Shown: positions 1-64,000 of the stretch, piece after piece
Position numbering within the stretch: the first letter of the stretch is position 1
Layout of the letters: each line of letters starts with the position of its first letter
Assembly: GCA_028023455.1 (NCBI GenBank)
Contig: JAQFVV010000006.1
Coordinates: forward strand, 13,206,001-13,270,000
Length of the DNA: 64,000 nt
DNA from: Epiperipatus broadwayi
Lineage: Eukaryota; Animalia; Onychophora
Direction: 5' to 3'
Made by a program: the position numbers and the translations under genes
Notes under the pieces: model-generated
Databases searched by the model: none
What the model was told of the DNA's origin: nothing
What the model saw: only the letters and a program-made list of their open reading frames with translations

Positions 1-450
1 TTACTCTATGCCCTAAATTCATTACTATCTCTGCTGCTCATCCATCCAAACCTCTTGCCTTTTCACTTTTCAATTTCTTTTTTGCCTCATTCAGTTCATT
101 TTCTGTAAACCTAATATTCCCATTACTATATGCTTTCATGTTTTATGTCACTCTTTCATTCACATCTAACATCTTTTCTATATCCATTACATACCTTATT
201 TAAGATTATCTCTATTCCCTCATTATCTATTAATACAATTTCTCTCTCTCCTACATTCCTTCTTATGATGTATTTCCAAAAAAATTTTACTTCCATCTCT
301 AGTCTTCATTAATATCCTCCAACAATTTACTATTCAATTTCATTGTCTCTCTATAATTATTTATTTTAATCAACTTCTTTTTTTCTAAGTACTTTTCCCA
401 TTTAACATTAACATCTTCATTTTTTTTTTGTTCTTAATAATGCACTTATA
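1..450 (-). mobile_element. Decayed LINE fragment (region just N-terminal of RT)
   Basis: Minus strand reads ...IRFTENELNEAKKKLK / EKARGLDG-AAEIV, resembling the 'EV..AI..LK.GKA.G.D.I..E' motif; many stops. Confidence 0.45.
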
Positions 451-589
451 TTTTGCTGTTTCAACATTAATGAACTGTGCTTCTCCCCACCAAAATTTAG
501 TTTAATAATCGATTACTGCAGTTTTTGACTATTTAAAAATGTATGAAAAGTATAATATGTGGCTCTTATTACTGTAAAACTTGGCCACT

Positions 590-900
590 TCTGCTACAAA
601 GATCTACTTCTGTAAAATCACATCTTCAGTGGATTGGACATGGGAAGCAAATGAAGGGAAATAGTCGTCCTATAAAAAAGTATTTTATTCTGAACTTGAG
701 CATGACTTCATGGGAGAAACAGATCGTGTTGCATTTATAAATATTATCATGAAGACAGTCTAAAGAATTGACTGCATTGATTGCTTTCACGATGAAGATA
801 TATGGCCAAAGATGAGTAAGACGAAAGACTATGATTAGGAAAGGTGAAGTTTTTCAGAAAGGAGTGAAAGTTGCTAAAGAAGTTATCAAATAAATAGTAT
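590..900 (+). mobile_element. Decayed RTE/BovB-like LINE 3' coding remnant
   Basis: LQWIGHGKQMKGNSRPIKK / YFYSELEH resembles the RTE C-terminal 'L.W.GHV.RM...R.PK..FY.EL'. Confidence 0.5.
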
Positions 901-1248
901 ATTGGATTCATATGTTCTATGTGTTAATGTATTTATGGATCAGGAATTGGTTTATATAGTCATTGCAAATATGATCTCCGGCATATTATTATTTTGCTTG
1001 CAAGGCCCATGTTCAATCATGGATCACATGGACCATTTTTCACTTTGACCCCAGATATCATTCAAATAATTCATTACTACTACCAATATATGTGTAATAG
1101 TAGCTTCAGATATACTTACCGAGATATCCTTTTGACTTCACTCCAGTAGTCTTCCTGATTATAAAGAATGGCCCATATCTGTTTATGGATGGTCATCATT
1201 GTGATGATGATGAATTTTAAATAAAAAATGAAATAGAAAACGTCTTTA

Positions 1249-3043
1249 TAAGGTGGACTGGAAAGTAGTCAATTATTTTCTAATGTTAATTTTTCACCAA
1301 TTGTTTTAATTTAAATAAAACATAAATTATTAAATTTGATTTTTATTTAAATAATAGAATTACTTTTTTTAATTCAAAAAATCTGCTTTTTAAAATTTTT
1401 TTACTTAATATGGCAGACTTTTACGTTGAAGAGCAGCATTTGTATCATTATATGGTGTTCTTATTTCACAAAAAAAAAAAAAGAATGCTACCATGGCTAC
1501 CAAAATCATTTGCTCAACTTATGGAGACATATTGAAGGTCAACAAATGTGAGAAATGGTTTAGAAGATTTGCAGAAAAGAATTTGATCTCTTTGATTGTC
1601 CTTGATCTGGAAGACCTCTTACTCTCGATAATGATGTTCTTAAGATCATTGTCGAATGAGATTTAAAACAAACCATACAAGAATTAGCAGAGAAAGTTAA
1701 TTCATCATGGACAACTGTCCAAGAATGCTTACATAAGATTGGCAAGGTTCTTAAACAGGGTGTATGGATACCAAGTGAGCTATCACACAACAAAGCACAG
1801 AAATGGGGATTTGCAATTCATTGTTGACCAGACAACATAATGACCTCTTTTTGGAACAAGTTGTGACTGATCATGAAAAATGGATATTCTATAAGAAATT
1901 AAATACAAAAGCAGTGGGTTTCTCCAAATCAAACTCCAATTCCAACACCTGAAGATGGACTTCATCCATAAAAAAATTCTGTTGTGTGTTTGTTTGGGAT
2001 ATTCGTGGAATTATTCATTATTAACTCATGGAACAGAATAAGACTATCCTAACAGCCATCTAGTGTGAACAATTAGAGTGACTACATCATGCATTGTTAA
2101 TCAAATTTGTCAATCGAAAAGAGGTAATATTGCAGCAAGATAATGCAAACCCATATTCTGCAAGAATGATTCAAGAAAAAAATAGGCAGTTAGGATGGGC
2201 ACTTCTACCATATCCTCCATATTTTTCAGATATTGCCCCTAGTGGCTATCACTTATTCAACCCCTTAGAACACAGCATAAAAATGAAATCTGTTGCGCAA
2301 GATGATGTACAAAAGAATTTAATACCATTATTAGCCTTCAAAGAAAAAACTTTTTCCGTAAAAGGAATTAAGCAAATATTTTATCTAGCGCCGTGCTTGC
2401 AATTATATTTCATTCCAATATCAACTTTTCAAGCTAATTGAGCATGCGCCTTTGAGAGTGCTAAATAAATGAATACTCTCTTCTTCAATCCGAGATATAG
2501 CATTTATGCAGGAATAAAAAGAATCCCTCTTATTCCTACGACTCAAATTCTTTTATATGGGCAAATCTGAAGAACTTCTGAAGAGAGCGTGAGTATATTC
2601 TCACTTTAAATTACTATTTACGATGTTATTTGGCTGAAATGACGTAGGTGTAATTACTTAGAATTTACTAGACGTCATTCTTACTGAAACTTAATTACGA
2701 GTATATTCACGCTCTCTTCAGAAGTTCTTCAGATTTGCTCATATAAAAGAATTTGAGTAGTAGGAATAAGAGGGATTCTTTTTATTCCTGCATAAATGCT
2801 ATATCTCGGATTGAAGAAGAGAGTATTCATTTATTTAACACTCTCAAAGGCGCGTGCTCAATTAGCTTGAAAGGCTGATATTGGAATGAAACGTAAAAGG
2901 AATTCTAAATGTAGTAGATCGTTGGAATAAGATTATAATTAACGATGGTGAAGATATAATTGATTAATATTAATTTTTTCTTTAATAAAATTTATATTAA
3001 AAATATAGTTTTAAAAAATTGACTATTTTCCTGTCCCCTTTAC
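1249..3043 (+). mobile_element. Mariner (Tc1/mariner) transposon remnant with frameshifted transposase, interrupted at 2370-2891
   Basis: Motifs WIPSELS (WVPHEL), VTDHEKWI (TGDEKW), LQQDNANPY (HDNA), PPYFSDIAPSGYHLF (YSPDLAPSDY); C-terminus GILNVVDRWNKII after the insertion; imperfect TIRs AAGGTGGACTGGAAAGTAGTCAATT (~1249) versus the complement of ~3018-3043. Confidence 0.9.
2370..2891. mobile_element. 522-bp fold-back insertion (about 195-bp inverted arms, ~95-bp spacer) with 13-bp TSD; probable PLE 3' end with inversion
   Basis: Arms ~2408-2602 and ~2697-2891; direct repeat CGTAAAAGGAATT at 2357-2369 and 2892-2904; removing it restores mariner FSVKGILNVVDRW. Confidence 0.85.
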
Positions 3044-3200
3044 ATTTTAATATTGACTGAAATGTCCTTGTTTTGAAAAGCTTTGAGACTGTTTTATCTA
3101 TACAAAATTTTTAAATAAAGTTGTATGTAAAAATAAAATATTATTAAATTCATATCATTTTAACTATACACATTTGTCTTTTATATTTATTTTTTTTCAT

Positions 3201-3294
3201 ATGTCATAGCATCGGCCGGGAGGCGATCCCACAACCGTCTGCAACCAACTACTTGCTTGCAATGCGGCTGCGCTGACCTCTCGGCTAACAACGC
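3201..3294 (-). mobile_element. Short tRNA-derived SINE (same family as 23152-23266)
   Basis: Minus strand GCGTTGTTAGCCGAGAGGTCAGC...GGGATCGCCTCCCGGCCGATGCTATGACAT: A/B-box-like motifs and the same ATGCTATGACAT tail as the 23152 copy. Confidence 0.7.
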
Positions 3295-4144
3295 TTGACC
3301 GTCTTTTAGATTTTTAAAAGATAAAAAACAGGAGTCTACGATGTAATAGGATATCTAATAACTTGTTTTTCTAATCTAAAAGTTGTGACAATTTCATACT
3401 GAGCTTAGCCAGAATTAACTTCTTTTTGCTGCTTACAGCTTCGATTTACTTCGATATCTTTAAAATGGTTTTAATTTTCTATCATAAAATAAAATTCTCC
3501 AGAAACCCAAGTGTCCTAAAAGATATCCTCATCAAATCTTTAAGATAAACCGTATAATCAAAACCACAATTGAAATAGAATACAGCGAGGGTTTAACCGT
3601 CAAAACTCCTTATCAACTCCTTCCATCACGATGTTGTTGGCTTAACCATTAGAAAATAAGGACATCTTTATTATATTAACAACTTGTTTAAACCTAAGTT
3701 ACTGCTCAAATGAACGCACTTGATGGAATTAGAAATATGAAAGAAGTTTTGGAATCGGCGCGATGGCGGAAAATAATTGATAGCCTTCAGATCTCTAATC
3801 ACAGTTTTATTTTTTCATTTGAATATTTTAAACTTAATTCTTATTAACATTTTTTAAAAATATCTAACAGTAAAAATAGTATTAAAACACATACAATCTT
3901 TTATTTACTCATTAAACAATAAAATTGTGCACATTTATTTAAACAATTATTTACACTCGTCCTCAATTAAGGACGCATGTTTACAAAGTGTGAAAATATT
4001 GTTTAATTAAACGAATTAAATTGATAATAGCTTTTATTTTTAATGTCACTCTAAATAAGCTCATGTATATATTAAAATGTACTTAAATATGCATTTTTGT
4101 GACGTAACTTACTGCTTTGAAATAATTTCTTTAAGAAGAGTTAA

Positions 4145-4945
4145 TTAGGGGGGATTTGAACACACATTTTCAAGCGCCCTTCAATTATCGCTCCATTTTA
4201 TATAATCGATACACATGACCACATACATGTGAAAAAGATAAATGATCTCCAATATACGTATTTCTTGCTTAACCAGCACTATCAGTTGGTCCAGATCATC
4301 ATCTCCCACATGTATATACAATCAGTGCTCAGTTTATATTGATATAGCAAATCTTCAAATTCTAATAGACATGCTTCAATCTTCTCCATCCTCCAACTCT
4401 TCAACCATTCATATTATTGAAAAATGTGATGATGTAATGCTGAAAGCCCTTGATGATGCCAATATTATTGTCATACCCATGTTGGCCTTAAATCAACCTG
4501 ACTCCTCAGATATTAGGACCTTAATATTTCCATTTAATTATATAGATGAGGGATGGGCAAAATACAGGATGAATATGTAATATTTAAATACATGTATATT
4601 TTCTATACTAAACTTAATGTAATTATAAAGGACTTAAACTCAGACTTTCAAACTCCCTTTAGCTATCCAATCCATCTTATACAACAATACACATGACCAC
4701 ATACATATGAAAAAGATAAATAATCTCCAATACACATATTTAATGCTGAATCAGCCCTCTTCAGTTGGTCCAGATCATTATCTCCCACACATACATATAA
4801 TCAGTGCTCACTTTGTATTAAGATAGCAAATCTTCAAACTTTAATAGACAGGGTTCAATCTTCTCCACCCTCCAACTCTTCAGCCATCCATATTATTGAA
4901 AATCTGATGATGGAATAAAAGCCCTTGTTGATGCCAATATTGTTA
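4145..4945 (-). mobile_element. Family A1 HHR-containing tandem repeat (retrozyme-like), ~478-bp unit, about 1.7 copies
   Basis: CATGACCACATACAT at 4214 and 4692; decayed HHRs at 4242-4299 (CTGAT-A...GAAATACGTATA) and 4721-4778 (CTGAAGA...TAAA). Confidence 0.85.
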
Positions 4946-5289
4946 AAAGAAGTCAATGATTAATCCAACCAGGCCACAACTTGATGTTTGAATTTGGACC
5001 TGATGAAATGTGGACATTTTTTCAGGTCACAAGGTAGTTTACATTTTTTTGTCTTTTTTTTTTAGGTAATCCTCCCATAGCCAACCTATTTAACTGTTCT
5101 ATATTATTTTAACTAACATCAACAACTGTATCACATGATTTGTCCAAGAGCAGTTCATTTCATGCTATTCTAGAACTAGTACTATTTAGATCAATTCTAG
5201 GTCTGTGACTTCCTGCACAGTTATAAGTCAATCAAATCCAAAATAGTTGGAGAATTAAATTGGATTGAACTCTTCCTTTAAACCCTATC

Positions 5290-6030
5290 ATACTGATATA
5301 AAAAAATAAACTTGCCACCAGGAATATCATCTCCAAGCTTGCAGCTGCCACATGGGATTCTAATGCTGACATCCTTAGAGCTTCTGGTCTAGCAGTTATT
5401 TACTCTGTAGATGAGTACTGCTCTCTAGTGTAGTGCAGAAGTATGCATACTAATTTTGTGGATACTCAGATCAATGAAACCTTGCATATTATTTCTGGCA
5501 TTCATAAATCAACACTAATAGAATAGTTATCTGTAATCTCAAATATTCCTTCAGCTAACCTTAGATGCAGGTTGGCAATTATCAAACAGTTCATCAAACT
5601 ATCAAATCAATCAATATCCAAACAGTCTCCCAAACCTCAGGTTAAAATCAAGGCAGCAAACAGTTCATCAAACTATCAAATCAATCAATATCCAAACAGT
5701 CTCCCAAACCTCAGGCTAAAATCAAGGCAGCCTTTCTGGTTTACTGGTAATTCTCAGCAGTCACTCACATTAGATATTAACAGCATGTGGAATTATGACT
5801 GGAATACTTCAATATAAGTAATCACACTCTAATATCTGATCCTACTCTCCGAGTTTCTCTCTTCCAAGAAAACTCTGTCAATGATTAACAGAATCAGAAC
5901 AGGCCAGGGTAGATGTCACCATATGTTGCACAAGCAGGAATTTATATTCTCCCAATTGTAAATGCAGAAAATGACAAACTATAGTTCATATTTACAATAA
6001 GCATCCAATTTACCAGTACCCTGTTGGCCT
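5290..6030 (+). mobile_element. Vingi/Ingi-like LINE 3' remnant (RT thumb to C-terminal zinc-knuckle region)
   Basis: TRNIISKLAAATWDSNADILRASGLAVIYSVDEYC..VDTQINETLHIISG and MINRIRTGQGRCHHMLHK match my recollection of Vingi-type C-terminal motifs; stops present. Confidence 0.7.
5583..5731. repeat. 74-bp direct tandem duplication
   Basis: CAAACAGTTCATCAAAC...AAAATCAAGGCAG starts at 5583 and 5657, near identical. Confidence 0.95.
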
Positions 6031-6224
6031 CTTTGCTCTTCATGACTTGAAGGAGTCAGCTCTTGATTGGTTAAGAACTGTTAGTGTTGAATTTTAATGT
6101 GCTGACACCACATGGTAAAAATAAATATGAACTTACATACAATGAAGCCATTCAATTACTTAACTTTTTTAGAGTAACTGTAAGCTTGTAATTATGATAG
6201 TTTCAAACTACTGTTAAGATTATT

Positions 6225-6545
6225 GCTCTTGGAAGGTTATAAGTAAGCAGATGAGAAAATCACATGATACTATGATTGATATTAACTTTTCTAACCAAAA
6301 GATAGACAAGACCTTCAATTGACATAGAACTGAGGATTCTATAATATATGGAAAGTGATCTGGTCTCAGATATGTATGATAATACAAGTGAATTGGATAG
6401 TTTGAACCTTTAGGATATTTTTTAATTTTAAACCATCATCTTAAATAATATAAAGAAATAAAAGATGGCTGCTACAAGCATCACTGAATCATATTCCTCA
6501 CTGATGAAGGCAAAATCAGAGAAAGTGAAATAAGAATATCTGACC
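6225..6545 (+). mobile_element. Strongly decayed family B copy
   Basis: AAAGAAATAAAAGATGGCTGCT and CCTCACTGATGAAGGC match the family B copy at 35110-35202. Confidence 0.5.
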
Positions 6546-6635
6546 AATGCAGAAGATGACACATGACTGGGTCAAGACAATGACCCTTGAGTTCCTAGTT
6601 ATTATTAGTTAAACATATGCAATTTTTTGTCATTA

Positions 6636-7177
6636 TACTATAATGTTTAATATGCCTGCTTAGCACTTTCGAGATTTAGTATTCTAATCTCATACTCATA
6701 GCTTTACTGAATGAAGACTGTTGTAATTTATTGTACACATATGCAAATGTGCTTGAATTTTTAATTAGTTAGTCTATTGTTTGGAGAGAGCAAAGCATGC
6801 CTCTCTTCTATTAATGGCACTGAGATCATTTGCTATGTAAAAGGCTGATTTGACCTTTCTTTTGGCATCACTCTTCTCTTCAGTAATTATTTGGGCAGAA
6901 CTGGGTTCGAATACATGGCCTGTAGCTGCTTGGTGGTCCCAGAAGATTGATATTCCTTCATTTTTATTTTTAATCCTGATGTACGCATACCTGTGCCATT
7001 AATAGAAGAGAGGCATGCTTTGCTCTCTCCAAACAATGGACTAACTAATTAAAAATTCAAGTGCATTTGCATATGTGTACAATAAATTACAACAGTCTTC
7101 ATTCAGTAAAGCTATGAGGATGAGATTGGAATAATAAATCTCGAAAGCGCTAAGCAGACATATTAAACATTATAGTA
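6636..7177 (-). mobile_element. Penelope-like element 3' end (GIY-YIG C-terminus plus HHR-bearing tail) with inverted duplicate of the tail
   Basis: Minus-strand frame EGISIFWDHQAATGHVFEPSSAQIITEEKSDAKRKVKSAFYIANDLSAINRREACFALSKQ resembles the PLE 'H..TGH.F....A.I...E....RK.KE..YI.....INR..G..LS..W'; inverted arms 6636-6820 and 6993-7177. Confidence 0.85.
6658..6703 (-). ncRNA. Non-canonical type-I hammerhead (A3:U8 core)
   Basis: GCT-ATGAGTA-T-GAGATT(AGAATACTA)AATCTC-GAAA-GTGC-TA-AGC; inverted copy at 7111-7155 (+) has ATGAGGA and GAAAGCGCTA. Confidence 0.7.
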
Positions 7178-7782
7178 CAATTACAGCTTCACTAACGCAT
7201 GCGAAAGCATATGTATAATTACAATTTTTATTGGTGAAGAGAAAAACAATTTATTATTAGTTAAAATGTACTGGCCCCAATTTAATCTAAATTGGTTAGA
7301 TAAGCTATAGTGCAATAACTATAAAACAAATATTATATCTGTAATATATTTTACTTGTTTCTTAATCTCTTTTGGATATTTTTAGTTGGGTCAAATTACT
7401 TTCATATGGTTTTAATAAATTTTATCTAGAAATTTTAATAATAATTTACAATAGATGGCTCTGGTATCAGGTAAAGAAAGCTGTTCCTGAAAATTTATAT
7501 TAAAAGTAGGCAAAAGAAAGTCGCATGATATCTATTGATGTAAAATAAATCTTATAGATCATTTTGAATTATTATATACTACTAACTTGAAAGATAGAGA
7601 TATTTTTCAGCTGAAAACTTAATATTTTTTTGGGAATGAATTTTTCTATTATTTTTTGTGGCAGTGGTTTAGTATTTGCACTTTGGTGGGTGCTTCCTAC
7701 CATTAAAATTAATCTGCCTGATAAATATTTGTAACCATTGAAATCTTTCGAGTTTGCAATGCACTTTACAAAACTTATTTGG

Positions 7783-7976
7783 AAGTTGTTTTAATATGCA
7801 TATTGTGTGTAATTATTATTATTATTTATAAGAGTACTTAAATATTAAATGTGTAACAAGAAAAGATACTTTACTTCCAAAGTTGTTTTAATATGCATAT
7901 TGTGTGTAATTATTATTATTATTTATAAGAGTACTTAAATATTAAATGTGTAACAAGAAAAGATACTTTACTTCCA
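7783..7976. repeat. 97-bp perfect tandem duplication
   Basis: AAGTTGTTTTAATATGC...TACTTCC starts at 7783 and 7880. Confidence 0.95.
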
Positions 7977-8465
7977 ATTATATATTACATGTTGAGCATG
8001 CTTTCAACATTATTTGTCAGATTCAAAGTGTTTAACTATCCCGCAGACCACAATTCGGGCTTTTATAAATTTGCATATTATTCATTCGAATGAACTCATT
8101 TAAATATTTCACTTTTTGATAATAGAATGCTTGCTTCTTTTTTATTTATCAGGTAGGTGTCTTTGGCAACAGCTCATATCTCTTTCACTTCCTGTCATTT
8201 CTCTTGAAATAAACTGCTTTTACTTTGGTCAGATCAAACATATGACACGTTTCACACTCATGTTCAATAAATATTGAGTTATATTGAGAGTTCTTTTTCC
8301 TCTGCTTTAATTGTAGACTGCAGAATAGTTGATTGCTATAAATCTGATAGAGGTCAAAAGCAAGCTCACAGTTGGAAATAAAGTACCTCTTCCTGTTACA
8401 CGTTTAATATGTAGTCTTAAATATTACAATCAGCCCAAGAAAAGTGAAATTAAAGGTTGTTGTTC

Positions 8466-8700
<235 letters not shown>

Positions 8701-8984
8701 CTACCATTCCTACTATTACCTACTAAAAACTCAATATCAACTTCTGATAGTCAAATAAATGTCATTCTGCCTATTTGTAAAATTTTGGATATAATATACA
8801 TAACAATATTGGGCAAAAAGTAAAAAGACACATGATATTGACAAATAATCTCATAAGTAATTCCATGTGATAATCTATAATGCTTGAAAATCACTCACTA
8901 ACCTTATCATTAAAAAAAAATAAATGAAAAAACCAGAAGGATCCTCATATGTATTCATAATAAACTTCTACTCCCTATTGCCTT

Positions 8985-9070
8985 TGGCAGGATAGTTCTG
9001 CTGGTTAGAACATTACCTTCATTCATGAATTTAAAGATTGCTGGTTTGAATCTCACTGATGGAGCGATCA
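8985..9070 (+). mobile_element. Decayed tRNA-like SINE head
   Basis: TGGTTAGAACAT (A-box-like) and GGTTTGAATCTCA (B-box-like). Confidence 0.35.
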
Positions 9071-9220
9071 CTGGTCAAGCAAACAATACCTGAAGAATAT
9101 AGCTCAAGAGTTCATAAGAATGTTGTGTTTCATACCAAATCTGTATTAAACCATTAAACACCCATAAGACCTTAGCCTATTGTTGTTCTTTAAAAAATTT
9201 ATTTACTCTTACTATATTTA

Positions 9221-9233
9221 CGCCATCTGGTGG
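9221..9233 (-). promoter_or_regulatory. CTCF-like motif
   Basis: Minus strand CCACCAGATGGCG matches the metazoan CTCF core; single motif only. Confidence 0.3.
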
Positions 9234-9879
9234 AAACTTTAGTAATCAATAGATGTCATGTGGTAGTTCTAAATACAATGTAGTGAGAATAGAACTGTTT
9301 GTGTTACTATAGCAGCTAAATGTAAAAGGAATATACATAAAAATTTGATTTAAAAAAAAAAGCAATTTTAAATAGGTGATATAAATGTTCCAAAATATAG
9401 CTATTAGTAAAATGATATCGTAAACTCAGGTAAACATAATATAGGTAAACCATCTTTGATCCAAAATTTCCCTACTGCATAACTTTTTTAGATTTATAAG
9501 ATTTTAAGAATAGATATTTTACTCGTTTATTGTAAACAAATACTCGGTAAGATAGAAAAAAGCAGAAGCGTATTGTAATTAGTCTTATTAATTTATTGTA
9601 AAAGGTCAAAGGTCATTTCTGAAAGTTTATTTGGATAAGGAAAGTTTTTGAATAATAGGGTATTTGGTTTAATCCATATTATACCTATATATAATTGCAA
9701 GTTTTGTGTTTCTATCGATGCGTCGTTCATCTTTAGCTCCATCCTGTCACAACCAACCATCAGATCAGAAATCAGACCAACCTCTCTAGTAGTCCATATA
9801 GCACACATTACAAACCTTGTATACACATTATTTTTAGATGTAACTTCATATGATATGTATTTCAAATATATTTTAAACT

Positions 9880-10110
9880 TCTCTTCCATCATACATGTCT
9901 GAAACATATGATCAAAGCCATGTGAAAAAATATACATGACCCCCAAGATGCACATTATGTGCTGAACTAGTACTCATCAGTTGGTCCAAATCGCAATCTC
10001 TTGCACATATCTTTATCATTTATTCAAGATATATATATATATATAGCAAATTACTATAGTTTAATCTACAGATTTCAAATTTTTTGCCTTACAACTTTGA
10101 TACAAACCAC
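9880..10110 (-). mobile_element. Family A2 fragment with decayed HHR
   Basis: 9943-9984 minus: CCAA-CTGATGA-GTACTAGTTCAGCAC-ATAA-TGTGCAT-C-TTGG. Confidence 0.75.
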
Positions 10111-10317
10111 TTTATGGATATAGTTTGAGTAATAGTTTGAGCAAAAAAATAAAAATGTGATGAATTAATTAAACAAATGAAATATAATCCCAAATGAAAC
10201 AATTTATCAAAGAACTCTGAACATTAACTGAAATGATATCGTGAATAGAAATTTCATCCATAGGAAGTATAAGTGAAGCATATTTTTATGACTTAACATC
10301 TTTTTAAATAAAGACAA

Positions 10318-10895
10318 TTAAAGGGGATTTGAACACTGCTATCCTAATCATCTTACATAATCAATACGCATGGCCACACACACTAATAAAATAAATGATC
10401 TCCAATATACATATTTAATGCTGGACCAGCACTCATCAGTTGGCCCAGATCATCATCTTTCATACATATATATAATCAGTGTTCAGTTTATGTTAATATA
10501 GCAAATCTTCAAAGTTTAATGGACAGACATTGATCCTCTCCACCCTCCAACTCTTCATCCACCCATACCACTGAAAATCTGATGGTGGAATACTCAAACC
10601 CTTATTGGTGCCAATATTGTTGCCTTATCCATGTTGACCTTAGTTCAACTGATGAGTGCTGGTTCAGCACAAAATACATATACAGGAGATCATTTATCTT
10701 ATTCACGTGTATGTGGTCATGTGTATCGGTTGTATGAGATAGAGTGGATGACTGAAGGGAGATTGAAAGTCTGTGTTCAAATTCCCTTTAATCACACCTT
10801 AAAGTTCAGTATTTACATTATACTAGTATTGATTTATTATAGATTCAACCTGAATTCTGTCCATCCCTCAGTATTTAAATGAACATATTAAGGTC
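10318..10895. mobile_element. Family A1 unit plus inverted partial copy (two opposed HHRs)
   Basis: HHR-like motifs at 10395-10453 (-) and ~10645-10695 (+); the right arm continues to ~10895 and matches the complement of 4516-4630. Confidence 0.85.
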
Positions 10896-11698
10896 ATATA
10901 TATGAGGGGTCAAAGTGACTTAAGGTCATATATATGAGGGGTCAGAGTGACTTAAAAGTTAACATGAGGAGGACAACAATGTTGGGTGTCATCAACAACT
11001 CTTTGTTCTTTATGTGATGCATAGGTTGGTTATTAGACTATGTGATAATCTGTAGATGGCATATGATGTAAGAAATGTGAGATTTACATTTTTGATTAGT
11101 GCTGCAGCATTGCTTGTCTTGGCTGTGAAGATGAGAGAATCTCATGCTCGGGTGACTCAGGCCAGAGAGTTCTACTATGGTTTAAACTTCAAATCGGAGT
11201 TGCTGTGTCACTCATCTCTGCCATCTGGATGGCAGGGTCTGGTGCTTGGAATGTCTCACAAGCCTGGGTTTTGGAGGGAATCTGGGTGCTGTGGGGATTA
11301 GTAAGGGCATTGGATGAGAGAGTCTGAGCTTTGGAAATACCCCAAGGCCTGGTTCCTAATCCTTAGCAGGGGGGCTGGGACATGGGTGATGTGGGGATTA
11401 GTACAGGTTTTCACTTTCTCATCTTCTGGATGGTGGAGATGTATGTGATTCGTGGTAGCTGTGATCTATCTAGTTGCCATTAAGGTCAGGGATTACTTAG
11501 TAAACTATGAGAAAAGCTATGAATGGCAAGATATATTCCTATACAATTCAAGGTCTTTCTGTTCACTCAGTAAATCAAGTTCTGCAGTGTAAATAATTGT
11601 TTGAATCTTGTATATCACTACATATAACATGTAAATTCAACGATTAATATTATGTTAATAAATCATATTTTAATAAAAAAACAAGGATTTCAACAATC

Positions 11699-11975
11699 CA
11701 TCATCAGATTTTCAATGATGTGGAGGGCTGAAAAGTTGGAGAGTGAAGAAGATTGAAGTCTGTTCATTAATGTATGAAGATTTGCTATTTTAATATAAAC
11801 TGAACACTTATTATATATGTATGTGGGAGATTATCTGAACCAACTGATGAGTGCTGGTTCAGCATGAAATATGGATTTTGGAGATCATTTATCTTATTCA
11901 CAGGTGTGTGGTCATGTGCATTGGTTATATAAGATGGAGAGGGTAGCTGAAGAAAGCTTAAAAGTTCTGTGTTCA
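11699..11975 (+). mobile_element. Family A1 copy with near-intact HHR at 11830-11887
   Basis: CCAA-CTGATGA-GTGCTG(GTT)CAGCAT-GAAA-TATGGAT-T-TTGG, followed by TGGTCATGTG and GTTCAAATC boxes. Confidence 0.85.
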
Positions 11976-13149
11976 AATCTTAATTATCATAATATAAAAT
12001 TACTACCACCAAAAAAAAAAAAATCTAAAATTTTACTAGAAATTAATAAAAATAAAAAAATGATGTCTGAATTTCTGAGAAGGAAGAGTTTAAAATAATA
12101 AACGATCTTTTTTATTCGTCCTATGCTTGTTTGACAGTAATTGACTCGAGATACACAAAGTTCCTAAATCGCAGATGAACCAATCATTTCGGGTACTTCA
12201 ATATCATGACCTACTGATCAACTAACTATTTAATTATGTATATAAAGCCACATCAAGGTTTATGTTGTAGCACTAATATTGAAATACTTTTAATATTTTT
12301 TTTTTAAAAGCAAGCAAACATCAATTACCCCCAATAATGATCACGTGATCATTTGATTCAGTATTCATCGCTCCCCTTGTCATCTCGATTAACGTGAATT
12401 ATAAGGATAAATTATTTACTCATTAAAAGAAAGTAGCAATTTTATTAAAGATTCCCCATTTCCAATAAAACAATCTCTCTTTAAGTAGTTTAATTATTAT
12501 TTGGTTTCAAAAACAAGATTTTGATATTAAAAGTCTTTTGATACAAGTTTAACGTCTTTCATTCTAACTTTTATCCAATCAAATTCGGGATTGTTCAGAT
12601 ATTCCACGGTAATGAATTTAAAGTAATTCTCCATATCCTGCTCTCCAGCTTCATTTTATCTAAATTGTTTATGCTCTTAAAATAGAAATTATTATCACGA
12701 TACAGAATATTTATAACTTCTATAATGAAATTAAAAAATTCGGATAGTTTATATATCATATATATAATTTAATCACAAGAACATTTTATAGTAATGAGTT
12801 AAAATTCATTTTATTAAAATGCTATGCCGGAAGTTAAAGGATCCTCATATTACAGTTAATATAAGGAGATGGTTGATGGCATGATGGACTCTTGATGGCC
12901 GAATCCTACACTAACTTAAGTTACTGAAGAAAATACAGGAAGATAGAAAAGACTCTTTGGAAATAGTACCTAGCCCTTGACAACTAACATTGTATTCCTT
13001 AAGGAAGCGGAACATACTCTGTCAGACTCTGTTAATTTGTTCACACTTAATCTTCATATCTGAAGGTCATTTCACTGCCCCACCTCGGAGACAGATAAAA
13101 AAGTAAAATAATATAAGATTTAATTTCTCAATTCTGCTCAAAAGATGAT

Positions 13150-13345
13150 GTTGATTGTTAAATTAGTAGTGAAATATGATGGATGTGAAAGGATGATAGA
13201 TAAAGTTGGCTAAGATAGAAAAAGACAGTTATGAAAAATGAATATGCATAAAAAGTAGTTGGGAATTATGTAAAAATAAAAAGATAAAGGAATATATAAT
13301 ATCACTAGATGGAATTATTGTTTGAAGCAAAAATAGGCACTTTAA
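13150..13345 (+). mobile_element. Decayed LINE C-terminal fragment (family of 54730-55490)
   Basis: IYNITR-ELLFEAKIGTL resembles IYDNSKESSLLFKARTGSL. Confidence 0.4.
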
Positions 13346-14400
13346 AACATTACATGATCACCATTTCATATGCTTACACATGCTGTTAATAAAAGTACCA
13401 AACTTCATACAGTAGTGCCACCAAGTATAAGCCTTCATAATCAATGGATGCAGGAAGATTTGTGCATAAAATTCCTACCTATTGCATACTTATCTAACAA
13501 ACCTAGTTTTTAGCTTGTGTGGCTTTTATCAGTGAGGAACCTTGGATTTGACGCACTGTACCTAGATCTTAGGATCTATTATAACCCCCCAGCAACCATC
13601 TTTTACCTATTTGGTTAAGTATAATGATAGGAGCCCAAGATGAAAATACAATAATGTTTCCAACTCAAGCACATTAACTTGTATAGTCATATATATCTGA
13701 ACTCAGTTTAGCATCTATACATTTTGGTATCTCTGGTTTTTCAAAAACCACAATCATCATTATTCTATGGGCAGGATAGATATAAAGCCATCAAAATACC
13801 ACATAATCACCATTTCAGGTGCTTAAGCATGGTGTTAATAGTGGTTAGTAGCTAGAACTCTGGAGATGTTGGGTGAATAGGCACTAGATAGGGATTTTAT
13901 GTATAAACCTCCCTGCATCCATTTATTACAAAGGCTTGCACTTGGTGGCACTACTGTATGGAGTTTGGTATTCTTATTAACAGCATGTGTGAGCATAAGA
14001 AATGGTGATTATGTGATGTCTTGATGGTTTTATACTCATCCTACCCATAAGATAATGGTAACTGTGGTTTTTGAAAAACCAAAGACTCAAAATGTACATA
14101 TGTTGAATTGAGTTCAGATATTTATGATTATACAGGTGACTGTGTGGGTTGAAAGTGTTTTCACCTTGGTTTTCCAGTTAACCAAATAGGTAAATGATAG
14201 CTGCTGGGGAGAGGGAGTGCCTTAGATAATGTGCAGTGCTTTCAAATTCAAGACTTCTCACTGATGAAAGCCATGAGCTAGAAACTAGTCAGGGTATGTT
14301 GGATGAGTAGGCACTGGATAGGGATTTTATGCACAAACCTTCCTGCATCCATTTATTATGAAGGCTTGCACTGAAATTTGGTACACTTATTAATAAGGAC
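13345..14400. mobile_element. Family B HHR repeat (~430-450-bp unit): one unit plus about 1.2 inverted units
   Basis: ACATGATCACCATTTC at 13351 and ACATAATCACCATTTC at 13801; inversion near 13830; HHR core at 14255-14295 (+) CTGATGA-AAGC(CATGA)GCTA-GAAAC-TA-GTC. Confidence 0.85.
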
Positions 14401-15090
14401 TTTATATCAGAAAAAGAAAACAAAAAAATGAAATAAGAATGTGGACTATAACTGTGGTTTATGTAGAGATGGAAAATAGAACATTAAACATTGTAAAATG
14501 TTGGGGGGAAATCAGGATAAATTGCATAGAGAATGAGAATTTAAAAGTAACAGACAGTTTTGGGGTCACTTGTTTATGTTTTTATAAGATTGGAGAATAT
14601 GAAAATAGAATAATAGAATTAACAAAGCAGTTTTTATTAAAATGAGATAAGAAAAGGGGATATAATAAATCAGGGTGGGAAAATGATTTAGGATTAAAGA
14701 GTACAATGTAGAATTTAATGTGGCATGTAAAGATTTCAGAAAGAGAATATGTTTTTTATATTTGGGATATTTTAGGATCTCTGGAATTATGATCTATAGG
14801 AAAAAACTTCACTCTAAGGAAAAGCCATTCATGTAAATTATATACAAATTTATAAAGTATAAAAACTTAATATTAGAAGAAGGTTGTTGTTATTTGGGGA
14901 AAGAATGACAGCTTTAAGAGTGAAAGCAAATCCAAAAAAAAAGGTCATAAAAATGAGATAAGAATTTGGACTATAAATGTAATTTGTGTGAGGATATGAC
15001 AAATATTGAATATTTATTTTTTAAAAGTAAGGGAATCGAGGAGTGAAAGAAATATAAAGATAAAATAAAGCCAAAATATTAGAGATTAAA
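14400..15090 (+). mobile_element. Highly decayed LINE RT-like purine-rich remnant
   Basis: Purine-rich strand bias and faint RT-like motifs only. Confidence 0.3.
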
Positions 15091-15104
15091 TTTATATAAT
15101 AAGA

Positions 15105-15760
15105 GTGCTAATAGCTCTTAACAAGCTTTTCTGAATATCCCTACCCTCAGATCAGTTTCCAACTGTGGTTGTCAGTGAGGCGTTATAATATTCAGGCATT
15201 AGATTTAAAAATACCAGGTCAAGCCCCAGCATTTATCTAATAGTATTAAGTAGAATATTGGAAAAATTTTCAGATATCCATATGTCTTTAAATCCAGCTA
15301 TCAACTGAAATAGCCATATGGGATTGAATTAAGTTCAGATATACCATATATTAATAGCTTTAGCAATATAAAATCACCAAAGCCTAAAAATCAAAACAAT
15401 AATTGCAAGGAAATCAAGTCATACATCATGTGACTTAATTTAATAAGCTTGTACTATAAATGTTATATAATGAGCATGTTAATGGCCCTTAACAAGCTTT
15501 TCGAAATATCCCTACCTTCAGACCAGTTTCTAGCTGTGGCTATCATCAATAATAGTTAACTATTAGAAAAATGCTAGGCTTGGTATTTTTAAATCTAAAA
15601 CCTGAATATTCTAGCAACTCACTGATGACAGCCACAGCTAGAAACTGGTGTAAGGATGGGGATATTCAGAAAAGCTTGTTCAGAGTCATTAGCATGCTCA
15701 TTAAACATTTGTAGTACAAGCTTATTAAATTAAGTCACATGATGTATGAGTTGATTTCCT
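15105..15760. mobile_element. Family C HHR repeat (~371-bp unit), tandem plus terminal inversion
   Basis: AACAAGCTTTT at 15120 and 15491; inversion centred on palindrome AATAGTTAACTATT (15551-15564); HHR-like motifs at 15145-15180 (-), 15515-15549 (-), 15618-15655 (+). Confidence 0.85.
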
Positions 15761-15849
15761 TTAAAATTGAGAATGTTTGTTCATCAGGATAATTTTTCAC
15801 CATCTCTATGTCACTTACTATAAGTCTTAGTAAGTAATAATAGATGCCA

Positions 15850-16370
15850 GATGGCACTGCTTATTAAATCACTATCCTGTGCTGTTCTGTTCAATATCCT
15901 CTGACTATTTTCAAGATTATGGCCTTCATCAGTGATGAGTTTTGGATCTTGGACTAGTAAATCACTATCCTGTGCTGTTCTGTTCAATATCCTCTGACTA
16001 TTTTCAAGATTATGGCCTTCATCAGTGATGAGTTTTGGATCTTGGACTAGTGTACCTGGATTGTGAAAAATGTTGGATTTTGGACTAGTGCACATGGACT
16101 GGATCTAGTGTATCTTCCTTGCAGCACCTTTTACTTAATTCTCTGTGATTCTATCAAGTTATCAACACAAACTGAAAAAAAAAATATTTTCAATCTCTGC
16201 CAATTGGTTTGTCGTATAGATCTGAAACCAGACCAGTTTCTATATATTATGGTGATCTTAGTTTTTTTAATAATTATGGGCACCTCTATCCTATGGCCAG
16301 GATTTGATATAAGCCAATAAAATATCACCTGAGTCCATCACATGACATTAGCTTACATATTGCTGTTATA
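15850..16370 (-). mobile_element. Diverged family B unit whose HHR segment is tandemly duplicated (93 bp x2, 15865-16050)
   Basis: Each 93-mer has minus-strand CTGATGA-AGGCCATAATCTT-GAAAATAGTC; downstream sequence aligns by eye with 32550-32820. Confidence 0.7.
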
Positions 16371-17044
16371 GCAGAAATATTTTCTCACCATTTCTACTGG
16401 ATAAAATAGCACAGGAGTGCTATCATCTGATAATTGTTGTACTTACTAAAGCTTACAGGAAATGTCATACAGACGGTGAAAATAGAAACTAAAGTTGTGA
16501 TAGAGTCAGGTTTATTAGTTTAATATTTGTCAGGAAAAATGATTTGATGATTATAGAATGTAAGAGAGCAATGGGAGAAATATTTAGATATGGTGTTTCA
16601 GGGAAAGATGGTGTTTTACTTGTCTAACAGTCATTCTTAATTTATGGTCTATGCAAAGAGACTGCTGTCTTTGTCTGAGAAAAAAATTTTTCATATTAGA
16701 TCATACTGCATCAATTACCAAAAACATTAGATAATGAAAGAGAGATTTACATAAGAAGATAAGCCATGCCTTCAAAACTTTATAAGCAGTTTTACAAGAA
16801 ACATTGTGAATTACACTAAAAATAAATGAAGATTATATAAGTCATCTAGATTTTCCAAATGAAAAATGGAAGTATCTGATTATTTGTGTGTAGTTTTTCT
16901 GAAAACTAAATATAATAAAAAATTATTTTGTTACTTGGTGATAAATGTATCAAAATTCAATCCCTCTTGAAGTTGATATAATTTATAAAATTTCATGTGG
17001 CCTTTGTAAAGCTTCTTATAAAGTATGAGTTAAAAAACATTCAT

Positions 17045-17225
17045 CATCAGCAGCACTCTCACTCCATGCCATAGATTCAAGTCACAATATTGATTTCTCT
17101 AATCAGGATCCTATTCAAATGTAATAATCTCCACCAATGTAAGATCAGAGAAGCCATTGAGGTACTCAAAAGACCAAACTATATCAACAAACATGATGGC
17201 ATGTGCAAACTTCTTCCTATTTGAA
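17045..17225 (+). mobile_element. PLE GIY-YIG C-terminal fragment
   Basis: AALSLHAIDSSHNIDFSN and KIREAIEVLKRPNYINKHDGMCKLLPI resemble 'SA..H....H.IDF.N' and 'IREAIEI.....INRDDG..L..W'. Confidence 0.6.
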
Positions 17226-17544
17226 AGATTTTTTTAAAGAAAACATATTAATATGTTTTCTGGCTTTTACTTCATTTTTATTTTTCAATTTTATATATCT
17301 ATATTTTTCTATTGGTGAACTTTGACATTGTTATAAATCACTGTTTACAGCACCTCTGCAATTTTTATAATATTTGATTTATCTGTCAATTGGCAGCTTG
17401 TGTAATCAGGCTGAAACATCAGTACATTTGTAATCAAAATCGTACATGGATGAACCTGAAAAATATATTTATATCTGTAACCTTGAAAATCATATATAAT
17501 AAAGTATAAAGGTGATAATATATTTTATAATATGTATTATCATA

Positions 17545-17850
17545 ATATATATGGATAAGAGAACAAACAGGTGTTACTGATATCATTAAAAAAATTAAAA
17601 GACTGAAGTGGAGTTGGGCTGGACATATTGCTAGAAAATATGATAATAAGTGGACAACTGAAATATTAAACTGGATTCCAAGAGATTGTAAAAGAGTCAG
17701 AAAGAGACTACATGTGAGATGGATAGATGAAATAAGAAAGTGTGCAGGGGTGATGTGGAGAACAAAAACCAAAGATTGGAGAAGAATGACTGAACTTGAA
17801 GAGACCTTCATCCTGCAGTAGACTGATAATGGTTGATGATGATGATATTT
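17545..17850 (+). mobile_element. RTE-clade LINE 3' end with (GAT)n tail
   Basis: IREQTGVTDIIKKIKRLKWSWAGHIARKYDNKWTTEILNWIPRDCKR...FILQ* followed by GATGATGAT; homologous copies at 41620-42060, 56770-57020 and 58470-58800. Confidence 0.85.
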
Positions 17851-18284
17851 TATAAATAACTATAATAAACCACATATGTGCTTGTTAATTTTTTAATCTT
17901 CTTTAACCGAAAAGCATTTAAATTTAATTTTAGCTGAAGTAAATATCATCTTCATGTCATAGACCAAGTTTCATAAATTTTACGATTAGCAAACTATTAA
18001 AGATATCCCACTTCTAATTACTCTTAATTTTTTATTTGTTTTCTCACCTTCCCTCTCATGAAAAATATAGAGAGATTTATATAATGTTTGGTTTTGTGTT
18101 TCACCTGATGATATTAGTTCATTAGTAAATAATTCCAAAAAATATTTAACTTTTAAACAAAAAAGTAATACTGTGTATCAAATCTTATGTAAGTGCAAAA
18201 CTTCATATGTAGGTCAATCAAGATCAACTGTTGTGTAAACATATAAAAAATAAAAATAATAATGATTTAATAATGGCATCTATT

Positions 18285-18467
18285 TTCTTTCCTCGTGAAA
18301 ATATGTGTTTGAATTTTGATCTGGAAAATAGCAAGATTTTTCATGAGGAGAGAAACCATAATAAAAGAAAGATTGAGGAGACAATTTTGATAAATAGAAA
18401 TAGGATATTTTTAATCAGCACACAATGTGTTAAGATTAAAATTTATGAATCTTGGGATACGATATGA
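18285..18467 (+). mobile_element. PLE GIY-YIG C-terminal fragment
   Basis: FDLENSKIFHEERNHNKRKIEETILIN...YESWDTI resembles PLE 'FD.EN.KI...E.N..KRKI.E.I.I'. Confidence 0.55.
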
Positions 18468-20079
18468 TGTTTATTTCCACTATTTCCATTATTTTTATTA
18501 CAATATTATTGCAATAATTATTCTATAACAGACATTTTTATTTGCATATACATATAAACACACACACACCCAAGTATTGTAAAAGCAATAAGTTTATTTA
18601 TACATTTGCAATGAAAAGTATACCTAATGCTTTGTATTGTTAAATAGAAGCATAGCATATTCTGAATGTTACAAATTGCTACCATAACATAAACAATCCA
18701 AACTCTCATTAAATAGAAATACATTTTAGCATGGCTAAATCACCACTTTCATTAGCTATACTGGAATTCAATTTATCTATGTTAACATTAAAAACAATTT
18801 GTCAATAACTGTCCAGCTTTATGTAAAGTGTTTAATATTACATGATTGTAATATTCAAGTCACACTTTTCATGTGCTATTTTCATATTATTCCTACAATT
18901 AAAAAAAACAAAGAACTGTGAATAAATCAAACAAGGAGTAAAAAAAATTGAGTGCAAAGTGTAGTTCTTTTTTTAAAAAAAGGAAACATCTGTGAAATCT
19001 GTTAGCAGACCATATCATACTTTACGTCACCAGATATTAAAGTATTATAAAAGACAAGTAGGGTTCTAGTTTGGGATTTGTAACAAAAAATGTTATTCTA
19101 TCACTATGCACACAGAATTGGCAAGCTTGCCATATAATGACCAGCTTGGTATAACTAAAAATAAGGTCATGACCCTCAAAAGATTATTTCAACATTTATA
19201 AAATGGTAGTTATGATGAAACTGATCATTAATTTTTAAATCTGAATGTGTCTAAAGTAAATTTTGATATATTATTGTAAAGTCAGATATAATCAGATATT
19301 TTTTCAATGACCTTTAAGAAATATTAACATTTTATATAAATGATCTACATATGATAACTAAAAATTAATGCAGGATACAAAATAGTCCTGAAAAAACAGT
19401 TTGGGGACATTGGGACATCGACCCAAAAATAAAGGCAAATCCCAAACCAGTAAATCTACTTATCCTACCCATATCTGAGATGTTAATTAAAATATCAATG
19501 GTTAGAAAAGAGAGCAACCAGATTTTAAAATTATTTTAAAACTTATATAATAGAAATATTAATAGTTAGAACAAATCGTTAAATGATTCAAACCCTTTTG
19601 TAATCTCGACATAGACACCATAAGTTTTTCTCTTACTTTAAAGCAACAACAATATCAGATGTATGATGAATATGTTAATATTGCTAAATAACAACAATCA
19701 AATAGTTAATTGTTGAGGAGGTCATGTGATCCTGTAATACAAGTGCTAGGTTGAATCTTCATACAGAAATTGTTAGCTCTTGAGTCTGATATTTTAACAC
19801 CCTCACAGTGCTTGCCTTTTCAGAAAGAACATAACTTCTGGATTAAGATAATATTTTTTAATATGATTTTTTAGCATTCTACTTTTTACAAAGAAAATTG
19901 AAAGAATTTAAAGATGGACTACAAAATGGTAACAGGATACTAATCATAGGCAAAGGATCATATTTTTTGAAAATTAGAATAATAATGATGGTTCTAATAA
20001 AAGATAGAGAGGTAAGTTGTGTTCCCTCAGACCTCTTCCAAAAACTAGAAAAAATTGGAAAAAATTTCAAACCTATGGC

Positions 20080-20650
20080 AATTGATGATGATGATGATAA
20101 GACTGTAAACAAAATTATAGGTTTACTAGAATAGTACAAAACTAAGTTGCATTCACTCAACTTTCTCACAAAGTGGAACTAAACTGGCGAATATAAGTAA
20201 AGAATGCATCGCAACCTATGGCAGCTAAGCTTATTGTTTTTGATGATGCTGATGATAAAAATTCCACTGTGTATGAACAAAATTATAATATGAATAGAAT
20301 AGTTGAAACTACACTGCACTCATTAAGTATGCACACAAAGGCATAACAAAACTAGAGAGATAATAAAGAAAGCATCATGCCAACATAGGAACTGAGCCTG
20401 TGCTTTTGATGATGATGATGATGATATTAATAATATAATGTCAGACTGTATTATAGTGGTGAAGAGCTATGCTGCATTCACACAAACTCTTCACAAGAGC
20501 TTTAGACAAATCTATAAAAAATGGTGAGAAATCATCAGGTATCTATGAAAACTGAACATATTTTTTAATGATAATCTAGACTGTAAACAAAATTATAGTT
20601 TAAATAAAATGGTATGGAGTTAAGCCAGACAAAAATTTATGGCCCATTGC
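20080..20650. repeat. Diverged ~160-bp tandem array punctuated by (GAT)n tracts
   Basis: GACTGTAAACAAAATTATAG recurs at ~20101 and ~20579, with variants near 20270 and 20445; GAT tracts near 20085, 20240 and 20410. Confidence 0.6.
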
Positions 20651-20716
20651 CAGCATTTAATAAAAAATACTTCATAGTCACATATGATTTGTTTTTGAAG
20701 TATGTACCCACATATC

Positions 20717-20880
20717 CCATCAACTAGGCTAATGCAAGGAATGCCATAAAGGATGTTCAAAAGTAGGCATTTCCCAGATGATGGAAAGCCGTATGTATCT
20801 GCATATCCCATCAATTAGGCTAATGCAAGGAATGCCATAAAGATGTTCGAAAGTAGGCATTTCCCAGATGATGGAAAACC
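20717..20880. repeat. ~90-bp tandem duplication
   Basis: CCCATCAA.TAGGCTAATGCAAGG...GATGGAAA starts at 20717 and 20807. Confidence 0.9.
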
Positions 20881-23151
20881 TAAGATCATTCTCTCCAACT
20901 ATGGTATTGATGATAATAATAATTTCAGCTTATAAACAATCAGGAATTAATTAGAAAATATGTAAAAAAAAAAAAGACATAATAATAGATAAAATCTATA
21001 ACAGCATTAATAACTAAAAATATAAAAAGTAGATTTATTTTTATGTAATAAAGCAACAGAGGATTTGTTCCTACTATAAAGATAAAAAAAAAAATTATGG
21101 AAAAAAAAACTAGCAAATATGTACTCAAGTAAGTGTTTCATAACAAATATATTGACTGCGAATGTTTTGAAAAACACCACTAATAAATAATTTTCTTTAC
21201 GACTGTATGCCGTAAGATTGACAGATAACATGTAGTTTCCATCAACAGAGATAATTTCTCTTTTCTTTTTAATTCTTATAAATAGTTTTTTTTTTATTTT
21301 TATTTTACAAATCTTTTGAGACAGATATTAAACTTAGAAATATATCACTTTTAGTAAACATTTTATTAGAATTATAAAATTACATCATTAAAATAATAAG
21401 TGTGAAAATTAAAGTTATTTATTGCCTTCATATATTTTACAATTATGACATTCAATTGATCCTGAATTGGACAGATAATAAATACATGTAAGCGTATTTT
21501 TCCTATAACAAGATTTATCATTTAATAAACAGATGTACAAATTAAATACAATATATATGTGTGTGCAGATATAATCGCGTTGTGTTGTTTAGCCCGGTGA
21601 ACATGTCAGTCTCTGAAATATGGAATCCTAGGATCGATTTCAGTGTTGGAACTTACGGTAATGGCATTTCCGGTGCTCAAAATTTCTTATGAATTCTTAA
21701 GCAATAAAGCTATTCTAATATCTTCTTGGTAGAAGCCAGTTCTTTGTGAAACAGTAGTATAATAGTGAGTTGTTGACACAAATATGGAGATTCAGATGTT
21801 GATGCTTCTAGCTCATATGTTGAGTAAAGGTTGCAATATATATATATTGTAAGACAGATTGGTATGATTTTTTGCATTGTTGAACAATGGTAATGATAGA
21901 TTTGAGATGAGGGGTGCATCAATAAAAACCTAAACACTTGAATATATATATATAATTGTCAATTAGTAGTAATTGATACTTTCTTGGTAATATCAAAGAT
22001 TAAAAGTCATCTCTGTTTACATGGATATAATCTCTTTTCTATTCTTTATTATAATCACAATCCATGGAAATATTTAATTCAATATATATAAAGTTTAATA
22101 AATTATTTAATGTAATTTTTAAAATCCATTACTTTATGACTTTGGCATTAAATTTGATATGCTAGAATAAATCATGCTAAAATGGTGAAAAGCTATGATA
22201 AACTACTGATGATGATGATTAAGTTGTATCACTTGGCCATATCAGCAACTAATTTTCAGGCAGAGATCTTAACATACATATTTTATTAAAGTCTTTAATA
22301 GTTTAATAATGCCAAATAATATTTTAAGCAAAAAAAATAATCATATAATTAGTTGCTCAAAAGTCATGTGACATTTGAGCAGTCAAGTTAAAGGATGATC
22401 CCCTTACTCAACTAAGAATCAATCCAGGAATCTTCTGTGACACTTTAACAACATAGTACATCACACAGGGAAATTTTTAAATGTGTGGTATTTATAATAA
22501 AAACATTTAATTTTCAACATTTTAATAAACATAGCACCAAATGTATATATATAAAAAAATGCAGATTAAGTTTTGAGAGTTGTCAAATATAAACATATAC
22601 ATCTACTTTCATTATAATAAAAACTAAGAGTAAAATAGCCAACTGCTTATTTTTGTAGTCTCCGGTTTTTAGAGCCAGCCTGAAGGAAAAGTAAACAGTG
22701 TGATGGCATAAACCCATTCAGTATTCATCAAAAAATAAATCAATATATTTTACAAAACTCCATAATTTATAAAGGCCCCACAATGGCTATCATATGTGAG
22801 TTATTACAAATTAATTTTACAGATACTGGTTATGTAGAGGTATAGATTTTTCAGCTATATACAATTTGTGCAATTTTATTGAGTGAAAATTTGAGTAAGG
22901 CCAAAAATACACATAATGTAAAAAATTATATTTGATTTTTTTTTTTTTTTTTTTTGCAAATTCTGATTAAAAATAAATAAAAATTTTAATGAAGAGAATC
23001 AAACTTGACTTGATTTACACTAATTGTGCAAATAAGGTAAGCCTTGCAAAAAATATAGTAATGGGCCCTATTCCTTCTCAGACCAATTCTGCTGGTTTTA
23101 TTAAAACCTGATTTTCTGATAAATGCTGGAACAAACATGAACTTCAGTCTT

Positions 23152-23266
23152 GCATTGGTGGTCGAGAGGTCAGCACGACTGCCTTGCACTTGCAGGCAGT
23201 TGCCCGGGTTGCAGGCAGTTGCCCGGGTTGCGGGTTCGCATCCTGGCCAATGCTATGACATTTAAA
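23152..23266 (+). mobile_element. Young 115-bp tRNA-derived SINE with 19-bp TSD
   Basis: TSD AAACATGAACTTCAGTCTT at 23133-23151 and 23267-23285; acceptor stem GCATTGG/CCAATGC, A-box TGGTCGAGAGG, B-box GGTTCGCATCC, internal 19-bp duplication. Confidence 0.85.
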
Positions 23267-25039
23267 AAACATGAACTTCAGTCTTAAGCCAAAATATTAT
23301 TAATTTTAATTTATAAATTAAATAAGAAGGCAAGAGAGAGAATCTCATTTTGCAATTGAATAGAAGCAGATTAATTTCCACAAACTGTCACATGTATACG
23401 CTCATTTTCATATGTCTTTAAACCTAAAAATAACATGGTTAACCACTTATTCTTGCAGTTTCTGAATTATTCAGACTTGATTTCCAGATAAAATACTGGG
23501 AAAAGAGTGAAATTTCAACTTGAAGCCAGATGTAAATACAGTGTTATTAATTTAAATCTATAATTAAATACACAAAAGCAAGAGACTATATGTTATTTTA
23601 TTATGTTTATAAATGATAAGTAGATATATCAAACACTTGCAAACATTTTAATAAATATGACATCAAAGGTATATATAATCAAATAGCAGGAAACTAAATT
23701 CTGAAAGGTGTCTAAATAAATATAGTCATTGTCATTAAACTTAAAGAATAAAATTGCCCAACTGCACAATTTATGAGTCTCAGATTTTATTAAGACTTAG
23801 TTTTCTGAGTAATGCTAGAATAGGAGTGACTTTATCTTAAAGCCAGATGTAAATGGAGTATTATTAATTTTAATTTATAACTAAACATAAAGGTAAATCT
23901 TAATAAAATCAGAGACTACAAAAGTAAGAATTTGATCCTTTTATTCGTTAAGCTTAAGGGCAATAAAATTAAGTATATGCATTTATATTTGACAATTTTT
24001 GGAAGTTAACCTGTTTCTATTCAATTATACATGTCTGGTGCAGTTTTTACTAAACTGTTTATAAGTATACAAGTTTTATTTATTATTTACTACCAGATTA
24101 TAATATGGATTCTGCCTTTTTCCTGAAACCAATGACAATAGAAAACTCTGTATATAATATACAAGGTTAATATACATGTGTGTAAACAAAACATATTAGT
24201 GGTAAAATAACATAATAAACTGGAATAATATCATATCTTCAAGTGCCATATATAGATTATGTATAACCAATTTCTGCAGAATACACATTTTAGACAACTA
24301 TACTTGTCAACTGCTTTGAGAGAAGAGAAATCTCTACATCAAATGTGCAACTTCATTTCTATTTAAATAGATATTAAAATATCAATCTTTAATTTAGTAG
24401 TGTTTGTTTAATAAAGCCATCATGGATGACACATATACATATGAGGAAGAGCTGCATAATATATCCCCCCCCCAAAGAATCTTGCATAAAAGTCATTATT
24501 TAAATATATAATAATTATATTAGTGGCACTGTGCATGATATAATAAACTGAAACAGTATTAAATCTTCAAAGAGCCATCTATAAATTAAATAATATTTAT
24601 CTATTGATACATAATTGGCAAAACAACTAATTTTTGCAGAACCCAATGTGGATTCGAATGTTTCTTGTCAAATGCTGTGAGAGAAGGTCAATTTCGCATC
24701 AAATAAAACAATTATATTTCTACTTAAATACTACTAATATGATTCATTTCATGTAAAAGTTTGACCTTTTAGTATAGCAGTCTCATTTTAATAATGTCCA
24801 CTTCACACTACCATAAATTAAAAGCAGAACTTTATAAATTCATTTTTGGAAGAATAACCTTCCACGAACAAGTCAGTATCTAACTGTACAGTAAACAAAT
24901 TAATGATGCTCTAAATAATATAATGAACATTTGTAGGCAATACATTGATCATTTGGTATCATTTCAATTTTTATTATATACGTATATAATTCCTTTGCAT
25001 ACTATGTGTGCATGTTTTATGAAGTGGGTTTTATTTCTT

Positions 25040-25670
25040 TCCTTTATTTTATTTAGATGAACACACTTTCAGTGATGAGCACCATACTCATAGCTCCCAT
25101 GTTTCATAGTGTTGTTGCTTTGTTTATAATCCAAATTGATTATTCATATTATGTAAATTAGTCTTGTTTAATTATTCCATCTGTATGATAATCGAATGCT
25201 GCTTTCTCTTATCACATTTTTGTGATTACCTGTTTCTTTTACTTTCCTTCAGATCAATGCATTATATGTATACCAATTTTGTATACCATGGATCAAAGCT
25301 ATAGCCATGTTGCATTGCATGATCCTGGAACATGGACCATATTCTGAGTTGTTTTTACCATACTTATATAAATATTTGTATTGCACTATTCTGTTTGTAA
25401 TATTGGTCTTTGATTGACTAGTTTATGGCTGTGCAATCTAGGCTTTTGCACTGGACCTCAGATACTCTCTGTGGTATTTCTTCCTTTTGTAATCTGTCTT
25501 TGTGTAAAAATGCATTCAATTATCATACAGATGGAATATTTAATTGAACTGATGTACATAATATGAATAATCAAGCTGGACTATAAATAAGGCAGCAACA
25601 CTTGAAAACATGAGAGTTGCGATTATGGCATAAATCACCAAAAATGCTCTCTGCTAAATAAAATAAAGAA
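25040..25670 (-). mobile_element. PLE 3' remnant: GIY-YIG (about 25500 to 25200), HHR-bearing tail, and inverted copy of the tail at the truncation point
   Basis: Minus-strand VQCKSLDCTA..QSKTNITNRIVQYK, FQDHAMQHGYSFD, NVIRESSIR; arms ~25040-25205 and ~25510-25670. Confidence 0.75.
25055..25095 (-). ncRNA. Non-canonical type-I hammerhead (A3:U8 core)
   Basis: AGCT-ATGAGTA-T-GGTG(CTCAT)CACT-GAAA-GTGTG-TTC-ATCT. Confidence 0.65.
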
Positions 25671-26049
25671 ATATGATTCACTTTGTAAATCATGCACACA
25701 TACATACACAAAGAATTATATATACAATGAAGAGAAAATTAACATTATATATATATGCAGATCACATGATTATAACCCAAGATTATCAACACCAAAAATC
25801 TTTAATGTGTTATCAAGATAATCTCTACGAACAACTACATTTAAACTTTATTGAATTTAAAATCTGTCTTTTACAGTTAAAATGTCAATTCCTTTGTCTT
25901 ATTTATGTTAATACAGACTAGAGAGTTGATTAATATCTTATTTTAGAATGAAAAGTGGAATCCATTTTTTATTCATAGAGGTTGTCATGGCAACAGGTTG
26001 AAGATTCCTGATATTAATAAGCTTGGGCTATTATCATTATATGATTAAC

Positions 26050-26950
26050 ATTTGTGAATCATCTATATTCAAAATCAAGTTCATTATCTAAATAATAATT
26101 AAGTTTAGTGGAACTTGAAAGTAGTAAAAATAATTATTTAGGAGTCTGCTTTCAAAAATGTTTTCCCATTTAATGGGGTTTATTTAAACTTCTTTGGATT
26201 TAAAAAATTTCAATCTACTAAATTCAAAGTGTCAACTGCATGTCTATAATAATATCTTAGACCAGAGTGATAGATGGAATTTACCTTTTAATCAAAAAGG
26301 TTACTTTGATTGATTATTCCTAATGTTGATAAGTTTGAATTATTAATATCATGTAATTTATGTTTGTGAACTATCTAGCTTTATCCATAATAAAGTTTAT
26401 TATCTAAATATACTTCACATGATGAAGAAATAAAAAAAATTTAACAATAGATACAAATTCGATATGCCATCTAATCTTAAATCTCAGACTGACATGCCTT
26501 ATATTCCTAAAATTGATTCAAAATTAATACCTATCTTAAACGAAGATTTCAATGTTGGTTTTAGAAGTTCCTTGTCACTTAACAGATTGATTAATAATTC
26601 CAAAGACAAGATCATTAATGGTGACAAGGATCAACTTGTATATGACCTAAATTATCAATTTTGTAATGGCAAATATTATGGAGAAACTTGCACAAACTTA
26701 AAACTGAGAGTTACTCCATACTTTCACTTATATAACAGAGCCAAATCTGACAGCACTTACAGCTTAGTATTCATCGACCATGAAAAAATACTGGACATTC
26801 TTTTAAACCTGCCAATACTAGAGTTGTCTACTTTGAAAGCAACAACAAAAAATGTAAAACCAAGAAGACCTGGCATACAATCAACTTCAAAAATGCCATA
26901 AATCTGAAAGCCAATAGCATTCCCCTTAGCAAATTCTGGTCATTTAATTC
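26050..26950 (+). mobile_element. Penelope-like element remnant (RT thumb/linker plus GIY-YIG endonuclease)
   Basis: ORF 26464-26901: MPYIPKID..LNRLINNSKDKI...LVYDLNYQFCNGKYYGETCTNLKLRV, matching 'VY.I.C..C...YIGET.R.L..R'. Confidence 0.8.
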
Positions 26951-29197
26951 AACAGCATAGTTAATTGACTGACTGATTTACACATACTCACACATGCAAA
27001 TATGTAAATTTACTAAAATCAGAGGCCAATTTAATTTACCTGCAAGTGGAAGTGCTGATATGTTTGCTAATTTCACTTCTTTGACACAGATATGCCATAT
27101 CACGCACACGCATGTATAAGATATATTTTAAAATGCACACATTAAAACATTAGCGAAAATAATAAGTAAAACATAAAAAATACAGTGAAGAAATAGATTG
27201 GAAGATACAGAGCAACTAATTGAGTGAGTGCTTTCTGGGTGTGCCTGATGAGAAAAATGATTCGTAACAGATCTCATGCAGGAAAGCACATGCATGAAAT
27301 TTATAAATTCAAATTTATGAATTATTTTTTTATTTATCAAACAATTAATTGTTAAAGCAATATTTGGTGAGCCTGTGGATATAGTAGAGCCACAGTGCTA
27401 AGAAATATCAAGAGGTAATCAAAAAAATAGTCATTCCATATTTCAACTATAAACTGAATTTAATGGACCCATCACATTGTGGCTGATTTTAAAGTAAAAA
27501 TAAAAGTTCAAATTTAAAATATTATTCATAATTTTATTGCCACATGGAATTCAAGGGAATGTAGTAAAGTGTAAGAAAACTAAATATAGATTAATGTTAA
27601 GAAGAAAAATAACTAGGGGCATTTGAAAAATAGAGCCAAAGCCCAACCTCAAATAAGATGGTCTGGTTCAGTGAGCAGACCATCCTTTGATAGATAACTA
27701 AAATAATAATAATTGAATTGTCTATTGTACAGAAGTTCATTAAAAAGTGTGAGCACTGGAAGAGATAGAACGGAGCCACAATCCAAGTATCTTGAGCTCT
27801 CAAAGTTTGCCACCCTATCACTGAGCCAAACCATGCAAGGTGGCAGAGAATTAATGATGATGAATAAATGTAGTAAAGATATGATAAAGAGAAAAAAGGA
27901 ATAATATTCTTTCATGGCTACCTGATATAATAACTTGATATATAACTAACTACCTGATATAATAACTTGATATATAACTAATACTTTTTCAATTATTTTT
28001 AATATTTACTTTTCAAATTCAAACGTCAGTTATTTTTTTAACTGCAATATTACTCAAATGAAAACTGAAATTACACAGTGTTTTTATTCTTAATCTCAAG
28101 CATTATCTTCATTTTCTCAGGTTCATTCAAGAGTAAGGTTTGCAAGCTGACAGACAGACCGAAAGAAATAACAAATGATAAAAAAAAAAAACTGGTCAAC
28201 TAGAAAAAAAAAGGCCCAGCAAAACTTAATCATTTTAATCTTGAGTTAATCTAAAATAGAATTTTTTTAAAAAAGGAAACAAATGAGGTAGAAAATGAAT
28301 CATTTAAAAAACTGAATATATACATAGTGCATATAAAATATTGCAACACATTTCAAACATACTCTATATATATATGAAAGTATTGCTTAACAATTAATAC
28401 AAACACAGTTTTAAAGGAAACCATATTACAGAAATCAATTACAATATTTAAGTGTCCTCTATCACCTTTTAGAAAAATAAAACATATATAATAGTCAAAT
28501 TCTAAATTGTAAACTATGATAATACTGGAGTTACAACGTCAGTTTCAAGAAAATCCCTCCATCAGCTTTGCTAAGGTCTTGCATATATAAATTAACCCTG
28601 TGTCTTGTCATATTTCACAAATTGACTATTATATATAACTAATTTTATTTTCACAAGGATCTAAAAGAAGGAGCTGCTTAAAAACTCTGATTGGTACTAC
28701 AGTAAACATATAATCCCTTTATTTTTTTTTACTTTATAATACACCAGACTTATTTGCTCTTTTTTCATTTCTTTTCTTTAGTTATATTCTTAATCAAATA
28801 AAGATATATATTTTCTGATAGAAATTTGCTATAGTAAGGTATAATGATCTCTGTTGCTATGAACGCTTATAGAATGGCAAATTGTATGGTGAACACTTTT
28901 ATTAAAACGATGTAAAAAAAAAATTTTTTTCATGCATGCCAAATTAATCAAGAGATGAATAATTTGTTATTTTGTACTTTTTAGACATCTATTTACATGT
29001 AAACATTTTTTTTACTTTTTAATTATATTTACATACTATTTAAAAAAGTGGTTAAATCTACAAAAAGGTCTGACAAAAATTATAATTTAATAAGAAGACA
29101 TGAAAATAAATAATACATCCTCTAACAAATGAATTCTAAATTTAATTATCATGTGATTGTCTACTACATAAAAATATTTATGTATTGACTTTTTAAT

Positions 29198-30056
29198 TAA
29201 TTTAATTATGGTAAAGTTGTAATTATTTATTAAGCTCACAGGAAGTATAGGTAAATACTTTTAAGACAGGCTTTAATCTGTATCAAATGTGCTTTGAAAT
29301 TTATAATAGTTAAGCAATATCTTTATTTTGCCAATAGAGAGACCTCTCAAACCACGACACATAGTGACTTTTATAAAGATAAGAGCAGCCATCTTATCTT
29401 TAATGTAACTTTCCACTTACATAGGCCAATCTGAAGCATCTTGATTTGGGAGTGTAAAACTGTTGTTATCTCCCTGATTAAGTCCATTATTTCCTATGCA
29501 AATTAATATTTGTGAAATCTTGCGATTTACAATGAGTTAATACTATGATCTTTATGCTGGAAATATATAAACTATTGTAAAGTTGTAATTTTTTATTAAG
29601 TGCACAGGAAGTATATGTAAATATTTTTAAGGCTTTAACCTGTATCAAATGCACCTTGAAATTTACAATAGTCAAGCAATATCTTTATTTTGCCAATAGA
29701 GAGACCTCTCAAACCATGTTACAAGATAGTGACTTTTATAAAGAAAAGAGTGACCATCTTATCTTTAACCTAAAACTTCCACTTATATAGGCCAATCTGA
29801 AGCATCTTGATTTGGGAGCATGAAGCTGTTGTTAGTCCACTATTTTCTATACAAATTAACATTTGTGAAATCTTGTGATTTACAATGAGTTAATATTATG
29901 ATCTCTATGCTGGAAATTGGCCTATATAAGTGGAAAGTTAGGTTAAAGATAAGATGCCACTCTTATCTTTAAAAAAGTTGCTATCTTGTGTCATGGTTTG
30001 AGAGGTCCCTCTATTGGCAAAATAAAAATATTACTTGACTATTAGTAATTTAATTA
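29198..30056. mobile_element. Family D: 366-bp tandem (x2) plus terminal inversion; no canonical HHR found
   Basis: GTAAAGTTGTAATT at 29211 and 29577; 29916-30045 is the complement of ~29665-29796; possible TSD TAATTTAATTA at 29198-29208 and 30046-30056. Confidence 0.8.
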
Positions 30057-30529
30057 AGTAAGTAAATCAATATTAACAAAATTTTATTCTGCGAATGTAA
30101 TATTCCTATTGTCTCAGTTGATAAAAAATTTTCTTGTGAAGAATAAGGATTTAAGTTCAAGTTACTGTCAGGAACACAGACAGGTCATGTTAATATAAAA
30201 GCATTTAATTAAGATTTTATAACAAATTTGAATACATGCCATCTTTGTGACATAAAACTTAAGTTATCAATTTAGTTTGCTTAACTATTTAGGTATACTT
30301 AAGCAATAAAAATATGTTGTTGTTTATTATTATCTGCTGCTCCATATAATAATTTTTGCAACAGACATGAAAATCTGAAATTTAAAAAAATAACATTGTC
30401 CTTGAAAAGAAATTGCAATAAAACAAAGCTGTAAAATTATCAACAAAAAATGCTACAGGGAACACTATTCATGAAGGATCTATTCACAAAGCATTTAGAG
30501 ACCTTTCTAACAAGCTAAGCAAGAAAGGA

Positions 30530-31750
30530 TGCAATGTGATTCATTATGGTTTCTCCTTTCTTGGAGTCAGGAATCTCTCAGTCACTAAGCTCAGAGAAAC
30601 CTGTTAGTCGCTTTCCCTTTCCATTCACCACCCTAAGTTTTCCCATATACTTCTCTATCCTGCTCTATACCATTTCCACATCATCTTTGTTCACTCTACA
30701 ACCTTTATATATAGATTAGCCTTATTTTTTTCCAATTCAGACTAAAAACCAAGAAACAAATTTATATATAATCGTTTTGTTTATATTTATTCTCCCACAA
30801 CTTTATTATTAGTACCCTTTCTGCTTGTCAGCATTTACATTCAATTAACAGATGTCTAATATTTTCTATGCCTTCCTTACATAACGTGCCAACTAAATCA
30901 CCCACATTTCTCCATTTATGGGTATATTCCCTTGTTGCTAAAGATCCTGTTCGAGCCTTAAACAGTAAACTACTTTCCTTGCTATTATCATAAATTAACT
31001 TGCACTCAATATTGTTTACTTCTATATACATTTAAACTCTTTTTATTCTCCATACTACTTCTCCATCTCTCTAGCTAACTATTTTTTATTAATGCATGTA
31101 TTATTTTATTCCATTCCTTCCCACTATAACACTCAACAATTCTCCTAACACAATCATCTCATCTTATGCATAAGTATACTGACATAAAGTATTTAACCAA
31201 ATCTTCTGCACACAAACTATCTTTCTCACCCATCTTGTTGCCTGTCATTTACTCATAACCCAACTAAATACAATTTTGGCTATTCTCTTATTATTCATAA
31301 ATTGCAATCTACTGAACATTTTCATTTGCTTTTTGCATCTTTCATATAAAAATTTGACCATCCCATTTCTCCTTGAATTGCCTCAATTTTCCAACCCTAC
31401 ATCTGCATCTACTGCATATATTTCTACTTCTCATTGGACCTTTTCCAAGTAGTCTGACACTCCTTTACTAACACATAATGCATCTTTACCATAAGTTAAC
31501 CTTGCTACTACCACTCCCTTCCATACAATTCTAGCTACATCATATTTATTATATGAAAACACTGTTAATTTCTTTAACAATCCCTTTCTTTTCTTTGTTT
31601 CATTTATCATTTTTTTCTAGCATTCTTCCAAGCAATTTCTCTGATTACTTAAGACAAGAGCAGATCTTCATTATAGTGCCATCCAACATAAGTTTCAGTA
31701 ATCTCCGATTACCAGATGTATATAAAATATCTATTCTTAGTTTTTAAATT
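30530..31750 (-). mobile_element. LINE 3' remnant (RT thumb plus CCHC-type zinc finger); clade not assigned
   Basis: IYDNSKESSLLFKARTGSLATREYTHKW...LCKEGIENIRHLLIEC; same family as 53820-54113 and 54730-55490. Confidence 0.75.
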
Positions 31751-32393
31751 CTCATATATGCATTTGGGAATCACTGATTACTTAAATGTTCACACCAGAT
31801 TGCACTAGAGTGAAGAGCACCTTAAGTTTTATCACATTTAATTTTTTTTCATTGAATTTAACTTTCGTACTTGTTCATTTCCCCCCGCCCATATTTTTTT
31901 AATTAATAATTTCATATCTTTGACACTGATTGCAAAAAATGTCATATTTCGTTAAAAAAAACCATTATACTGCAGATGAGCAAACTCTCCATACAATAAT
32001 GCCATCCAGTGAAAGCCTTAATAATTAATGAATGCAAGAAGGTTTGTGCATAAAATCACTACCTAGGGTTTACTCATCCATATAAAAATCTTCTACTGCT
32101 TCATCACTATGAGAACTTGTTGGGGTATAAACCTGAATTATCTACATTTGGTATCTGCAATTAAGTTGTAAAACTAATTTTGCCACTCTGTCCGATACAC
32201 TATCAATCTCCACAATGTTATTCTTCCATTTTTTATTTATAATGAATCCTACTCCACTTCTATTTCCAATATTTGTGCCTTTATAGTAGAGTACATGTCC
32301 ACTTTTTTAAATAAATTGTTTCTTCACCTTTTCTTTTAACTTCACAAAGCCCAATAATGTCCCATTTAATATAAGACAGTTCTTCTTCTAATT

Positions 32394-32895
32394 ATAAACA
32401 GAACAAAACTCTCCATACAGTATTGCCACCCTGTGCCAACCAGAGTAATCAATGAATGCCAGAAGGCTTGTGCATAAAATCCCTATCTAATACCTACTCA
32501 TCCAATATCCCCAGACTAGTTTCTGGCTTGTGGCCATCGTCAGTGAGGAGCTTTGGATCTGAGAGCACTGCACCTAGATCTTAGGATCTAATGCAACCCT
32601 CCAGCACCCATATTTTATCTCTACTTAACTACAAAACTATGAGAATGAAATTGAAAACACAGAAAATATTTTCAATCTAAGCTCGATGGCTTATATAGTC
32701 ATATGGGTCTGAACTCAGTTCAGCACCCATACATTTTGGTGTCTTTGGCTCTTTAACAACCATAGCCACCATTATCCTATTAGGCAGGATTGGTGTTAAA
32801 CCATTAAGCATCACATGATCACTATCTCTTACACTAGCACATATTTGTTTATAAACAAATATGTGCTAGTATAAAAGATAGTGATCATGTGATTC
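32394..32895 (-). mobile_element. Family B insertion (502 bp) with 13-bp TSD and terminal hairpin
   Basis: TSD TCTTCTTCTAATT at 32381-32393 and 32896-32908; fold-back 32811-32892; one HHR. Confidence 0.9.
32508..32549 (-). ncRNA. Intact minimal type-I hammerhead ribozyme (family B)
   Basis: TCCTCA-CTGACGA-TGGC(CACAA)GCCA-GAAAC-TA-GTC/TGGGGA: 6-bp stem I, 4-bp stem II, palindromic ACTAGT stem III, GUC triplet. Confidence 0.9.
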
Positions 32896-33669
32896 TCTTC
32901 TTCTAATTCTTGCAATATTCCTTCACTTGAAAGTGATTTGCAGTTATAAGTACCTAAATAAAAATTCGTCATCAAATGGCAGCCTGAGTCCACAATCAGG
33001 GGATTCTTAGCACCCTCTGCTTCAGCCACCAACTGCTGCCTTTGTTGGTGACTTTACAGCCTCCTGGGAATAAGGGCCATAATTTATTTTTGTCTGTCAT
33101 GATTGTATATATTGGAAAAATATTCTTAAACTCGGAGGTAAAAAGCCAAAAAACTCACCATGCTGGTTAATGCATGCTGGTGAGCAGCCCATCCATGTTC
33201 ATATACTATAGTAATAATCACATAGTAATAACAGCTGCAATGACAAAAACGTATGGAGTGGAAATTAGGAATTTGCCCTACTTGGTTCCTTTAAGGCCCC
33301 CAAGAGGAATCAAAGGATCTCCTTTCAGTTAATAGCAAACTACTTTCTGCAGCCCAAAATCTCTTACACATACCTTTATCATTGTTCAGTAAATATATAT
33401 AGTAGGTGTAATGATGCTGAAGGCTAAATAAGTTTACAAGTAACCATTAGATAACAGTCAACTCTTAGACAATCCCATTATGGATAATAATCCCAAACTG
33501 TTGTCAAGGCAATCTCTTTTAACAACCTTTATTGTTAAGAGGAGGTTGCCTTGATAATAGCTTGAGATTGTTGATTGTTATCTATATTGGGATTGTCTAA
33601 GTGTTGACTGTTTTTCCAATGATTATGTAAAGATAGATAGATGGATAGGTAGGTAGGTAGGTAGGTAGA

Positions 33670-34500
33670 TAGATAGCAAATTATTACAATTTATTTGATA
33701 AATGTCAAATGTTTTGCCCTCACAAATTTAACACAAATCATTTAATAAAAGTATATTAATAATTTTATAAGCCATTCATTAGACTATAAATTACTCAATA
33801 GTGAATGATATTTGTATAGTATAATTTTCATTACGCCATTCTCATGCAATGCAAGGACTGGCTTTTATCCATGTTTAACACCTTGTGCAGGGGTATAATC
33901 TTAAATATATGATCAAAAACATGATAAAAATATATGTCCCCCAAGATGCATATTCCATGCTGACCTGTGTTCATCTGTTGGTCCAGATTACAATCTCTTA
34001 CACATATCTTTATCATGGTTCAATATGTATAGATAGGAAATTACTACATTTTAAATAGATAGGAAATCACTAGAGTTTAAAAATCCTTCCCTACCTTGTG
34101 TAAGAGTGGTGTAGTAAAAATTACACTAAGAAATATTATTAATTAAATGGATAATCTCTAGTCTAATGAATGACTAACAAAAATTATTAATATACTTCCA
34201 ACAAGTGGTTTGTGTCACAGTTGTGAGGGCAGTAAGTTTGACACTTACAAATTAAACTGCAATAATTCCCTATCTATATATACTGAACAATAATAATATT
34301 TGTAAGAAAGTGTGATCTGGGCCAACTGATGAATGCTGATTTAGCATGAAATGTACATCTTGGGTATCATACATCTTTTACATGTCTTTGATCACAAGTT
34401 TATGATTACACTCCTCTACAAGGTATTAAAAGTGAGAAGAACCAGTCTCTACCTTGCATGAGAATCATGTAGTAAAAATTACACAAAAGAAATATTAACA
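33670..34500. mobile_element. Family A2 HHR repeat (~357-bp unit): inverted unit followed by tandem units
   Basis: CCTTG..GTAGTAAAAATTACAC at ~34095 and ~34452; complement at 33670-34040; HHR motifs at 33941-33981 (-, decayed) and 34312-34370 (+). Confidence 0.85.
34312..34370 (+). ncRNA. Intact type-I hammerhead ribozyme (family A)
   Basis: CCAA-CTGATGA-ATGCT(GATTT)AGCAT-GAAA-TGTACAT-C/TTGG; palindromic stem III ATGTACAT; predicted cut after 34359; distal stem I TGAT/ATCA. Confidence 0.9.
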
Positions 34501-34569
34501 TTTAGTGTTCATTGATTATGCAAACTTTTATAATATATAGTCTGGAACAGAATAAATAGAAAGTATTAC

Positions 34570-35400
34570 TACTTTTAATAAAACAGGCAAAACTCTCTAC
34601 ATGTATTGCCACTCAGTGCAAGCCAGAGTAATCAATGAATGCCAGAAGGCTTGTGCATAAAAGCCCCATCTAGTGCCTAACATCCAATATCCCCAGACTA
34701 GTTTCTGGCTTTTGGCCTTCATTAGTTTGAAGCCTTGGATCTGAGAGCACTGCACCAAGACCTTTGGATCTAATGCAACTCTCCGGCAGCCACCATTTAT
34801 GTCTATTTAACTACAAAACCATGAGTCTTAATTTAGAACACTAATATTTTCAATCCAAGCTCTTTAGCTTATATAGTCATATAGGTCTGAACTCAGTTCA
34901 GTATCTATACATTTTGGTGTCTTTGGTTCTTTAATAACCATAGCCACCACTATCCTATTAGGCAGGATTGGTTTTAAGTCAATAACCATCACATGATCAC
35001 CATTTCTTATGCTTGCTTATAACTGTTATTAAAATGACTATATAAGCTAATGAGCTTGGATTGAAAATATTATAGTGTTTTCAATTTAAGACTCATAGTT
35101 TTGTAGTTAAGTAGAAATAAAAGGTGGCTGTTGGAGGGTTACATTAGATCCTAAGGTCTAGGTGCAGTGCTCTCAAACCCAAGGCTTCTCACTGATGAAG
35201 GCCACAAGCCAGAAACTAGTCTGGGGATATTGGATGAGTAGGCACTAGATGGGGATTTTATGCACAAGCCTTCTGGCATCCATTGATTACTCTGAATTGC
35301 ACTGAATGGCAATACATGCAGAGAGTTTTGACTGTTTTAATAACAGTTATAAGCAACCATAGAAAATGGTGATCACCTGATGTTTATTGGCTTAATACTC
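34570..35400. mobile_element. Family B: full unit plus inverted ~370-bp copy
   Basis: Junction near 35030; HHR at 35186-35227 (+) TTCTCA-CTGATGA-AGGC(CACAA)GCCA-GAAAC-TA-GTC-TGGGGA; mutated (CTAATGA) copy at ~34690-34725 (-). Confidence 0.9.
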
Positions 35401-36009
35401 TTTCATAAAGTTTTTGGAACTAAATCGAAAAAGCCATAAGATGTTAAGTGTAGTCTTCATAATAAGATAACCAACAAACTGATATATTATAAATTTATTT
35501 AATCCAGAAGTGTTTAATTTATTATTTTTTTTTTGGGGGGGGGAGTATAAAATCTAAAATAGCAAACACGACATTTTGCCTTATTATAAAAATATTTATT
35601 ACAAACAAATCAATACTTAACATGATTTCTTAAATACTACAAAATATTGAAAAAGTTTAAGATAATATATACTTTTAAAATATTTATTGTCAATATTCTT
35701 GAAAATAGCATGGTGTAATGATTGGCACATTTTCCTACTGTGGTCATAGCCTAGAATTTTGAGGTTGAACTAGTGAACTGTCAGGTCATAAGCAAAGCAC
35801 TAACATAGTAGCTGGTTGGTAAATGGATCTCTAGCTTTAGTCAGATAGCATATAAATGTTTCAGTTTAATCTGGGTTAGCCAGATGATGATTCATTAATT
35901 GTAAAAATAAAAAATACAAATGCATTATAATGTATCCTTTACTGTAGTAGAGAAAGTGTCATTTCTGTGGGCACGGAGGCATGTTTATTTTTGGAAGTAG
36001 TTCTGTTTT

Positions 36010-36250
36010 AACAACACTTTTAGTGCTGCTTCAGCACAAAATGTACATTTTGGGGATCATAAACTTTTCCACATATCTTTGGTCATATTTTTATGATTAA
36101 ATCCCTCCACAAAGGCATTAAAAGTTGATAGAAACCAGACCTTACTTTGCATGAATGTGCTGCAGTAAAATTACACTAAAGAAATATTATTCATTATTGG
36201 ATCTCTAGTCTAATAAATAACTAATAAAAATTATTCAAACACTATATGCT
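36010..36250 (+). mobile_element. Family A2 fragment with truncated HHR
   Basis: GTGCTGCTTCAGCAC-AAAA-TGTACAT-T-TTGGGGATCAT plus downstream GCAGTAAAATTACACTAAAGAAATATT. Confidence 0.7.
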
Positions 36251-39049
36251 AGATTCAATTTCCTGAAGTTGTAAATAATTGATCTTCCTCAATAAGATGA
36301 TTTAAAAATACGATTTGTGTTACTAACATTTAGTATCTAATGTTTACTCAAGCTTAACAATAAATAGCTCTTGGGTAAAATGGTGAAAAGAAAACAAAAG
36401 ATCTTTATGATAAGAGAATAGGTTATGGGAACCAGCAAAGTAGCTTTTGTTTAATTGACATAAAGCAAAAAAAAATTATTACAATGCCACAAAGATAATT
36501 TGGGTAATTACATACTGGAATGAAGTAACAGAAGGAAAGACCAAATGAGTTTGTAGTGGTATACAATGGTTTTAGAGAGATATATTTAGCTTGGCTGACA
36601 CAGCTTTTACCTTCTGGCTTATACAGAGAAGTTTCTAATTTTGTCTAAGAGGTCATTGAACACTTCCATATCAGGAATCACTGTTTTAATACATATTCCT
36701 AGAAGAAGTGATATTTGAAAGTTGACTGAACTTGAATCACAAAAGTTTATAAAAGACCTAGAAGGTGACTGTGTGAAAGATGGATGGATGAAAATATGGA
36801 TCAGAAAAACTGGAATAAACTGGAAAGATCTTTATTCTACAACAATGAATCATAATGGTTAAAAATGATGATAAACATGATGAATGCATTGCTTTTATGC
36901 ATCTCTTGCATAAAACAAATTAAAACACAACATTATTCATCATAGTGAAATAATAAATATATTTAAATTAAGTATACAGATTATCTAATTTACTGAAGTA
37001 AGAACTTCCATAAAATTCTGAAATAGGTGTAGGTAAGATCATACAATTGGTCAATATGTTCTTCAACTTCCTGGATGAGATATTATTGACTACTATTGTA
37101 AAATCATATTTTTGCTGAGTTAGATATATTAAATTCTTAAATGAATGACAATGCAGCACTTCTAAAAAACAGTATTTTGTGGGAAACATGAGCATGGTTT
37201 CCATGGACATTATCTGAAAATCATTTTAAAGAAGTGCATTATTGATTGCTTTGATTTGGGAAGATGTGGTAGAGAGTAGAATATACTGGAGAGCTATAAT
37301 CAGAAAGAACAACTTAACTGCAGAAGAAGTTAGAGGATAGCGTTGAAAACTGTCAAATAAACAGGAAAAAATGGCCAACATCTTACATATATATTTCATG
37401 GATTAGTTTGCATAGATATCACAAAATTCACCTCTATTATTATTTTTTGTCTTTATTTCTTGTAGTTGGAATAGCTATGCTCATTTGGAAGTAACTAACG
37501 ATGATAAATGCATTTCAAAAACAGATCTCTAACCCAGGATCATCTATTACTCAGGTAGTGGTTGGCATTATCATCAGCACTATTTTCAAATATTATCAAT
37601 CCACTGCCAAGATGAAAGTATCTCCAAGTTTGATCCACTTTCTCTAACCCCTAACATTTCTTTTAGAAAACTTCCTTATCAATCTAACTCAGTCTTTTCC
37701 AATCTCTTAAGATCCCATTTGAAACTTCAATATCTAAATATTATCTCTTCCCATTTATAACTTATATATATAAAATTCCCAAAATAATTTCCTAAAAACA
37801 CTTTTGTGTACATTTATTTAATGTAGTCAGATACGATTTTCTTTTTAACTTTTTCTGATAAAATCCTATTTTCTTCTATTTCAAGGCATTCTATCTTTAT
37901 AAAGTGACAAGTTTTATCTTCTAAAGGCCGGACTGAGTAATGTACACCTGAACTGTTATAATGATTTTTCAAGTGACAGCCACAAGTTGAGTTTGTTTCT
38001 CGTGACTGATGGATGAGCCAAAGAAGAGACGAGGAGTATTAACAACCCACCACTGAGAATATGAAGTCCTAAAATACAAAAGAGTGAAAGAGGAAAAAAA
38101 TATAGTTAAAATTCAACAATTACAAACAAAAAAACGCGCAAGTCGTGAGATCGTAAATCGATACATATTTATTTATCAAATTCAACTTAAGAACAAATTT
38201 GAAATAATTTAAAAGCCTTTAATTTATAAATAGTAAGGTAATTTAAAACTGACGTAAAGATCAACCTAGCCGCCGAATAACTCGCTATTTAATTATTATT
38301 GTTACATTTTAATTTACAAGTGTCAAACTTACTCCACCCACAACTTTGACCCACTCCACCCTAGATAAATAGAATAATGATTAACACTAATTATTTATCA
38401 AACTAGAGATTATCTCTAACCCAGATATAAATTTTAAACGTTAGTTTAAAATTAATATACGTCAGTTTTTTTAATTAACCACACATGCATGGAAGTATTC
38501 AACTTAATTTCTCATTTTCCATGTGTAATAACTTTTATAGACGTACTTAATCTCCACACAATCACATTCATTTTAAAACATATGTATAAAGACATATTAA
38601 AAACAAATATTATTATTATATTTTTCGCTTTTTTCTGTGGGTTCAGCAACTGCTTAAGGTAAAATAATTGACTTAAATGCGATAATTTATTAAGATTCCG
38701 TCTTAAAACGTAACAGTTATAATTAATTACATTTTAGCATTTTCCAGCGTCATTTTTATCTAGTGTTTTAAAAAGCACACATTCCACCTGCTCCGGAAAA
38801 ACAGACTAAAATGTTGCTGGAAAATGTAACCATTAAGATAAGATACACAAACAAAATAAAGTTTAAAATGATTTGAGAATTTTATCCTTTAATCTCATGT
38901 TTAATAAAATAATCTGTGTTATATGTTGTGACAAAATGCAGTTTGAAGTAAATATTTAAAAAAAAATAAAGTTAAACCAATATTTATGCACCGCAGTGCA
39001 AAGCAAAGGTGAGCTCTCCAACAGCCCCTCAGAAACGTGAAGAAGTAAG

Positions 39050-39310
39050 ATATTACTCACTAGACTTGACAATTTTTGGGTGGTCAAGGTCTAAAGGGTT
39101 TTCCATTCTTCTTGTGCCATCTAACTAAAAATAACTAGATATCAATATACCAACCAATGATGGATGGATAATTGGATCATCCATTGACTTGATATCATAA
39201 AAATAAATATTCCAAATGTGGAACCTGAAAGAAATTTAAGTTTTACCTGATCATAGATTCAAACCTGGTTGTGTGTATAGTCTGAAAAGGTGCTGCCCTT
39301 ATAATACAAA
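39050..39310 (-). mobile_element. Decayed tRNA-derived SINE family F (also ~47255-47480 minus and ~57660-57900 plus), with a Meta-like central domain
   Basis: Shared TTCTTTCAGG...CCATCC..TTGGT...GTGAGTA blocks, B-box-like GGTTTGAATC upstream; the CTTAGC..CCATCC..GGTCAGTAAAT block resembles the MetaSINE domain as I recall it. Confidence 0.45.
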
Positions 39311-40229
39311 GACCTTCAACAAAATACTTTGGATACTACATTAAAAATTACCTTATAGCTTAACAATATAATAATTCCTGTGCAAAGAGACTCTTGAGGA
39401 TTGTAATCCATGTGCAGCCAATTATCCTTAATCTGAGGATTAAATATAGGGCAAACAAATAAAAAATTTCCAGGTAAACAATAGTTGTCCCCCCCCCCTG
39501 CTAACACAGAAAGCAGTCCAAGATTGGTTAAAGGTAAGGATAAAACAAGGCCCAACAATTATGACTCCTACCTCAGTTATAAATGATTGTCTATAATCCA
39601 CATACTCAGATTCTCATTAAACAGAATTAACTAGCGACTGCTTTTAAATGAAGGATCTTATGGTCCCAAAAAAGTATATTTACTTGCCATATCTAAAGAT
39701 TTGGAGTTCAAGTCAAGGTGAATAAAATTATTTTCAAAAAGCTTGTATTTTCTTCAAGCAGCTAATCCATAGAGAATCCAGCTGACTATCTAATATTGGT
39801 CGGCAAAAGGGTCTCTAGCTATTCTCATCTAGAGTAAAGAATAAAAAATTATCAAACCTTTACTAGCTAGTAATTTTCATCTGGTGAGTAATGCTTTTTT
39901 CTTCACTGACTCTTTACAAGGAACTGTTAGAGGGACTTTTGACCTACAATGGGTTTTTATATATATATAAAAGTTGTTTACCTTTTATTGTTCTTAAAAG
40001 CATATTAAATGTAAACAAAGGAAGTCATGTGATATTTTATTTTTTATTTAGCAAAAACAAAAGTCACTTTTTCCTATTTCATGACAACTGATTTGGATAT
40101 ATTTTTCCCTCCAGCTCACTCTTTAAAATTGTTATATATATATCAGATTATTTTCAAGTTATCAAAATATTTTGGGTTTTCAAAATAAAATATGTGAGTT
40201 ATATTTTAGCCTTGATTCTTTTTGATTTA

Positions 40230-40900
40230 TTAATTTGCTTTTTCAGTACTTATCATTGATAATTCTAAAATTTCATTTTTCAAAAATTTTACTCCTTTAA
40301 TTATCCAGTTTTGATAATATCGATTTAAATTGCCACAATTTGATTTATAAATGTCGAATTTCCTGCACTCTCGGTTTGTCCCCATCCACTTTAAATAAAA
40401 TATGCTGGATTCATATGGGATCCGCCTTCACATTTCACCATTGGTAAATAGGTTGATCGATAATTCCAAAGACAAACTTTTCTATCAAACATACTCCACA
40501 CTGTTTACAGGATTGCATGCACTCAAACCAGCTGCGATGCGATCTGTTTTGGAGAATCCCGCGCCAGCCTAGCAATAAAATTCTCTCAATATTAATACCT
40601 TTACAGAAGAGATGAATGAAATCTAGACCAAAAATTCATATTTCTGGAATATCAAAACAATCTTGACTATACATTTGAACCTACATCAGCCAGTATGCAT
40701 CGAGAGAAATCATTCCAAGCGCAAAATTAAAAAAAAACACGACACATTGCTAATAATCCTAACTCTCTCCCTCTCAAAAAAAGTGGCCAGTTTAATTCAT
40801 GCAAATTTACATCATAATTATACTTATCATCCTCCTTTCCACCAGTCATTTCTATGAATATGATATCTGACCAAGATATTAAAAGCGGCTTAGCATACGA
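40230..40900 (+). mobile_element. Penelope-like element remnant (GIY-YIG) ending in an HHR variant
   Basis: VNRLIDNSKDKL (cf. 26464 ORF), VYRIACTQTSCDAICFGESRASL, IERNHSKRKIK. Confidence 0.75.
40851..40894 (+). ncRNA. Decayed non-canonical hammerhead (A3:U8 core)
   Basis: TCT-ATGAATA-T-GATATCT(GACCA)AGATATT-AAAA-GCGGC-TT-AGC: 7-bp stem II, G12 mutated to A. Confidence 0.6.
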
Positions 40901-41619
40901 CTATAACAAACATTGAATCTTAAGCTTTTCTTATAATTTAACGGAATTACAATTTATCTAAGAAAACTTAACAACAAATGCATAATTTTTTAATTATTCA
41001 CAAAGAAAAGAGTATGATTGAATCATTTTCGTATTTGTTTTTTCTAATATATATATTGCAAGGGAACTAAATGTAATTGTTATACTTTTCAAATTCATTC
41101 TTTGTTCTGGTTTATGTAAATATATAATTTTATTTTTATTTAATTTGACTTCTTTTTTTGTTGTTGTTGTTAAAATTATAAAACTTATCTATCAAGTAGA
41201 TTATGGTAAACTCATTTTGGCTACATGCACACATATTAGAACCCTGATATGTAATTTTTTACAGATATTAAGTGGAGAGAGGTAATATATAGCCATGACA
41301 GAGTATTTAATTTAACCAGGTCCAGAACTAGATTTCATAATCACATACATTGAACATGCGCGTATTTTAAGGAAATACATCTTAATATTTACATAGAAGA
41401 TTTTATACACTTATGGAATACTTATACCATAAATATATTTGATGTGAATTTTATAATTTATTATTATTTTGCTAAATTCGAACTCATACATTGTGAATGT
41501 AATAAATATTTAACTAAATTGAATGCAGATTGGATGTAATAAAATGTACCCTTTGTCTCCACGCCATATCAATGTTTGTGTCCATATATATATATATATG
41601 TCATGCATGTATACCTTTC

Positions 41620-42060
41620 GCTCTCTTGACTGTATCTTCTCTGCTTTCTATCATTACAATATACCTATGGGTCTGAGACATGAACACTTAACAGAAGAGC
41701 AATACGAAGACTTCATACTACTCAAAGAAGTATGGAGAGATGCATGTTAGGAGTAACAATAAGAAATAAAAAATAAAAAAACATGGGCATGAGTGTAAAT
41801 GTTTTTGAAAAATTAAAAGACTGAAGTTGTAAGTTAGGCTAGACATATTGCTAGATGAGATGATAATAGATGTACAGTTGAAATCTTAAACTGGATTCCA
41901 AGAGATGATAAATACCTAGAAAGCGACCACATGTGAGATGTATGGATAAAATAAGGAAGGATGCTGGGGTGATGTGGATAGGAGAGACTAGATAACAGAG
42001 AAGATTCATCCTGCAGTGGATTGATAATGGTTGATGTTGATGATATATGATATAATGAAT
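41620..42060 (+). mobile_element. RTE LINE 3' remnant
   Basis: TYGSET..LNRRAIRRLHTTQRSMERCMLGVTI...; ends TTCATCCTGCAGTGGATTGATAATGGTTGATG. Confidence 0.85.
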
Positions 42061-42689
42061 TGATATCAATTTTCAGTGCAATCTATATTATTTTATTATC
42101 ATTCATAATCTGACTAAAAAAATTTAAACCAATTTCTGCAGGTCATATATTTCAGGCTATCACTCCATTCAACTGCCTTGAGAGGTTACCAAAACCCATA
42201 CCAATATAACAACTTCATTCTTAGTTTAATACCACCACAACAATCTATTTGATAATGTTTGAATAAGAAAGCCTATTTATAATGAACCATGTTCATGGGT
42301 AGTTTGATGAAATCATGTACTGATAGTCTCTGGATTTGAAGATCCATGGATTGAGCAGCCCTATCATTTTCAGCACACAAACTTTTAATAAACAACCAAG
42401 CCATAAACCATTTGATTATGTATATTATGCAATGGCTCATTAACACATACTGCAGAATTACACATCACCATTTTTCAAAATAATCTTGCATAATTAAATC
42501 AATATCTAAATATGTAATAAACAATACAAATACTTTATAATGAATTTCAATTTTTATTACTAAATTTTCCGTTTTAAATAAATTTGGGTATAACTTTTTT
42601 GAGAACATAAACAAAAAAGCTTTAATTCTAGCACGGGTGCGACGCAACTGTTCCCAAAAGCTATAAAGTGTTAATATAAAATAGATAAT

Positions 42690-42960
42690 ATAGGCGGGAT
42701 TCGAACTCAGACTTTCACACGACCCACTACTCTCAGTGCCATCTCATATTGCTGACCTACCTGATCACACACATGTTGAAATGATAAATAATCACCAATA
42801 TATGTATTTCATGCTAAACCAGCAATCATCAGTTGGTCTAGATTACTATCATCACACATATATATAATCAGTTCTCAGCTTTATATTAAGATAGTCAATC
42901 TTCATACTTTAATGGACAGGCTTCAAACTATTTTATCTCACAACTCTTCAGCCTACGCCT
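42690..42960 (-). mobile_element. Family A1 copy with intact HHR core (42790-42845) and clearest Pol III-type boxes
   Basis: CCAA-CTGATGA-TTGCTG(GTT)TAGCAT-GAAA-TACATAT-A-TTGG, then TGATCAGGTAGG and GAGTTCGAATCCC. Confidence 0.85.
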
Positions 42961-43002
42961 ATATTACATATATAAATGCAGGTTTAAGCCTGTACAATGT
43001 AT

Positions 43003-43217
43003 TAAAATAGATAACTAAAACAAACGAGCTGAGCGCTTTCAAAGGATCTTGCCTTCATAATCATAGCTTGCTACTAGTTTAATTATATGCAAATATGCTA
43101 ATTCCATTTCTTCGATAAAGCATATTTGCATATCATTAAACGTATTAGCAAGCTATGATTATGAAGGCAAGATCCTTTGAAAGCGCTCAGCTCGTTTGTT
43201 TTTAGTTATCTATTTTA
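43003..43217. ncRNA. 215-bp near-perfect hairpin made of two opposed intact A3:U8 hammerhead variants (43027-43068 minus, 43151-43192 plus)
   Basis: AGCT-ATGATTA-T-GAAGG(CAAGAT)CCTTT-GAAA-GCGC-TC/AGCT; arms 43003-43099 and 43119-43217; 19-nt loop. Confidence 0.8.
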
Positions 43218-44685
43218 TATTGAAACAGTAAGGTCTGCTTTGCAGATCTTCGTTTCACCTTTTCTCACCTACTTCCTACCCTCATACCTTAGTTTGAACC
43301 CCAATCTATTGTAGTGTGTCTGCAATACACTTATATACCGAAAATCCCACCTAATTTTAAACCACGAGCACAATGCTCGTATTGTATATATAACTTATTC
43401 CCAAATAAAATAAAATATTATGAATTATGTATTTGTTCACATAATTTACATTTATTTAAAAGTAGGTTATATAAGTTGTAATTGCGCACACACTATGATA
43501 TATGCATTTTAAAACATATCAAAATTATAAATTGTTAAGTTATTTTGTTTGAATCTATTTACAAATATATTACTGTCATAATATAGTTTGATTTAAAATA
43601 AAATTCATTTAGTAAATATTCGTTTAGTAAATGGATTCAAATATTGCAATTTAAAAAGTAAAATCATTTTCTTTAATTTAATAAAAGTTATTCCAAATAT
43701 TTCTGTTTAAATAAATCAGGGACAATAGTTTAATTAGTTAATATTATATAAGTTTATCTAAAAACAGCAGATGTCCACTTAAGGTTTTCTTTAATTAGTA
43801 AAAGTAATTTTTAATTAAATCTAGTTTGTAATTCGAATGTCATCAGGGAAATTAACAAAAGAAATTAATTAATGTTGAATTCCTTTAGACATTCGGATGG
43901 ATTTAATTACAGCTGATAAGTCCGATATATTTTTGTAATGCTCCAGGGCAGTTCTATTGTTAAATTCTATTATAAAAAGGAGGATTTTCTTTTTTTTTAT
44001 TCTAATGTTTCTAAGAGAAATCATTCTGAGTTCTATTCTAATAATTTGCTAACCTTGACATGACAGAGTAGAGGCGTTAAGATGGCTATGTCCCCTCGAA
44101 ATAGCCGGCCGCTGCTCCAGACCATCGGAAGCTATCACATAAGGAACCCCGGAACTGCTGCTGCTGCCAAAAATGTGAACATTTCCAGATTTTGCTGTTA
44201 AATTATATAAAAACCTGCTGACCATCAATCTACCTAAAATGCTTCTCCAGAGGTAACCCTAAATTAACCCAAGAGCTCTTGTGATAACTAACATGCTATA
44301 GCTATTTAAAATTGTATTTCTTATATTTCACATAACTTCATTATGTATTTCTTTAATGTGTTTAAATATACTCAACATTTTGCTCTCTATCCTTGGGTTA
44401 ATATTTTCTATTTATTAAGCTTTCTGTTATTTTATTATGATAATGTGTCAGAATTGTCTTTGACCGAGTGAATTATTCCCTTTGTTGAAAATAAGACGCC
44501 GCTATGAAGGCATATTTTAAATTTCTAAATAATTTCCAATTTTATTATCTTGCAAATCACTCATTCGAGGGCGATTCTTTTCTTTAATATATAATATAAT
44601 CACATAGTTTAAAATCTACATGTTATTGATTTTAATCTAATATGAGAGTATGTGTGAGGTCAATGATTAAATGTGTCCCCTAATG

Positions 44686-45864
44686 CAGTGGTCTTCAACC
44701 TTTTCACCCCTGCGGCCCGGTAAAAATAAGGATAAGATTTCGCGGACCGGCAGAAGTTTACAGATAAATTTTCTTAAAGATGTAACCTGCTTAGCCTTAC
44801 ATAAGCATAATTGTTATAACTGACCAAAACAGCACACTAGTTAATGTGTATAGTAATGGTGTTGCTTACCTTCACATGTTGAACACTCTTTCTCGAGTTG
44901 CTGCAGTCATACTGCTACAGATAACATACAATAACAATCGTTCTCATTAATGTGCTTGCATTTTACGTTTATTATTTCATTGTTAAAATATGCAAGAATA
45001 AAATGTTATTCACCTGAATGTTGAAAAAGTCAAACGTTTTGATTTTATTTTATTTTTTTTTGGGGGGAGGGGGGTTGAAAAATACTTTGTCATCAACTGA
45101 GACAAAAGATAGACACCAAAGTTATTTTTTTGTTTGTTTTTATTTTTAAAAAAAGGTAACAGAAATTGGTTTTAAAAATAAAAGTTTTAGTATTTTAGCA
45201 GTATACAAATAAAGCCAAAAAAAATATTGCCTTATAGGCCAAAAAAAAGTGGGCGTATTTTTAAACAAAAAAAAAAGAAAACGAAGCTTGAAAAAGTCAA
45301 AAGTTTTGATCTTACTTTATTTTGGAGTGGTAGGGATATATTGAGAAATACATTGTAAATGTTAGAGACAGAACTTATTTTTTGGTTTTTATTTTTAAAA
45401 AAAGGTAATAAAAATTGATTTTCAAAATAAAACTTAAAGCCAAAAAAAAAACCACTAAAAATGAAATATTAAAAGAGAGAGTAGAAAAAATTTAAGAGAT
45501 CAAAAAAAGTCACGTTACATTTTATTGTTTTAACAATGCTGACAAGCAGCCGTGATTGGCTATCAAAAGACAACCGGAATTTGTAAAATAAAAAACTTTT
45601 TCTCCCCCCCCCCCCCATAAACATCTGTGATAAATAGAAAAACAAATTAATTTATGTATGATTAATTAGATTTTGTTTTTGTTCTGTTTTTTTTTAATCG
45701 GGAAAAAATGCGATGAAAAAATAAATAAAAATTGTTCATATTAATTAAAAGATTAAAATCGTATTATTTTGTTATTAGAAACTTTCTTACCAGTTTAGCT
45801 GCGGACCAGCAAAAAACTTCTGTGGCCCGGTACCAGTCCACGGCCCGGTGGTTGAAGACCACTG
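44686..45864. mobile_element. Non-autonomous hAT element (1179 bp)
   Basis: Perfect 15-bp TIR CAGTGGTCTTCAACC / GGTTGAAGACCACTG; perfect 8-bp TSD CCCTAATG (44678-44685, 45865-45872); subterminal GCGGCCCGG/GCGGACC motifs. Confidence 0.95.
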
Positions 45865-48610
45865 CCCTAATGCATGATTGCGTATATAAATCTATACTTA
45901 CTTTTCAAACCCGCAAGCATGCATTTTCCTATTTTAATTACCGTGTTCTACTTTAATTACAAAGTTCATCATTGATGTCGAGAATGTGCGGACCCTTTTA
46001 AATGAATTTCTGGGAATTTGATTGGGCATTTCTCTTAATCCAAGTAAAACCCATTCAGTATGTTTTGTATACACTAGTCTTGTATTGCTGGTAAATGAAT
46101 TGGTGTTGAGATCGCTTTGTTTTAATTTTTCAAGGACTCTTTTCGCTATTGCAGTTTCCAGGCAGAGTGTGTTCACAAATGACACACCTGGGAATTAAAC
46201 GCAATCGTCACCCAGTCGCTAAGTTTCGGCTGTTCATCAAAATACTTTCCTATGGGTTAGCGGCGAGATGCCCTCCATAATTATTCCGGATCTTCAATAT
46301 TGTTTTATTTTATATTTATTTTACAAAGCATCCGTGACTTAAACGTGTCACACCCTCCAACTTTAATAAATTCATTATCAGCAATACTGACCTCCCAATG
46401 TAACTTTATTATTATTATTCTCAAATAAATGCTTTGATCATGTTCCCACTTTGTTGCTTAGTAAGCTTTTGTCCGTGCTATTCTCGAAATCAATAAATAT
46501 TTTATAACACTTAATTTCAAATATTTTCTTAAACTTGTATAATTACTCAAAGCACCTCGCACATGTTCCTATCTCGTCAAGCACATTATCATAATGCTAT
46601 TAGCCCGAGGAATAGAATATATCACTTTGCTTTAAAACTTTTTGTCATTTATTGAAATATAATGCCAACAATTATTTAAAACGCGTCCCTGTCTCATATA
46701 AGCAGACAGTGATGTTATATATATAATTTATATGAATAAATTTTGTGAAATTATTTAAAACTAAATTTGATGTCTTATTTTATTTGATTCCTATCACTGT
46801 CTCGGTCTATATATATATTTTCTGCATTTCTTTTGTAAATCCATAGACGTTAATTAGCCACCCAAGCTTCTTTTAGAATAGAGTCTTTTGTTTCTCCCTG
46901 ACCACCAGGCACCGGTCAAAGGTTATACTAGTAGTGGCATCAGATGCGTTATCACATAGATGGCTCTGTGAAATTTGGACTTTAGATTCGAACTTAGTAT
47001 ATCTAGAAGGCAACCCCTCCTAGAATGTTCAGTTTCGTGTCTGGGGTTTGAATTCTGCAGTGTGTTAGCGAGATAGATGATTCTGACTGTTACAATATTA
47101 ACACTTTATAGCTTTTGAGAACAGTTGCATCGCACACGCACACGTGCTAGAATATATATATTTCCCAAAAGTAAAAAAAAATATTTGACTAAAAAAACTT
47201 TTAAGTATATAAAAAGATGAGTAAAACAGCCTTTTCTATGCCCCTCATAAAGGAATCATACTCACCAAGCTGGCTGTTAATAGTGTGAGCAATTTTCCTC
47301 CATCCTTCTTTTATCTTCTAGCTAAATACAGTTAAATACCAATTTACTGACCAAGATTGGATGGTTAGCTAAGTTTTTATAATCTGGCTACCTGAAAGAA
47401 AAATGTTAAGTTTCAGGTTGGATGTGAAATTGGTTTTTAAATTCTAATAAGTTTAGGCCTGATTGAATTTGAGCCCATATTGTGTGAAAGAAAGATGAAC
47501 CAACTATCATTACGTCAATGAGATTTTTTAAAATACGTACAATCACAAAATTTCAATGAGATTATTTTAAGGCCACCTTTGTAGGTTTATGACATCTCTC
47601 TCCTGTTGTAAGGCTATCATATTATAACCTTATTTTGTTTATACAATTAATATTATGATTGCTTATTTGACTAACCTAAATTAATCAGAAATCAATCTTT
47701 ACTCTCTAGTTAATAATGGCTAAATATCCATTTGCTGACCAATACTGAATAGTTAGGTGGATTTAGTTGTCTAATCCTATTCTTGGCCAAAATTATTTTT
47801 TTTCTTTCAATTTCACGATATGGATTAATATTTCAGATAATGGACATGGGTTAACCATTGTATCCTAAGCCTTTTAACACTTAAAAATTTATCAAACTAC
47901 TTTTGATTACTTAATTTTAAATTCTTTCTCTCGATGCTCCCCTCCCCCTCCATTGGACTAACTTCTGCTTAGGCAAAATTAAACCATTTGATTTATAATC
48001 AGTCAATTTCTTTTTGAAAGCTGGATACTGAACAAAACTTAATTTGAACCTAGTATTTGTTGTCTTATTTAAGTCATTTTTACGATTAATTTAGTTAAAT
48101 TGATAGCAAGTGCTATTTTTTTCCAGACATTTCATTGGCTGGCTGAAAACGTCATCACAAGAACATAAATTAATATTTTCCCATAGTAACCAAATGTGAA
48201 TTGGAAATCAGGAAAGAATATGCAATTCCTCTTTTTTAAAAAAAAAACTAAAACAGATATTATAAATATCATTCATCAGCCAAAGATATAAGTAAGCTTA
48301 ATTTCATATACGTTTGTAAGCAAATTTTATGCTAAACATCGACCCTATTCATTACCAAAAGCTAACCTAAGCTTAACTATTAATACACACGTGCAGAGTA
48401 TGCATTAACAGCTGAGCCAAAATGATAAACCAGACCACTAAATCTCAATATTTTAAAACTACTAAATTTTTAAGAATATTATAATTTTAAGGGACTAGAT
48501 AATATTGTTGTTGTTTTTTTTCTCATTTATACAAACATTATATGGGCAATGACTTTGACAATAAGCATTAAAGGATTGTGAGTGCTATCAGGAGTCGCCA
48601 TTGTCTAAGG

Positions 48611-51600
48611 CAGTCACACTCAACCTTTTTCTTTCGTGGGCCAAATATATTTGTGTGCTACATCAAGTAGCCTGCAACATGCTATATAAGCAATCGGCAA
48701 ACAATTGGTATCACATGCATAAAATGTCTGATTTCTCAATTCATGCATGCCACAGGTTGTAGATCACTCTATTATATCTTAGAATTAACATGTTAGTAAA
48801 ATCCAAACACTTCTATTTGTTGGAAACATTTATTTAAATATCAATGTGATTTTTGATATTGAGATAAACTTTTAATAATTTTAGATAAACCTGGTTATTA
48901 AGTGCTAGATGCTATTCTTAATATATCATCAAGGTGTGAATCAATAAGACTGTTTCCATACACATTCTTTACATATTTCATTTGCAAATATGATGATTTG
49001 CAAAGATATATCAATGTGAATAATGTGAGCAACATTAGTGCACACTTTTTCATAGTTTTATATTTTTCAGGCACTAATTTCCAAAATTCTATATACTCCT
49101 TTCCTCCATTTATGTCATTTTTAAATTCAATAAATTTGTCAAATAGCTTAACACAATCATGTTCAAATGCAACTAATTGTGTAATAGTTGCTATTTCTAA
49201 GTGCCAGGGATTTTCTATAAGTAAGAGACAATTCTTAATATTTCATAAATCTTGAAATCTACTTTTAAATTCTTTCAATAAGGTACCTAAATAATTTAAA
49301 ATAATTACATAGGTTTCTGAAAAAATATCAATACCATCTTGCTTAGCATTTGTCAATGTTGAAAAATGAAGTAATATTTGGTTTTATATATCTTGGCATT
49401 AAATATTTAGTTTTTCTTCAAAAGCAAATATTTTATTTGCCATTTGTAATATAATTTTATTTTCGCCTTGCAAACTAATATTAAGATCGCAAAGTTTTTC
49501 TGTGATGTCACATCAAAAAGCTAAACGACACCACCATTCATCACTGTCAAGCTCATTATAAGTTTTATTGTTTTCTTGTAAAAATGAAATAATTTCATGA
49601 CGTAATAAAAAAAAGTGATTCAAAAGTTTACCTCTGCTTAGCCATCACACGGAAGCATGCAAATGTACATCATCATAAGTATTATTTATTTCTTCCAAAA
49701 GATTTTTAAATTTTCTGTGGTTCAATTCTCGGGCTTGAATATAATTCACAATGTATATGAGAATGTTCATCACAGCATCTACTTTTTAAATGGATATATG
49801 TGCCCCCAAGTTTTCTTGGTGAATTAAATAATAAAATGATAAGAGATTTGTTAGATTATATTTCTTTTTTAATAAAGAAACAAATCCCTTTTCAGATCCA
49901 ATCATTGAAGGACATCCATCAGTGCATACAGAAAGCAATTTTTTTATTTCAGTATTATTATTTATTTATTTTTCTCAGTGATGAAAGTTTATTTATCAAA
50001 AAAATGTACAAATATAGTTAAATAAGGTTTACAAAGAATGGTAAAACTGAAATTCAGGAGCAACATGATGAAAGGGGAAGGATACATATGAAAAGGAAAG
50101 GGATGTGGAAAGGGTGTGTATTAACCACTAAAGACAAATAAATGTTACAATTACGAATTATTTTAAAATCTAGAGTTTAAATATGAGTAGCATTTTAGGA
50201 GCACAATATTGAGAAGTCCAATTTGCGATGGATAAGTTGATAATAAGAAAAGACTTGGAGATAACAACATTGGAAATAATAAATTTAAATAGGGTGAATC
50301 ACTTGCAATTAAAATCATTAGGCCAAACTGCGGTTTATTTTGCAATAATACTTGGATAAAATCGTTTATAACAAGAAAGCTAAAACCGCTATGAATAGCG
50401 TTTTTTTTTCTTCTTGTGAATGATAAAATCAACGTTCACCACAACACCCTCATTCCAGTCCTCCCCCTCAAAAGAACCAGGAATTAGACCTCTGGGGCCC
50501 CTCCCAACAACCAGACTCTTTCATTCAATCAGCAAAGTTGATTGTAATGAAAATTTTAATTAAAAGGTACAATTAGGAATTATTTGTAAAGTCTAGAAAT
50601 CAAATGTGAATGTGTTTTAGGAGGACAATATTGGAAAATCCTATTTGAGGTAGATAAGTTGAGAAATAGGAAAACACTTGGAGATAATATAAAATATAGA
50701 CTAAATCAATCTAACTGTTAGTTCTTCCAAATGGCTTTGAATATCTTCATAAGAGAGCATTTCCGAATACTTTGGAAAAATTATGGAAAAACTATGGAGA
50801 ATAAGGAAAAAAAATCGAAGCTTCAAAATGTCTCTGCTGAAAACCATTCTAATCCATCATGGAAATCACATGAACAGCAAAAGGCCAGCCTTATCAATAA
50901 CAGCATTAGAAGTAATAAAATTAAATAAGGTAAATCACTTGCAATTAAAATCATGAGGCCAAACTGCAACTTATTTTGCAATAATACATGGATAAAACCA
51001 TTCATTATGATAACGTTAAAAAATCACCATAAATAACATTATTTTTTCTATCTTGTGGATGAGAAAAAACCAAAGTTGGTAATGATCACCACAACACCCT
51101 CACTCCAGTCCCTCAAAAGAACTAGGATTTAGGCTCCTGGGGTCCCTCCAACAACAGGATTCTTTTATTCATTCAACAAAATTAAATGAAATGAAAATTT
51201 TCATTAAAAGGTAAAATCTCTGTAGAAATCTTTTGTAATTTCAGTGGCTGCCATATATTTATATAGCGTTTTTATAAAAGTTGAAACTATTCTTACTTGT
51301 GATTACATTGTTGATATAGCTTGCATATGAAAAGAGAGCTTCTCCAGAAAAGTACAAATACTAGTGAGAAAACCACTATCTCTTGTTTGATTCTTCATAG
51401 GAAGAAATTTCAAAAAATCTTCATAAATTGAATTCTGTTCCATACAGTATGTGATGTTGCTGAAATGTCAGTACTAGAATCAACAGCCAAACTAAAATAT
51501 CTGTAGTTTTTCAAATCTTCTATTATAATATCAAAAATATGTTTTGTAATATCTTCAGTATGGCTAATCCAAGTAGAATCTGACAGTTGTAATTTCTTAA

Positions 51601-52925
51601 TTTGCAATAATATTTGATTTTTATTATTAAATCTATCAAATAATATATTTGAAGCATTTATGAAACATTCTTTCACAACTTCAGCATCTGTAAATGGTTT
51701 CATATTTTTGCCAAGTATATAACAAATTTTGTATGATGCTCGTATCACCACTGCTTCTTGTGAGATTGCCACTGACATAACATTTTGTTGCTGTTGCAAT
51801 GATTTCTTGAAGAAAGCTAATTTTTCACTTCTTATTAAAGACCCATGAGCAAAAATGTCATTAAATAATTTATGTTTCGTGGTGTAATGATGATCAATGT
51901 TATATTTTTTAATGTGACCCTTTCTTGACAAATCAAATACATTCTTGAACCTTTGTTATCTAATACAACAAAATATTCCTCATCCCAATTGTCTTGAAAT
52001 ATTCTATTTTCATTTGATAATTTTAAAATAAAACCAAATATATTGACTGAAGACTCTATAATTGACCAATCAGAAGTTTGAAACTTTAATTCAATCAGCC
52101 AATAGTCCATGTTTTTGAAGACAAGATGAGACATATTAGTTTTATACATGAATTAACATAAATACAGATGTGTAGTATTTTATGTCAAATTATAATTTAA
52201 ACACCATAATGATGTCTTCAAGCAACAAACGAATATAAATAAAATGCAAATCCATAATTTGTCAGATTATAAAAGGTTTTTTAAAAAATAAATTTCTAAT
52301 TATAATTGATGATAATAATCTAACGCAGTCCATTTAAAATAAATGCTTACCATCCAATTATAAATTCCAGCCATAATTCATTGAATTCCTCATCAATATG
52401 TTTTAGTGTAAAAGTAAATATTTTTGACTAAAATCTGAAAAACAAGTGGGTAAAAAAAAAGTTTAGCAAATTATGTTTTCGAATTCAAAACATAGAAATA
52501 CACCTGTCAAAGTCATGGATTGGTGCTCCATTGTGAAGACAAGAAGAAACAACCAATCAGAAGCTTGAAAAGATAGATTTACGTCATTATTATACCATTA
52601 AATTTAAATATTATTTACTTTTTTACTTGTAAAAAAATACTGAATGTGCTAAAATCAGCAAAACAATGCTAAAGATAGCAAGTTGAGAGCAAGGATAAGC
52701 CATATATGAAGATACTTGGGTATTTCTGGTATAGACTTGGCAGGTTCTTCAGATCTGTAAAATTGGAAAAAAAAAAAAGAGAGATAACGTTATTAGTGTG
52801 TCAATAAAAAAATCAATCACATGTGGTTATTCATTAATTAAGAAGAGTGTTATCACATCTGTTTCCATCAGTCTATTACTGGGCCACACATAAAAGCTTG
52901 GCAGGCTGCAGATTGAGTATGACTG
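48611..52925 (-). mobile_element. Full-length but dead hAT transposon (SPIN/Buster-like, GTF2IRD2/ZBED5-related transposase), 4.3 kb with nested insertion
   Basis: TIR CAGTCACACTCAACC / GATTGAGTATGACTG; TSD GTCTAAGG (48603-48610, 52926-52933); transposase pieces KPFTDAEVVKECF, YFSLAVDSSTDISA, SVCTDGCPSMIG..KGFV, V*WLSRG. Confidence 0.95.
50020..51375 (+). mobile_element. Nested insertion inside the hAT transposase: two related RTE-like RT N-terminal fragments, each followed by the same ~200-bp C-rich block
   Basis: 50200-50610 aligns with 50620-51215 (GAATCACTTGCAATTAAAATCA..GGCCAAACTGC; CCACAACACCCTCA.TCCAGTCC); EVQFAMDKL..RK..GDN is RT-N-like. Confidence 0.6.
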
Positions 52926-53034
52926 GTCTAAGGCAAAAACCATATTAGGGTTTGAGTTATTTAAACTGAAATAATTGTTTGCAAATAGATCATGTCTTTG
53001 TTTAAAACATGTATCTTATAAAAATGTATTATTA

Positions 53035-53243
53035 AAATTAATTAAATAAATCGACCTTTCTATTATGACGATAACAATGGTTATTTTATTTTATATTTAA
53101 TCAATCTGGCAATTTTGACTGTCTGATAATCTTCTTCAGAATTCTGAAAAAAACTTTCCGCTAGTTGAAATTGTCAGATTGATTAAATATAAAATAAGCA
53201 TTGTTATAGTGATAATAGAAAGGTGGATTTATTTAATTATTTT
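53035..53243. repeat. Imperfect fold-back (about 75-bp arms, ~50-bp spacer)
   Basis: TAAATAAATCGACCTTTCTATTATGACGATAACAATG versus CATTGTTATAGTGATAATAGAAAGGTGGATTTATTTA. Confidence 0.85.
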
Positions 53244-53819
53244 GTAATTTTATCAATGCATAGAGAAGGTATAAAGTAAAAGGAAAAATATTATTAAATG
53301 AATACATCTACTAAAATTATGGGTATGTTAATATGGCCCAAAACAGCCTCAAGTGCAATAATCACATGCTAAGAAGTCATCATCATCATCAACAAACTAA
53401 CTTTTCAGCAGTGGTTTATTCAAGGCCTATCTGCAAAATCAATGTGAGCTCATGTTTATCGAAGAAACAAACAATATATTGCACATTTTATAGTGACACA
53501 AATATAATAAGAGAATAAATAAATCTGACATCATTACTGAAAACAATATTATTCACTAAATTTTTAATTTCATATTTTTCAAAATTTATAAGAAATATAG
53601 TAGTCCCCCCCCCCCAGTTCCAGTTCCAACATAAAGCAGTTTGGAAAAAAAAAATTTTTTTAAATGAGAAAATATAAAGAAGCTCACCCAAGCAATAAAT
53701 AAATAAAAAAATCATAAGTTGCTTTATCACACAAGTGACATAGTAAATTGATAAATTTGCATATTAACTAATTTATATGTTCATTTACTTATAAATCTGA
53801 CTTTGTGCTGATGTGATGT

Positions 53820-54113
53820 GATGCACTGTGACTTCTCCTTATATGGAGTCAGGAATCTCTCAGCAACTATGCCCAGAGAAACCTGTTAGCCACTTTACCT
53901 TCCCTTTGCATTCTCCACCCTAAGTTTTCCCATAATATGCTTCATCCCATTTCCACAACATAATCTTTGTCAACTCCATGACCTTCATATCTAAATCCCC
54001 CTTATCTTTTTCCAAACCTAGCATAAAAACCAATAACTCACTTTCTGTATAATCACTTTGTTCATATTTAATCTTCCATAACTTCATTATTTGTACCCTT
54101 TCTGCTTCCAAGC
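53820..54113 (-). mobile_element. 5'-truncated LINE 3' end (family of 54730-55490) with (CACAT)n tail
   Basis: Close match to 55185-55490 in the opposite orientation. Confidence 0.85.
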
Positions 54114-54729
54114 TATGAATACGTCGAAAGCAGCGCTATGCTGTGGTGTATTTATAACTTTATTAATATTTCCTGTATAATGAACTAATCCTATTTATTG
54201 AATTTAAAAAAAAAGATTAAAATTCACTAATCTGATTTCATAAATTTTATGTGTCTACTTTACAAATACGTCATCTCTCCTCTTTTTATCAGTCAATTTT
54301 GTAGCCTTATCTATTTTTTATGCATGGTGCTAAGGAATCTTTAGATATATAGTTGCTCTCTCTCTCTCTCTCTCCCCTCTCTCCACCTCCCTCCCTCCCT
54401 CTCAATTTGATACTAAGCTCCTCAATTCAATTACTCTATTTTTGTGCTTTTTATTTTTCTTGTGTTTAATTTGGATCACTTTCAAATTAAATTTGGTTTA
54501 TGACTATGGATTAAAAACATATATTACATAAGATTTATTATCCACATTTTCAAATTTTGGTACTAAAACTTGGAACTATGTGGCTATGAGTACAGGCACA
54601 ACTTTTGTAGGTTTCCATTCATCTATACCAACACTGGCCATATTCCAATAACAATCTCTCGTTTGATCTTCTCAAATTAATTGAATTCAATTTAATATTG
54701 ACAAAAGTACTAATTCAATTAGAAATAGT

Positions 54730-55490
54730 ATGAATTCATTCATAGAGGGGGCTCTATTGATTTCTAGAGGGGAGGCAACAAGATGGGTGAGAAAGGTAAT
54801 GCGGTATGCAAAAGATTTGGATAAAGAATTTATATCAGTATACTTGTACAAAAGGTGGGATAATTGTGTTAGGAGGAATGTTGAGTGTTATAGTGGTGAG
54901 GAATGGAATAAAAGAATAGATACATTAATAAAGAATAAAAAGTTGGAGAGATGGAGAACTAGTATGGAGAGTAAAAAGAGATTAACTATATATAGAAGTA
55001 AACGGAACATTGGGTGTGATTTAATTTATGATAATAGCAAGGAAAATAGTTTATTGTTTAAGGCTCAAAAGGGATCTTTAGCAACAAGAGAATATACATG
55101 TAAATGGAAAAATATGGGTGATTTAGTCTGAAAATTGTGTAAGGAAGGCATAGAAAATATTAGGCATCTGTTAATTAAATGTAAATGCTTGAAAGCAGAA
55201 AAGATACAAATAATGAAGTTATGGAAGAATAAATATGAACAAAGTGATTATACAGAAAGTGGGTTATTGGTTTTTATGCTGGGTTTGGGAAAAGATAAGG
55301 GGGATTTAGATATAAAGGCCATAGAGTTGACAAAGATTATGTTGTGGAAATGGGATGGTGCAGATTATGGGAAAACTTAAGGTGTGGAATGAAAAGGAAA
55401 GGTAAAGTGGCTAACAGGTTTTTCTGGGCATAGTTGCTGAGAGATTCTTGACTCCGCTTAAGGAGAAGTCACAGTGCATCACATATGTTT
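54730..55490 (+). mobile_element. LINE 3' remnant with CCHC-type zinc finger
   Basis: ORFs 54730-55131 and 55135-55380 are separated by one stop: IYDNSKENSLLFKAQKGSLAT...LCKEGIENIRHLLIKC. Confidence 0.8.
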
Positions 55491-56769
55491 TTAACTCTGA
55501 ATTATAGGGAATTATATGGTTAGTGGTCACAATTTAGCATGCTACATTAAAAGAATATGACTATGGGTAGAATATATTAGAGTGCTATAATTAGATATGG
55601 TGTTGAAGTCTTAGAGGGAAAAAATGTTTGGTGCAAAAGTCAAAAGAAAGAAGCGTGAAAAATATTAACCAGACTAATGGACCAGTAAGTTATATATATA
55701 TGTGTGGCAATATTTATGTATCCCGAATTGGTTTATATAGCCATCGCAAAATTGCTGGTGGCTATAAGTAATTGTATATTTATGACATCTTTGCATAAGC
55801 AATGCGGAAAATAAATAAATAACTGAATATTGCGCAGGAGTTTACAAGAAGTTAGAACGCCGCATATTCCAGAGCTAGAATCGATCGAAGTACTTTTACG
55901 TACCAGAGAACACAGACAAGCTATGCATAGATTTACTCTGATTAAAGTAATAAATGTATTTGCAATTACTTTAATACTTAATATCACTTTTTCTAGCTTC
56001 AAATTATTTTATATAGTATTACGGTAAAAATTAACCAGAACTAAATTATCTACAGTAAAATTTACAATTAGAATTAACTCTTGAAAGCACGCGGAACGGA
56101 ATAATCCGGCGCTAAACTGTAAATCTGGTTTTGTTTGTCTCTCGCGCTCATTTAATAATCTGCTTAATGAGCGTTTAATTATTTAGTTAACAAATTGGAG
56201 AAGTTAATTATTAAACTAAGAAGATTTTCACTCCTAAGTTTATTAACTCTGTTCTAATAAACAGGAAATCTTGATAATTAATTGCATAAGATTAAACCAA
56301 TTAATTATAATTTACTTTATAACATCTGGAAGTGTATAAGGTGAATACCTCTTTCTAAACTAAGAGTAAATATTAGTTCTAAAGCATTAATATATTAAAC
56401 TTTATAATTAATAATCACCCATAGATAAATCTAATTTCATTCTTGTAAGTTCAGATATTGTTTTATCTAGGGGGGGGGGGGGCTAAAAGAAGCAAACCGC
56501 GACTTCAGCGTCCGTAGGAGTAAGACATCGCGTCAACCAGTGCTGGCAACCATTTCATATTACAATCATATTTTTTTTATTTTTATAATCAACGCAACGT
56601 ATGACCATGCCAAATTAAACTGCGATCGTTACCCTCTAATTAATAATAACTCCATCTCTTTTACTGAATTACTACTCAACAAAATAGAGAGAGATGTATG
56701 TTAGGGTTATCAAGAAGAAATCGAAAACGAAATACATGATAAGAAAATAAACAAATATTACTGGCATTA

Positions 56770-57020
56770 TTGAAAAAATAAAGAGACTGAAGATGCCTAT
56801 ACATATATCTAGAAGAGATGGAAGTAGATGGATAATTAAAATCTTAAACTGGGTTCCAAGAGATTGTAAAAGACCTAGAAATAGACCGCGTATGAGATTG
56901 ATGGATGAAATAAGAAAGTTAGCTGGTGCGATATGGAGAAAAAAAGCTAGAGATTAAACTTGGAGAGACCTTCATCTTGTAGGGATTGATAATAGCTGAA
57001 AATGATCGATATAATGATAA
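56770..57020 (+). mobile_element. RTE LINE 3' end
   Basis: ILNWVPRDCKRPRNRPRMRLMDEIRK; homologous to 17545-17850. Confidence 0.85.
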
Positions 57021-58179
57021 TTTGATGGTTAAATAAGTTGGCTAAGAATTCCGTATCTGAAAGCAAATCCTAAATCTGCTTGTGTTCTGAAAATCTATCC
57101 AAGATTCATCTAGCCTGGATTCAAATTCAAAGTCATGATCATCTCAAGAAACTGCATTAATTATTATGCTATGAGATCTTAAAAAAAATTATTTTTCATA
57201 TATATATATGCAATTATGACATGTGCTTATTTTCTTCTGCGCGCTTATACTTAGCACAAGTATAATACATTTGTGCCAATTTTTTGTTTGTTTTTTTTAT
57301 TGAAACCCAATCTAGGAATTATTTTAAATAATATTAAATAACAACGAATGCTAAAAGTTCTTCAACAGTTCATGTAACCCTTAGAAGATATTGCATTGTA
57401 TTCTCACAATGAATGAACCCCAGATCTTCCGTTACTGCAGCTAGCATTACTTATGTAATCTTTGTTTTAAAGCACGCATATATACATAGCTTATATAACC
57501 TTTACTTATACATTCACCCCCCCCACCCACCCAATTGATTACTAATTTGAATCCCAAAATAATTTATATCCTCATACGTTTTGTGTGAGATTAAATATAT
57601 TTAAAACCATGTGGTTTTAATTTTATGAATACATATATAGCACTTAATGTTTTCCTGAAGATTTAGTGATGATCACAAGATATATAGCACATTTATATAC
57701 CATCATGCCAGTGATCTGGGTTTGAATTCAGTAAAAATTAGAAATCGGTAATCATTAACCAACTTAGCTGTCCATTTAATTAATAATCACATAAATAATA
57801 GTTACTTTAATTAGAGAATAAAAACAAAATCAGAAAGATAAAATTTCTAACTGTTCAGAGTTAGAAAACCAAGTGAGTAATGTTCTTTTCTTAATATTTC
57901 CTGCAGGGATATTGGAGATATATCCAGTGGAATATTTAAGAACTGTTTATATGTATATAAATAGCTATAAAGAAGGAGGGATAATTAACTGAGAGAAAAC
58001 TTTTTAATTCATGAGACTTTAAATAAAACCACATGGTTTGGTGCAGTACTTAAATTTTTTACAAACAATCAGAATAAAATTTTAATTATCTCGATTTAAA
58101 TTGTTATGTTGCAATTACTGTGTAATGTTTGCCATGGTAAGTGAATGTGGAGAGATTGTTTATCAACATGGTAGCATTA

Positions 58180-58460
58180 TGAGTTTAAAACCAATAAAAC
58201 ATCACATGATCACCATTTCCTATAATTACATAAGCTGTTAAAACAGTTGCAACTCATCATACAGTAGTGTCACACAGTGCAAGCCTTAGTAATCAATGGA
58301 TGCAAAAAGATGTGTGCATAAAATCCTTATCTAGTGCCTACTCATTTAATCTCTCTGGACTAGTTTCTAGCTTGTGGCATTCATCAGTGAGTTCAGTTCT
58401 ATATGACTATATAAGCAAATGAGCTTGGATTGAAAACATTAGTGTTTTCATTTTGGTTTC
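58180..58460. mobile_element. Family B fragment with HHR (58352-58391 minus) and inversion starting 4-5 nt upstream of the core
   Basis: CTCA-CTGATGA-ATGC(CACAA)GCTA-GAAAC-TA-GTC; 58392-58460 matches 35032-35100 in the opposite sense. Confidence 0.8.
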
Positions 58461-58469
58461 ATAGCTTTC

Positions 58470-59570
58470 ACCAACATCACTTTCAACCATTATCAAACCA
58501 TTGCAGGATGAAGTTCTCTCCAAATTTAATCATTCCCCAATCTCTACCTTTTCTTCTCTGCAACATCCCAGCACACTTTCCTTATTTCATCTATCCATCT
58601 CATATGTGGTCTCTTTCTAGGCTGTTTACAATCTCTTGGAATCCAGTTTAAGATTTCAACTGTTCATCTATTTATCATCTCTTCTAGCAATATGTCCATC
58701 CCAACTCCATGTCAGTCTCTTAATTCTTTCAATGATGTTAGTAAAACCTGTTTATTTTCTCACCCATGCATTTCATTTTCTATTTCTTCCTGTTACTCCT
58801 AACGTGCATCTCTCCATACCTCATTGAATAGTCCAAAGTCTCTATATTGCTCTTCCAGTAAGTGTCCAAGTTTCAGATCCATAAGTAAGAAGTGGTAGAA
58901 CATATTTATTAAAAATCTTCTTTGTTAAACACATAGACATTTCTACGAAAAGCATTCCAAACAAATTTAATTTTATGCTTAATTTTATCCATCATGTTTC
59001 CATTTGTAGTAATAATCTGAAGAAGTTATTTGTAGTTGTTAACTGCTTCTAATTTATCATTACCAATCTTTATTTTCTTCTTTTGAGAAAATCCATTGAA
59101 CATTACTTTAATCTTTTTAACATTTACCTTCAGACTTACTTATTTACTTTCATCTGATGACTCTTGCAACCTTATTTGCAAAAGTAAGTACATCATTTGC
59201 AAAATCTAGATGACTTAAATAATCTCAATTTACTTTTACTCCCTTAAAACTCACAAAATACTTTTTGCAAAACTGCTGTGAAAAGTTTTGGAGATATGGA
59301 GTTATCCTGCCATAACCCTTCTCAATGTTAATCATCTCAATATCATTATGCAATCTAATTGTTGCTGTTGTATTTTTATAATATTTTTCAGAATATGATA
59401 ATATCCTGGGTCTATACTCTGAAGATCCAATGCTTTGATCATTGAAGAAATGCTTATAGAATCAAATGCTTTTTTATACTAATGGCAACTCATATTCATT
59501 AGTCCTTTCTATAATTTTTCTTAATACTTGAATATGATCCACTGTGTTAAAACCATCTTTAAATCCAGCT
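58470..59570 (-). mobile_element. RTE LINE remnant (RT domains to 3' end)
   Basis: IIERTNEYELPL, DSISPKLFTAVLQKVF, YLSHLDFANDV; 3' end homologous to the 17545 copy. Confidence 0.85.
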
Positions 59571-62500
59571 CATTCTTTTGGTTGGTTACAATCCAAAGTT
59601 TACTGTAAACAAATTTGTATTTATCTGGTAAAAATTTTGTATAGAACTGATAAAAGACTAATAGTCTGTAGTTTCTAATATCTTCTTTATCACTTTTTAC
59701 AAATATTTCTTGATAAGAGACTAATTAATTAATGGAATAGACTATAAATTACCTTATAAGGAAATGAATTCATAAGACACCAATTAATTAGCTATAGACC
59801 TAAAAACATTACCGTATATGGAAGAAAGTGATTAATTGTATGAGTAATTAAAAACTATAAATAGAGTAAGCAACAAGGTGCGATGTTCATTTTCCAGTTC
59901 ATGATGAAGAGAGATGTAAATGACAGTTGCTTCAGTGAGAGTGCAGCATTTAATGAAAATGTGTTTATGGGCAGTAGCTGAACAGGCCCAAATAGTTTGG
60001 AAAATGGAAGCCAGAGGAAACTGTCTGGTTAACATCTAAATGTGAAGAGTTGATTTTCCAGTGGATTTCAATGAGCTTACTAAGCGGACTATTGCTGAGA
60101 GACAGAAGTGATTGCAGCTAAAAGACGTTCATAGTAATGGTCACAGTGCTCTATGACAAATCCAGATGTGTTCACATGCAGCTGAACTGGACCAGGGCCA
60201 AAAGTTCGGGAAACCAAGGCCAGTGGTAACCATCTTGAAGACAGCCAGTCTTAAAGTGCTTCAAGGGAAGTGAACAAAATAGAACTCTATATACATTTGT
60301 GTTAAGTGTGTAGCAGACTGTTTGCTATTCTTATTATATATCATTTTGTTTATTGGGATTCGGAATGCCTGCATTTTGAATACACAGCACAAACATATAC
60401 TGATTTTTATAAAATTAAATTTATAATGTTTTGAATTCTAAGAATTTGAAAGGCTCGTAAATAAATTACAGCTTATTAAATGTCTAATGAAATAATGATG
60501 TCAGAAAAAATTATTGCGGTAATTCGCAAGCCACATTCTCAAAGAATCATTCAAATGAACTTGCAAATACTGCTTATCAATTCTGATTTATTTGAAGATA
60601 AAAAAATGACTAACGTAAATAAATTATGATTTATCAAATATGTAGAGCTGCTATATAAATGGGCATTGATATAAGAAAAGAACATTATTTACAAGTTCAT
60701 TTAAATGATTAACCTTTTATCAGTTCAAATACAGATGACATAATGCCGAAGTACTGAAAATTCCATGTGAGGTATATCTAAACTATCAGTAAATGTAAAA
60801 TGTAGAATGAGCCCCTATACTTGCATTTTCATTGTATATAAGCTTACCATTTACTGACATACTTACACACAGAGCATGATTTATATATATCAATATAATT
60901 TCAAAACAACTGAAAGCTATTCTAAAATCAAGAGTAGATGACTCATGCTACATTTAAGTTTACTGACAGTTAGTTTACATATAACTCACTAGGGTTTTTC
61001 AGTACTTCCTCATTATTTAATTTTAAAGTTATAAAATACTGTAAACATTATTGAGGGCAGCACTGAACCGGAAATGGATTTTAGAATTGCTATTATTTTC
61101 CATTCATTTATCATTTAAAATATTAAATTAAAAATTTTTTTGCTGTTCATAACCAAGTATGATTATTATTATTTGGAGAAGAACTTTTTTCACACTGATA
61201 ATTGAAGAATACATTCTACTTTCAAAAACACTGGTTGATAAATATTTGACTGTAAATGTTTTACTAAGTAAAAAATTGAATTCACGGTAGATTATTTGTT
61301 CCCATATTTCCCTAAATAATATTAAAACTCCAATCAAGCTCAAAATTTTTTCCTATATTTTGTTAAATTTCACTACTGGTTTTGTAAAACGTCGTAAACA
61401 TTAAGAAAATCATATAGTAATATCAGAAATTAAGCAGGGGGGGGGGGTAGATTTGAGCCAACGCATTTACCCCCCCCCCCTCTTAAAATTTTTTTTTACC
61501 TTGGATATCGTATTATGTACACAGCAAAATATTTAATATTTATAATTTAGAGAAATGTCAGTTATATAATTGGGAAAATACTGTAACTTGATTAAATATG
61601 GAATAACATTACAAGGTGTTAAAAAGCGGATAGAAACCAGTTCCTTCCACCTTATGTGAGAATGGTGTAGTGAAAATTGCAATATAGAAATATTCATTGA
61701 ACATCATCTTTTAATTTCATTTTAGCTCTATTTTGTAATTACAATAAAATAAATTAACGGTTAGTTTCTAAGGAAGTCAAATGATATTCAAGCATCAGAG
61801 ATAATAATATAAACATTGATCCAGGGACATTTACTTCTTGAGTTCAAGCATTAAACACTGAAAGAGAGTTGTGATAGCTATTGCATCAAAAATTCATGTC
61901 CAACATTTAAAAAGAAATATGTTAAATGATCAAGTTTTTTTTTTTAAATTATATTTTATATATATTGTAGATAATATTATGAAAAGATCAATATGTTAAT
62001 TACTAGTGCAGTGGTACAGAAGCGGACTCTGGTGGTCGACTGGCGAACTCTGGAGCTCAAAATCATAGGTCACATCGGGCAAGCTCACGTTTGAGGCTCA
62101 AATTTGTTGTGAACAACCAAGCAACAAACCAATTAATTTAGCTTAGTCACTTCCGGTATTCAAATGTCACATAATCTCCCATGCAACAAACCATTCAATT
62201 GTTTATTTAAGGCAGATAATTAGGCATAGAAAGATGTAGTTCACATCAAGTATGTGGAAAAATCAGATAGAATTAAAGAAAAAAAAAGTTGATAGATGAT
62301 AAAAGGATGTTGATTCGTGGAGGTGGAGGAACTGTTTATTGCTTTAAAAATTCATTTAAAATACCTGACTTTTTTTTTTTCACGTATTACGGCAATGATT
62401 AATTACTTTTTGATGCTATTCTACTTTAAACTGTTTCTAAATTATTTGATTCCAGTTTCACTGAGATCAAAAGTACTTAAAGGAATTTGAATAATAAAAA

Positions 62501-62824
62501 AAAAGATCAATATTTTTACTTCTTAAACTGAAGTGTTTTTCACTTTGTTAAAAGAATAGATTCGGGCTGTCAATTTATCAATATCTTTGGTCTCATAAGA
62601 GAGTTTGGAAAAGAAAATTTTCTCATAAGAGTGACACTTTATAATCCAATTATTTTTTGTCATTGAAAATAAGTCTTTTTAAGAAGTTTTAATATGACTT
62701 CTAAGCAAAGTTCAACAAACTTTTTAAAAATGTTTATGAACTTTACTTAGTTTGCTTTTATCAAAGCGTCGTACTTTGTAACCAACACTATTTTAATATT
62801 AAAATAGTCAAATGGTTTACTGCT

Positions 62825-62871
62825 CGGAAGTTCACAAGAAATTTGAACACCGGAAGTTATGAAACGGAAGT
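62825..62871 (+). promoter_or_regulatory. Cluster of three ETS/GABP-like CGGAAGT motifs in a CpG-containing patch
   Basis: CGGAAGT at 62825, 62851 and 62865; a further CCGGAAGTG on the minus strand at 62148-62156. Confidence 0.35.
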
Positions 62872-63064
62872 CACGATCTGTGAACTTTGTGCTTCAGAAT
62901 CCCCATTCTCCGACTGTAGTCAACAATGCATGTTGTATTTATTATCAAGAAAAAAATAAGTTTTAAGAGCCCCTTCCCGCGCTGTACAGCAACAACAAAA
63001 ACAAGTACTTCCTGATTAGCTATTTAGCTACCAGAGATAAAACCCTAAATCTCTTGAAAAAGTT

Positions 63065-63130
63065 TCAACCAGCCCAGATTTGAATCCTAGGATTTAAGAC
63101 ATAGATGCATTGTCGCTATATCATGGAGCC
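63065..63130 (-). mobile_element. Decayed tRNA-like SINE head
   Basis: GGCTCCATGATATAGCGAC...AGGATTCAAATCTGGGCT with A/B-box-like motifs. Confidence 0.4.
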
Positions 63131-64000
63131 TCCCCCCCATTTATGGGTCTTGTATTTGGATTTTTTTAGTATACAACTATCTTATGAGTATTGAATATTG
63201 GACTAATATCTCAATCTCCAATTTGGAGGACGAAGGTTTTATATCAAAGTTGCTTTCTATATAAATTGTTTTTCAGTCAAGTAAGCCTCTATTTTAAAAA
63301 AAATGTTATATAATGTGACTTTCAACACTGGGAGGTGTCTTATGGATCCTGAATTTATCAACAGCTTTTCCATTACTTTTAAAATTGCAAAGAATCATCA
63401 AGCGGTGACCACAATACTTTTTCTACCTAATAGAAATGTCATTATTATATAAAACAATACTTCGGGTAATGTAATACAATTATGATGGAAAAAAAATCAT
63501 ACATTCCTTCCAGTGCACCAAAAAAAGATTTAACCTAAAATTGTGAATAATAGCAAACCCTACATAATATATTCATAATATATGTGTTTAACATATATAT
63601 GTATATTCCAAAAAACTTGAGCTGAATCAAGACACTATGAAAAGGTATAACGTAAAGATATATTTTAACTTAATAGCACCGAGTTAGATTTCAGCAAATT
63701 TCATTCTTAAAATCTACTATTTAAGATATCATCAAAAACAATTAACAAAAAAATTAATAATGTAATTATGAAAAAGACACTATAGTATATAAACTAATCT
63801 GTCACATGACTGGACTGCATGCTGATTGGACACACAGTATTGAAGATTCTGAAATGTTTGCATAAGAGATTATCATTATTGTACTCATGCATGGAGGGAC
63901 ATGCATGAAATTTATGAATTCAAATTTATGTTTTAATTAAATATATTCATTTCAAATTATGGGTTATTAAAGTAATAGATGATGAGTTTGTGGATACAAG

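Follow-up and report, generated by a model that had tools for sequence, protein, structure and literature searches.

A hammerhead-type motif with A3-U8 in place of C3-G8 at the decayed 3′ ends of a probable Penelope-like element family in Epiperipatus broadwayi

Introduction

The C3-G8 pair of the hammerhead ribozyme (HHR) positions the residue thought to be the general acid, and the minimal hammerheads of metazoan Penelope-like elements (PLEs) were reportedly treated by Lunse, Weinberg and Breaker in 2017. The closest described systems are the PLE minimal hammerheads (PLE min-HHRs) of Cervera & de la Pena 2014 (PMC4209133). These motifs combine a short helix I with a helix II of ~5–8 bp that carries many compensatory changes and opens with G10.1-C11.1, and the metazoan consensus has an unpaired base separating position 9 from 10.1. 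Their minimal, palindromic helix III implies cleavage as a dimer, activity in vitro is low, and dual motifs lying 100–700 bp apart on opposite strands are frequent. Integration of PLEs leaves a recognizable signature, namely inverted, 5′-truncated twin copies with a tail of 30–40 bp at one end (PMC8557442, PMC11167929).

Natural variation of the 3-8 pair is rare, U3-A8 being the only form in the literature searched in full text. PMC4209133 describes U3-A8 covariation in ~1,300 motifs of the Cercyon PLEs of Schistosoma mansoni, and several natural examples were given by Perreault et al. 2011 (PMC3088659). Here, we analyse a 64,000-nucleotide stretch of an Epiperipatus broadwayi contig (the window), in which a repeat family carries a hammerhead-like motif with A at position 3 and U at position 8. 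We consider it very probable that these loci are dead PLE 3′ ends bearing a PLE-type minimal hammerhead with A3-U8, catalysis by the master elements being putative.

Copies and core of the motif

The exact pattern GCTATGANNATG-N(6-34)-GAAAG matches the window five times, where shuffles lead one to expect 0.01. All six copies listed in a first-pass annotation of this DNA were recovered, five of them as exact matches and the sixth in decayed form, and a covariance model built from the copies (R1), run over the whole window with filters off, revealed no clear copy beyond these six. A seventh, heavily decayed motif was recognized as the mirror arm of the copy at 25091. The copies and their weaker relatives are as follows.

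43152-43192 (+): A3-U8 minimal hammerhead motif; exact pattern match at 43152-43183; R1 57.6 bits, E 1.5e-11; helix I 5′ strand GCU 43152-43154; A3 43155; U8 43160; A9 43161; unpaired U 43162; helix II 43163-43167/43174-43178; G12-A14 43179-43181; A15.1 43182; GCGC 43183-43186; U16.1 43187; C17 43188; helix I 3′ strand AGC 43189-43191
43027-43067 (-): mirror of the preceding motif, found by pattern and R1; exact pattern match at 43036-43067; A3 at 43064, C17 at 43031
7111-7155 (+): motif with G at position 8 (7119); exact pattern match at 7111-7147; predicted cleavage after A7152
6658-6702 (-): motif with A3-U8 core AUGAGUA-U; exact pattern match at 6666-6702; helix III AGUGCU
25050-25104 (-): motif with core AUGAGUA-U and helix II GGUG/CACU; exact pattern match at 25066-25094; helix III and the 3′ side of helix I decayed
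40842-40905 (+): solo, decayed sixth motif with core AUGAAUA-U; G12 changed to A, extra G in helix III
~25590-25660 (+): seventh, heavily decayed motif
7980-8039 (-): borderline decayed relative with core UUGAAUC-U and palindrome GCAUGC; R1 E 0.19

Position 3 is A in all copies, and position 8 is U in five of the six as well as in the family majority; the intact copies retain U4, G5, A6, A9, G12, A13 and A14. The canonical boxes C3-U4-G5-A6-N7-G8-A9 are not fully matched, the differences falling at positions 3 and 8, which nevertheless stay Watson-Crick compatible. No register of the A3-U8 core gives a canonical CUGANGA reading. Searches for CUGANGA miss this lineage, as had been anticipated.

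The unpaired U that follows A9 occurs in all six copies and cannot pair. It had been singled out as an extra, inserted U; its presence stands, but it is not new, since an unpaired nucleotide at this place belongs to the published consensus of metazoan PLE min-HHRs (PMC4209133). Helix I is the 3-bp GCU/AGC, which the 43155 copy lengthens to 4+3 bp. The three best copies and most of the family read A-GCGC-U in helix III, and the cleavage triplets are CUC or CUA, which bears out the palindromic stem III and NUH triplet noted earlier. By direct indexing of the sequence, the predicted cleavage site lies after C43188, with its mirror at 43031.

Two core irregularities had also been pointed out. The G12 change in the 40851(+) copy is confirmed, position 12 reading A. 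Position 8 of the 7114 copy does carry G (7119), but this change is private: T stands there in the mirror arm and in nearly all paralogous contigs. The motif-strand T at 6665 is private as well; most paralogs have C there, with which the GCGC palindrome is restored. Read by majority, positions 7119 and 6665 thus give A3, U8 and A-GCGC-U as the family state.

Helix II covariation and predicted folds

The stem II strands said to differ between copies and yet to pair (GAAGG/CCTTT, GAGATT/AATCTC, GGTG/CACT and GATATCT/AGATATT) were found as described, and the covariation holds. When five sequences were aligned under an imposed hammerhead structure, both sides proved to have changed in five of six helix II pairs, and 96% of helix II cells are paired, against 22–41% when the partners are slid by 1–3 columns. 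The helix spans 4–7 bp with an invariant G10.1, whose partner at 11.1 is C in two and U in three of the five copies. Read from the opposite strand, the G·U pairs of helix II would turn into A·C mismatches, so that only the sense RNA can form this helix.

Chance matches to the sequence pattern of the motif in metagenome contigs served as an empirical null for helix II, and none of the 52 had a helix II of at least 4 bp. A viral scan with the same pattern gave five matching loci. Within the window, a descriptor that accepts any base at positions 3 and 8 returned 10 matches against 2.5 expected from shuffles, and five against 0.35 when a palindromic loop III was also required. Matches of the any-base descriptor included three with C-G cores, three with A-U cores and the A-G copy with its private change.

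Folding of two RNAs together with RNAcofold favoured dimers over monomers. For the 7114 copy, the minimum-energy dimer was predicted at -23.1 kcal/mol against -15.8 kcal/mol for two monomers, and for the 43155 copy at -22.1 against -15.0 kcal/mol. Both predicted dimers are classic double hammerheads, in which the AGCGCU segments pair mutually and helix I forms in trans.

The locus 43003-43217, which contains the 43152 motif and its mirror, is a near-perfect foldback with two arms of ~98 nt that are 96–100% complementary around a centre of 19 nt. Each arm bears one motif, pointing outward.

43003-43100 (-): left arm of a head-to-head twin insertion, PLE 3′-end fragment, delimited by inverted repeats I1, I2 and I5
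43119-43217 (+): right arm of the same insertion, PLE 3′-end fragment, delimited by inverted repeats and fold

As RNA, this locus is predicted to form a hairpin of ~100 bp (-148.6 kcal/mol, z -27), and a transcript running across it would fold as a long double-stranded hairpin and not as a ribozyme. A 21-nt copy (90%) of its outer terminus lies ~320 nt to the left, at 42668-42688 in left-arm orientation, and may be a fragment of another insertion.

Insertion context of the repeat family

The loci had been described as independent. This proved wrong: they are separate insertions of one homologous family, all sharing the ATTTGCATAT box. When the copies are aligned with their flanks, this box lies 30–55 nt upstream of the motif and is accompanied by scattered identities, which identifies the loci as diverged paralogs and not as independent origins. 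The box could be a promoter element of the pLTR or a protein-binding site.

43124-43133 (+): ATTTGCATAT octamer-like box, invariant columns of alignment A1

The box is found again at 7065-7074, and throughout the family it occupies the equivalent position, after the ORF stop and ahead of the hammerhead.

Copy number is very high: when contigs of public runs were mapped onto 6400-7400, 3819 DNA contigs from a single run aligned to the element. Repeat depth is limited to ~6604-7283, which fits the bounds of the most complete insertion in the following list. Many paralogous contigs break at 7206/7207, suggesting that the usual 3′ end of the family lies there.

6614-7250: complete PLE twin insertion with arms 6628-6820 and 6993-7185, target-site duplication (TSD) and tail
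6777-6998 (-): 74-codon remnant, probable C-terminus of a PLE endonuclease, from weak tblastn matches, synteny and embedding similarity
40638-40769 (+): endonuclease-like peptide upstream of the 40851 motif, weak tblastn match
Upstream of the 25091 motif (-): endonuclease-like peptide, weak tblastn match
8188-8277 (-): endonuclease-like peptide upstream of the 8039 motif, weak tblastn match
6992-7036: endonuclease-like peptide in the mirror arm, upstream of the 7114 motif, weak tblastn match
26790-26933 (+): related peptide, weak tblastn match, in a different frame from the ORF that it continues, which contains a YYGET GIY-YIG-like motif

At three loci the copies form inverted head-to-head pairs whose motifs point their 3′ ends outward. 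Besides 43003-43217, these are the pair 6628-6820/6993-7185, which is 95% complementary, and the pair 25003-25199/25512-25702, which is 76–94% complementary and represents an old twin insertion holding the motif at 25050-25104. In this old twin (25040-25670) the arms are 76% alike, and one arm is without the core. The insertion at 6614-7250 is flanked by a 15-bp TSD, TTATTATTAGTTAAA (6599-6613 and 7251-7265). Both of its arms end at the same GCATATG, and only the right arm continues for a further 37 nt (7214-7250) before the TSD. A search for TSDs at the 43003, 25040 and 40851 loci gave nothing convincing.

The spacer of 6614-7250 belongs to the minus-strand copy and encodes the end of the 74-codon ORF. 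The stop of this ORF (6774-6776) precedes A3 (6699) by 74 nt and the first base of the motif (6702) by ~70 nt. With the 74-aa peptide as query, tblastn against the window gave weak but co-oriented relatives in five places, and probable endonuclease C-terminus remnants stand ~70–180 nt upstream of four motifs. In the ESM Atlas, the 74-aa peptide and that of 26790-26933 lie nearest to eukaryotic clusters with GIY-YIG, HTH_animal and RVT_1 domains. A Pfam search with nine ORFs and the 74-aa remnant gave no match, a word-indexed protein search with the remnant yielded no candidate homologues, and a HMMER search with it against 1.84 billion representatives did not confirm GIY-YIG, all of its matches being giant proteins with plakin repeats. 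On the basis of weak tblastn matches, synteny and embedding similarity, a link of the ORF remnants in the window to the endonuclease is likely. No intact PLE ORF was found in the window, which is ~30% GC, AT-rich, repeat-rich and almost without long ORFs, a composition typical of eukaryotic intergenic DNA.

Matches of 6777-6998(-) to plakin/plectin repeats (residues 14-51, ...DHQAATGHVFEP...) were rejected as spurious, arising from a chance match on ‘QAATGH..P’. Their E-values, down to 5e-65, accumulate through multiple repeats in giant proteins and constitute a trap for automated annotation.

Further probable PLE remnants were observed at two places. The stretch 26464-26933(+) is a probable remnant of a PLE endonuclease in which the YYGET GIY-YIG-like ORF is followed by a frameshift and then by a TGHSFKP... 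C-terminus; the octamer box lies downstream at ~26993-27010, followed only by a badly decayed hammerhead-like stretch. The stretch 7980-8277(-) is a decayed PLE 3′ end of the same layout, with endonuclease-like peptide, octamer box and motif. The copies in the window are dead remnants that decay neutrally, with no evident function of their own.

Comparison with described hammerheads

Set against the PLE min-HHRs of PMC4209133, the motif agrees in its type I architecture, with a short helix I and a covarying helix II that starts from G10.1, in the unpaired nucleotide between A9 and 10.1, and in a helix III of 1 bp whose loop is palindromic. Pairs on opposite strands, very high copy number and heterogeneity are shared as well, and the location is probably likewise a PLE 3′ region or pLTR. 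Two features depart from the published class: A3-U8 takes the place of C3-G8, and three of five copies carry U at position 11.1, which makes a G·U pair. The architecture, the probable endonuclease remnants in sense upstream, and the twins, TSD and tail together uphold the earlier assignment to a PLE-lineage minimal hammerhead with A3-U8 for C3-G8.

The motif shares with the U3-A8 variants a Watson-Crick-compatible replacement of C3-G8, and those of Cercyon belong to the same PLE min-HHR class. In contrast to them, the pair is reversed here, with a purine at 3 and a pyrimidine at 8, so that the residue whose 2′-OH is thought to be catalytic is a U and not a purine. As U3-A8 is already published for the class, the novelty is narrower than first claimed. 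No paper in the literature searched in full text names A3-U8 in any of several spellings, and we provisionally regard it as not previously reported. The first-pass annotation was therefore supported in its identification of the motif, whereas its claims of novelty and independence were overstated.

Similar requirements for two motifs are known from the double hammerheads of newt satellite RNA and ASBVd (Forster et al. 1988, as cited in PMC4209133 and PMC6765202). There too, helix III of a single motif is unstable and prediction gives an active fold only for two motifs joined through helix III, the arrangement that RNAcofold gives for the present copies. The newt satellite and ASBVd hammerheads differ in having canonical cores and proven cleavage. 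A further PLE-borne hammerhead is PAc, of Poseidon in Anolis carolinensis (PMC11167929), whose insertions show internal initiation of reverse transcription and carry a genomic ‘tail’ comparable with 7214-7250. PAc differs in having C3-G8 and in overlapping the ORF start; it was shown to be protein-assisted, and its C3G/G8C double change gives partial rescue.

The hammerhead families of Rfam (types I, II and III, HH9 and HH10) gave no match to the motif at E up to 10. At the same threshold, they matched none of four canonical-core motifs located elsewhere in the window, including the one at 34326 that served as a control; since this canonical control is missed too, the Rfam negative carries no weight.

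Proposed mechanism and alternative readings

On the reading that we favour, most loci are head-to-head twin insertions of 5′-truncated copies, the usual product of PLE integration, and every copy carries the PLE-type minimal hammerhead in sense, downstream of the probable endonuclease ORF. Helix I (GCU/AGC) has 3–4 bp and leads into the U-turn box A3-U4-G5-A6-N7-U8-A9, after which comes the unpaired nucleotide that PLE hammerheads usually show; helix II, of 4–7 bp, begins with G10.1 and is followed by G12-A13-A14, by a helix III of 1 bp that the palindrome GCGC closes, and by a CUH triplet. In the mechanism that we propose, two motifs in the RNA of an active master element would pair via AGCGCU into a double hammerhead, either in tandem or on separate RNA molecules, a step for which protein help would probably be required. 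The role of the C3-G8 tertiary pair would fall to A3-U8, with cleavage of each strand after H17.

Inverted arms that are long and nearly perfect, with a clean 15-bp TSD at one element, would also suit a DNA transposon or MITE with terminal inverted repeats, whose hairpin would be a transposase site acting at the DNA level and not an RNA motif. We find this scarcely credible, given that both arms carry the coding remnant and the motif in sense orientation and outward, that the arms are asymmetric, with a spacer derived from one arm only and a one-sided tail, and that the copy at 40851 is solo. The G·U pairs of helix II would moreover be A·C mismatches on the opposite strand, and the layout is the published pattern of PLE insertions (PMC8557442). 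At 43003-43217, the hairpin could alternatively act as a small-RNA precursor of miRNA- or siRNA-like kind, the resemblance to a hammerhead being irrelevant there. Its ~100-bp near-perfect pairing (z -27) and the scores of Rfam models of long plant miRNA precursors over 43027-43192 point that way, yet these scores (60–74 bits against gathering thresholds of 100–211) are far under threshold and mirror only a long hairpin, which is there because the locus is a twin insertion. As a small-RNA function would also leave the conserved core at the other loci unexplained, we judge it improbable.

Self-cleavage of the A3-U8 motif is inferred tentatively, and we rate it a little short of an even chance. 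Positions 3 and 8 are still Watson-Crick compatible, and subfamilies that differ in flanks and helix II still retain G5, A6, A9, G12, A13, A14 and the U-H triplet, which argues for selection on the hammerhead fold in active masters. Its main rival is a conserved fold that does not cleave: derived from a hammerhead but with its activity lost, A3-U8 marking the loss, such a fold would be kept by the masters for recognition by reverse transcriptase or endonuclease, or for RNA packaging. A type III hammerhead put through comprehensive pairwise mutagenesis regained activity with the G3-C8 swap only, and other U-turn doubles had low activity (PMC9901934), which speaks for loss of cleavage. PLE min-HHRs cleave poorly in vitro, those with canonical cores included (PMC4209133). 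Poseidon mutants with a catalytically dead HHR still insert in vitro, and the PAc ribozyme needs protein (PMC11167929), so that conservation need not mean catalysis; Naiad PLEs, too, thrive without canonical HHRs (PMC8557442). In addition, every insertion in the window still has the sequence 3′ of the cleavage site, indicating that the template RNA was not cut at that motif. Against a fold without cleavage stand the retained letters of the catalytic core and the U-H triplet, which a mere protein-binding hairpin would not need, the Watson-Crick compatibility of positions 3 and 8, and the existence of natural U3-A8, with 3-8 covarying ribozymes reported active in vitro (PMC3088659). On balance, we regard loss of cleavage as rather unlikely.

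Implications

A PLE lineage of very high copy number, with A3-U8 fixed, the other core letters kept and helix II covarying, offers a clean natural test of two questions: how free the identity of the 3-8 pair is in a dimeric, protein-assisted PLE setting, and whether hammerhead catalysis matters for Penelope retrotransposition. If the fold proved not to cleave and to be kept for a non-catalytic role, it would show a PLE hammerhead selected as a structure and not as a ribozyme. As CUGANGA descriptors and Rfam models both miss the A3-U8 lineage, censuses of PLE hammerheads are incomplete.

Other hammerhead motifs in the window

Minimal hammerheads with a canonical core (CUGANGA), belonging to other families, were observed at four places.

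11844-11883 (+): canonical-core minimal hammerhead
34326-34365 (+): canonical-core minimal hammerhead, the control in the Rfam search
32543-32509 (-): canonical-core minimal hammerhead
15549-15515 (-): canonical-core minimal hammerhead

In these four motifs the helix III loop is palindromic (UGUACA, CUAG) and A9 is not followed by an unpaired nucleotide, and the copy at 15549-15515(-) has U at position 3.
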